Of a DNA stretch of 64,000 nt, positions 1 to 64,000 are shown in pieces (positions within the stretch are counted from its first letter, which is position 1; each line of letters begins with the position of its first letter). The position numbers were made by a program, and so were the translations under genes. The DNA is taken from contig CM074804.1 of assembly GCA_037447605.1 (NCBI GenBank), forward strand, positions 6,549,909 to 6,613,908. Reading direction: 5' to 3'. The notes beneath the pieces are model-generated. The model worked only from the letters and a program-made list of their open reading frames with translations, was not told the DNA's origin and did not search any database. Source of the DNA: Zygnema circumcarinatum SAG 698-1b (Eukaryota; Plantae; Zygnematophyceae).

Positions 1-200
1 ATCCCCCTGATATGGAAGCTTAGGAAGTACTGTGCGTTGTGGACCATAGCGGCAATTTGCATGTTTCTTCGAGGACTGGGCAAAATTAACATTTGATCCC
101 GCCGGCTTGTGCTATAGTTTTGGATGTCTTGTTGTTTAAGCTTGCTATGTTTTCTAGTCGATCAAATCTCAAGGAAGTGTGCTGGAGCAATATCTGGCAG

Positions 201-2869
201 GGTATCCTTCTGTAAAAGGACAAGTGCTGGACGGGGAACAGCTCTGGACGTTGATTGAGGGCCTGGAAGCAAACGACTTGCTTTTTTACACTCATCTGCT
301 CACAGGTGAGCTGTTTCTACATGCAGGTGGACTATCCGTTCCTGAAGTTAGCAAGGCACTGTTGAATTGTAGCATATGAACAACGATTTATTTTATTTTG
401 ATTTGATTTTTGATTTTTTTCTTGCTGCATTCTTTGGCATTTTCAAATATAGGTTAGATTCCCGCACATAAGTTTGCGTGACATGCATCTAAGGTGCACC
501 GTCGTGATCTCCATTCCTTGGTGCATTGTTCAGGCTATATTGGCTCCCTTTCCTTTCTCAACACAATTTTGAGGGTGCTTGACAAATTGCGTCAAGTAAA
601 TCCCAATCTCGTTTACGGTAAGTGTGCCTTGAACATTCTCCTGTCATCGAAACTGCCGATAGTGAGTCCTTTTGTAGCTCGCCATCTAGGTCACGACAAT
701 GTCAACCCTTTTCGATCTTGGGAAAAATGATGTCAGTTTTTAAGAGTTGGGAGTCTAGTTACAGAAGAGGAGGAGCACTGAGACTAGCATGTCCTTGGTA
801 ACCCCGTGAGTGCTTTAATGTTAGTGCTGTTTATTTCCTAGCTTCCCTGATTTTTTCTGCTGGGTTTATTCCTCTTTTCCCGCTTTTTAGCCAGAGCAGG
901 TGGTGTTAATCAAATGTGAAAAGAGAATACAGGGTGTATCTTGTCAACCCTCGCATACATTGGATACCCTGGGTTGAACCTCTAGAAGTGCAATCCACGA
1001 GCATCCTTGTGACATAAGAGCATGGGGTCTTTAGCGATTTCCATTTCTGGGGGTGGTTGGGATCAGTATGCGACCCTGTGATGGGCGATGAGGGGCGTCT
1101 CTATATCAAGCCGGAGCTAGTGCCTGTGTACCGGGAAAAGGTGAAGGAGGATCCGCGACATCTGACACGTTTCATAAACGATTAATTGACTCGCTTCATA
1201 AACGATTAATGCTTCTGAACGAGTGAAAGCTACTTTCCTCACTGAATAGCAAACATTTAGCATGGTTCAACGGCATGCATGATTTTTGACAAATTTCTAT
1301 CATGTTTACCGCTCCATTTTCTCTTGTTTCGTTCAATAGATGTGGAATGAAGAGAGCTGCAGGGGGGGTTGAGGGAAAGGGAAGGTCATACCAAGCGCCT
1401 CTCTCATCACACCCAATTCGTTCGAAGTGGAGCAGCTGACAGGCGTCAGGTTGAAACGATACCTCTGCGCCCTTCTGCCACACATTTGACTGACCTTGCA
1501 CAAAGTTGGTGATCGTTTGGATTTTCAATTCCTTGACTGGAAGTGGTGGAGCACAGGAAGAACAATGTGGTGAAGACTCTTGACATCTGCCTCTGGTGGC
1601 CTCCAGACTTGTCACGGAAGCTGACGCACTTCGAGCTTTTGATATTCTTCATGCAGCAGGACCCCCAAAAGTGAGCAAGCACGGTTATGCTGTCCTTACC
1701 TCTCCCTTGGGAGATTACATCCAATTTGATCTGAATTCTTTTATATGCTTTATTCTCTGCATTTCAGAGAGTAACAGTGCATTTGTTCTGTGGCAGGTGG
1801 TAATAACAAGCATGGAACTGGATGGCGAGTTGGCTATTCTTGGCAGTGAGCGCATCAATAAAGTGGGTCCTTTTCCCATTCTTCCCGGCACTGGTGTAGC
1901 TTGAGAGCTTGCCAGCTTTTTAACTTTTCTCATTTATACTTTTTTTTTTTGGCTGCAGGTTGATGATAATCTTCAGCAGTTCATCATCAAAGTTCCGAAA
2001 CTGCCGAGTTATTTTACAGTAAAGCCATCATCACCAAGCAGTCAGCTATATGTTGTCTTTCTTTATCTATTTTTGCACTTCTAGAATGTGTGACTTGTTT
2101 TTCACACTTTTACTTTCCAAAATGTTGATCATGTCTCAGTTATGGTGTTTCCTGGGCTTACTGTTACTGGGTTTTCTTTGACTTCAGGGAACAGGTGATC
2201 TCATGACAGCACTTCTCCTTGGATGGACACATGTGAGTACACGACGTAGGAGAAATTGATGCCTTGCTTTTTATTCCTTCACTACATTGCTGTAACCAGC
2301 TCAGAACTGGAAAGGATGTGATCCGTCTATCAAAGTGAATCATTTCTAGAACAGTCCTGACAATTCTGTGAGTAGGTGAGCTGCCTGGAGCACAGGAAGA
2401 GGATGTGTCTGTTCAGGAGTTCTTATCTGAACATACGAACCGGGAATTGGGCTGCATGCAGAGATATCCTGATGACCTCAAAAGAGCAACTGAACTAGCG
2501 GTCGCTTCATTGCAGGTGAGGTTGAAGTGATGCGGGGAGGGTCAGACGGCAGGATGGGAAAGAGAAAACGAGTTGGAGTCAAAAGGGAGGGGGAGTGGAA
2601 AGTGGTCCATTGTGAATGTGTTCATTGTGAATGGCTGTTGAGGTTGTTGTTTATTGAACGACAAAGCTTTTGCGAGTTGATTAATTTCCATCCGGTCTGC
2701 GCTGACCATGCTTGTGCAGGCGGTTCTTAAGCGAACACTGGGAGACTGGGCAAGGTCAGGGGCAGTCCCGAGCATCAAGCAAGTGGAGCTCAGATTGGTG
2801 CAAAGTCGAGATGATATTGTTTCACCTGCTGTAACCATCCATGCGCAGCCATTGAGTGGGAAGACGTGA
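201..2869 (+). CDS. SOS4: Pyridoxal kinase (PdxK/SOS4 family), spliced; 5' exons lie upstream of the window
   Basis: Approximate exons 201-304, 534-618, 1067-1140, 1385-1449, 1608-1671, 1797-1862, 1959-2018, 2188-2232, 2462-2515, 2720-2869, with GT-AG ends. They join to GYPSVKGQVL..THLLTGYIGS..VCDPVMGDEG..LITPNSFEVEQLTG..YFTGTGDL..ELRLVQSRDDI, the PfkB/pyridoxal-kinase motifs. Stop TGA at 2867-2869. Confidence 0.93.
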
Positions 2870-4362
2870 CGTGAGTGCGTGCAAGCCAATGTTTATCATC
2901 AAGTGGCAATTTCATTTTAATTCTCGCAGTAATATTTGGCAGCTGCTTAGAAAGTCCCATGCTCCAGAATGCTTTGTAGATAAGGGAGGAAAAGAAGGGC
3001 GGTTGATTATGTGCTTCTGAACCATAGTGCGGTGTATATATCTCTGGAAAATTCTTCGATTGGGATCTCGTTCTTCCATATCTACAATGCAGTCTGGTGA
3101 ATGTGTCCCTTGGAGAGGTCTCCTCTGATGTGCTCACAATGCATGGTCTTGAATCTTGCGCGAAGCCCTCTCCCAGCTTATCATAACCAGGACATCTACC
3201 GGATTCCTGCAGTCTGATAGATCTGAACATATGTACTTCTCTTCATGCTTTTCATGTGTCATGTTGTTGGATGTTCATAAAATGTAGGAGAACACATCCC
3301 AAAACCTGTAGGCATCAATCCATTGTGAAGATATTTCCTGTCGACTTAAGCGACTAAGCACACATATTACAGTAAACACCTTAGGTCTGTGAACACTTTT
3401 CGGTACTTTGGGTTGAGTCTAGAATTCCGAACCTCTCGAATGTGTGGTAAAAGAACATATCAAGAAACATTTGAACTGTCGATTGCAGAATGATGTCGAC
3501 ATCGTTATTTTATTCTTGACACAAATAGAAATAATGCTTCCAGCCGTAATGAGCCCTCGACAAGTGTGAGGGGCTTTTAGATTGTTGAAGTCCCTTCCTT
3601 GAACACCAACCACATCATGACCTCCAACATCTTGTACCTTATTCCCTCTACCCTATCGACTACAGTGCCTGTGCGAGGCTATGACAAATCAGAGTGCAGA
3701 TTGGGCTGAAGTAAACGCATGGCTTATATCAGACAGGGACTGCTCAACACGTCTTTCTCAGCAAGGGAACTTCGATTGGCCATGGTTCCATTGCGATGAC
3801 AGAGCTCACAGATTGTCCGCAAATGCTAGTGCTACGTCTATATAGTATGTAGAGAACAGAAAATCATAATTTGGAATGCTACTTCATATCTTCTTTGGAA
3901 TGGTTGGCAATCTGTACTGGACGGGAACACAACTGGATGACGTTTCTTGTTTCAAGTTTCAACTATAAGCTTTACACAATCAGACACACGATTGCCTCGC
4001 GCAGAGGAGGAAGAGGCGCAGCGGCGTAGGGAGCAAACTAGCATCCACTTCAGCGATGACAGGGAGATGAGCCATACCGCAGCCTATCTTCTATTACCAG
4101 GTTGCTACCCCTTCTAGGAATAGCTCAAGGTCGAAGCAAGCTCAGTGTAGGCCAGTGGCGAATTGCAGAGTAGCTTAGACCCGCGCAGCAGGGTTTGGAC
4201 TTCAGCTCACATTTGCGCACTGTATGTGCTTTGACGCAAAACCCGGGATTGAATGACATCCTTCGGATGCAGATGGTATTTTGGAGGTGAGGTGATATGC
4301 CTATGAAGTACTTGTTTTTTGAGTATCTCGGCACTGCAACGTTCTCCTAAAAACAGTACCCA

Positions 4363-7300
4363 ATGGCCACTTCGCACTTGATTTCTGCACCGAGACGGTC
4401 ACAGCGGCTCGCCTTGCGATTGGCCTCTGGTAAGTTCACTTGCAAGTCCTCGGAGAACCCAAATATATTGGAATTTTTTCCTATGTATATTAAGAAAGTG
4501 AGCCGAGAACAACTTGAAAAGGATAGGTTATGCACTTATAAATGTATGGGCATGACTTTGGCGTGAAGCTACAAATTTGACTAGCCAAATGTAGTTTTTT
4601 AAGAGTTGCCGAGCAATGTAGAAGTTTTGTCTTGCTTTGCGAGTTTTTCACTACATGGCACCAAGCAGCTCAGCTTTTGGCATCGTGACACATGCTGCTC
4701 TCATGATACGTTCGACTACTTTTTGCTGAGACTTATTAGCGATGGGCCAGGTTCTTTCAGTTGAACCACATTGTACAAATCGTAGATATTAGGCTTCTTC
4801 GAGCCTTTAAATAAGCCAATCCACTTGGTTGGAGAGAGGGGTGCAGCAACGTCCATCAGCAAACCAGACATAAAATTTGGAACATTTGGAAGGGATATTG
4901 CTGCACTTGCAGTCAGGAAAGCTTACAATGGAGCATCCTCCGGTAGTATGCACTGTGCGGTCAGCAAGTCTCAACAGGATTGTTTGGTTGCAACGGAATT
5001 GGGACGGACACGCAAACGAAGGATTGCAAGTACTGGGGCCGATGAAAACTTGAGAAATCTTGTTCAAGCTAGAACGGATGAAACAATACAAGCTGATCGG
5101 AGAAGTGAAAGAGTGGCATCTAAAGAACTTCCTGCAGCCATGGAAGGCAGTTCGCTCAATACCAGTGCGATCATCACTGAAAAGGTGGTCTTGAGGAAAA
5201 CAAGAGCAAAAAGTACAAAGCATGCCCCGACTCGAGAATTCGAGGTGAGCAGCTCCATTTACGCCCGGATTAATCCGAAAAGTGTTTGACTTTTTTGAGG
5301 GGAAATGTAGTATTCGTGAGGCATATATAAGTAATTCCAGCTTTGCGGAACCGTAAGACGAGGAGCTCAAAACAAGCGAGTTGACTACACAGAATTCATG
5401 ACGTCTGGTAATACCTAGTAAGGGAACTTACTGCCTTGTTCTGCGACATAAATAGAGGTTGCCATCTCAAAATGGTCGCAAGTGTCTATTCATTAAAATT
5501 TGCGAGTATTTCCCTGTTTGTTCTTTTGTATTGGTACCTGAATATTAGGGTCCTTCATGTCCTGTCTCAGCAATCGGAACCCAAATACAGCCATGCCTCA
5601 TTCGATGGGTTGAATATCAGGAGTTGTTCACTTGCAGGCCAGGCTTTGGCAGCAAGGCTTTCGACGTGTGGTAGGTGTGGATGAGGCAGGACGAGGGCCC
5701 CTTGCTGGACCCGTTGTGGCTGCCGCCTGCATCATACCAGATGACGTCGTCATAGAGGGTATGGCAATTGTCACGATTGATTTCATACCCCATTCGGTGA
5801 CTCTCGTCAGTGTATGCAAGAAGGGCAACGAAGTCACAATCAAAGCGCCTGTTGACGTACTTACTGGAGAGAGATTATCAGGAGAAAAGGAGAAAAATCA
5901 CAAGATTATATGGTTTTGTAAGGCGTTTTTTGATCTGCAATCCTTATTGCGATGCGGTTGATTCTCATTTTGATCACAAATGCTCACCCATGCGTTTCTT
6001 TGCCGTTATAAAACTTGTGAAATTATTCTATCACATTCATAGCCCAGAATGAAGGGAGCTCAGTTAAACATAGTTGCTCAGTTGTAGCTCAGCTCACATG
6101 CTCTGCACCAGTTGTTTACTTGAAAACAATTTTCAAGTCTGGCAGGCATTTTTGACAGCAAAATGCTTCGGGAGGAGGAGCGAGAGCGGCTCTTCGAGAT
6201 AATTATATCGACTCCAGGTGTTTCCTATGCGGTGGGGTGGCGTGTCTATTCTTGTGTTTCAATTAAGAGTAGCAATGTTGGTGATATGGAGCTTTAGAAC
6301 TAGAGAATCTAGCATTTTCTTTTCGATTCCTTTTAAAGTGGAGGAGTAGGACTGTTCCCAGCAATGATCATGAACCTTTCTGGTGGATCTGGGCCAGGTT
6401 CATGTTGTGGAGGCTGGCATCATTGACCAGATCAACATACTCCAGGTTGGTTGTTCTCTGTCTCGCTCTCAACATGTGGAATACTTTTACAAGCCTCCGC
6501 TTTTACGTCCATTCATTTTGCGATGGTGGACTCTGAGCAATCGTACGTACTACATATGCTTTGTGACAGGCTACGATGCAGGCCATGAGTGGAAGCATCA
6601 AGCAGCTGTGTTCAATGGGATCGGAGAAGCACCCTGACTATGTTTTGGTAGATGGAAACCGATTGCCCTCCGATTTGCCTCCCATAAAGGCAGAGTTCAT
6701 CATCAAGGTAACTTCATTGTTGCTAGCTGCTCAACATTCAAGGAGGGTAGCTTTTGTACTGCGGACGATAATGACTACTTCCAAGACCTTGCCAAAGGAA
6801 AATTGGATGCCCTCTGAACATGTTGATTTGGCCCAGCTGCCAATCAATCGAGCAGATCTGTGATTCAGGCTTCTGTTCTGTTTGATCTTGTGCAGGGTGA
6901 TATGGAATGCCACGTCATTGCAGCCGCATCGATTCTCGCAAAGGTCACTCGCGATCGGCTCATGATCAAATACGATGAGTAAGGCTGCCTGCCTGCCCTT
7001 TTGAAACGAGTCTTGCATCTGAGAGCTTATTGACTTTACCAGGATTGGCCACCAGAAATGCCAATGTTTTTTTCTGCCTTCCTTTAATGACTGCACCATT
7101 GAGAGGAATCTGTTTCTGTTTTTAGCTTTTCACATACATTTGTCAATGAAGCTTCGGCGAGGGCATTCGAATATTTGACAGGAAGAACGGTTCGACCACT
7201 GTGGAGTAGATCTACTCGTATATTTTCATGAGTTTTGTGTCAATGTCAATGGTTCTGAATCAGCTTATTTATGAGAACGACGTTGAGCCATCCAGATGAA

Positions 7301-7498
7301 AGTTGCTGAACCTTTCACATGTTGATGCAGTGTTTACCTGTGGCTTTGTCCTTCAGGAAGTGGCCTCAGTATGGTTTCAAAGCTCACAAAGGCTACGGAA
7401 CTGCAGCACACATTGCGGCGCTGCTCAAGTGTGGTCCTTGCGATATCCACCGCCGATCATTTGCACCAATTAAAGATTGGCACCAGTTTGGCCCTTGA
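4363..7498 (+). CDS. rnhB: Ribonuclease HII, bacterial (RnhB) type, spliced, with a long N-terminal extension
   Basis: Spliced motifs [19 protein letters not shown] (about 5670-5730), GIFDSKML (about 6146), [65 protein letters not shown]. Stop at 7496-7498. The start at 4363 and exon 2 (about 4847-5244) are inferred from splice phase and are less certain. Confidence 0.88.
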
Positions 7499-7863
7499 TG
7501 TCATGCGGCAAAACGCCCTCTGGCCATAATGTATTCCATTCTTCTTCATCCTTCGGTTTTCCTGGAGGATCCCTCACTTAAAATCCGGACCCATCATCCT
7601 ACGGCAGAAGTGGTGTTCTAAATTTCTTTCACATGACTGGCCTCTTTCTCTAAGACCCTCATTCCATGTAGTCGACCTGGATACCTGGATTGAAAGGTCC
7701 AGTTTGACACCCCAAGCCCTTAGCCCTCCACCTCCAACCATCGCAGCGGTTTCGAGCAGCAGGAGGAGGACCAGCCCCTTCCAACTGTTGCCTTCCCTTC
7801 TTCAGGAGAAGCGCCATCGGCTTTGGGCCCCTCCCTTTCTCGGAGAGTTTTCAGTCGCTCAAT

Positions 7864-8250
7864 TAGGGGGTCTCAGACTTAAAAAACGATTACCAATTAC
7901 CAAGCTGTACGATTACCAAGTTTTCGGGTCAACTTCACCAGTTTCGCGCCCCCCGAACGTAACCGTGATCGTGACGCGACGTGACTTTATCACCACTCCG
8001 CATTTGCCGGTATGACCAATTTCCAAAGGCGCGATGACCAACTTCGCCCGCGCGGGGGGGTCTCAAACTTNNNNNNNNNNGTCCTGGGGCGCCCATGACC
8101 AATTTCGGACTTGTACGATTACCAGCGTTGACTTGCATTTGGTTCGGCACAGGTTCGGCAAAGTAATCATTATTATCAATTTCTCTATCCCCGATTACCA
8201 ATTACCAAGCTGTACGATTACCAAGTTTTGTTTAAGTCTGAGACCCCCTA
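7864..8250. mobile_element. Non-autonomous TIR element (MITE-like) spanning an assembly gap
   Basis: Perfect 20-bp inverted repeat TAGGGGGTCTCAGACTTAAA (7864-7883 and 8231-8250). A 38-bp subterminal direct repeat CGATTACCAATTACCAAGCTGTACGATTACCAAGTTTT sits near both ends. A third TIR-like copy at 8056-8070 abuts the N run. Confidence 0.75.
8071..8080. other. Assembly gap (10 N)
   Basis: Run of n characters. Confidence 0.99.
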
Positions 8251-9100
8251 TTCGGCCGAGCCAAAACTGAACTTGGGATTGCTCTTGCCGGACGCATTTC
8301 ATTGGTCCACGCTCGTTGGCCTTTGATGCTGCGGCTCTTTGCGTCCGCAGTTCCGTCCGCGCCTCCGTTAGGCGCAACACAACGCCGAGGCCCGCGTCCC
8401 ATGTGGCCCTCCCCTCCCTCTCCGTACACTGCCGCCCAGGCCACATGGCACCTGGTGTACCGTACGGCCCCGCCCGCGAGTCCCGCCGGGCAGCGGAAGG
8501 TTTCCAGCCTGCCCGGCGCACACCCCACCGCCCCCGCCCGGCGGCACGGTGCCGTACGGACGGCCCTGGGCAGGGTGCGGGGGAGGCGCAACCGCCCGCC
8601 TGCCCGCCGTACAGCGGCAGTGCGATAACTGCCCGGGGTCGCCCGCCCCCGCCCGGACTCGACCTCGACTCGCGGACGGACCGATGGATGGATGGACGGA
8701 TCGATCGCCCGGGAAGCCTCACATCGAACGGCCCGAGAAGCTCGATCGCTCTCCGCACGCGCAAAGAAGGTGCTCGATTGGCTGCCCGCGCGCCAGATTT
8801 GTCGCGTGGCCGCCTCCCTTTGCGCCCTGTAGCCGTACGGAGGGGGAGGGAGAAAGGGAGGGAGGGAGGGTGGAGGGGGGAAAGGGAGGTGGAGCTGGTC
8901 AGGGAGAGGAGGGCGGTGCGGCCGCACGTGCGGCACCTCCCTAGGTACGCAGGTCTCTTCTGGCGCCATTTCTTGCCTGGCTTTCATGGTGGATGTGCAG
9001 GATGCGCGTGACCGGCGGGCGGGTGTGGCGGGGGGAGGGGATGGGTGGAGTGGGAGTGGAGGGTGGGGTGGGAGAGGAGGGAGAGAGCTGGAGGGTGCTG
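8251..9100 (+). promoter_or_regulatory. GC/CpG-rich promoter and 5' leader island of the STOP1-like gene
   Basis: Abrupt high-GC segment directly upstream of ATG 9216. Contains ATTGGTCCACG (8301-8311), five CCGTAC motifs, GGAC/GGAT repeats and GA-rich tracts. Confidence 0.6.
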
Positions 9101-9215
9101 ACTGCTGACTGATGGACGAGGGCTTCTCGGGGAACCTGTGTTGAAGCAGTTCGCGGAAAGAACTGGAAGTGAAGACAGCAGCAACTAGTGGCGAAAAATT
9201 AGGGCAAGAGCAGAT

Positions 9216-12200
9216 ATGGACCCAACGACGGGGCTGTCGCTGAATATGATGCACAATAGTCACCGGGGTGGGTTTGTGACTTCTCAGCAGCAAGATAGTA
9301 AGGGCGCGGTCGTCTCTGTGACGTCTCCGCAGGCGACGCTGTCGATTCTTGGGCATACGCTTATTCCATTCAACGGCGTGTCTCCCCATAATGCAAGCTC
9401 GTCAGCGCTCACTGCCTTCCCTCTGTCCGGCAATGGCGGTCCTGCCAACATCGCAGGGTTTCCTGCTGGCCAGTTGCAGCAAGGAAGCGGGGCCAGCATG
9501 CAAATGACCCATGCAGGGAGTGGGGGGATGAGCTCATCCGCTCCAGGAGGGCAGCAGCAGCAGCAGCAGCAACAACAACATAAACAACAACAAGGGGCTG
9601 CAGCACCTTCTTCGCCTCAGGCCTTGATGAATGCCTTGAATCTGTTGCAACAGGTAGGCACCCCTGCACGTTAACCATAAGCAGAGGCCGTGCATTTTCT
9701 TTCCTGTTTATGAAGAGATTTGCGAGCCGCTGCGTGGATATCATGCATGTCGATAGTGTTGTATGGCACTGATGACATGCTTGGTGCATCATGTGCAGCG
9801 CGGGGGCGCTTGATCACTTCTTGTTTATCTTCTGTCAGGCAGCCTGCGTCCACCAGTGCTGTAACCAGGCTTAAGTTGTTATTTGTGTGATACGATTGCA
9901 ATATCGTATTCTTAACGCGGATTGTAACTGACCGCATCTAGCCATGTGGTGTGTTCTCAGAACATTGGAGCTCTCCAGGCGCTTGTTCCGCTCATTGCTC
10001 AGAGCTCCCAGCAGGGAGCTACAGGCGTCCAAGATCAGCAGCTGCAGCTGCAGCAACAGCAGGCTGCCGCCTCTGCAGGCGTAGCATCTGTTATATCCCA
10101 ACTTGCTGCCGCGGCTGCCGGAATTTTGCCTCAGGTTGGAGCCCAAGATTCGTTATCGTTGTTTTCACAGCAGCAACAGAGTCAACTGCAACAAAACAAG
10201 CAGCAATCACAGAATGTCGAACAACAGCAACACCAGCAGCTACAGCAACAACCGCAACCGCAACCGCAACAGCAGCTCAAAAGTATCAGCCACATTTTTG
10301 TCTCACAACACGCTCAAAGCCCGTCAGTACATAATCTACAGCAGTCTTTTGGCGATTTACCACTCAGCCAGTTTGTTGGAAGCGCTGCGAGCAGTGGCGC
10401 AAATCCGTTCCCTCCAGGAGCTCAGAGTGTTCTCCCTATGCACCAGAACAACATGGGCACTAGTGTAGAGGAGGCCAGTGGGCGTGAAGTAGACGATGGA
10501 TACATTGAAACTTTACCAGGTGAGGAGTATGCGCGGGCATTCTTTTGGTAAATTTCTGGTTGCGGCAAAAAGGATTTGACTGCAGGCCACTCCTTTTGGA
10601 AGCTACCTACTATGCACTATGTTGGGATGGACTCTCGTCATACCATGAACTTTGGATGAGCGAAACCTCACGTATTCGATGCGCGTATTGTCTGTTTCTT
10701 GCAGAGGGTGCATACGACATTGTGGAGATAGATCCTGTTGAGATTTTGGCTGAGCACACTCACTTTTGTGAAATTTGTGGGAAAGGTGAGGCGCATGTCT
10801 TCTTCAATGGGTATTGTTTTTCGCTGAAAGATCTGTAAGGCCTGAAGTCCTGCCAGATGTCTGTATCGCATTATCATAGTTGCTTCTGTTGTGGCAACCT
10901 GACATGGTTTTTGTGGGCGGCAGGATTTAAGCGTGATGCAAATTTGAGAATGCATATGCGAGGACATGGGGATGAATACAAGAGCCCGTCTGCTTTGTCA
11001 AAGCCGGATAAGCACGTCCAGGAATTTGCCTCTTCGCGCCCAAAACGGTAAGGTCCCAGTCGGTTGTTGCTGTGGCTGAATGGGAACTTTGAATTTGGAT
11101 TGATTGGCTTCATCGCTTCATTACAACTTATTCGATTTAGGCTACCAGAAAGTGCGGTAGAAACCAGTTGCTGAAAAGCGAGTTGCTGGTTGTTCTTCAC
11201 GTTCTTCCTCCACTTTTATGTACTGTCCTTGCCGAGGACGAACTTTATGGTGCTATGCTTGCACCTGGAACTCGTTTGCGTATTATAGCCACCGCGTCTT
11301 CGGAAGTCGAAAACACTTACCGTTTTGACTCAAATCTGTGAATGAGAATACGAGGATTTATTCAATGTTTTCTACCCTGGTGTGCAGATTCAGCTGTCCT
11401 TGGGTTGGCTGCAAGCGCAACAAGAAGCATCGGAAGTTCCAGACTTTGAAGACAATGCTATGTGTGAAGAACCACTATCGACGATCTCATTGCCCAAAGA
11501 TTTTGACCTGTTCGAAGTGCGGGTCAAAAAAGTTCTCTGTTGTTGCGGATTTAAAAACTCATGAAAAGCATTGTGGCAGGGAAACGTGGATGTGCTCTTG
11601 TAGGACCACGTTCAGGTGGGCACTCCTGTTGTCACAAAAATAAGTTTGTCGACCCCGTTTACTTTAGGGAGATGGTGACTTCCTCTGCCTTCGCGGCGCG
11701 GCTCGCACATGTTGAAAGTCCTTGTTCTTCTTCAGTTTGGGTGTATTGCTGGAGATATGATGTCCTGAATGTGATGTGTACCTTGTTATATGGATAACAA
11801 AACGGAAAACGTAAACAGTTCTCCGTGACTTTCTTCATCACCGTCCTAGTTTCAGAAGAATTGTTCTGATTGCTACGCCCATTGTGTCCTGTGTGCAGTC
11901 GCAAGGACAAGCTTTTAGGTCATCTCTCTCTATTTGCCGGACACTCTCCAGCTATGCCTCTCCATCTCATGGAGGAGGGAATCAACAGCAGCTGCAGGAC
12001 TAGTCCGGGCAACAGCACACAGGTAAGTGATAGTGTTTCAAGCTTTTAGCTTTCAGAGCTGTGGAACTTCCAATCTGTCTGCCATGGATAATTTGTTGGT
12101 GAAGTCCAAAGCTAGATCTAGCCTAGCCTAAGGCTTTGTTTCGTAATCTGAAGCAGAGGTGAATTTAGTTACTGACTGGATTATTCTGACTTTTACCTCC

Positions 12201-12399
12201 AACTTCTCTATGACCTCTTTTTCTCATTCTGCAGCTATTTTCTTTGGATGGATCTCCAACTGACCAACAAAGGAGCACCTTTGGCCAGACCACCAATCCA
12301 GGAAGCAGCCACACTGGAAACCTCCTTTCAGGGTCAAGCCTTCTCCACGGGCTATACACCAACTTTATTGACGTCAATCCGGGGGGGAGCTTGCGGTAG
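9216..12399 (+). CDS. STOP1: STOP1-like C2H2 zinc-finger transcription factor with a poly-Q N-terminus, spliced
   Basis: Approximate exons 9216-9653, 9961-10519, 10704-10785, 10924-11047, 11388-11615, 11899-12021, 12235-12399. They encode [107 protein letters not shown], the STOP1/ART1 four-finger signature. Confidence 0.93.
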
Positions 12400-14727
12400 A
12401 CGCCGTGATAATTTCTGCTTTTGCTTATGCACCACTCATCATTTATCGAGGCTGATGGCTGCCTGGGCGAGGAAACTTTCTGCCTTCCAGACGTCCTTTC
12501 TGGAGAAAGCAATATGCCGAGTTACTTTCAGAAGGGGTGGTTTGTGACTCTCTCTTAGGGGTTGAAGGTGAGCAGAATGTAGTGCAACACTACTTCTGCC
12601 TGGCCTCATACCGTTGAGCAATGTACATATGGAGCTGCTGGCAGCTGGACAGGCGTGGAGTGTTTCAAGTCTGTTTTGTGAAGGAAGGCTTCCTCAGCGA
12701 CCCAAACGGGCTCTAATGAAGTGTGGTTGTGTCGCTATCACCCTCCTCTGTTTGGTCGATTTTCTTTGTGAATGTTTATGCCGTGATCAAGAGGATGCTT
12801 TTCCTTCACCTGTGTCCATGTTGATTCGTCATTTCAACTGTCCGGCTGGCTCGTGTTAAACCAGTGTTTCTTCAACTGATCTGCGGGCCACACAAGCATT
12901 TCCCTGCAACCAGTGGTTGGGTGATGCTGTTCTTTAAACTATCGCTGTAAGCACCCGGCTGTCCACTGGCGAAAGGGCACCAAGGTTTCTAGCTGCCGTC
13001 TAATTCGGATTGTATCGCTGCCGCATATAGAGCAGCTATCAAACAATTCTGCGATACTGTACTGTAATACTGTCGATGAGCCCATGATCTGAATGCATGT
13101 GGGATTTCGAGATTTGGGAAAGTTCAGCTATAACGTTTTCGTTATGAAATCAAAATTTTGGCAGTGTGAAGTTGGCGCGACACAATTCGTGGAATCTACC
13201 TTACCGACGCAAAGATTTCCTTCAGCAAACCTTATGAAACTCAAAGAGTCGACTGTATAGACACGGCCGTGAAAAATAGTCGCATTTCGCAGCAAAAATC
13301 TATGGCCACAAGAATCGTGAAATTGGAACTCCGATGCTTCGTAGTTATCTATACATTTGTGACGGATTTGACCGTATAGCTAACACACTTCACTGCGGGG
13401 CGCTGCTATTTTGACTCGTTGAAGCTACAAGTCCTTAGCGGGTTGACGTAGGGAGTTCGAGTTTCAGAATTGTTAAACTACTTCCAAGTTCCAACCCCCC
13501 CATAGTTAATGACCAATCACCCGATAAGTAAAACGAGCACGGTTTACCACTTACTCTTCTACTCAAATCAGGTCGACTGTGGACTACCCGGGGAGGGGCT
13601 CTGAGTCCGCACCACCGACAGACCCAGCATGAAGCTTGCTGTTGTTCGGCCAGTTCCCTTGTGTGTGGGGACGATAGAACCAAATGGCTCATGGATGTCA
13701 TCAGTTGACTCCACTGAGCTGACAGACTTCACGGGACCGGACTGACGACATAGGGACACAAGAGAAAGACAGGAAATGCGGCATTACGAAGGTAGAGAGA
13801 CATGGGCGCCCCCCTACAGCCGGCAAACGGGGGAAGGACGAGAAATGCATGTGAAATACTTTGATGACTACGAGAGATGTTGCCAGCAGCAGTGCAGTGT
13901 GGCATACAGTGCACGGCCTTCAGGATTGCTGCCCACAGCTACCTTCTGACAACTCTGCGCGCTAAGCAGAGTTCAGTTATAAGTAAATCGAGTCAAGATA
14001 AATTTTGTGATCGAATTTCTACAACCTATTCTATATTCGCATTACACTTTATACTACATGAGCTGGCACATCGCCATGATCCTTCAAGCCGTAGCACAGC
14101 CACCCTGGCTGCTGCTTGTTGGCTACCACTATTCCCTCGCCAGAGTGCCCCTTTCCCTGATCTAAATGCCCCGCAGAACACACGGAGGGCTTCAAATCCC
14201 AATCGCTTGCCAAATCCGAAACAATGCCCCGCAGGTGAATACTACCTAGCCAGTCAGGATGTCGACTTTCCACACTCCGTCAGAGGGCACTTCACCCAGT
14301 ACTCGGGTGCCTAAGGTTGCGTATTGGATCCCCCTCCCAAGGATGGAACATGTTATTCACGAGGTTGGAAGTGAGCCATAGGTTCATAGCCTTTCTTACT
14401 GCAAGTCGATTACTCCGGTCACTCTCCAACTTCCACCCTATACATCTCTGCCTCTCGCCTCGGACAGCCATTTGCTAGGCTTAGGTCACCTCCTCTGAAC
14501 CGTACATCGATGCACAAGTACTCTACTATAAAACTACTCGTGCGAACTGCCTCACATTCTCCAAAGCAGTCTTCTGCTCCTTTTCGAGGCACCTGCATTT
14601 GAAACTTTGGCCAAGCCGCTTCCCCCTGTAAGTGCAGAACCCTGCTCCATGCACGTATATAAGGTTATAAATGGGATTCTAAGTGATTTGAATGTATAAT
14701 CTAAAAGAGGCCACACTCTCTCAAGGT

Positions 14728-17700
14728 CTATGCCTGCAAGCTTGATGTCTCGAGTAGCGTGTGCGCTGGTGGTGGCGTAAGTTGCCGATCTCTCCACTCC
14801 AATATCATTGTTCGCAGTGCATGATTTGGCACGAGGTCTTTATGGGGGAGACTCTTGTTAGTCATGGGAGACCTATCACTCTTCTCAAGCCATTGCTCTA
14901 TAGCCGCCTGCTCATATGTGTGTCCATCTGCAGCAATTACTGGATTGACCATTATTTCCTGCACACAAGAAAAAAAATCACGAGACTTTCGATCAGCGTC
15001 AAAAGTTGAACAAGCTGAAGCAGTCACCACTCCCTGCATTGACTGAATGCCAAAAGTCCGAGAATAAACGAAACTCTGTAGGTAACCAGGAAGTATAGGC
15101 ACAACTGCATGACCAAAAGTTGAGTCTAAATTACACTGCCTAAAACCCCACATCCTAGAACCTTCTAGATGCACCTGTCAGCAATCATTTGCAAAGCGTG
15201 TCCCAGAAATCCCAAACTTCGTCCAACTGGAGACTCAAGAAGGTTCAACAAAGCAGTAATCCATGCGATAGAGCCTCCATCATCACCTGTGTAATTGGAC
15301 AGAAGAGGCTGCTTGGCACTACCAACCCTAATCCTCGCATCTTCAGCGCCTCCTCCTCGGCTGCGAGAGCATAGGTCCTTATCTTATCCAGCTGGGGCAT
15401 CACCACTGATCGCAGATCTGGCCTCTTCTTCCTCCGCATTTCCGAACATCTCACTGCCAAAACCGCCACCTCCATCGCCAGATTAACCGGCCATTCCCCT
15501 GCCTTTGGATCCAAGAATGTCGATAACTTCTCCACGTCCCCCGTATCCACAGCCTCTTCCACTCCTTCATACACTTGCTGCCTCCGCCCCGTCAACACAT
15601 CCAACAACATGATCCCAAACGCATACACATCGGATTTTGGTCCAAATTCCCCTGTTCGCTGAAACTCAGGGTCAACGTATGCAAAAGTCCCCACAGGACG
15701 CGAGTCATGCATGTACGTCTGCTCGCCGTCAAGGCCGGGCATGATGCGCGCTAAGCCCACATCCCCGAGCTTTGCCACAAAGTTGCGGTCTAGGAGCACA
15801 TTGGCAGGCTTCAAGTCGCGGTGCACTATGGGCACAGGGCGGGTATGTAACACGAGGAGGGCGGAGGCTATCTCTGCGCAGATTCTAAGGCGGGCATACC
15901 ACGGGAGGGGAGGGGTGTCCCCTATACAAAGGAGGCGGTCTTGCAGGCTGCCGTTAGCCATGAACTCGTACACAAGGCAGTACTTTTCAGGGCAGCAACC
16001 AAGGAGCATCACCATGTGCGGGTGGTGAATCTCTCCCAAAACTTCCACCTGCATCACACGTAGGATGGAGATAAACGGCAGTCAGAACAAAAAGGAGGTG
16101 GCCTGTTTCTGCCCCTTTCTTTGAAATGCTGCTGACGCAGAAGTGACTCTTACGTTCCATATGCATGTTTTGCATCCATATTGAAGCATTCACATCTCAA
16201 GTTCATTCAACGAGAAAAAAACCTGTTCTATTCTGATACGTCAATTGAATTTTTAGCATTTTAACATATACTAGAGGGTTCCGAGAACAGTCTATTGTGG
16301 ATATATGTTCCACTTACTAGACAAAGTATCATATTCAAGGCCCAATGTTTTGCGTGTTAGCTTAAGGACATCAGACCAACAAAACCTTCATCGTCTTGAA
16401 ATAGAAATATATGTCGACTGAGTTCTTAGAAAGAAAACAAGTGCCACCATACTCCCTCACCTCATTCTACCTCTACCCAACTCTAGCTGCCACCCTCCAT
16501 GTCATTCTTCCCTCACTTCCCCTCCCTCTACCTCCAAATTTCTCTTTGCTTCTCCGCCCCGAACCTCTCATCTTTCTCCCTATTCCAGCCTCCTTACCTC
16601 TCCACCTCTCTCAAGCCCTCCTGCCCTTCATCAACACCTTCTTTCTTTGTGAATTCCCCTCTTCCCCCCCATTGTACCTCCTCCCCATCCCATCTTCATC
16701 AATCGTCCGCTTATTCTACTTCGAAGTAGCCAGTTCTGAGAAGCCTCAACTCACTTAATAAACACAAGCTGTTTTCTGTGCCCTTTCAAACATGACCCTT
16801 ACTCCCAAACTCCCTTACTCCTTACTCTCCTTACTCCTTACTTACTCTCTCTCTTACTCTCAAAGAAACGTGTGGAGATCAAATCCGCAGTGGACGCACG
16901 CACAAAGGCATGACCAGAAAACTCCAAGACTTCACTAAACTCCAAAGTCAGAATTCACGGTTTGTGACTGCCTGACTGAACGTTTTTGGTTCTTTCTGAC
17001 CTCCAGTTGAAACTCCGTCTCGGCGCGAATACCATCGGCATTTTTCAGCACTTTGATGGCCACCGCAGTGTGGTGGAGGACTCCGCCATAGACTATGCCA
17101 AACCCTCCTTCGCCAATCTTCCTCTCAGGGTTTAGATTGTCTGTCGCTGCCTGTTCCATACAACCCACACTCACATGCAGCTTCAGCAGTTGCTTCTAAA
17201 ACGTTATGCACTGTTCCTTGCACATAACAGTCGAGGAAATCTACATGATCATCAACTGCACCCGATGAAGAAAAGCTAATCGACTGAAAAGCTTCGGCAC
17301 TTTCCTCCTCTCCTCACCTTGATCTCTTCCCAGGAGTACTTCCGGTAGTTATTCAATTTTGCCTTTGAAGCTTCCTCCTCATATGCCTTTGCTTCCACCT
17401 CCTGTCTCTTTCTTGCCTCCGCTTCGAGAGCAGCCCATGTTCGGGCTGCTTGTGCGAGTGCCTGCTCTGTGTTATGGGCTTCCATCATGGCTATTCTCCT
17501 TGCCTGCTCCGCTGCCCTCATAGCTGCCGTGGCTCCCCTCGTTGCCTGCTCAATTTTATGTGCACTCTCTATTTCTCTCCTCTTGTTTGCCTCCTCTACT
17601 TCTCGCAATGATCGATCTGCTTCTGCCAACGCCTTCTGCGCCTTCTCCTCTGCTGCTTGCCGCGCCTTCTCTGCCAGTTCTGCCTTCACTCGCATTCGCT

Positions 17701-20700
17701 CCAACTCCTTGAGAAGAGAACTCATGCCCCCCTGCAAAGGAAAGATACTCTTTGAACCCAATCACTTTCCAGCATCAAAGAAAAGTGCAGATACTCAGAG
17801 CAGGAAAATAATTACAAACTGGCCCAATTTCTGCACACTTACAGCTGCCCCCCCTGAAAGACTGTCATCCTCATCCAGCGTATGGTGCGCCTCCACACTC
17901 CCCCCCGTCTCTTCCGTACTCGACGACCCTTCCAAAATCGAAAAAAAAGACTTTCCGTCTGACCGTTGAGCCTCTCTTTCCAGACTGCTCCGTCTGTTCT
18001 CCTCGTCCGATTCTCCCTCCGCCTCCCTCTCCTTCCCAGCACCCTCCTTCTCCCCTGCCTCTCTCCGAAGAAGCGCATCACTTGCAAGGCGGGGATCAGC
18101 CGAGGGGAGGGCGAGCTCAGGCGGCAGGTCCGAAAGGAGAAGCTCCTCAACATTGACGTCAGGGATCACTTCTTCCGGAAGTTCGGCTGCATCCTCCAAT
18201 GGGCTGCGATCTGAGTAGGAGGAGAGGGTTGCTTTGGCCCTGTCAAGACGCTCTTCAAGCTGTGAGAGCATCTCGTCTTGGCGGCCCCTGTGACCCGGGG
18301 ACTGCAAGGAAGGGCAGGAGGAGAGTAGGGTCTCAGAGAGGGGGCTATTGCATTGCAGCTCGATATGACACACGGTGAAAAGAAAGAAGGCATTTGCACC
18401 GACAAACTGAGACAAGAAAGAGTAAAGATCTGTGACAACGAGTTTGCTAAATTTACACAGCTTCCAGAAAGGTGAGAACGCAGCAAAAGGCTACAGACCT
18501 GATTGTTTCTAGGCTACCTCGTTAAGAAAAAGATAGTTGCTATGCCAATACATACTTTGGCAGGCAGACTGATGGTGGAATGCAGGAATGGAGGCGGAGG
18601 GAAGTGAAAAAAAACCAACTCTCAGTATCGGTTACTCTCAGAAGATATCGTCCATTACTTCCTACCGAGTACCTAACTCCGACTGCTGCAGAATGAACTT
18701 CCCAAAGAAAAAGCATATACATGCAGGTCGTCGCTTCCTCCCTTACACATAAGACGTCACTCCAAGGCTGTCCTTTCCATCTCCCTTTCTTTCTCTTTAC
18801 GAACAATGCACCAGTAACTGCCAATGAGATTGAAGGAGCACATGAAATCCCGCGACCTAAAAAAAATGCGTTCCAAATGTGTTGAAACAAGTAAAGGGTG
18901 AAGAGGCTGCAGCATAGCCATGTACTGAATTCGCAAACGACGCCTGTTTCTTCATCTTCACAGATAAATGACTGGTTTTCCCTTACCTCGATTGACAAGG
19001 TTAATGATTTTTAATACTTGTATTTAAAAGTTCAGAAACTGCCTGTTGTCTGACTCACGATAGCACACAGAGGACCCTACAAAGCCAAGCTGGGCACTTG
19101 CCGGCATCTCTTCGGCACCTTGAACTCATTTTGTCCTTCATGGCACTAACTTGAAGCCAAGCGTTTGGAAACATGCAGCAGAAGCTAAACTCAAACTCGA
19201 TCCTAGCAAGTAGATTGCAAGCTTAAATTCCGTCTTTTTCGAGAGGACTGGAGCTCCGCAAGGTATCTTGAAAACTAATATCCTGCTTGCAAAAACAGTC
19301 CCTACAGCAGTCAAACCAGCCTATGAACATGAACAACTTTCGTATGGTTTGGGGGAGATGAAACCATGGGTGGCCCCATTCAGTAAAGAGTTCAGAAAAG
19401 ATACTGAATGTAGTAGTTGTGTATATGCAGTACACTTCCATTAAAGAGGATAATCTTTAGCTGTTTCCTGGCAGACACCAAGGTACATTCCTCTAAAAGG
19501 GCCCCCTTTCCTTCAGTTCTGTTCACAGTATCATAGGATGAAGCTCATCTATTTCTTCGGATGAAGCTAACATTCTTCTCAAACTCGGAAAACAAACGCA
19601 AAGAATAAGACGCAGACATTGTTTTTGATGTTTACAGAACTTAGAAATAACAACACAGCAATCTCCTCTGTAGTAGAAGAATGCTATCTTCCGAAGGCAT
19701 TCTTCCCATAGATTAGTTTCCTCTTTGAAGATCTGAGTAACCAGATTATATAATGTCCTAAAACAGACCTAAATTCTTCAATGAACTTAACATTCGCCGA
19801 ACGATGCAGACAGATTTTGCGACAAGCAGTGAAATGTAGTTCCAAGAAAAAAGCCAGGCAACAGAGCCGACCAATTCTCAAACTACATTTTATCTGCCCG
19901 TTTTCTCATGCAGAGATGACGTCATAGTCTGATCCCCGACCATCACTTTCGAGTGTCTGCCAAATGCACTACTTCCTGCTCATAGAAAGCATTACTCCTA
20001 TTTGTAGATTCTTTTCAAACCCCTTCAAATGCACAAACTCAAATGACCTACTTATCCCAATAGCGCTAACATTAGCACTTGCCAAGCTCTTATTTCAGAC
20101 AATCTCCCTTATAACCCCATGGCAGTACAGCACCTTCTTCCACCGCATCTTTCGCCAGCTCCACTCGCGCTTCATCGGCCTCCCCGCTCCCCTCCCCTCA
20201 AAATCATCCACCGGATCCATCACCCCCGAATTCAAACTCCCTTCGTCGAGGCCATATGACATCTGCGCCTGCTCGTTGAGTTCCGACATAAGGCCCAGAA
20301 AGTCTCCGGTCATGCCGACTTTGCCCCCTCCTTTAGGAGAAACTTTACCTCTACCCTTGTCCTTGGGAGCCTTCGGTGGAGGCCCCTTCATGGAGTTCAC
20401 AGGGAACCAATCTTCCGCTCCCGGAGACGGAGGACCGTGGAACCTGAAGGAACTCGAGGAGGGCTCCGAGGAGCTCGGGCTGTCCAGATTGGTCCACCTC
20501 GCAGAAGCAGACAATGCGCTGGTTTCTGAATCTACAAGAGAAATGCGAGGCGATAACACTACTTTCCCTTTCTCTGCAGACGAGGGAGTCGTCAGGAAGC
20601 TCTTCAGGGGCCAGCGATTACTGTGTCGATGTTGTCCCTGATCCTTGCTGGTAATGCTTGCGCCACCTCTTTCATTAGGGGAGAGCTCTCCCGTATCATC

Positions 20701-21222
20701 ATCTAAGGGGCCCCATCCTTCCCCTAAAGAGGTGACACTAACCGATCGTGCAGGTTTTGTGAAGAAGCTCGGGTTCCTGGAATGGTGCGGAGGGCTGTCG
20801 CTTCCATTTCCTGCCGAGCCGGCATGGCCGTGCTCGCCGCCGCTTGGCCCCTCATTGGAGCCCAGCGTCACAGTCCGCAGTGCATCTGAGAAGCGTCCCC
20901 ACCGTCCGCTGGTACTCGGCCCCACAGCTGCGCCTTCTCGCCCTACATGCTTGCCGTCACGGGTCTGACTGGGAGGGGGAGGAGCGGAGGTCGCTTCAGG
21001 ACGCTCAGCCGCCACTTTATGAGAGCTCAGAGTTCCAAGTTTGCCCTGACCATGGCGGCGGGTCTTTCCCCCTCGGAGGAAGCCGCCGCCGCTACCCGGG
21101 AACAGGTTGCTGTGGCCAAGGGGGAGCTCGCTATCACGTGTGGGAGCGAGGAAGGGCCCGTTGGAATGGTTCTGGAGATCGAGCTCCGCCGTAGGCTGGT
21201 ACACATTGGACGGCTGGCCCAT
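14728..21222 (-). CDS. U-box plus Ser/Thr kinase protein (class IV PUB / RLCK-IXb type, PUB33/34/35-like), spliced; N-terminal exon assignment uncertain
   Basis: Coiled-coil exon (17.3-17.7 kb, ends YRKYSWEEIK). Kinase motifs IGEGGFGIVY..VAIKVL, HRDLKPANVLLDRNFVAKLGDVGLAR, GTFAYVDPEF. U-box VPSSLFCPITQ|EIMVNPVIAADGHTYEQAAIEQWL..SPMTNKSL..LVPNHALR. The ORF at 20095-21222 can join in phase through an intron at 20133-18302. Confidence 0.85.
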
Positions 21223-22117
21223 GCCCTCCGCCTTCCGCCAGCCCTCCCTCCCTCCCTCCCTCCCTCCCTCCCGATCTCCTCCCCACTCCCTCGTCCACTT
21301 CCTCTCCCTTCGCCTTCCTACTACCCGCTACGCCGCACAGTTAGGGTTGCGCCCTGCAAGGACTGCGGCAGCCAGGCCCGGCCCGGACGGTTGCCAGCCA
21401 GCCAGCCACCGGCCAGTCAGCCGGCCGGCGAGATGGATGCCGGCCGGCGAGATGTATGCCGGCCGGCGGGCCGGCGCCTCCAGCGCCACAAGCAAGCACG
21501 AAGGGCGCGACTCGCGAGGCGCAGCGGAGGTGACGGCCGGCAGGCGTGGGTTGACGGCTGGCAGTCGAGGGATGACGGTCGGCAGGTGCGGATGCCGGCC
21601 GGCCGGGCGAGGGCGGGGCGCGGCGGGGCTGGATAGGACACGTGGCCGTGGCAGCGCACTCGGTGCAGGTGCGCCCGCGTTGCATGGCCGCCGGGCGGCG
21701 CTCTCCGTACAGCGGCGGAGGGGCGACGCGGCGCGCGGACGCAGCGAGCGGCCGGCGGTACGAAACGCGTACGAACATACGGAGATAGATACTGGGAGGC
21801 CACAAAATCGGTGGCTGCGGCTGCAGGGTCGGGCGGGAGGGAACGCCGCCCGCCCGGCCGCCGGTACCGGGAGGGCGGCGGCAGGCGGGCGCAGCTGCCT
21901 GGAACCTTCCTCGTCGAGGGGCCCTTGCGACTCGCCGCGGCAATGATGAGGGAGGGGCACCGCGTGCTGACGTCACCCACAGGCTCGCGGAAATACGGCA
22001 AAACTGAAAAGTACCGCACGAACGGCTGGACCGTATGCCAGCATACGTCACCGCACGTCACTGTACCGACAGGCGGCACAGCTGTACGGATTGACTGCTG
22101 GCCGGTACGGAGGGTTT

Positions 22118-22308
22118 CACAGGTCGAACCATTGGATCGGCAACCATTGAACAACCATTGGATGGCAATGGTTGGACGTCTAATGGCTGGCAACTGTTGG
22201 TTGCTAACCATTGGCATCCACTGTTTCCGAACCATTTGAATTGTTGTTTCGACCCAGGGCCAATGATTGGCAACCGGTCGAATGGTTGGTCTAATGGTCC
22301 GAGCTGTG
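22118..22308. mobile_element. 191-bp MITE with CACAG termini and a near-perfect 8-bp target-site duplication
   Basis: Left end CACAGGTCGAACCATTGGA; right end read on the minus strand CACAGCTCGGACCATTAGA. Flanks are GAGGGTTT (22110-22117) and GAGGGTTC (22309-22316). The interior is made of AACCATT/AATGGTT half-sites. Confidence 0.8.
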
Positions 22309-22679
22309 GAGGGTTCCTCGTCGGCCCACAACTCCCGGGCGGGGCGGGCGCGGCAGACGAGCAGCCAGCCCTGCCGGGGCGCCATGCGCGGCCCCGCGCG
22401 CTTTTGCACAGCCCGCCGCCGCCCGCCCGCGGCGGGATCCGCAACTCGCGCGAGTCGTGACTGACGAGTGGCGAGTGGCGGCCGGGCGTGCGTGCGCCGC
22501 CGGCGAGAGGGTGGGGGGATGGTCCGGCCTCCGGTGACGACCGGCCGGGCGAACCCGGCAGACCAACTTTGCACCGGACGGCATGCGCTTGCTCTCACAG
22601 CAGAGGAAGAAAATGGCGTTTGAAAATGGCGGTGGCATTCTCCTAGCTTTTCCTTTTGTTCTTAGGTCCTTGGCGACCA

Positions 22680-22866
22680 GTTCCTCGTGGTTCCCCATGA
22701 TACTTTTTGTGCATGTACATTTGATGGCATCATCGCCATCGTGAGATCAACGCCACATCTCTTCTTTCCGTTTGAACACGCGATGGCGATGCATGCCATC
22801 GAAATGAATGGATGAAATGTACGTGCACGAAAGCCAACAGGGCATGCACGGGGAACCACGAGGAAC
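22680..22866. mobile_element. Foldback/MITE-like element of about 187 bp
   Basis: Perfect 17-bp terminal inverted repeat GTTCCTCGTGGTTCCCC (22680-22696) / GGGGAACCACGAGGAAC (22850-22866). The imperfect complementarity continues inward (GTGCATGTACATTT and GATGGCAT-CATCGCCATCG arms). Confidence 0.7.
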
Positions 22867-23261
22867 CACCCCGCCCCGCCGACCTCTGCAAGCCTTGCCC
22901 ACTTGCCGTTCCTGCCTCCCTCCCTCCCTCCCGCGAGCCTCGCATGCCGTCAGGACCTCGGCGCGCGTTTTCCGTAGCCTTGCCGGGCCCGGGCCGGGCT
23001 CGGCTCGCTCGCTGTACGGCACGCCGACCGCCGTCCGTCCGTCCGTCGCCGCCCGCTTTTCAGGAGCGAATACGCCAAAGCCGCCCGCCCGTTCGCCGCT
23101 GGCACGTGGCCCCAGCCGCCATTCGGCAGCCGGTTCGTCTCGCCACCTGGCCCATCTGTGACACGTGGCGGGGCTGGAATGGTCCACGCGCCCAAAGTCC
23201 AGGTGTCCGTAAGAAGGCTGGTGCCCGGCCCCTCCACTGTTCGTACCCTTGTAAGTAACGA

Positions 23262-23314
23262 CCAATCCTGATATGCCACGTGTGTAGGTTGAACACGTGG
23301 CAGTACACGATTGG
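23262..23314. promoter_or_regulatory. Inverted pair of CCAAT-N9-CCACG (ERSE-type) composite elements, each ending in a CACGTG G-box
   Basis: Plus strand CCAAT-CCTGATATG-CCACGTG (23262-23282). Minus strand CCAAT-CGTGTACTG-CCACGTG (23314-23294). Two more CACGTGGC at 23103 and 23162. Confidence 0.6.
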
Positions 23315-23394
23315 TAGCCCTCCCCGCCTCCACAGGCCTGCAGGGGCTTCGCCGCGTCGCCGGAGCCGCCTGGAGGGAGGGAGGAAGGAGGGAG

Positions 23395-23490
23395 TGGCGA
23401 GGGCGAGGGAGAGGGAGAGGGAGAGGGAGAGGGAGAGGGAGAAAGGGAGAGGGAGAGGGAGAAGAGGAAGAGGGAGAGGGGAGAGCGAGA
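23395..23490 (+). repeat. (GAGAGG)n purine tract in the GST2N 5' leader
   Basis: Tandem GGGAGA units immediately before ATG 23493. Confidence 0.85.
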
Positions 23491-23492
23491 GG

Positions 23493-26400
23493 ATGGGTGC
23501 GCTGGCACTCCCGCAGGCGGCTCTGCCCGCTTGGGGGGTGGCCGCGGGGGGGCGCGGAGGGGTCCTGGTGCGAGGGGGAGGGGCGAGGCAGCAGGTGGCT
23601 GCCCTTAGGGGTGGGCGCAGGCAGTCTGTCGGGATGGCGCGGAGCTTTTCTGCAAGAGCACAGGTCTGGAGGCCTTATTACGTTCTGGTTTTTGGGCGTG
23701 GTTGGGGCCTGGTGACAATTTGAAGGATGCAGAGCTAACTTCATTTTGTGTTTGCGTTTTTTTGTTCGAGTCGGCTTTGCTATGAGCTTGCACTAGCTGC
23801 TTTTCTTCATTGCTATTGTGTTATCATCTCTTTCTGCCGGGGCTCAAAAACGGATGAGTGAAGTGCAAGTTAGGCAATGAAACTCTGTGGCGCTCAGTTT
23901 ACTGGGTAAGCTATAAATGGTAACATTGACTTGAAAGTCTGGCTGACAGTCGTATTGAAGCTCGCACGGTTTTGGAATTTACTGAAGCCTTAATCACAAA
24001 GCGCCGCGTGTTAATGAATGTGCTGTCCTTATTGCCCCTCCGCACCTCAGTTTATGTTTTATCGCTACCAGACAGACATGATTCATTTGGAGATCTTCTA
24101 AGCTCTTCAGGAGTTTATAGGAAGAAAGCAAGTTAGAAGGGAAGCAGCCTTAGGATAGTGGCCCTCGTTGCTGAAGCGGATCTGGCAACGTGTTGCAGGT
24201 GGAGGAGGTGGAGGAAGCAAGGAAGTCATCAGACAGTTCTAGCTCCGCAGCCATCATCACAGACGCCCCTCCTCTGAAGCAAAAATTTAATCTGTTATCC
24301 GAGGCTGGTCCAAGTCGCTATATGGTTGCATCTGGAGAGCAAATTTCGGTAATTTCAGTGAACTATGGGTGAAGATGTTTCTGATCATGTCAATAGAGGC
24401 TACTTACTCAAACTACTGGCACAACTCGCCACTCTAAACCTCTTGCGCTTAGGAATGCCTATGGCTATCAACCTGCATAGACAGTGCATGGTTCAAAACG
24501 GAGGTTCCTTTCCATTGTCAGTCATTTTTGTAAGAAATTTTGATCGAATCTTAATGCTTCGAACAGCTCGGAGACTAATCTTTCTTTTCTATTTCTCATT
24601 CTCTTGGACAAGTTTGAGAACTTAAATGTCGCCTTTTGTGGATTTTTGACTTGATGTTTCAATCCATGGGAATCGTGCAGGTTGCTACAGCAGGAGCACA
24701 GGCTTTCTTGAGGCTCGGCAGTGGAGCATTTGTTTCTCCCAACCTCTCGAAATTCAGAAAGCGTCCCGACAAGCCTTTGGAGTTGTACGAGTTTGAAGGC
24801 TGTCCATTTTGCCGCAAAGTAAATGCCACTGCTTTTAATCTTTTGAGTAGACACATAATTTCGTCAGCTGACGGCATTATTGTTCAAATTATTCGATGCA
24901 ACTGGAATATTTCAGTTGCGTGGACTTTTCGAAGTCCGTTCCAGTTATTCGCTCGTCAGATTTTCCCACAACATTTATTCGGTTTCTCTGGCTTCTACGG
25001 TTGTAGATAGGCCTTGTTGGGTACTTACCGTTTTTGTATCATATTTTTCCTTCCTTTTCCCCACCGTCCTTCATAACCACTCACGCCTCTTATACTGCGG
25101 CCCCTCTGTGCTGGCAAAGATCAGAGGAGCGGGCTAAGATAATGATGTTGTCGTATGTGCGCTTTTGACAGGTGAGGGAAGCAGTAACTATTCTGGACTT
25201 GGACGCAATCTTTTACCCCTGTCCTGCAAATGGACCCACTTGGCGTCCAAAAGCCATCCAGCTTTCGGGCAAACGGCAATTTCCGTTCCTTGTGGATCCC
25301 AATAACGGAATCTCTATGCTGGAATCGGATGACATTATTGCCTACCTTTGGAACGAATATGGAGATGGGAAGGTTCGTGCTTCAGCGTTTCACCAACAGA
25401 CCAATTGAAACAATTGAAGGAACTGGTTTACTACGCCCTATCTGCATCAATTCCCCCCCCTCGATCCCTCTCTCCATCTCCCCTCTCCCTCCCTCTCCCC
25501 CTCCCCCTCCCCCACCCCCTCCCCCTCCCCCTCCCCCTCCCCCTCCCCCTCCCCCCTCCCCCTCCCCCTCCCCCTCCCCCTCCCCCTCCCCCTCCCCTCC
25601 CCCTCCCCCTCCCCCTCCCCCTCCCCCTCCCCCTCCCCCTCCCCCTCCCCCTCCCCCTCCCCCTCCCCCTCCCCCTCCCCCTCCCCCTCCCCCTCCCCCT
25701 CCCCCTCCCCTCCCCCTCCCCCTCCCCCCCCCTCCCCCTCCCCCTCCCCCTCCCCCCTCCCCCTCCCCTCCCCCTCCCCCTCCCCCTCCCCCTCCCCCTC
25801 CCCCTCCCCCTCCCCCTCCCCTCCCCTCCCCCTCCCCCTCCCCTCCCCCTCCCCCTCCCCCCCCCTCCCCCTCCCCCTCCCCCTCCCCCTCCCCCTCCCC
25901 TCCCCCTCCCCCTCCCCCTCCCCCTCCCCCCACCCTCTCTCTTGCATATTGCTTTGAAATCTGAATTTCAGTCAACCTCGTAAGAAGGATTGCAGATTGT
26001 AGCACTTTTGACGGCGCAGCCTCACGCTATTTCCTGCTAAAGCTTAAATTTTACTTAAGTACTTGGAAGAACGAATGTTCACTCGATACTAGAATTGTTG
26101 GACGTTGCCTTCGCTCTGAATAGCATGCCCTTTCCTATTTACAGTATGTTTTCTGGTTTGACAGGAAAACATACCGTTCCAGTTCAATCTGGGCCCGTTC
26201 ACCACCCTCTCTGCAGGCCTTGCGTTGGCACCACGTTTTGGCCGTGGTAGCCAATATCGCAAGTCTCGCCTACCGGAGAAACCAATTAGCCTGTGGGCAT
26301 ATGAAGCCTCCCCATTCTGCAAGTTGGTGAGGGAGGTGCTGAACGAGCTCGAGTTACCACATTTGTACATTTCTGTAGCAAGGAATAGTCCCAAACGGCC

Positions 26401-26838
26401 GGAGTTCACTGCCAAGTGGAACGTGTTTCAAGTGCCTTACATTGAGGTATGGAGTCTTTCTGTTGTTCGCTTCTGTTGTAACACCGTTCCTTTGTGCATT
26501 TTGGAAGAAAGCAAGCTTTTTCGAAAGCGAAAAAAAAAAAAAGCCGCATTTCCTCGCAGCGGCTGGGCTAGTGAGAGGGCGAGATGTAGAGAGGTTCAGA
26601 GGGGAGGGAATTCCACTTTCTGTTCTGATTAGGAAAAGGTTAAACGAGGAGCAAAAAACAATGCTCTTCCATAAGTTATGATTATGAACTAGTTTAAATG
26701 TATTGGTAGAACAATGCAAAACCCGTTTGACGTCTCTTTTCCAATTTCATCGATTACCTGCAGGATCCCAACACAGGGGCAGCCCTCTTTGAGACAGTGG
26801 CAATTATCAAGTATTTGGAGAAGACATATGCAGCGTAA
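23493..26838 (+). CDS. GST2N / thioredoxin-superfamily protein with two GST N-terminal domains, probably plastid-targeted, spliced
   Basis: Ala/Gly/Arg-rich first exon (transit-peptide-like). Domain 1 [14 protein letters not shown]|[45 protein letters not shown]. Domain 2 [31 protein letters not shown]|[24 protein letters not shown]. Stop at 26836-26838. Confidence 0.88.
25480..25931. repeat. About 450-bp (CCCCCT)n/(CCCCT)n polypyrimidine minisatellite inside a GST2N intron
   Basis: Almost pure C/T run between the donor at about 25373 and the acceptor at about 26164. Confidence 0.95.
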
Positions 26839-27751
26839 ACTTGGGAAGTGTTCTTGAGCAGGGAAAAATCTCGATACCTTACCCGCGTAGTTCTTCCTTG
26901 TCTCGAGAGACCAGCAGACTCTAACCTCGTTTCTTGTGAACCCTCGTCAAAATTTCGCGAAGGCGAGAGGGTAATGTGTTGGCTGTTTGCCTTTTTCCCA
27001 CCTTCAAATCCCTTCTCAAGGGAGTTCTTCTTGAGGCGAGGACTTGAGGCCGGTTGTAGACTATTTTGTGTTTCTTTTTTGCTCCCCCCATTTGTGCCAT
27101 AGACTAGTGATCAGATGGGCCAATAACAGCTGTTAAAAGCGGCATAGAATGGCTTGCTGCTTCCGCGGAGACGAGAGGGCAACAATGTACAGCAGTTTAT
27201 GTGTGAATCAGTTTTGGAATACCCTGGAACGAATGGAACACCAGCTGGCACGAATGCACTCTTTTGGGTCTGGCATATTCTACAACAGTGTCTGCTCTTC
27301 GTCCTCCTCAGGAATGGAAGTGGTGGGGGGAAAGTCTGATACGCTCTAAGTGGAAGGACATGAGCGGTACATATTTCAGTTCATAGGAATGTATGTCTTT
27401 CAGCTCAACGAAATATCCGGGCCAATGTCTGATGAGACACGTCCCATTCCTCAAGCATGCCTACTTTGTCTTCGGGTGACATTAACGTGACAAATATTAC
27501 AAAAAGTTAACAGAAAAGTGTCCAGTAGCAGCGTTACAAGTGGCCTTTCCTCTTACGACCATCAAAAAGGCTTTGACTCTGTGTCGAGTCGACTCCCGTC
27601 TGCTCGCATGGCTTCCCCGACTCAGACTACGTTCACAACGTCGCCCTGCGGCTTATGCCCATTCAAGACCCTCGGGTAGAAAGAGGCACCTTCTCTTCCT
27701 TGCATTTAAATGCACCTCTCCATCACCGATTGCCAAAGCCCCCTCCCTACT

Positions 27752-30736
27752 TCACACCTTCACTGTGGTTCCGAGCACCGCCATGAGTTTGGCAACAAAC
27801 TGAGGATGCGCAGGCCACGCTGCGCCCGTTATGAGCTTGCCGTCCACAACGCACTTAGTGATGGGGTCCGGATCCACCCACTCGCCGCCCGCCAGCACAA
27901 CAGTCGGCTTCACTGCCGGATAAGCCGTGCATTTCTTGCCCTGCCACATACCAGACATAGAGAGCGCCCCAAATAAGCAAGGCATTCATAGCACTCTAAA
28001 AAAATAGGCAAATGTAAAAAAAAAAAAAAAAAATAGGGGTTATCACAAGTTTCGACCTGGTCAGCTGCAATTGTCTTTTAAGGAGACCAAACTGCTGCAT
28101 CGAAATAACATCCTTCGCGGCACAAAAAGCGACTGAGACGTGGACAGGTCCTTAGGGCTTATGACTCCTGTAAGCCAACAAGCCTTTCGAGCTTCAGCGT
28201 CTCACAAACTTTTAGTGATAAAAGTCAGGTTCAGAGATAGCTATTTTTTACTTCGCCATTTCTTGTCCTCACCTTCAGCACTCCAGCGGCTGCCAAAATC
28301 TGTTGGCCATGGCAGATAGAAGCAATGGCCTTCCCCTCGATTTCGAACTGTTGCACCATTTCCAATACTCTGGCATTAATAGAAAGGTACTCTGGAGCCC
28401 GGCCGCCAGGAACGACCAGCGCATCATAGTCCGCCACATTTACATCATCGAAGTTGTATGTTAATGCAAAATTATGTCCTGGTTTTTCAGTGTACGTCTG
28501 CGGGCATCCATCTCCCGAACCCAAAACAAAAAGGGATAAGAACAAGAAAAACCTTACGTACAAACAGTCATGCCTTTAAGCTGAACCGAACATGGGAGAA
28601 GGATTCTATGCGAGGCAATAAAAAGAGTCACCTGATCTCCTTCAAAGTCATGTATTGCCGTCCTGCATACTTCCCCCGCCTTCTTTCCCGGGCAGACTGC
28701 ATCGGCACGATAACCCAAAGCCAAAAGCGCTTGAAAGGGAACCATGACCTCATAGTCCTCCATGAAGTCCTGAAATGGAAAAAAGCATCTAGGCTCAGCA
28801 AATCTTCAATAAGCAAACGATATTATTCTCTGCCCATTCACCTCCCGCTAAAGGAAATGGTCAATTGCTGCCTCGCACCTACCCCGCAAAGGAAGAGCAC
28901 TCTTTTGTCAGCTCCTTCCACCCGAGCTCCCATTGCCATCAAGAGAAGCCCTAGAAACTCAGGATGGCCCGGCCATGCGGCTCCTGTCACCAGGTGGCCA
29001 CCGCTGTCAATAAAGCATGCAGAAATGGGGTCGGGTTCCTCCCACACTGCGCCCGCTGCAACAACTATTGGCTTCAAAGCCGGATATGCCGTTGCCTTCT
29101 TGCCCTGCATAACAAATAACATTGTTCTGAAGAGTTTGAACCGACCAAAATGCACCTTAGTTGCAAGTCGAAGTCAGTAAATTCGCAAAAACAGCAAAGG
29201 GAGTGAACTATAAGTAATTGAGCTTGAATATTCCACCCACCTGGAGCACGCCCGCTGCTGCAAGAATGAGCTGTCCGTGGCAGATAGATGCAATCGGCTT
29301 GCTGCTGTGCGCAAACTTCTGAACAAGTTCAAGCACAGTCTGATCGAGAGAGAGATACTCGGGAGCCCGTCCGCCTGGTATGACCAGTGCGTCATAGTTC
29401 TCGAATTTGACGTCGGAATACGAGGCGTTCAGTACGAAGTTGTGGCCAGGCTTTTCTGTATAGGTCTGCAACCCCAAACCCAACCGACAAAAACGTCAGC
29501 ACACGAGGCCTAGCTTTAGCGACACAAGGAATGTCTCCGTACGTTCTCTCGTGTGTTTGGAGGAGCGCTCCGTCCAAACCTTATGCAACTAAAGTTAAAG
29601 TTGAACGTACCAAGTAACGGTTATGATATAGGTGATTCGATCGAGGTTCTCAGTCAGAATTTGAAAAGGGCAGTCGTCTAGCCAACGACCAATATGACAA
29701 TAGTCTAATTTCACTTTCGATATTCTGTTCAATATTCAGATCCTTGGATTGCGAAACCAAATTGAGGGTACAAAAAAATCAATTCAACAGACCGCCTGAT
29801 TGCCTCTCTCTCTCTTCTTCTGACTCTCCTCTCTCTCTATCTCTGCGTTTCTCTCTTCTTTTTTAAATCATTTTTTCCCTTCGTCCATTTCCGCAGTGAA
29901 GCATTTGGAAAGCTTGTTTGCCACATTATTATTGTAGAACCAAGCTAGCGTGAACTGAACTTACATTTTTTTTTCTTAGATTTTTATACAGTCTGTTCAA
30001 GTCTGCCTCACAGTATTGCAGTAATTCTAGGTAAGTGTCATTACCCGCAAAAATGAGCCATTGTAATGCGTTTTATTTCTATGCCAAAACGTTCGGTACC
30101 CTTCTTTTGAGCCATTACAGCGCCGGATATTGTGAATACATCCCACGTTTCCTTCTTTCCCCCTATTTTCCAAAGAGCTGCATACGGAGTTGTAACCAAC
30201 CATGGCTTCTTAAAAAAACGTTCAAGAACTTATCGTGCTGTAGACGGAACCATGCATAGCCGAAAGCTCACGGAGATCTATCACTACAGATAGAGGAATA
30301 TAAGAAATTTTATCGTAGACGCTTGAGTCGATAAAACCAAGCTGGAATGTACGTGAACACTTGAAAAAAGAGTGCCGGTTAAGCAAAACGAGCAGCGACG
30401 ACACAAACAAGTGCGTAGCAGGCACCTGATCTCCCAAGAAGTCGTGTACGGCAGTGCGACATATGTCGCCTTCTGCCTTCCCGGGACAGACGGCGTCCAC
30501 ATTGAAGCCGAATGCAAGAAGAGACTGGAAGGGCACCATGACCTGCCATGCAGCAGGACAACAGGAGTAGGAATAGGAGTATTGGCGTAAGGAACTTCAC
30601 GAAACAATCGCCATAACTGAAAGTACAAGTGCATTCTCCTGATTCGTATGTCAGACCGGCAGCACACGAATACCTCATAGTCCTCGACAAAGTCGCCAAC
30701 AATGAAAAGGATGCGCTTTCCCTCCGTGCTCGGCAT
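27752..30736 (-). CDS. DJ1D: DJ-1/PfpI family two-domain protein (DJ-1D / glyoxalase III type), spliced
   Basis: Two tandem domains, each with GDF(V/M)[22 protein letters not shown](I/V)[16 protein letters not shown] (catalytic Cys) and TGAAWP(G/A)HP. Start [15 protein letters not shown] at 30736. Confidence 0.93.
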
Positions 30737-31595
30737 GGTCAACACGCCTCTATTTCACAAGGCCACAGATAAAAAATGATCGCAGTGATGACCAATTGCT
30801 GCCTCCAAAGCGTCGGAGAGCGCAAGCAAGCAGGCGAGCAAGAAATTCCGCCCTCGCTGACCGCGAGAGAAACCACGAACGATCGAGCCTCCAGGTCCGA
30901 CCACGCGTGTGAACAACCTACGGACGGACGGACGGACGGACGGACGGTTTGTGGGATGGTTTGTTGGACGGATTGTGGGGCTGTGGGCAGCCGAAAGCGT
31001 GCGAGCCATTCGTTGACAACAACAACAACAACAACCTCTTCTAGTTCTTCTTCCCCAAATATGAGAACCAACAGATGGTGGAGGGCCTCCCTTGGCCCCT
31101 CGGCGGCACGAAAGGGCGGCCCATGGTCGGGGGTGTATGCGCACATGCATGCCCATATGGCGTCCAACGGGCTGCCGCCACGTCCTCATCTTGTTGGCAA
31201 CGGAAAGTGCGGGGAGGCCGCCACGTGGGCAGACCGCCGACCTGCTGCAACTTGCAGACAGGACAGGACAGGACAGGACAGCCGACGCCATGGACAGGCG
31301 GAGGGGAAAGGTGGCGGCGATGGAGGGAGGGAGGGTAGTCTCTGGGAGTTTGAGGTGGAGGTAGACGAGCTGCTTCGAATGTGCAGGCGAAAATGTCGCA
31401 CTTTTCGAGGCAGGTCTTGAGGTTGCATTGGTGAGCTCCTTTTGAAACAGAGCTGGTACATGTACGATCATTTAAGGGTCCCTTGCAACGGATATTTTTC
31501 ACGGTGAAGCATTCAGTTCGATTAGGACTGGGAGAGGGGGTCCAAAGGGGTTTGCGAAGGAGTATCAGGCAGTGATCGGTGTCGAATGTCGATCA

Positions 31596-33603
31596 ATGGC
31601 GAGTGGAGCGCCAGATTCAGCTTTTGAAATCATCCAAAGGCAGAGAGCTTTGAAGGGGCCTGAGTCTGATGGAGACTCCAAAAGAGCTCAGAAACCGTGT
31701 GTCGTAAAATCCTACTTTAAAAAGTATCGTGGCTCGCAGGAAGGCCTGTTCCCTCCAAAGCCAACCGTCAGAATTCTTGTGTGGTCATTTATAGCCTCGT
31801 TTACCGGTGAGCGTGGCTGTCACACCCTCATCATCTTGCGTTGCTTAGTCAAAGTCCTTGCTTGAGTCTGGCCTGTCCTCGTCGACGGTAGAATTCTTTC
31901 AAATCATTACAATACCTTGTGGAACTTGAGACTCTTTGAAGCCGTTAGAAACCCGGAATTCTTCCATGTACGGTAGGACAAAATGGATTTTCTGCACAAC
32001 GGAAGAGCTGGACGCTTATGTGATGTGTTTGCAAAATTAACTGTCTGAGATTACTAGTTTAAGAACATTATAGAATGATGCCTTTCGGCTATCACATCAT
32101 TAACTTACACAAGCATGAAACATATATTATTGTCGAGATTTCTGCTTTTGCATACTTTTGGGGACTCAGTTCTGTCAGATGTGTGGCTGCAGGCATCTCC
32201 ATATGCGCGGCCTTGACATACAATGTGAACATACGGCCGGGTGGAGAAATAGGAGGAGAACCGATTGAATTGGGCTTCATTATTGGATCATTCGGTGCAA
32301 CTGCCGTGCTTATTTATGGAGCTGTAGATTCTCCGTTTTCTCAGCCTCGAAATGTTCTAGTCGGGAACTTCTTGTCAGGCATAATTGGAATCGCCATTGC
32401 AGAAATGTTTGCAGCGCTCGGCCTCCAATTTTCCGGCAAAAGGACACTGTTGTGGATGGAGTGCGCATTAGCAGTGTCACTGTCAATATTTGGTAAGGAT
32501 TGGGACTCTTTCTGAAAGGAGAAGCCACAGGAGTTCTCCGAAACAATGGACTTATGGGAGGTTTATTTGCAATGGCATTGAGGTTTGGACAGACTGTGTC
32601 ATCTTGCCTTTCGCTGAAGTTCTCTGCAATGTGGCGTTCTTACTGCTCCCTTTGTTCGGGCAGGTTGAGGAGCTATGTCGATTTTATCGAGTAGTAACGA
32701 ACACTGGCTGCTCAGAGATTGTCCTGTCCAACTTTATCTTTTCACTGTTGTGCTGGTCATCGCATTTCTACTCACTTTAAGGAAAAACCTTGTCGCTGGA
32801 AAACAGCTATGCAGGCATTTCGGTGCGTGCATCCTCCTGGGGGCGCAACAGCAATGATAGCAGTCACATCAACTTCTAGTGAGCGTATGCATGGGCTATT
32901 CATCCTTCCGGTATTCGGAGGCCTTGTACTCATGCTGCTTGTGGCGTTGCTCATAAACAACATCGCCCGCCAGTAAGGCTATCATGATTTACGCTTAGCT
33001 TGCCCTGTCTTGGATTCATTGGCTTTGCTCGTACTGGCCTGAGCTGTAAACCTGTGACACCGGGCTCATGGCATTGGCTGCTTTCCCCTCGTATAGTATT
33101 TCTATAGTTTGCTTGTTCTGTTAATTCAGACGAACTTCATTCTGCTGCACATACCTACAGAACGTTAAACCAGAGTGCAGAAGCTGAGCAATGTCTAAAA
33201 CAGACGACTTTCTTTATTCGCCGTTTCGAGGCATTACTTGAGTGTACAATTTGACTGGTTTGACAGGTATCCCACTTATTGGTGGAAGCCGACCATCAAG
33301 GACATTCCAATTCGTGAAGGTTCCACGCACCACCTGTCCAGGGCCTTTGGTGAAGCGTTCAATGTAGCCGAGCTGCAGCCAAGGCCCCCCCAAGTTTCTG
33401 CACAGGTTGTACTTGGAGACGCGGTGGAAAACGGAACCATGCAACTCTCTATTCCCTCCTTGCAAAATGAAGCAAGCACATTAACTCCATCGGCGGAGTT
33501 GTCGCAAGCCCTAGAAAGGGCTCGCTGCAAAATTGCTGCTCTCGAAACCGAGTTGCAAGCCTTGCGGCAGTGTACAATGTATGGAGGCGGTCTACAGTTT
33601 TGA
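31596..33603 (+). CDS. HPP-family integral membrane protein (putative nitrite transporter family), spliced
   Basis: Approximate exons 31596-31806, 32193-32492, 32807-32972, 33267-33603. Motifs IIGSFGATAVLIYGAVDSPFSQPRNVLVGN, VHPPGGATA, LLINNIARQYPTYWW. C-terminal coiled-coil tail. Confidence 0.88.
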
Positions 33604-34268
33604 AGTTGTAGGCATAATTATGTAAAAGTGGCCTGTGAAGTGTACAGACATGAGAACCGGTGAACACCCTTTCTCTCTTGTTGTTATTGTTGTGCCTTGT
33701 CCTGAAAACATGTAACTGGAATCTAAACCATACCATACTCTTCACTAAAGCTCAACTCAATGCAAATTTCTCCTTCCTACCCTCCTTCCCACAAACTCCA
33801 TACAGCCCATACAGTCCCCCTTTAGTCTCCACTATCCGCCTTTCCATGTCTGCGTCCGGCAGTCCGCCGTTCCGTGAAACAGCGCGTATTTGAACTGCAG
33901 GCCAGCTCCATGAGAAATTGAAAATTCGTCGCAGTCCGCCCCAGTGTCGGCGAACCTTCGCGACCGATTCTTTCCGGCGGAGGGCGGCCTTGGAGGGGCG
34001 CTTCGCACGCGCGGAAATCCTGCTCTTCCTCCCTCCCTACCTCCCTTCTCCAGCTGTTGCTCGCTCTCCCACTGCTGACAGGCTCTATCTCTCGCCTTCT
34101 GGGCTTCGCTGAAATTCTGCCACGCGGAGCGCTGTTTGATACGTGCTTTTGTGGCCTGCTCTGTATACCGTCGGTGGGAGTCGGTTGGTTCAAATTAAAT
34201 CTTTGAAGGCGCTGCTGAGATCGAAGTGACGGGGTTTGCTCCGGCGGGGGATAGTTCGAAGATTGGCG

Positions 34269-35099
34269 ATGGTTGAGGAAGGCTGTGCATCCGGTTCGAG
34301 TGGAGGAGCGACAGCAGCAGCAGCAGCAGCAGCTGCAGTCCAGCGTCGGCATACGGAGGCGGGAGATTCCGTGGCTGCGCAGGATTTTGGTCGGATGGCG
34401 GAGGAGGGAGGACGAGGAGGGTTTGGAGAGAGCGAGCAGCTGTTGCCTAAAAGCAATGAAAACGAAAATGGATCTTCCGGGGCCGGCGCAAGCGCCAGCG
34501 CTGGAAGCGTGGGAGGCGATGGAGGAAGTTTTGAGTGCAACATTTGTTTGGAACTCGCACAAGATCCCGTCGTAACCCTGTGCGGGCATCTGTTTTGTTG
34601 GCCGTGTCTTTATCTGTGGTTGCGCATGCACACAGCGTACAAAGAGTGTCCGGTATGCAAAGCAGGTGTTGAAGAAGCGAAAGTAATCCCCCTGTATGGC
34701 AGAGGCAACTTAGGAGCGAAAGATCCGAGAACAAAGCCAGTGCCGGGTGCAGACATTCCCAACCGGCCGCAGGGGCAAAGGCCAGAGCCTACGCGCGCCC
34801 ATCCGCAGCATGCGCCCGGCTTTAATTTTGTTGCCGGCCCGGCAGGTCCCTTTGCAACGGCGCAGATTGGGAATTTTACTTTATCGGCAGGCTTCGGCTT
34901 GTTTCCTTCTCTGTTTGGTCTCCAATTCCAGTCCTTCCCTGCTGGTGAAGGGTCCATGCACGCAGGTATGATGGGGTCGCCGATGGCAGCGCCAAGACCC
35001 GGACAATCCTTGAGCCCCGAGCAACAGCAGCAAGCTTTTCTCTCTCGACTTCTCCTCTTTCTCGGCTCGTTCGTCATCTTGTGTCTTCTGTTTTTCTAG
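34269..35099 (+). CDS. RMA1: RMA1/RNF5-type C3HC4 RING E3 ubiquitin ligase with a C-terminal membrane anchor; intronless
   Basis: FECNICLELAQDPVVTLCGHLFCWPCLYLW..ECPVCKAGVEEAKVIPLYGRG, IPNRPQGQR, AGFGLFPSLFGLQF and terminal LSRLLLFLGSFVILCLLFF. Confidence 0.93.
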   Translation: MVEEGCASGSSGGATAAAAAAAAVQRRHTEAGDSVAAQDFGRMAEEGGRGGFGESEQLLPKSNENENGSSGAGASASAGSVGGDGGSFECNICLELAQDPVVTLCGHLFCWPCLYLWLRMHTAYKECPVCKAGVEEAKVIPLYGRGNLGAKDPRTKPVPGADIPNRPQGQRPEPTRAHPQHAPGFNFVAGPAGPFATAQIGNFTLSAGFGLFPSLFGLQFQSFPAGEGSMHAGMMGSPMAAPRPGQSLSPEQQQQAFLSRLLLFLGSFVILCLLFF

Positions 35100-35825
35100 G
35101 TTAGTCTTAGATTTGAGGGCAGGCGATAGTGGAATATGTCATGTTTCAGGTGGATGACTGTCGTCTTCCGAGTGTAGCACAGAATAAAGGCTGTCTCCCT
35201 CGTAACGGTGCTGTCACCACCGAAAGAGATTGCTTCACGAGAGTGCGTGATAAGATGTACATATCAATCAGCAGACGTCAGCTATCGCTTTGTAGAACGA
35301 GACCAATTGGACCAGAGAGCAGCGATTTCACACTGTAATGCATAGAATATGCAGGCAGGTACAGCAGGGCATTGTGGGTCGGTCCTTCATTGGTTTTGTG
35401 TAGAGAGACCTGTATCATAAGCAAGGAACATTGTGGGTGACTGGTTTTCTCGTTTTTCCTTTTTTTTTTGTTTATGGCCTAAGAATCTGGACGGAAATCT
35501 TGGGCAAGTAGTACTGGTTGCATGCGCTGATTGTACGCTATGCTCCTCTAGCTCTCGCGAAGGTTCAATGTGCTTATAGATTCGAAGTACAGAACTGATG
35601 TAACTGGCAATTGAGCTACCCTGACTTCAGTTCTGGCATTATTGGCTGTTGACTCATATCGCTGTTGATGGTGGCTCCTTGAGAGAACGGGAAGCGTATT
35701 AAGAAAACCACCAAACTCATCCTTATGTTTACAAGGAGCCTCTATCTGCAGCAACAGTCTAATACAGGATTCAACAGTGCTAAAAAATAAATACGAGATT
35801 GTACATAGTATAGCACCAACGGTAT

Positions 35826-37763
35826 CTACCATCCCGGACCATGTTCCCACTTCAACACCGCAGAGTTGACATCATCTTCCCGCTTTGCTTTGTCTTTCAA
35901 GAACCAGTCACATATCCGGCCAGCATTAAGCTCTTCAATTGGGACTTGCTCTTGTTCAGAGATCACTCGGAGAAGATTCAAAGACGATACCTGAATAGTG
36001 CATGTAGGCAAAAAAAAATTGTCAAGCGGTGTCAACAAGGTACCACTGTCAACTTCTCATAGATTTTTGAAAAAAGTCATCCACAGTTAGCTAAAAACTA
36101 TGCCACGCTATGCTATGCTTTGTTCGACTTTATTCAGTATGATCTTTGAATTCAGCTATTGAGAACGTTAATTTCATGTCAGCTGTCTTCAAGGATCAAA
36201 CCAGCCATCTATATTTTGACAGTCCACATCAGAAAGTGAAGAAAAGAAAGTTCCTAAGGTGCGTCAAAAACATACATTTTACGGCATCACAAACAAATTC
36301 TTCATCCTTCAACTCTCCTTGAAATCAGTGCATGCGCCTTAGTACGCATAGACAACAAAAACCCAAATCCCAAAAACGAGGCCCGGGGGTAACAAATAGA
36401 CAAAGTCTTGAAGATTTAAAATAACCTCATTGCACGAATGGCCATTTGGATGAATGGCCACACCTACAAAACTTACCGTGAGCCGTGCAAGAAAGCGTTC
36501 ATGCATATCCAGCCCCGCCATTTCCACTAGCCCGGCTTCCTCAAGTGAGAGGAAACTTGCAGGAGAGCCAGGACCACCTTGAGCTCCATCGGCAGCCATG
36601 GCGATAACTGATAGTCTCTGCTTTCGTCCTCCTGCAAAGAAAGAAGCAACCTTTTCATTGCAAAAAGAAAAAGTATTGGGACGGAAAGTGGTGATATCCC
36701 AAAATAAGTACAAAGAGGGAAAATCCCAAATGAAGAAACATAAGGAAAGGCGGTGAAAACAAAACTAACATTCACAGTGCTAGAAGCGTCTGTACACAAA
36801 AGGAAGCCATGCCGCAAAATTAGTTCATGCCGGTAACTTCATTCTGCAGGATAAGACCCGATTGAGTCCTACACAGATGTAAAATGGTGCAGCATTTCCA
36901 AAGGAATTGCTGGCAAGCATTTATCCATTGTCCATTCGCTCTTTGAAGTATGTATGGGCTGATAGCAGCAGCGCAAGTAGTTCCACTGTCTCAGTCACTT
37001 GTCAAATAGGGAAGAATCTAAAAGACAGAAGCAAGCAGGGAAAATATGCCAAGAGAACTCAAACAAATCAAAGAGAAATTTCATCCTGGAACAGAAAGCA
37101 ATTGCAAACTCATTTAGAAAAATAACATACTGCAGCTACAAGATGACAAGGCGCCGTTGATCAAGTATATACATGGTCTACAATACAATTGACAAGGCAC
37201 AGGTTCCCTAAGCTCTTCCCATTGCTCTTGCTTCAAATTTCGAAAGTTGAAGGAAAAAAAAACGTTGTGAAGCAAGGGAGATGTGTTCTAAATTGCTGGT
37301 ACAACCAAAACAATCGCTTCGAATGATGATTGACCCGTTACAAGATAGAGATTGGCCACTATGAAGAAAAAACTCTCAAGAATGTTTCCTCCTCAAAGAG
37401 TGCAGAAAAACGGACTAAAAGGAAAATTCTCTGTACTCTATGCTAACAGGGAGAATGCCACCGTAAAACATTTCGTGTAAGGTTTCTGTTCCCCGAAAAA
37501 TCATAGAGAAGTGAGAAAAGTGGCGAAAGCTACGAGCGGAGAGATTGCGCAGACAGAGAACAGCCGCTCCTACCTTGTAGATTACTTATGCCGCAGCTCT
37601 GCTGAAGGGAGAGCCCCAAAATCATCGACCTAGCTGCGCAAGACGCCCTCCGTCTCGGCGATGCTGCTCGCAGGGACGAGTACCCAGCCATGGTGGGCAG
37701 CGCTGAGTAGGAAGGCCGGCTCACTCCATGCGCGATGTCATGTGCTCTGCACACAGCAGCCAT
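35826..37763 (-). CDS. Conserved small plastid-targeted plant protein (tentatively CRR9/At4g21445-like), three exons
   Basis: Ser/Ala/Arg-rich transit-like exon 37763-37574, then SFLSLEEAGLVEMAGLDMHERFLARLT|VSSLNLLRVISEQEQVPIEELNAGRICDWFLKDK..SAVLKW, a segment I recognise as conserved in land plants. The CRR9 name is from memory and needs a BLAST check. Confidence 0.7.
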
Positions 37764-38444
37764 TGCAAGCGCGCCTGCAGGAGCTTCAACGATGACGGCA
37801 AGGAGCAGCTCCTTGAACCAGGCTCTGCTGAACAGGCCGACTCTCCTCCCTCGTTCTGTAAGGGGCGCGCTTTGTGCGCTTTGTGCGCTTTGTGGCGCGT
37901 TTTGAGAGAGGCGTGCGAGACGACGGGACGGATGAAACGTACCAAACGCTCAAAAAATTGTACAGTATGTGAAAGGATCGGTTAGTTTGTTGCATCCAAC
38001 AGGTTTCAAGGTTGCGTTGTTCACATGGTTTTTTGGGGCAATGGGAGTGGAAAGAAGAAGGGAGGCTCTGTTGTATTAGCGAGTCCATTCGTGGGCGAGC
38101 TGTGGTCCAATAATATGCCAATATTGTGCGGCATATGTTTTTGCTTTATGGAATTTGGATGTTTAATCAGTTCATGAACGAGGACGTGGCAGACGACATC
38201 TTCATGATTTGAACTTGATAGATGTGGGTTCGTGCCTAGGTCTTGCCCACGGCAATCGACTTTCACTGTTACCGCAGGCACTGTACCTATGAAGGGAACA
38301 CACATATAACTCTCGCAAAAATAACAAATATGTTAAAACAGCCTTGCTTCTGTATGTAGAATATCGACAAGCGCGCGGAACACGTACATGGTTTGAAAAT
38401 AATTGCTTGAGCTTGGATGCAAGCAACCTTGAAGGAACGCTATT

Positions 38445-38555
38445 GCAAAACAACACAATGGGCCATAGGCAGGCAGGCGGTCGGTTGGTCGCCAGTGACT
38501 TGTCACGGCACTCGTCCCTTCGCTCGCCAGCCTATGGCCCATTGTGTGGTTTTGC
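38445..38555. repeat. 111-bp inverted repeat / long hairpin
   Basis: GCAAAACAACACAATGGGCCATAGGCAGGC pairs with GCCAGCCTATGGCCCATTGTGTGGTTTTGC (28/30). The stem continues imperfectly to GTGAC-TT-GTCAC. Confidence 0.85.
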
Positions 38556-38960
38556 GGATTCATGTCGCAGTCAAGCTCTGGACGAAAAGTGATGACGCCT
38601 TGTTGCCCTGCAGGCAGTCACGTACGAAGGGCTGCCTTGGTTGCGCTCAAGACAGACTGCCGCACTTGGCATGACTAACACGTGCAAACACAACATGACC
38701 AAAGTCGGGTTCCATCGTAGACAAGGCGTGTCCCGCCAAATTCTTTCGAACTCCTGCATACAGTTTAGGATATGTCACTTCTGCAGGATAGCATGTGATT
38801 GAACCGTTTTTGTGAAGAACTTAAGATAAATATCCCCATGAACCAGTCACGGCTCACCAATGGAGACAACAATGATGAGTATGTCAATAGGGTCTCATCT
38901 TGCTGGGCTCCAATCTGCTTCCCGTGTGGACCACCATCATGGCTAAAAGGCTCTTATGGT

Positions 38961-41900
38961 TTAGGAGTTCTTAAACTGACTGAGAGCTTCCTTAGTTGCT
39001 GCTGAGACCACAGCGTCCGATGCATTGGGAAGGTAGTAGTATTTTCCTGCAGGGTCAGAGGCAGTGAAAAAAACGTCAGACTAACCCGCACAGACATGCA
39101 ACTGACGACAGATAGGTGGCAAACAAGGCAACATATGACGCAAAGGACAAGTAAAGGAGTCGGGCTGGTAGAGGAAAAGGCATATTGCAGGACGTATTTT
39201 GATGAAGCAGCTACAATATACTCTCTAGCCCCTTTAGACAGGTGTCGTCCACAGTGGCGCCCGAGGATCCACATCACTTACCGCAAGCAACTCTTGCGAT
39301 CTCCTTAGCAAAACCCGTGGAAATGAACTTGTTCTCGCTGTCTATCACCAGCAGAGACATCCCAGCCTTATATATTTTCCCGGCAATATCCAGAATTTCA
39401 TCCTGCACAGAGTCCATGCGCACAGCACAAACGAGGTGAGCTTGCAGAGACCTCCATGGGCAATCAAAGCAAAGACTCTAAAAGCACAAAGCTCGGACAA
39501 GAGCAAGATTGTTGAACCATCAGTTGTTAGCATCAGGGCCAGCACAGCAACATGGCGATAAACTTCCACACCATCAAAATGGAAGTGAGAAAGAACCCTT
39601 AGGGGCAGAGATCAGCAACGGCCAGGTGGAAGCCTAGTGCATTAGTCGCACAATCACAAACAAGAGCATTCAACTAGACACCGCAAGGGAACCAAAGCTT
39701 TACAGCTAGAACCATTGCTGTGCCTTTCCGCCTTTCACCGATGAACAGTACATCATTTCCATGAGTTCATGCAGTGATGGTGCAAAGTTTTAGATTCAGT
39801 TTTTCAGAAAATTTCAGAACTCCTGGATCTCAGAATTAGTTTCAAACAATTCCTTCATGCATGCACCTAAAGAGCAGCTATTTAGCATAGGACCTCATAC
39901 TGAAGACTGAAGGTTTCTTTTCACCATATCGTTGTAAACAACGAGTATGTGTGGTGCATGAACACATTTAATCATTGGTCCAGCTAAACTAAGTCAAATT
40001 CGGCCATGAAGAATGATTTAAACAGCTCCTAACCTTACAGAAGATCATCTAGGTGTGCTCAACTAGCAACCGGGCTTAAGCGCACCGGAGTGTCAATCGT
40101 TATTTAAAGACTCTACAATTGCAATCATCTGCTCACTACCATAGATGAAAAGGGTACACGGGTTCTTCTTGTGAATTAACTGGATAAATCATCACTTGGA
40201 AGTGACCTAAACATTTTGACAATGTACGCTAAGACGAAGTCAATTAAAGAAACTGGCTTTGGCCTCATCCAATTATTATAGGTTCTGGATATCACCACGC
40301 GGTTGCATGCAACCAGTGAGAGTGGTGCATGAACGTCTCTAATCATTGGCCATGACCGCTCTTGAATCAGACGCAGACGCAGAAAAAGATCAGACGCAAA
40401 AAAAAGAATGCGTTGCTTCTGCACTAGATGCTGTATTCTGTACAGCAGCTATTTCCTGGCCTTGCAAAGCAACACACTGATATTGACTTCCATTTGACAT
40501 CGCTTCGCCAGCCGCAGCCATTGTGAGAGATTTGGCCATTGCTGGACTATTCTTGGACCATGACTTGTGAATCGAGGACTGCAGTGACAAAGGGGAATCC
40601 CCACCCTTGACCTTTACTTGAAAAAAAAAGACACTTGAACTATGAGCATTAATGTCTAGGCACACCTATGCTATTACACTAAAGAATAAAGCACCCACCT
40701 TCAAATCCTTCTGACTGGGCTTGGGAGCATCTGGAGCAATGGCGTCTGGATCCTGTAGACTTTTCTTCAAAGATACGTTGGCCCGACCATCAGTAATTGC
40801 CACAATCATCACGCGGCCCACGTCCCCAGATTTTTCCGCATTAAGTCCGACTCTCACAGCCTGACAGCCCACCCAATACCTCGACATGGTCAGTGGAAGC
40901 TGAAGGGCAGTGATCTGGAGGAGATCCACATGGATTAGCTGTCTTTCATCCCAGTTATCAGATGGTTGGGAATGCTGCAGAGGACATTCTGAACGTGCCT
41001 GCAATCTGTCCCTGCTAAGGCAATGTTCGGGAAACCTCCACAGCCTTCAACTAGAAGGTATGCCAAATAGTTTAGCACGCAATAAGAAGCAGACACAAAA
41101 AGCGAGGTAACATGCAACAATTGTATCTTGCGTGAAGGGCTACCGAAATGAACTGAAGTGCAGTGCATACTTTTTATGTTTAGACATACTAACGAGATCA
41201 ACAATTCATTACCGTTGCAAGACCATGGGCCAATGGCGAACCTCCACCACATGGCAGTCTGTCCAGGCGCTTCCGAGCCATGGCAATGGACCTCGATGGT
41301 GGCAGTAGCACCTCTGCAGCTTCTCCACGGAAGGGGATAATTGCTACCTGAAATGCATGATTTCATCGTATACACTGTTAGCCTATACCAGGAAAAGCTT
41401 CTATATCAAGTGACTATGGCTGGTTATGCCCTTACCTGAACATAACATCTATCCTTCGCTTCCATCCATACTTGAACATTTTTAGCATGCATACATTCTT
41501 TTTCTAGATGCATTGCAAGTCACAATTGTCTGAAATATAATACTGGCTACCTCCTTTTCATAGATCTGTTTGTCAAAAGGGCAAACCTCGTTACGTGCGA
41601 TATTCATGCACATGGCTGAAAAGAGAGAACAAACCAATATTTTGAAAGAACTAGTCCCAGACACGTTTTTGCAACGGGGTCAAGGAAAAAAACTGATTAC
41701 TAAACATAGATAACTGAACATACCTGATCTCGACTGGTGTAACTCTCAGCAAGTAGCTGCATGGCAGCTCCTTTCGCATTATTCATGCGGTTCAGTGCCA
41801 TACTTCCACTAGCATCTACCACAAAAATAACCTGTGAAAAAAAGAAACACATCGACAACCTATCATTTTTCAGTGCTTTCAATGTGCCAAATTAAGAGAC

Positions 41901-44900
41901 AGAACCTCTAGCGTTGTGTTCTGCTTTATTCCAAATACATTTCAAAGACTAAACTCAGACCTACATGCTCAATCGGGAGGTTTTCAACAGCGACTTCAGC
42001 TGAGTACGTCAGAACTTGTCTACCTCATGACAAGATACTAAGAGGATTACGGCAGAAAACACAGCTAAACCATGGATATTCCCCTCCGACCTGCTGTGCA
42101 CTCTCGCCTTCAAGGTGCTTGGACAGATTCTACAGATATTGCGAGCCTTACACCTGCAGAACCTTATACCTGCTGGAACTACCTTTACAACGGATCTTTA
42201 GATACAAGTAAAATCGCTCTCGTTTTCAAACGGCGGAACGAAATTTTTCACTAGACACACCCCTTCAGTCCGCCCCATTCCCTGTCCCTGTCCTATGCTC
42301 ATCTCCCTCATTCACTTCATCGTCAGCCCATCCACCTACATTTCCAATTTCCTCCACCTTCCCACTCTCTCATTTATCCCATTCACTTCCATTCAATAAA
42401 CCTCTGCGTACTTCAACCAATCAACCATCCCAATCTGTCCCACTCTCCCACTTCCTCCCTCTCCCCACCCTCAGAGCTGCGAGCAAAAGACAGGACATAC
42501 GTTCACCTTGCCACCTTAAACCTGAGAAACGCGTAAGGCCGATTTACCAACTTCCGAATGACATCCTATTAACTATCACAATTTTGGTGCATGGGGATGC
42601 GATCGCGAACACGAAAGGCTTCTTGCATTCCCCATGAAACCTTTTGATGGCGTCGCCATCGTGAGATCATGAGCGGTTAGAAGGATCAGCTAGCTACATT
42701 TGGTGTTGAGGGCAAGTTAATCGAACATAAGCAACGAGGTATCACATAAGCTCCAATGTGGTTGCTGCCTCCATTCAAAAGGGAACCACTATGTCTTTCT
42801 CCCCACGCTGCCTGAATCTCCCAAGTTCTGCCAGCTTAGGAAGGACATCATTTCCATGAAGCACAGTTATGGAGAGGTTGCCTGGATAAGCCCAAAGCTC
42901 TCACGCAGAATGGGGGTTCCACTTACTACCCTAAGCATTCTTCTGTAAACAAAGAGCCGTGACTCACCAACGCTCCAGCTTTGCGCGCCATTCTCTTCGC
43001 TCTCATGTCAACATTCTCCACGTATACCTTCCGTTCCGTTCCATTTCTTATCGCTTGCTGGCGCCTCAACTTCTGGTATGGAGCTGCTGCTCGCAAGGTT
43101 GCGTCCACAGCAAGCCTTTTCACCGGGCCCTGAACAATGGAGTCGAAAATTGATTGGATACTTCTTCAAAAATAAAGAATAAGAAATGGAATGTGGACTA
43201 GAGCAGATATTATGTTCAATATTCTAAGTGCTGAAGATAATAAGCGAAGGAGGTTGATTGTATCAAAGCAGAAAATACCTTTGGAAACATGGGCTTAATG
43301 TATCGCCCCCGATCTTCAGAAAATATAACATTTTTGGCTCGCCCAGCTTTGCCCTTTGAGCGCTGCGCTTGCTGCGCAAACATGAGCAGCTGGGCGTCCA
43401 TCATGCCACCCTCAGCGTCGAAAACAAACTCTTCAGGGATCTGGTCTGCCTGCTGTTCCACATCTTCCTCGTCATCTTCCTGAACACAAAAACCTGTCGC
43501 ATTAGATGGACGTGTTGAACCAAACACACGCTACTCTCTGAACAGTAAAAGAAAGATCCTATTTTTGTGCGACTAAGAAAAGAAAGAAAGTCAGAAATAG
43601 GTAAATGGTACAATACTCATATCTGATCCCCTTACTGAAGGACAATAACTTGCATCAGACAAACAAGTGACTCATTCCACTGCGATAGCTAGTGGAGACT
43701 AACCACTACCCTATCTTATGGATTCCTCAAAAACAACGATACTACCACTATTTTGTTGAATGAGTCGAACATTTCACCTTGTCTTCCTCCTGTTCATCTT
43801 CTTGTTCATCATCGTTGTTCTGATCCTGGGCTTGAGGTGGTGGTGGGGGTGGTGGCTGCTGTTGTTGCTGATCATTCGGCATTTCGATGACAGTTGCTCT
43901 TGGAACAATCACCAACTCCACCTGCACAAAATTCTCCAAATGCAATTGTGTAAAGGAATGATACAAGCAAATTACAACCAACAGTTTGACTTGTAAGGAT
44001 TAGAAAAATAAACGCAGCACTTACAGCTTTCCTCAAATCATCTGCGCTGACTCTTTCACGTCCCTCAAGTGCTGCTGAAGCTTTTGCAACACGCACAGCA
44101 TATAATTCTGCTCTGTGTCCCTGCATCCCAGACAGCTTGCAAAGTCTGCTTGCATAAAGGAATTACAATACATTCATGGTTAACCTCAGCAACTAAACAT
44201 TATACAGAGAGGAAAAATCAAATCGCATCATTGCAAGTTCATGCAACTTAGCTCTGATGCACATTCACTTGTAGAACCATCGTAAGGGTCACAAAGAGTA
44301 TCTGTTAAGTGAGTTCAAGGATGAAGAATTTACGTCAAAGTTTGCTTCAAGTTACCTGGCACTGGCCTCGAATCGCCTCTGTCACCAAGTATTTCATCTG
44401 TTCCCTACTAATTTTCACATCCTTTAACCATTCTCGAGCAAGTATAACCTGCAGTGTAACCGCACAAAGGTCATCACCACCTGTCAGCATACATAGAGAA
44501 ACCGAATGAAGTGAAGACTTTAGCAGGGAATTTTTCTGAGGGCGGCAAGTAAACAACAGTTTCTGAGCACGATGGATCTCCTCTGGATATGCTGGCTATG
44601 GGACGATCTAATAGAATTGTAAGGTCACCTGCCATCTTCAGCTAAGTACGTTTGCTTGGCTTGAGCCCCAGAATTGCGCTTTACTCACAAGAGCTCAGGA
44701 ACTTCTGGGATTTGCTTAAAGATACCAGATTTGTACCTGTGTCCTTGCTGTTTCTGTAGCTTCCTTCGAATCTTGAAGAACGTCCGTAGCAGAGTTCTGA
44801 AATCGAGTGGCTATATCCACTGCCGCAACTCTATCGTCAAAGTCAGGTACAACATCAGCACTGCACAGCAAAACAGCTCACCAAAAAATAAAAACGTAAG

Positions 44901-47051
44901 TGCTTACGCCGATTAACATATCTGTTGACCGTTCTTTAGTAAGTGCAACTAAACTGGCTAAGGAGCATACAAAGCGTTGACCTAGCAGAGTCAATAACAG
45001 AATGTCAACAACCAGAATCCATCAACCAGGAACATAAGAGGGAGAAGGGTAATGGCCAGATGCAGCAGGTTGACACAAGAAAGAAGACTATCTGAAATCA
45101 AGACCGAGACCGAGAAACCAAGAGAAACAAAATTACAAGCCAAAACCTGTCATAAAATGGAAAATGTTTAAAAAGAAAGAGTACATGTCCGTTCTCCTCC
45201 ACGTAACATGCCAGCCCGGCTTGCGGGCTCAGATTCCTCCAGGTCCATAAAGAGAAATGGCAAAAAGAATTGCTAACCTCAGCGTTACTGCAATACGGTC
45301 GAGGAGATGCTCCCTCACATTGCCTTCTTCTGGGTTATAAGTGGCGATAAGAAGTGGAGCGCATGGATGTTTAAAGCTGATTCCTTCTCGTTCAATCACA
45401 TTAACTCCGTCAGTAAGAACATTGAGAAGAAGATTGCTGATGCTATCATCTATAAGATTGATCTCGTCCACGTAGAGCACACCCCTGTGAGCTTCTGCCA
45501 ACAAACCCGGTTGGTATACTGTAGTGCCTGATCGTACAGATTCTTCTACATCCACTGAGCCGATAAGTCGGTCTTCAGTAATCCCGAGTGGAATCTGATA
45601 CAGATGAGAAACAATTCAGTCAATACGCCAGAGTTAGGCACACTAGCCGGAACAGCCAAAGGAGAGATCCCTTGAGTAGCATTACCCTTCAAGACAACCC
45701 GAAACACAAGTTTGCAATTCGTCAATGTTAAAGTGAAGCACCTGGATAAATGGGGCCTTGATAATCCTAGTCTTTATGCTGCCATCCTCGTTGTATTGTA
45801 ATCTGCCTGCCAATCCTTCCTCCCACCTGCAAGTAGCTATTGCAAAGCTTCAGCGCCATAGAGAAAACCTAAAGGAGTTCAGAGCTGACACATGGCAAGT
45901 AAACTTGAGGCTTCCCAACATACGCTATACGGGAAGCGCAGAATTCTAGCTCGACATCGAGTAATCGTACAAATGTAAGGGACGTCTTCAACGTAGCACA
46001 AAAAGCAATGAACAAAGTTGCAATACACTAGGAACCTTATAATTGATTTGGCAGACAGACTGAAAAGAAAAATTCAGAATCTTAACTTAAGTGGGAGAAG
46101 CATTCATCTTCAGCAGCCTGAGAAACATGACCTAGAAACATTAGCTGAACGAGAATCCACCACTGTGCAAATTACGATGGTTCAATAATACTCACTCTTC
46201 AGGACAATTAGGGTCAGCATTCGCCATGCTACCCTCTACAATCTCAATTGGAGGGATAATAGAATGGAGTCCTCTTGCCATGACGGTCTTCGCTGTACCT
46301 CGCTTGCCTGCTATGGCAATTCCTCCCATTTTGATGTCAACAGCTCCTAACAATAGAGCTGACTTAATTGATTCCTGCACACAGAGAACATAGAGCATCA
46401 GTACCGTCAATCATTCCAACTTCACCAGAGCTACAAAAAGAACTGAAATAACAAACATCTGTAGAACCGACACAAGAAACTACCAGAAAGGACGCATTGG
46501 TGAGTCATCAAGCAACTCATGTCTCATCGATTGATACGCATGCAGGCTCAAAAGAACAAAAAACACATCGCCCTGTTTCTCATTACCTGGCCGACGACTG
46601 ATGCTAATGGAAAGTATTGCCTTCCGAAACGGTCCCTCTCTTCGTCAGCACCAATGTCGGCCACATCTGCACCATTTGCAGTCTCCGCCCGAGATGGAGC
46701 TTCGGCCTCTCGAGCAGTATCCACTGTGGCAATAGCTCTACAAACTTGCTTCCCTTGTTTTTGCCGTCGCCGTCTGCTTCGATGTGTCAGCTTCTGACCT
46801 GCTAAGCCATCCACTACTACTCTCTCTGCAATAGCACCGCCACTGAAAGAACTTTCCAAGGCTATGGCAGACTGAGAGCCGCTTGAAGTCGCTGAGGGCA
46901 AGCAACTGTGGCAATCATCACGGGCTCCAAAGCGGGTTTGGGGTCCCGCCTTCATCACAAAGCTAGCTGCTCCGGGCCCCGAACAACTGCTCCCTGCCAA
47001 CTGAACAGCATGCTGAAATCGCGCACACAAGTTTGACACAGCGGCCGCCAT
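38961..47051 (-). CDS. CHLD: Magnesium chelatase subunit D, plastid, spliced
   Basis: Transit peptide, [71 protein letters not shown], poly-Pro/acidic linker, [26 protein letters not shown], vWA domain [33 protein letters not shown], and terminal [15 protein letters not shown]. Confidence 0.96.
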
Positions 47052-47226
47052 GCTCCTCTACTTTCCGTCCCAGGTCACCCCCGCTTCTCTCTCCACTCCC
47101 TTCCGACAGCTAAGCCCCGTCTCCTCACCCACACTCCTGCAAACACTCTGCGAAGAGCGCCCCCCTGCGTCAAGCAGCCGGCATCCTGAGCGGCTGCTCG
47201 CTCAGAGAGCCTCGAGAAACTGCCAA

Positions 47227-47330
47227 GAGGGAGAGGACGAGAGAGGGAGAGGGCGAGAGAGGGAGAGGGCGAGAGAGGGAGAGGGCGAGAGAGGGAGAGG
47301 GCGAGAGAGGGAGACGGCGAGAGTGGCCTG
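47227..47330. repeat. GA-rich tandem repeat (GAGGGCGAGAGAGGGA-type units) upstream of CHLD
   Basis: Repeated gagagggagagggc units; reads as a CT-rich leader on the CHLD strand. Confidence 0.8.
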
Positions 47331-47492
47331 AGCGAGGGGGCGAGAGAGTGATATGAGAGGGAGGCAGCCAGCGAGGGGGGCGCAGCGCAGGCGAGAGAGG
47401 AATCCGCAGAGGATTTAGAGGGAGCGCGGCGGCCAATGGCGGAGCCGCGCGCCGCCAGCGTGGCTCGCCCTCCCGCTCTCCCACAGCCCCAC

Positions 47493-47781
47493 TCCGTCCG
47501 TACGTCCGTCCGCCCGCCCGTCCGTCCGTCCGTCCGTACGTCCGTCCGCCCGCCCGTCCGTCCGTCCGTCCGTACGTCCGTCCGCCCGCCCGTCCGTCCG
47601 TCCGTCCGTGCGTCCGTCCGCCCGCCCGTCCGTCTGTGCGTCCGTCCGTCCGTCCGTCCGTCCGTCCGTCCGTCCGTCCGTCCATCCGTCCGTCCGTCCA
47701 TCCGTCCGTCCGTCCGTCCGTGCGTCCGTCCGTCCGTGCGTCCGTCTGTCTGTCCGTCCGGTCCGTATGTCCGTACGTCCG
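47493..47781. repeat. (CCGT)n/(GACG)n compound microsatellite in the CHLD promoter island
   Basis: About 290 bp of ccgt tetramers, with a higher-order 36-bp period (..ccgtacgtccgtccgcccgcccgtccgtccgtccgt..) at its start. Confidence 0.92.
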
Positions 47782-48235
47782 CTTTCCCTCTTCCAGGTAC
47801 CCACCGTACTGAGGGTGTCTGCAACATTCTCCGGCAGCGAGGTGAAGTGAACGCGAATCCATGGTGGCAAGCCCGCTTGGAGGGAGGGTGAGACCACACG
47901 AGTGGGTCGCGGTGAGCCAAAAGGAAGATTCTAAGTTCCCAAAGGCATTGGGATACCACCCACCCCCCCCCCCCCCACACCCGCCTACCAAACAAATGCA
48001 TGTATTTATAAACGCCTTTTTCAAACCAACGCATTAATTTCAAACGAGCAGAGAGCATCTCAAAGGGATGGGACAAGGCATAGAGTGAAAGTGAGCAAGA
48101 AGCACAGTTCCAGCAAGAGTCGAGCCTGGCGATGAGTTCTCAGCTTGTTTAAAATACACAAAAATACGTTACAAAGTCAATGTACAAGTTCCCTGTATTT
48201 GGACGGCCGACTAAATATAAATCTCACAATCGCAG

Positions 48236-51200
48236 CTAGTCTTCTTCCGACATCAACGAGCTGCCTTCACCATAGCGGTCGAGGAGAGTTCTGTCTTCAT
48301 CATCCAGGAATTCCATGGTGTCCAGAGGCGCCGTTTCCAGCCGCACTCCTTCTATTCCTGCAGCCGAATCCGGGCTCCGGGGGGGCAGGGGAGTCTCTGC
48401 TATGGGAGATTCCGTTGCGCAGAGGAAAAGGTAGGCGGAGGAATAAATACTCACATGCCAGAGACTGCACATGCCAAGGACGGAAAAAGGCTAAGTTTTG
48501 ACACCTTGCGATTCTTGCACACCGATCTTTCCCAAACATAGGGAATGTGGCTGGATACTGCAATGTGAGAGGAAGTCATGCTCACTGCCATGCATGCAAC
48601 TGAGCATGGCATCAAAGAATGAGACAACCTGGACAGAAGGAAACAACTTGAACCGTAGGGCACGTAAGTGCAGGTATTGCCCCCTAAATGCGGCCACCTT
48701 CCCTGGAATTGGGATAGACGATGATAAGAGAAGATAAAAGAACTATAGCAAGCGTACAGAGGAACATGCAGTCGATCGAGCTGGGCTGACCTGTGCCAAA
48801 TCCAGTAGGTAGCAGCCGTTTCATACCACCAGTTGAGCTTCGAAGCAGCGAGGGCCATGAAACCGGCGATCAAATACGGCCACCTATATCTGACCACCAC
48901 TCGCTTAAAGAACTCCGCCACATCTACAAGCCAATCGCTCCATCTGCGCACAAGTAACAGTATCAATATTTCAAATCAAGTACTGGAGAGAATCAAGGAG
49001 CTACCTTTTCCTAACTACCATTGGCAAGTTTTGCACGATCTGCCTCCCAACAAACATACCTTTGTGCACATCTGATAGTGCCCACGCAGAACACAAGGAA
49101 ATTTTGAACCAGGAGACGAAAGGGAAGAGTTAAAAAACCACTAAAAAAACTCAAATTACAAATCAACAGCTACGCTAGAACTTGCACACATATGGAATAA
49201 AAGCTGTGAACAGACAGATATGATATTCAATACACGGTAACAAGCCAAAGGAATGTGGTACAACACTCGCCAAGGGATAATCCTTCCTCTGCCCTGCCTC
49301 CCTCCCATTCCCAGCCATGTTACCTTCCCCGGTCGGTCCAGTATTCTCGCCATGGCACCGGCCTGAAGATCTCAGTGCGAGCCTGCTGCTGCCAGAGGCG
49401 GCGCCCTCTTGCAAACTCGAGAGTCCAAGCCATGGCGAGGGCTAAGAAGCCCAGGAAAGCAACTATGTAGATGTTGGTGCCGCTGCGACGGAGGTCAAAG
49501 CATGACAGGGCAAATTGGCCATAAGAATGTTTCCAAAGTGCAGAAAGAGAATGCAAAGAATGTCAAGGAAGGGCCACTTTGTCGTCATGGATTGATCTCT
49601 GCACATATTCATTGTAGATTGGTTGTGAATGACGAAAGCTGACAGATTAGACATGAAAGGACAGGAGCTTGAAGGGCACATACGTCAAACTGAAGGCATA
49701 GCACCAGTTTCAGTTCCAGTTTCAGTTTCAGTTTCAGTTTCAGTTTCAGTTTCAGTGGCGCTTGATATGAGATTCTGAGGAGCATCGAACACACCTTGTG
49801 GCTCTATCCCGTGCAATCAACGCATCCACAATGGTAAAGCAGACCATGGCTGTCAATTTAGCGTGGGGCGGTGGTGCAGCGATGAATAGGAAGGTGGCAA
49901 CCACCGCCATGAATGAAAGGAAGAAATCAGCAAACTGCCAAAACCACAATTCCAATAGAAGAGAATAGGATTAAAACTAGACTGAACCTCCTCCATAGAA
50001 TATTGGGTGTCAAGGCCCCATTTCCCGATAACAAGAATGAGACGCAGATTCAGAAAAAAGAGACTATATGCTCGATTGGAGAATCTTATGCATGCCGTGT
50101 GAAGAAATAGTAAGGGCAAGTAGCCAGCAAACGTAAGAAGAAGTGGGAGGCGTTCAACAGGTTCAAGAAATATAAGAAGGAAGATAACTTTTGGCCTTGC
50201 AATCTTTTGCGAACATTACTATTATACAGTTATCTGAGTAGGAACTGACGTCTCCAACCCTACAACATAGAAAAAGTCATTGCTTTAACGGCCTTGTCGA
50301 ATCCTGTCGACTGAGATTGTAGCCACAATATCTCAGTCATTTACGCCGTCTCGGCAATAAACCCCAAACAAGCAAGTTCTAACGTGGACTGCCAACCTAG
50401 TGAGTACGGTGTAGAGCACGTTTGAACCCACTCGATGAACATAAAAAGTGTTAAGGTTCCTCTGGACACTACTTTTTTTTTATTTGATCTCTTCATGCAT
50501 ATGCAAAGTACATCTTTCCAGAAGAGCTTACTCGAATCTGAAAACAACCGAGCTAGGAAAAAACAGTAGTATATTGACTTGTTGAGAATGTCAAATATGC
50601 GACCATACAATCATAATCTAGTTTGGTTCTTCAAAATACCGCTGCTTTTGTCTCGAGGTGTGGTCATCACGTAATCTAGATCATGCATGTTATCGTACAA
50701 TCTAGGTGGCATCTACACAACGAAACAGTGCAGCCTATGATGCTATTCTTCAGTATTATCCATTGATGAGAGGATCCGGCATCCCCGTCACTGAGCATTT
50801 CAGAAACCTAAGGCCGACCATAAACCAAGAGAATCTTAAAATGGGAAAACTGCCTTACCTGTAGAGTCCAATAGTCCGCAGCGCACCAACCGTCAGAATC
50901 GCAGGAATGGTAGATGGCACTTGAAACTCCACTCGTGGTATATATAACCCACTCCGCATAAGCCTGCAGGAATAAAGTTGGCATCATGAGCTTTTGTGAT
51001 GCAACCTTGGGCTCTGCCACGTACGACTCACAAGACTCAGAAGGTGAGCAATAGAACAATGTCGAACACTCAGTAACTTTTGACAGGCCGACCCAAACTA
51101 TGCAAGTTTAGCAGTGTCTGTCAAGAAATGGTGTTGAGGAAGGCAGATGTACAAGTCATGTTGTGACAGGTCCTATGCACCCTCTTGAGGTTACCATGAG

Positions 51201-54200
51201 TTGGATCGTAGAGTTTTCTGCTGCTAACGAATTTTCTTAAAAGCCTGGCGGAGCTTTGCTCACGAATACTCTTTGCTACTACGCATAATACCGAACTCCC
51301 GTCAAACTCGTAAAAAGTAAAAATACATGGCCACCATTTGTGTGAGCGATTGCACGTTATTGGTGTTCTCTTGAAAAGGATTTTATTCTACGGTTAGAAA
51401 GAACTCAGGGTCAGAAGCCACCTTATGCCGAATAGTCCAGAGAGAGGGAAAGATAGCAGCCAGGTTGGATCCCACAAGAACAAAGATATGCTTGTTCGCT
51501 TCTGCGATCGAATCAATCAAGACCCTTTGGGTGAGCGTATGATGCTCAAACCATCCTATGAAAGGAGTTCTGTGCATGTTCTGACTACATTTGTGACACA
51601 GATTGTACATCAAACACGTCACAGCAAGAGTACAACTTGGAAATAAGAATGGCGCAGAACATACCCTTAGGGGACACGAGTTCAACAGAGCAGTTCGTGC
51701 CTCCGTGCGAGCGATCACAGTAGCAGTACCTGCATTCTCACCTTAATCTGTGAGGAAGCATTCATGGCATAATAATCCAACTGTGTTCATTACAAAACTG
51801 TAAGATTCGGATCCCTTGGTAACTCACACGCTTGGACTCCTTTCAGCCAACCAAATTCAGAAAGCCTTACATGCATAGGATTCTCACAATGAAGCAACTT
51901 ACCCAACTGAATGCAGGCGACTTCCATCCACAAGCATATGGCAGCCTCCATGGCCATTACAGGCATTGGGGCAACCATGCATAAGCACACGAACCTCGAC
52001 AGACATTTCCTCCTCCGATGAAGAAACTGTATAAGATGAGCCTCTAGAATGTGACCTTCCATGCAGTTTTGTTCCCCGTGATATTCTGTCACTTAATAAT
52101 GTCGAGTCTTGGACGCTTTTCTCCGACGCAGGTTGATAGGAGGGTGCATTGTCAATCCCAGGGCTAGGACCTCCAGAAAAATAATTAAGTGAGTTAGCAT
52201 CCGTCAATTCAACACGACCATCTTGCAATGTGTCACCGTTGACTGCATCAACAATCGAACCACGAAGTCCTATATACCAAGTCCCTCTTGCCGGATAATA
52301 GATATCCAAAGTTACACTTCCATCCCCACCGAGCCTTAAGATCTTTCCTCCCATAGACTCCAAATTCTCAAATTCCTCCCCACTCTCAAATCTCCTATCT
52401 TGGTGTGCAGAAAAACCTGCATGAAAACTTTCTGCAAAAGGCAAGGGGCCCACAGTACGACTCCTTAAAATCTCAGGCTCGGTCCATATGTCGGCATCAC
52501 CATTACTGGGAACGCCTCCCAACTTTCCCAAAATTTCCAGTTTCCAGATTCCAGATTCTCCCAGTTTCGCTCCCTCGTTGCTATTGAATTTTGTTGTAGT
52601 TTCTGTGCTTTCCTCATCATGCCGCAACTGGCTTGTCCCTGTTCCATTCCTCCTTTCTCTTGAGGGACGTTCAGTCTCTTGGTCGCCAAAATGTGGTGCA
52701 AGCTTTACATCAATAGTCAATATTGATCCTGATGCACCGGATGGCACCACAAGGGAAAAGTATCCCCAAAACTCTGATGCTTTCTGAAATAGACCACTTT
52801 TTCTACTTTCCTCAGTTTTCCCCAAGTTAGGCTCTACTGGCATTCCGGCCTCCCATTTCCCGTGGTTTTTGAGCCGTTCCGCAATCGAAGGATCCCCCCC
52901 ATCAGGAGGAAAGCTTTTCTTTACTTTGCTCCCAGGGGCAGCGATTTTCCTGGCTTTACCTTGAAGGGGCAGACCAAGGGTGAGGGGAAACCAAGCATTG
53001 CCCATCCAAGAAGGACTTGGAATGTCAGCAGGTAGGTAGGTTGCATCCAGGACAGATTCAGGCTGCCATTCAGGGATTGATCTCTGCAATAAAAGTGACA
53101 GCACGATTAATTGCCAGCTCCAAAAGTTTGTTTCAGCCCCCACGTGCACTCGACAAAGGAACGGAAGACAAAAGGGATTTAAGGAGACATGACAGTGACA
53201 AAGTGGACTTTCTATTCCGTTTACAGACATCATGGAGCATACCAATCCATTTCTCGGAACTTCAACAAAATTACATCCAACTGGATGCAATGAGAGAAGC
53301 GCATCTAAACAGTGGCTTCTCATGGAAGCATGAACTCATTCTCCAAGTGGTCAACGAACTGTATATACTGTACTTGAACTTCCCAGATCAAGTGTAAAGT
53401 TTACTTGCTGAGGAAACGACATGCAAGTGAATGATTGTACAAAAAATATATGAATTAAAAGGGGAGCAAGCAGTTCACAAACTAAGGCATGACCTCGCTT
53501 GCAAAATATATAGAGGCAGAATTTTTGGCTACATCCATTTCCCAGGGCCGACTTTGTGCCTGTTGCATCCTAACGCTTCTACTTCGTGCTTACAATCCAA
53601 TTGAAACTTGTCCAGAATGCTGCAGGGAGTAGGAGTGGTCCACATACTCATCCACTTCATTGTACATCAACATGTCAACATATCATGGCCCCATGGACTA
53701 AAATGTGTCCGTCCATGTGAGTGATCGGGTGTTCACGAGATTAAGGCTTTTGATGGTATCGATCCAGGGATAGAAAATGGAAGCAGCGGCACATGGGGGG
53801 GTGTGGTATGAAACAAACCTCCAGGGTCAAGACACTCCATCCACAATCGAAACTGCCTCTTCCCGGTGGGCACATGCGAACTTTCCATCGGAGGGTGAAG
53901 CAGTGCCCCTGCCCACTTGCTCCATAAGCACGCATATGCTCCGACCGGTTCTTTTTCTGTGACAAGGTCTCCAAGTCCGGGACAGTCATATACCAGATGC
54001 CAAGTTCAGGAAGAATCACGGGAGGAAGAATCGTTTCTTCTATTGCAGTAGGCACTGAGCTGCGCTTCAAATACACAGTGCCCGTCTTAAATGCAGGCGG
54101 ACTATGGCTGTCTGTGATATCATCATCTCCTGAACTCGGTAAAGCTTCGTCGAATTTCAATAAGGTTACTTGTTCTTCTGCCCCGCGATCTCTCTCAGGC

Positions 54201-56520
54201 TCACCTTCGGATTCAAGCATTCCAAGCGACTCACGAGGAGTTCTGCGAAGTTGTTCTGGGTAATCAAAACCTACTTGCCGAAGACTAGCCCCTCGTGAAT
54301 TTGCTGGGTCACTCATGGGGGGCAGATTAGACCCGGGTTTCTCTTCCGTAATGTCTACGCTGACAACATTGGGAGAATCGAACCTGTTCTTGTCACTCAA
54401 GTCCTCAAGGACCTGAACGTCAAGCTCAGCTGCAAGTCCACGTATCTCCAGCTGATAGTACTTGGACTCTTCAAATTGTCCAAAACATTGACTTCTCAAG
54501 TACTGCCACTCCTCAGAGGCACCATCATCGCTGACCGACCCAAGACTCTCTGCAGCAATTTCTTCATGGCGGACTGTTCTGTCAAATTTCAAACTCCCAT
54601 CACGAGCTATTTGCTGATTCAACCCAAAGTTGAGCTGTTCAGAGGCAGACAGGTAGGCTGCCTTTGTAGCAGGATCTTCAGCAGCAGGACCTGAACCACC
54701 AACATGTGATGGCGAAGGTGATTCTGTTGGCATTTCTGACTGGGAGGGTGAATTGAACGATAGGGGCGACGGAGCTGGCCCAGGGGCTATGGGTTTTGAA
54801 GGAGGCGGCGAAAGTGGAGGATTGGGCGAGGAAGGTGTTGATGGTGGGAACGGTGGGGGAAGTGGAGTGATGAGACAGTTGCAATTGGGGCAGAGGATGA
54901 GTCCTCCTCCTGAACAACTGTAGGTTGCGACATGGAGTTCAAAATGGTAGACAGAACCACGAGGTATCTGCAAAGGTGAAGGATATCTGAATGAGGAATC
55001 TGCTCGAGCATACCACACAATGAACAAAGATAGGCTATGATCGCTGTGCATTGAACAAACACGAAAGGCTTTTACTTTCTTGCTGTTTCCCATGCTTCCC
55101 AAAAATCACACAGAAAGGTTATCTGCTTTTAACCGTGTGCCAACGCTACGTGCTTCACACTTTACTGCAGACTCTTGACCTTCATGTTCAAAGACATCTG
55201 TCTAAGTTTGCAAGGATGAGGTTTATCACATTCAGGTACCATCTGGGACTGAGTCCTGCTATCATTCGTGATGCTGAAGAAGCCCAGCTCCCAAAGTCCA
55301 GGCAAGTCCTGCGCCAAACACAGTCTAATAAATGAATTAATTTCCTTCCCTGCATCCTCAAAGAGAAAGTTCGAGCAACCGCTACAAAGAACCTCCATTT
55401 GTATTGCAGGTGGATAACAACACGCCCTAATCTCTGATAGTCGTCTTTCATCCAAAAGATCTTTCATCATATTCAATAGCATAAAACGCTCTCCACAAGA
55501 AGCATTTGACAGGTCGGCGCTACCATATCTCTCACTCTCCCATCCCATGCAATCGGCTGTCGCTACACTCTTTACAACTTGCAAAAAAAGGGTTCAACTG
55601 GGGCATAATGGTTCAACCTCTCACGTATACACTGAAAATGTACGAGAATCAAGTGAAGTTTCAGTTCACCTTATCAAAAACAAACAAACTCACAAATCAC
55701 TTGCAAACCAAAATCACCTCGACTCATTGATATACGAATGCCCTCCACAGAGCCTTACTCCCAAACAACATCGACAGAGCTTTTTAGTTTACCAGCAGAA
55801 CAGGTAATAATTCACCATTGTGATGGGATGTTCCAGGGAAACTGCATACGCCTCCCTCACGGACTTAGGTAAGTGTAAGGACCCTTCTACCGTAAGCATC
55901 ACTAATTTTCCTTCACGTATGAAATACGGCAGGTTCATGGAAAAACTAGAGGACACGAACCTATCCTCACAGTACTTGCATGATGGGCTTCCGTTTGTGA
56001 CCAAAATAATCGCGGAATTTGCAATCGTGACGGATACCTCTCTTTGGATGCACCATTGGCCTCTTTAGGGCTTTCATTGATTAAAAATAGTTGCCCAGTT
56101 TCTGATGGGAATGCTTGAAACACACATCCGGACACTGATCGTCTCAAATGCGGTCGGCACAGGATTCTGGATTCTAGATCAGATTCCTTTCCTACAATCA
56201 CATTTCCCAGTCATCAAGCAATTGAACGGGAAAGCTACATGGGATTTTAAAGTTCCAATATAGTCTCCCTGTCTAGCAATCACCTGATCACTCGTGACAT
56301 TGACGCTTATGCCTTCGTCGAACCAAGCACAAGCTCCACTTGCATCTTGAGTTGGCCGACGTTGAGCTGCCTCATTTGCGGCGGTGCCAACTGAGTCGAG
56401 GATGGAGGCTGATGCGATCGAACAAGGAGCAAAAGCATGAAACAGAAACAGGCGAATACTCCTAAGCAAGTCTGAAATATATGGTGAAGCATGCTTTTGC
56501 TGGTTCATTGGTCCAACCAT
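48236..56520 (-). CDS. TMEM8/PGAP6-like (DUF3522) multi-pass membrane protein with an EGF-like domain, spliced; start uncertain
   Basis: GCPNACNGHGGC..|YCYCDRSHGGTNCSVELVS (EGF-like), then VGSNLAAIFP, AYAEWVIYTTSGVSSAIYHSCD, LQ|FADFFLSFMAVVATFLF and YWIWH|SLWHVSIYSSAYLFLC, the CREST-superfamily S-x3-H..D..H-x3-H pattern. N-terminal PGLWELGFF..RTQSQM segment. Confidence 0.85.
49705..49756. repeat. (CAGTTT)n microsatellite, intronic
   Basis: About 8-9 hexamer copies. Confidence 0.9.
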
Positions 56521-58694
56521 GTCAATGATGTTGCGGCACTCCTAACTGAGACGAGGAAGTCCTCGCCATGTATGAGGGCAACTTTATGACTAAAAACAAG
56601 GAGCAGCATATGGCAAAACCATTTCAGCTTGGTACGACAATAAACGGTTGAAGTTTGCTGCATCAGTTATACGTATGGTTATGCTAGTACGGAAGCCAAT
56701 CACAGCCAAGACGCAAGCTAATAGTAACAAAGTACCTTTGCCTAATGCAAACTTGATTTGCTAATTATTCAGAATATGCTCCCTTAACCTGCCCTGGCCT
56801 CAATAGCAAAAAATGAGAGAGCGACGGCAAAGATTTACAAATGTCTGCAACAGGAAGAGGTGGCCCGCCCTTCCGGAAGCAGAGCAATGGCCCCCGCTGA
56901 TCAGTTTGACCCTGTAAAGGTAGAATGTTTATTCAAGTAAGTATGTATGCGACTGGTATAGAGGGCCTTGCAGATGGTAAGGAAAATAGCAGAAACGAAT
57001 AGTGGATCGCCAAAGAAATGCCTAGTTACGATTACCCAAGAACTGCAACTGGCAGCACTACTTCCAGCAACTCTTGGCAAATGTTCCCGCCGTTGTCGGG
57101 GACAATGAAATCGAAATAGCGAACATTTTCCTCAAAGATGATTTTTCTAGAAATCTCCCAGTTTCTTCATTGGATCTGGACTTTCCATTAAGCTACTATT
57201 TTTTTGTTAGGGCTTCATGATAGCTCCGATCTGAAAATAGAGTTTGCTTCAAGGGGAGTTCATGCAATGCCATGCAGTTACGTACTGTTCGCAGTATGGT
57301 CTCTTCAATGTAGTTTACAATAAGGGGAAGGTAGCCAAATTGAGCATGGTTTAGATTTAAGAACTGGAAACGAAAACATAAATACAATGTGGACTGATTG
57401 ATAGTGTTGTTTCTCTATCGAAACTTACCTCCCACATTATCTTCCGTAGCGAAATGCTCAGAACAGCAGTGTCCTCTGGGACTTCCACTGCGACAAGCAA
57501 AAGAATGAAAGCAATATCGCCTGTGAATTTTTCGTTTCGTCGTTTGAAAAAGAGGGTTTGCTGCCATGGCCTGAGCTTCTTCTACGGTAATCGATACCTA
57601 TCTTACAGCTGTACCGTGCCCACTGTAAGACAATGCTTTTAATCAACTTACGACGTATTAACAACATCAATGAATTGTGGCGGGCGTTCTGGGAAGAGTA
57701 GAGACGAGAGAGTTAGAGGCGTTGTGGGGGAGTGGGTAGCAGTATGGGAAGGAACACTTGTGAATATAAAAATAAAGATAGTTTGATTGATTCTTCATTT
57801 TCTGCTTTTTATCTCACTCAAAATGGTGCAAGCAACACAGGCTTTACTGAAGGGAAGCAAATTGTATTCAAGGGAGCACAACCAGCAGCTGGCATTGCTC
57901 CTCGGTCATGGGTAAACTCTGATAATGAGCGAAAGAGATCATACGAAATTCAAATAGAATTACCTGGATAGTACATCCAGCTGTAAGGTCCGACATTGCA
58001 AGAAGGCCAGTGTACGGCGGATGTAATCTGTAGCAAAGCTGTACCTTCACCTTCGTCGCTAAACGAAGCTGTATTTCTCGATTGACTGCTCTTATCGACA
58101 ATCAAACCTCCGATGCTCGACGAGCATACGGGAGACAGTAGATGCACAACAGCAAAGCATACAGCTGTCGGCACCCTGAAAGTACAGCTGATTCTGCCCA
58201 TCCTGCAGTTTCTCCCGCTCGTCATACATACAAAAACAGTCACATCATTCGAACCTTACAGCACGGATTTCCCTCAGCAGAAACTCCATCTTATTTTTTC
58301 ACATTTAAATCATCTCCGTATTATCTCCCTCTTCCATCATTTCTTTTTCCATCGTTTATCTCTTCCTCATGCACACCCCAAAGTTCAAGAAAGTCACCAT
58401 CTTGCAGCGACTCACATGCTTTCTCGCCGACAAAGCAGGGCCACTGTTCAGCCGCCCTCGTACACCGTCCTCCGGGCACGTCCGTAGCGTCCCCAACACC
58501 GTCCTCCCGTCTTTTACCTCTATTGTAAAAGCTTACCAGGCGGTTCACCTCTTTTCGGACACCTTTGCAGGCCGCCTCTCCTTCGTCGTGCGTTAAAGCA
58601 TCCACAGTTTACATACTCTTAGAGTTTGCTTCCTGCTGCTGCAAAAGGAGGAGGAGGGATTCAGGCCGGCGGCGAGGTGCTTTCTTAGAGAGTA

Positions 58695-58871
58695 ATGAAG
58701 CCTTATCCGCCATACCTCCATGATGCAGATGACTTTCCCGTCGGAGCCATGGACGTCGACATAGATGGGGATGGTTCCATGGATCCCCTAGACCCGCAGT
58801 CTGAGAAGCCCGCTGACGCTGATTTTTTCAACAAGTTTGATGACGACTTTGATGATGCAGACATAGCATAA
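58695..58871 (+). CDS. SMAP1: Small acidic protein SMAP1 / CSN9 (CSNAP) homologue, 58 aa, single exon
   Basis: Hand translation: MKPYPPYLHDADDFPVGAMDVDIDGDGSMDPLDPQSEKPADADFFNKFDDDFDDADIA*. The F/D-rich C-terminus ADADFFNKFDDDFDD is the SMAP1/CSNAP signature. It falls below the ORF track's 60-aa cutoff. Confidence 0.93.
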   Translation: MKPYPPYLHDADDFPVGAMDVDIDGDGSMDPLDPQSEKPADADFFNKFDDDFDDADIA

Positions 58872-60990
58872 CTCTTTTTCGTCACTAGGACAAGGATAGT
58901 ATTACCCTTACTGCCTTGGAGATTTTTTTCTTTTTTTGGGTTAGTGACTATCAGACTTTGAGACACTGGTGGTTGGAACCCTTGATGCTGAGGCGCCCTC
59001 ACTTCTGAAAGTCATGAGTAGTGGAAACGGAAGTCGGACTTGCAAGCCGGAGGCCTGCAACATCCAATCGTGCTTGAGGCGTAACTCATTCAAGACGGAA
59101 AGGTGATCCTTCCGCTGGCAAATGCAGCAGAGCTTTGTTTTTCTGAGCTCAGAAACTGCAGTTGAGGCAGGGGTCTACCTGCTTGGCCGCCCCTTTCCTG
59201 GTCTTCTTTTAATGTAGTCTATGTTTTTTTAAATTGTTGCTAGTACTGTGGGCCAGGCAGGGAGCTTTGTGCTCCATCGGCCTTTTCGATGTCTGTCTGT
59301 GCGCGTTGAATAAGATTAGCTGGAAACCGAAGGAGGGTTTCTCTGTTGGGTTCTATGTCTGAGAGTGGAAGAGCTGCCTTTAATCTGGGGATACTATCTA
59401 TCATAATGCTTTGCACATGATCTTTGAGTTGTTAAGAAGCGAAAAGGAATTCAAGATTGGAAGGTTTCGGTGTTATATTCACGCAAGCCTTAAGCCCATA
59501 ATATGCACGGCCTTCACAGCCGCCTTTTGATGGATTGCGGTGTGGCAGGTGCTTGGAAGCCATTGTGAAGCTGAAAACGTGTTGTGATCAGATTGAGGGG
59601 AAATCCGATCATTGCACATCCTTTGGCGCCCTCATAGAGCAAGCAACAAATACGAAAATAGAAGAGGCTGGATGAAGCTTTCAATCAGTCTTTTGGGACA
59701 ACAATCAGTCTTTTGGGACAACGAGATTCTTGTGCTTGCAATCGCTCAGTTTTTAATGCCATGTGCGGGAGTTGGAGCTGAATTGTCAGTTGCAGTTTGT
59801 ACTTTCTACGAAGCTGGTGCCGTGGCAGTGGCAGGGTATAGCTTGTAATATATCTGACTTACGGACCTTCAAAAACAATTTCAGTGCCTTTCATGTTACA
59901 TCCAATACTGTTTTCCTTTTGAACTTTTTATGTTTGTTTTTCTGTAACCGTGGTGCCGCTGTAGTATCGAGCTATCTGGCTGTTGCTGTAATTTGTCACA
60001 CAGCAGAGAACCTGCTGCAGTCTCCAATACAACAGTAATACTTCACACGGGCTACGTTCTCACGTTTGTGAATTGATGAAAAGAGTACAGGCAAAGTGCC
60101 ACCAAGGCAATTTCTTTGCAAGAACCGGGCATGCCGAGGTTTTGCCTTCGCCTGGAGAGTGCACGATTGCGTCCATTGCTGGCCCTTCACACCCATTGTC
60201 CGTTGTCCACTATTCTGTCCGTGGCAATATATTGTGCATGTCAACGGCCCTGCTCACTGCCCACCTTGTTGAACTTTTGCATATCTTCAGTTCTGCTGGG
60301 TTCAGTCAGGATTACAGGTTTTTATCGACCTTCTATGTGTTGTCTTCATGACCTTGACGTTGATGTCGATCCATTCAGTAGAGCGCTCCCTTGGCCAAAA
60401 CTAGACTAGTCACTCCTTCGGCTGTGGTATTGCCGCATGTCAGAAAATTGCCAGCTTTTTCGCGAGTCAAAGGCCAGTGTTCATCGAGCAGTTGCACCGT
60501 TCCCTTGCACGGGAAGGGTTGAAGCAGGCCTTTTCATGGTGATGTAGAAAACCTGCATCCAATCGTTGAGAACACAAATATGAACGTCTGTCAGGAGGCT
60601 GCGTTACGAGTGCGTGAAAGAAATGTCAGAAAAAAATTGACTAGCAGCTTCGCAAGGTTGGTTCAAAGTGTTTTCCAGATGGCGTTGGAAAAGTTTTCGA
60701 ACAGGCACGCCGACTGGCTGTTGTTGTGACCGTGCCGTTCAGCTGAGGGCCTCGTGCAGTGTCTCCAATACAACAGCAACACTTGACACGGCCTACATTC
60801 GTTCACCTTCGTAAACTGACGCCATTGCTTCACGACTACACATTCAGGCGACGCTCACAGGCGAAGTGCTGCCAACACAGTCTGAAAGCCAGGCGAGCTC
60901 GAGACGTCTGTCTTGAGAGTGGGGGTACTATTTCTCGAGCTCCAATACCCATTGTCCACTGTACTCTACCCTGTCCAGTACACAACACTG

Positions 60991-63842
60991 CACAGATCGG
61001 ACCACTAGACAAACCAGTCGACTGGTTGGCAACCAGTGGTTGCGGACCGAAACAACCATTCGACTGGTTGCCAACCAGTGGCATCCACTGGTTCCAAACC
61101 AGTCGACTGGTTGCCAACCAGTGCCGCCGGATCGAAACAACCATTCGACTGGTTGCCAACCAGTGCCGCCGGATCGAAACAACCATTCGACTGGTTGCGA
61201 ACCAGTGGCGCAGGACTGAAACAACCATTCGACTGGTTCGGAACCAGTGATCCAATGGTTGGCAACCATTGAATTTCTGAAATTAAAACAAATTGCAAAA
61301 ATGGGTCGTATGTGTTTTTTGGTGGGTTGCCAACCGTTGACAACTAGTGTAACAAGCCTGATGCGTACAGATGCGTACGGATTCGTACAGCCGAGTCGTA
61401 CGGTTGTACGGATATTATGTACGGCCGAACCGTAATAGTTTTCTCCGAAACGCCGACGACATTTTGGTAGCTGTAGCGTTCAGTTCGCTACAACTAGTGA
61501 TTTAATGGTTGCCAACATTTAATGGTTTCCACATTTTGCCTTTATCCATGTAAATTTGATGGCCTCGCCATCGCGAGTTCAATGAAAGTTTGCGTGTTGC
61601 CAACCATTTGATTTAATGGATATAACCATTCGACTGGTTGCCAACCAGTGGCATCCACTGGTTCCAAACCAGTCGACTGGTTGCCAACCAGTGAATGCCA
61701 CTGGTTGGCAACCAGTCGACTGGTTGCCAACCAGTGGCATCCACTGGTTCCAAACCAGTCGACTGGTTGCCAACCAGTGGCATCCACTGGTTCCAAACCA
61801 GTCGACTGGTTGCCAACCAGTGGCATCCACTGGTTCCAAACCAGTCGACTGGTTGCCAACCAGTGGCATCCACTGGTTCCAAACCAGTCGACTGGTTGCC
61901 AACCAGTGGCATCCACTGGTTCCAAACCAGTCGACTGGTTGCCAACCAGTGGCATCCACTGGTTCCAAACCAGTCGACTGGTTGCCAACCAGTGGCATCC
62001 ACTGGTTCCAAACCAGTCGACTGGTTGCCAACCAGTGGCATCCACTGGTTCCAAACCAGTCGACTGGTTGCCAACCAGTGGCATCCACTGGTTCCAAACC
62101 AGTCGACTGGTTGCCAACCAGTGGCATCCACTGGTTCCAAACCAGTCGACTGGTTGCCAACCAGTGGCATCCACTGGTTCCAAACCAGTCGACTGGTTGC
62201 CAACCAGTGGCATCCACTGGTTCCAAACCAGTCGACTGGTTGCCAACCAGTGGCATCCACTGGTTCCAAACCAGTCGACTGGTTGCCAACCAGTGGCATC
62301 CACTGGTTCCAAACCAGTCGACTGGTTGCCAACCAGTGGCATCCACTGGTTCCAAACCAGTCGACTGGTTGCCAACCAGTGGCATCCACTGGTTCCAAAC
62401 CAGTCGACTGGTTGCCAACCAGTGGCATCCACTGGTTCCAAACCAGTCGACTGGTTGCCAACCAGTGGCATCCACTGGTTCCAAACCAGTCGACTGGTTG
62501 CCAACCAGTGGCATCCACTGGTTCCAAACCAGTCGACTGGTTGCCAACCAGTGGCATCCACTGGTTCCAAACCAGTCGACTGGTTGCCAACCAGTGGCAT
62601 CCACTGGTTCCAAACCAGTCGACTGGTTGCCAACCAGTGGCATCCACTGGTTCCAAACCAGTCGACTGGTTGCCAACCAGTGGCATCCACTGGTTCCAAA
62701 CCAGTCGACTGGTTGCCAACCAGTGGCATCCACTGGTTCCAAACCAGTCGACTGGTTGCCAACCAGTGGCATCCACTGGTTCCAAACCAGTCGACTGGTT
62801 GCCAACCAGTGGCATCCACTGGTTCCAAACCAGTCGACTGGTTGCCAACCAGTGGCATCCACTGGTTCCAAACCAGTCGACTGGTTGCCAACCAGTGGCA
62901 TCCACTGGTTCCAAACCAGTCGACTGGTTGCCAACCAGTGGCATCCACTGGTTCCAAACCAGTCGACTGGTTGCCAACCAGTGGCATCCACTGGTTCCAA
63001 ACCAGTCGACTGGTTGCCAACCAGTGGCATCCACTGGTTCCAAACCAGTCGACTGGTTGCCAACCAGTGGCATCCACTGGTTCCAAACCAGTCGACTGGT
63101 TGCCAACCAGTGGCATCCACTGGTTCCAAACCAGTCGACTGGTTGCCAACCAGTGGCATCCACTGGTTCCAAACCAGTCGACTGGTTGCCAACCAGTGGC
63201 ATCCACTGGTTCCAAACCAGTCGACTGGTTGCCAACCAGTGGCATCCACTGGTTCCAAACCAGTCGACTGGTTGCCAACCAGTGGCATCCACTGGTTCCA
63301 AACCAGTCGACTGGTTGCCAACCAGTGGCATCCACTGGTTCCAAACCAGTCGACTGGTTGCCAACCAGTGGCATCCACTGGTTCCAAACCAGTCGACTGG
63401 TTGCCAACCAGTGGCATCCACTGGTTCCAAACCAGTCGACTGGTTGCCAACCAGTGGCATCCACTGGTTCCAAACCAGTCGACTGGTTGCCAACCAGTGG
63501 CATCCACTGGTTCCAAACCAGTCGACTGGTTGCCAACCAGTGGCATCCACTGGTTCCAAACCAGTCGACTGGTTGCCAACCAGTGGCATCCACTGGTTCC
63601 AAACCAGTCGACTGGTTGCCAACCAGTGGCATCCACTGGTTCCAAACCAGTCGACTGGTTGCCAACCAGTGGCATCCACTGGTTCCAAACCAGTCGACTG
63701 GTTGCCAACCAGTGGCATCCACTGGTTCCAAACCAGTCGACTGGTTGCCAACCAGTGGCATCCACTGGTTCCAAACCAGTCGACTGGTTGCCAACCAGTG
63801 GCATCCACTGGTTCCAAACCAGTCGACTGGTTGCCAACCAGT
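60991..63842. mobile_element. Large non-coding TIR-type element related to the 22118-22308 MITE, with subterminal repeats and an internal satellite; right end not firmly defined
   Basis: It starts CACAGATCGGACCACTAGACAAACCAGTCGACTGGTTG, colinear with the MITE right end CACAGCTCGGACCATTAGACCAACCATTCGACCGGTTG. Six 27-bp cores at a 42-43-bp period follow (61012-61249). Confidence 0.65.
61710..63842. repeat. 43-bp tandem satellite, 49 perfect copies plus a partial copy
   Basis: Unit AACCAGTCGACTGGTTGCCAACCAGTGGCATCCACTGGTTCCA. Phase is preserved from 61710 to 63816 (49 x 43), with a 26-bp partial copy to 63842. Two variant units precede it (61624-61709). Confidence 0.97.
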
Positions 63843-64000
63843 CTCTGCCCAAAACCTGACTGTACACTACAACACTACATTGAGTTGTAAAACCTACTAA
63901 GATCGGAGTTCCAAGAAGGCCCATTTCCCGAAATCAGAGCGCTAGAAACACACGACAGAAGAAGCCTTGTCGTGCCCGTTCTGTTTTACGTGACAAGAGC

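Follow-up and report, generated by a model that had tools for sequence, protein, structure and literature searches.

The segment 60991-63842 of the window, the 64,000-nucleotide stretch of DNA analysed in this study, is likely to be a rearranged and probably immobile copy of a non-coding, foldback-type cut-and-paste transposon family, in which a 43-bp unit of the arm was amplified in place. The family would be defined by CACAG termini, an 8-bp target-site duplication and arms made of arrays of 42/43-bp units, each with three or four alternating half-sites of 7 nt (AACCAGT/AACCATT), which, in analogy to other transposons, probably constitute transposase binding sites. In the copy described here, the left end would have remained intact, an arm unit of the second type would have expanded on the right side to about 51 head-to-tail copies, and the canonical right terminus would have been lost or altered beyond recognition. 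On this reading, the conversion of an internal transposon repeat into a tandem array can be followed from the parent unit via the edge units to the homogeneous core within a single 3-kb stretch. To our knowledge, such cases are barely documented in algae close to land plants.

Table 1. Coordinates of the features at 61 kb and at 22 kb, in positions of the window
Feature	Position	Strand	Remarks
Target-site duplication of the MITE, left copy GAGGGTTT	22110-22117	.	right copy GAGGGTTC at 22309-22316
Complete 191-bp family member (MITE)	22118-22308	-	inverted CACAG termini; minus strand collinear with the left arm at 61 kb
Candidate left target-site duplication CAACACTG	60983-60990	+	8 nt directly 5' of the terminus
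Left terminus, starting with CACAG	60991-61011	+	0 mismatches to the pattern from the ends at 60991 and 22289-22308
Left arm	61012-61249	+	six units of 42, 43, 42, 42, 42 and 27 nt
Source-like segment, unit 2 (43-bp type) and core of unit 3	61054-61123	+	exact 70-nt match to 61624-61693, the array start
Non-coding central region, 374 bp	61250-61623	.	between left arm and array
GTAC-rich block, 140 nt	61350-61489		exact 10-mer on both sides
GATGGC hairpin motif	61541-61582		one copy
Array units 1 and 2 (edge units)	61624-61709	+	unit 1 same as left-arm unit 2; unit 2 is a linker variant of inverted type
Consecutive identical 43-bp units (units 3-51)	61710-63816	+	49 units, 2107 bp
Last, partial unit, 26 nt	63817-63842	+	array ends mid-unit
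Right junction	63843-63869	+	no recognisable family terminus
Candidate right target-site duplication CAACACTA	63870-63877	+	7/8 to the left 8-mer

Two copies of a transposon family

The family is represented by two copies that were compared with each other, the one at 61 kb and a complete MITE of 191 bp at 22 kb (Table 1). The termini of the MITE, located at 22118 on the plus and at 22308 on the minus strand, are directly abutted by the two copies of its target-site duplication, which agree in 7/8 positions and leave no freedom in their placement. At 61 kb, CACAG occupies positions 60991-60995, and the left end is identical to the end at 22289-22308 in 18 of 20 positions. The alignment of 60984-61120 with 22315-22184 has an E-value of 3e-19 in a window-sized search, and the similarity between both regions, which a first-pass annotation had put forward for verification, is thus significant. 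By this comparison the left end at 61 kb is shown to be a member of the family.

Behind the terminus, the six 27-bp cores and the linkers that had been listed in the same annotation are all found in place. Each core contains three alternately oriented AACCAGT/AACCATT half-sites and the linkers are 15, 16, 15, 15 and 15 nt long. The left arm folds with a z-score of -7.8 and it contains, at a lag of 42, an exact run of 54 nt (61103-61156), which shows that one of its units was recently duplicated. The MITE is an old, diverged copy with a matching order of elements, where the terminus is followed by a unit of the 42 type and then by a unit whose 16-nt linker holds a fourth half-site. Since even this diverged copy carries the units in the same order, they are an old and integral part of the mobile element. 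In both copies, the second position of the arm is normally occupied by the 43-bp unit with its four half-sites.

The two copies have arms composed of 42/43-bp tandem sub-repeats, and the copy at 61 kb lacks coding capacity as well as a right terminus. None of the 65 open reading frames of the window that were scanned against Pfam contains a transposase domain, the only domains found being kinase, RING, U-box, HPP, DJ-1, GST and DUF688, and no part of the window resembles human sequence. The central region contains no open reading frames of any size besides those derived from repeats, and the block at 60991-63842 has no match among Rfam families. Six open reading frames of 730-780 amino acids that span the array were discarded as artefacts of a 43-bp unit that is free of stops on both strands and whose length is not a multiple of 3. 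The initial proposal of a non-autonomous transposon family with expanding palindromic arrays is supported.

Right end and central region

Inverted termini define both ends of the 191-bp copy, compared to the left terminus alone at 61 kb. When the three known termini were aligned with 61250-61640 and 63800-64000, no score rose clearly above those of shuffles, and none of the better-scoring alignments includes the CTGTG end. Matches to the termini with up to 3 mismatches are not found elsewhere in the window. These results agree with the first-pass annotation, in which no clear right terminal inverted repeat had been recognised. The 8-bp target-site duplication that it considered possible is weakly supported. 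At 63870, CAACACTA is the sole match of at least 7/8 to the left 8-mer CAACACTG within 3 kb downstream, and the probability that such a match falls no more than 40 nt from where the array ends is about 0.02, but a broader similarity of the flanks or a longer flanking duplication is not significant (75/500 shuffles). In light of the absent right terminus and the tentative nature of the duplication, the copy at 61 kb is probably broken and immobile, and its delimitation as one element depends on a single end. The loss or decay of the right terminus would also leave the array free to act as a small satellite.

The same observations bear on a rather unlikely alternative, in which the segment 60991-63869 would be an intact and still mobile foldback element with a very long right arm, a diverged right terminus and a true 8-bp duplication CAACACT(G/A). 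Such an element would account for the placement of the lone partner of the left 8-mer 27 nt past the array, and for the CTGTA within 63843-63864, where a faint collinear likeness to the expected terminus is also seen. It is difficult to reconcile with the scores of the known termini at this junction and with the displacement of the candidate duplication, which does not abut CTGTA but is separated from its nearest occurrence by 5 nt, and ACACT-like words abound in the flanks.

The central region holds degenerate AATGGTT-N3-AACCATT dyads in addition to the GTAC-rich block and the hairpin motif listed in Table 1. The hairpin motif of about 45 nt is common to sites at 61 kb, 22.7 kb and 42.6 kb, with a score that is reached by 0/500 shuffles, and GTAC clusters are found at only two places of the window, at 22011 and 61365. 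The alignment of the GTAC block at 61 kb with 21960-22117 is no better than that of shuffles (114/500) and the resemblance is thus restricted to the level of the motif; a match of the block to 21.7 kb (1/500 shuffles) was rejected as a mere pair of CGTACG words. At 22 kb, the GTAC cluster is located outside of the MITE, and the GATGGC hairpin resides 370 bp away within a separate inverted-repeat structure of 187 bp. The earlier view of three shared modules clustering at 22.0-22.9 kb was consequently abandoned.

Probable growth of the 43-bp array

Tandem Repeats Finder describes the region 61624-63842 with a period of 43, 51.6 copies, 99% matches and a score of 4387, which, if read in register, corresponds to 51 full units plus 26 nt with a total length of 2219 bp. 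The monomer strings together four AACCAGT half-sites of alternating orientation, which start at positions 1, 10, 20 and 34 of a unit spanning about four helical turns, and three units folded as single-stranded DNA reach -48.8 kcal/mol (z = -11 relative to shuffles). Unit 1 differs in a single base and unit 2 in seven, all of them located in its linker. The monomer carries the second linker type, the one whose 49-fold amplification had been recognised from the outset. The array is long, homogeneous and arranged head-to-tail as expected for a satellite, although its length is short for a classical one.

The longest exact match between arm and array extends over 70 nt in direct orientation (61054-61123 and 61624-61693), compared to 27 nt in inverted orientation, and the 43-bp monomer occurs once as an exact stretch in the left arm. 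Since the array thus begins with an exact copy of 70 nt from the left arm, we propose that the array has grown in place from a unit of the family, and by the same identity the monomer is shown to derive from a family arm unit. The array varies in its edge units and is uniform inside, as is typical of arrays that have grown from within. The suggestion that a satellite had emerged from one subterminal repeat is thus retained with respect to its construction from an arm unit, but not with respect to the singularity of this unit, which is of the second-unit type found in both copies. Replication slippage or, alternatively, unequal exchange between sister chromatids would probably have driven the amplification, and the strong hairpin and cruciform potential of the unit would favour either process. 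The identity of the 49 units indicates that growth was very recent or that homogenisation is ongoing.

Besides the absent right terminus, one property of the array counts against the explanation that we favour. The right arm of a foldback element should be the inverted left arm, whereas the spacers place the array in direct orientation, which departs from the prediction for a simple foldback right arm. Array and left arm are still 82% complementary, the units being quasi-palindromic.

Assembly or polishing may account for part of the identity among the 49 units, and the absence of a single difference over 2107 bp together with the difficulty of assembling palindromic tandem repeats might even point to an array that is largely an assembly product, either a short run inflated or homogenised by assembler or polisher, or two loci joined through the repeat. 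We consider this quite improbable, as each junction is specific, the left one showing variant edge units and the right one a stop in mid-unit, and as the sequence bears no mark of a join. A reversed direction of events, where a host satellite of AACCAGT palindromes would have existed first and the transposon family would have taken up parts of it or inserted next to it, is very unlikely in light of the diverged MITE at 22 kb, which already contains the units directly behind its terminus and in the same order, and of the array with its undifferentiated units being the youngest sequence of the region. Finally, the regular spacing of the half-sites would suit a regulatory or structural array of the host that is kept by selection, such as one that a dimeric DNA-binding protein uses as platform, which is extremely improbable since these units are part of a mobile element that has termini and a target duplication, the 27-nt core pattern shows no conservation in the form of matches to metagenome, prokaryote-genome or viral contigs, and the perfect identity points to recent growth instead of long conservation.

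Relation to known systems

Subterminal transposase-binding repeats are a feature of hAT and CACTA elements, as illustrated by the AAACGG hexamers of Ac and the 12-bp TNPA motifs of En/Spm, and hAT elements generate 8-bp target duplications. The family shares with them the many short motifs in both orientations just inside the termini and, with hAT elements and in case of the 191-bp copy, a duplication of 8 bp. In contrast to these elements, its motifs are strictly phased in units of 42/43 bp and form perfect palindromes, and we know of no classical description of hAT or CACTA elements with an array run-away of such size. All three ends read CACAG and thus have C in the third position, where the hAT terminal motif YARNG (PMC3014272) requires a purine. 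The 8-bp duplication and the phased half-site arrays resemble the 7-8-bp duplication and the binding-site repeats, internal or subterminal, of the P superfamily, as a resemblance only, and the 8 bp found in one clean copy compare with 9-11 bp in Mutator/Foldback elements and fall on the lower edge of the range of 8-10 bp in Tetris. Inverted CACAG termini and a duplication distinguish the family from Helitrons and Helentrons carrying tandem repeats, which have neither and are instead characterised by 5'-TC and 3'-CTRR ends. In a more far-reaching and unlikely scenario, the CACAG/8-bp-duplication family might be moved by a transposase lineage that is undescribed for streptophyte algae and that would read dense arrays of AACCAGT dyads as landing platform, and the run-away of single units, of which this locus would be an example, might be the general route of this genome to new, possibly structural, satellites.

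The first-pass annotation had regarded the locus as candidate for an undescribed system, which is contradicted by the precedents Galileo (PMC3573991) and Tetris (PMC4079207). In Galileo, a foldback-like member of the P superfamily in Drosophila, tandem repeats within the terminal repeats change their copy number (PMC3573991) and bear secondary binding sites for the THAP transposase (PMC3573991, PMC3688188). Galileo and the family described here both have long terminal repeats that are repetitive internally, with unequal numbers of tandem repeats at the two ends of a copy, and a further likeness concerns the occurrence of chimeric Galileo copies that lack matching duplications. It differs from our family in its 7-bp duplication, its repeats of about 210 bp and its known transposase gene, and our half-sites are only presumed binding sites.

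In Tetris from Drosophila virilis, tandem repeats of the foldback arms grow into satellite-like arrays and mobility is lost (PMC4079207). Its TIR-220 satellite forms arrays of up to 66 copies (Dias et al., 2014; PMC4079207), and the authors propose that large arrays disrupt transposition (PMC4079207). Like Tetris, the family is non-autonomous, of foldback type and without known transposase, it contains a homogeneous array of arm repeats (about 51 copies compared to up to 66), and it includes a short MITE with common termini, a role that is taken by DAIBAM in Tetris and by the 191-bp copy in our case. It differs in its 43-bp unit, itself a chain of palindromes, compared to about 220 bp in Tetris, and in its host, a plant-like alga, in which a single array was seen in the sequence. 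The locus is another case of an already known process that matches Tetris, and it agrees with the published notion that foldback-type elements have a particular tendency to seed satellites.

Origin of the 43-bp array

The tandem array at 61 kb is composed of a unit of the CACAG family, a non-coding family of DNA transposons read as foldback-type, and there is good support for its having arisen from such a unit. It forms the right part of the 61-kb copy, in which the CACAG terminus is followed by a left arm and a central region (61250-61623). The left arm contains six 27-bp cores, the first at 61012, each consisting of three 7-nt half-sites (AACCAGT or AACCATT) in alternating orientation. Its linkers are 15, 16, 15, 15 and 15 nt long, and a fourth half-site is found only in the second, which results in one 43-bp unit among units of 42 bp. 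The terminus, cores and linkers are all present as listed in the first-pass annotation, as is the 49-fold amplification of the unit with the second linker type, with copy number and perfect identity depending on the assembly. The 43-bp monomer occurs exactly within the left arm, where 61054-61123 equals 61624-61693 across 70 nt in direct orientation, whereas the best inverted match between arm and array covers just 27 nt. In an in-register parse, array unit 1 has the same sequence as left-arm unit 2, array unit 2 carries a variant linker, and the array ends mid-unit with 26 nt of its last unit; the left edge retains the parental context, and the core shows no variation at all. A fresh single-unit duplication, seen as an exact 54-nt run at lag 42, lies in the left arm as well.

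Repeat features of the window
Feature	Position	Strand or context	Description
CACAG terminus	60991 (start)	+	left terminus of the 61-kb copy
43-bp array	61624-63842		period 43, 51.6 copies, 99% matches (Tandem Repeats Finder)
Array units 3-51	61710-63816		49 perfect copies as assembled
GATGGC hairpin	61541-61582	inside 61-kb copy	
GATGGC hairpin	22706-22750		
GATGGC hairpin	22772-22816	inverted	
GATGGC hairpin	42632-42672		

Multiplication of one unit may have proceeded by slipped or hairpin structures at replication, or by unequal sister-chromatid exchange; as single strands the units form very stable folds, with z = -11 for three units and z = -7.8 for the left arm. The loss of the right end would have taken away any mobility cost of array growth. 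By analogy with Galileo, whose terminal repeats contain tandem repeats that bind its own THAP domain (PMC3573991, PMC3688188), the half-sites are putative transposase-binding sites.

Family features and the right boundary

A terminus-based pattern detects three ends, at 60991 (+), 22118 (+) and 22308 (-), and no further terminus anywhere in the window. The latter two enclose a 191-bp element with inverted CACAG termini, whose adjoining 8 nt match at 7/8 positions (GAGGGTTT and GAGGGTTC). Since these 8-mers directly adjoin the ends and thus leave no positional freedom, the chance of such a duplication is about 4 in 10,000. The proposed similarity of this MITE to the 61-kb copy is significant, with its minus strand aligning collinearly to the left arm (E = 3e-19) and the termini being identical at 18/20 positions. 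In this comparison of two copies, both from the window, the order of units is common: the terminus is followed by a unit whose linker ends in GAAAC and by one whose 16-nt linker holds the fourth half-site. The 42/43 alternation is thus an old family feature rather than new in the 61-kb copy, in agreement with the 85-bp periodicity of the left arm. The half-sites read AACCATT throughout the 191-bp copy and mostly AACCAGT in the 61-kb arms, and such uniformity within a copy fits repeated unit turnover. The 27-nt core pattern had no matches in public collections of metagenome, prokaryote-genome and viral contigs.

No clear right terminus was visible at 61 kb in the first reading, and none exists: when the three known termini are aligned to the right junction or the central region, their scores do not exceed those for shuffled sequence. 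The 8-bp target duplication suggested for 60983 and 63870 is weakly supported: the 63870 candidate is the sole match of at least 7/8 to the left 8-mer within 3 kb downstream, with a chance of about 2%, from the window-wide rate of such matches, of landing at most 40 nt from the array end, but it does not adjoin the nearest CTGTA and wider similarity between the two flanks is not significant. On these grounds we regard the 61-kb copy as one-ended, either through loss of the right end or, perhaps, through recombination, as in chimeric copies of Galileo that have no matching duplications (PMC3573991, PMC3688188). The right flank (63865-63880) is itself an 8-nt tandem pair with 7/8 identity, which could be low-complexity sequence or an old excision footprint.

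Neighbouring repeats and coding sequences

Of the three modules proposed as common to both loci, the palindrome array alone belongs to the element at both. The GTAC clusters at 22011 and 61365, the only two in the window, do not align (114/500 shuffles were as good), and the former lies outside the target duplication of the MITE. At 61 kb, the GTAC-rich 140 nt (within 61340-61499) contain six CGTAC/GTACGG words, are flanked by an exact 10-mer direct repeat and are without inverted ends. At the start of the 22-kb cluster, 139 nt upstream of the MITE (stretch 21979-22117), the terminus-like word CACAGGCTCG has neither a matching partner end nor a duplication, and its resemblance may be due to chance.

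The GATGGC...GCCATC hairpin, about 45 nt long, is a genuine repeat with four occurrences in the window (0/500 shuffles as good). Two inverted copies and outer 20-nt inverted repeats form their own 187-bp MITE-like structure (22680-22866), 370 bp from the MITE, which makes the hairpin a small repeat family in its own right. Its occurrence within the 61-kb copy reflects either an insertion or part of a longer family variant. Two of the three hairpin loci are inside a CACAG-family copy or less than 600 bp from one.

The window reads as eukaryotic DNA and shows no sign of human sequence. It also holds microsatellites, including the long CCCCTC x 77 (25480-25935) and TCCG x 72 (47493-47781), and several GAGGGA-type runs near 23.4 and 47.2 kb. 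Exon-sized ORFs encode plant-type protein kinase, RING, U-box, HPP, GST, DJ-1 and DUF688 domains. Two long ORFs side by side on the minus strand (51899-55102), with lengths of 474 and 453 aa and a proline-rich stretch in the second, matched no Pfam family and are probably exons of a single large lineage-specific gene.

Relation to known systems

The 8-bp duplication of the CACAG family fits hAT or P, and Novosib and Zisupton likewise generate duplications of this length. The CACAG terminus fails the hAT motif YARNG (PMC3014272). The first-pass annotation had regarded the locus as its best candidate for an undescribed system, a view that does not hold for array growth, which is already known from Tetris of Drosophila virilis (PMC4079207). 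In this non-autonomous foldback element, the closest known case to the 61-kb copy, internal units of the terminal repeats form arrays that reach 66 copies, its ends also occur on a MITE, and its authors propose that large arrays disable the element (PMC4079207). The growth of a transposon unit into an array is a known process, and the observation at 61 kb is real.
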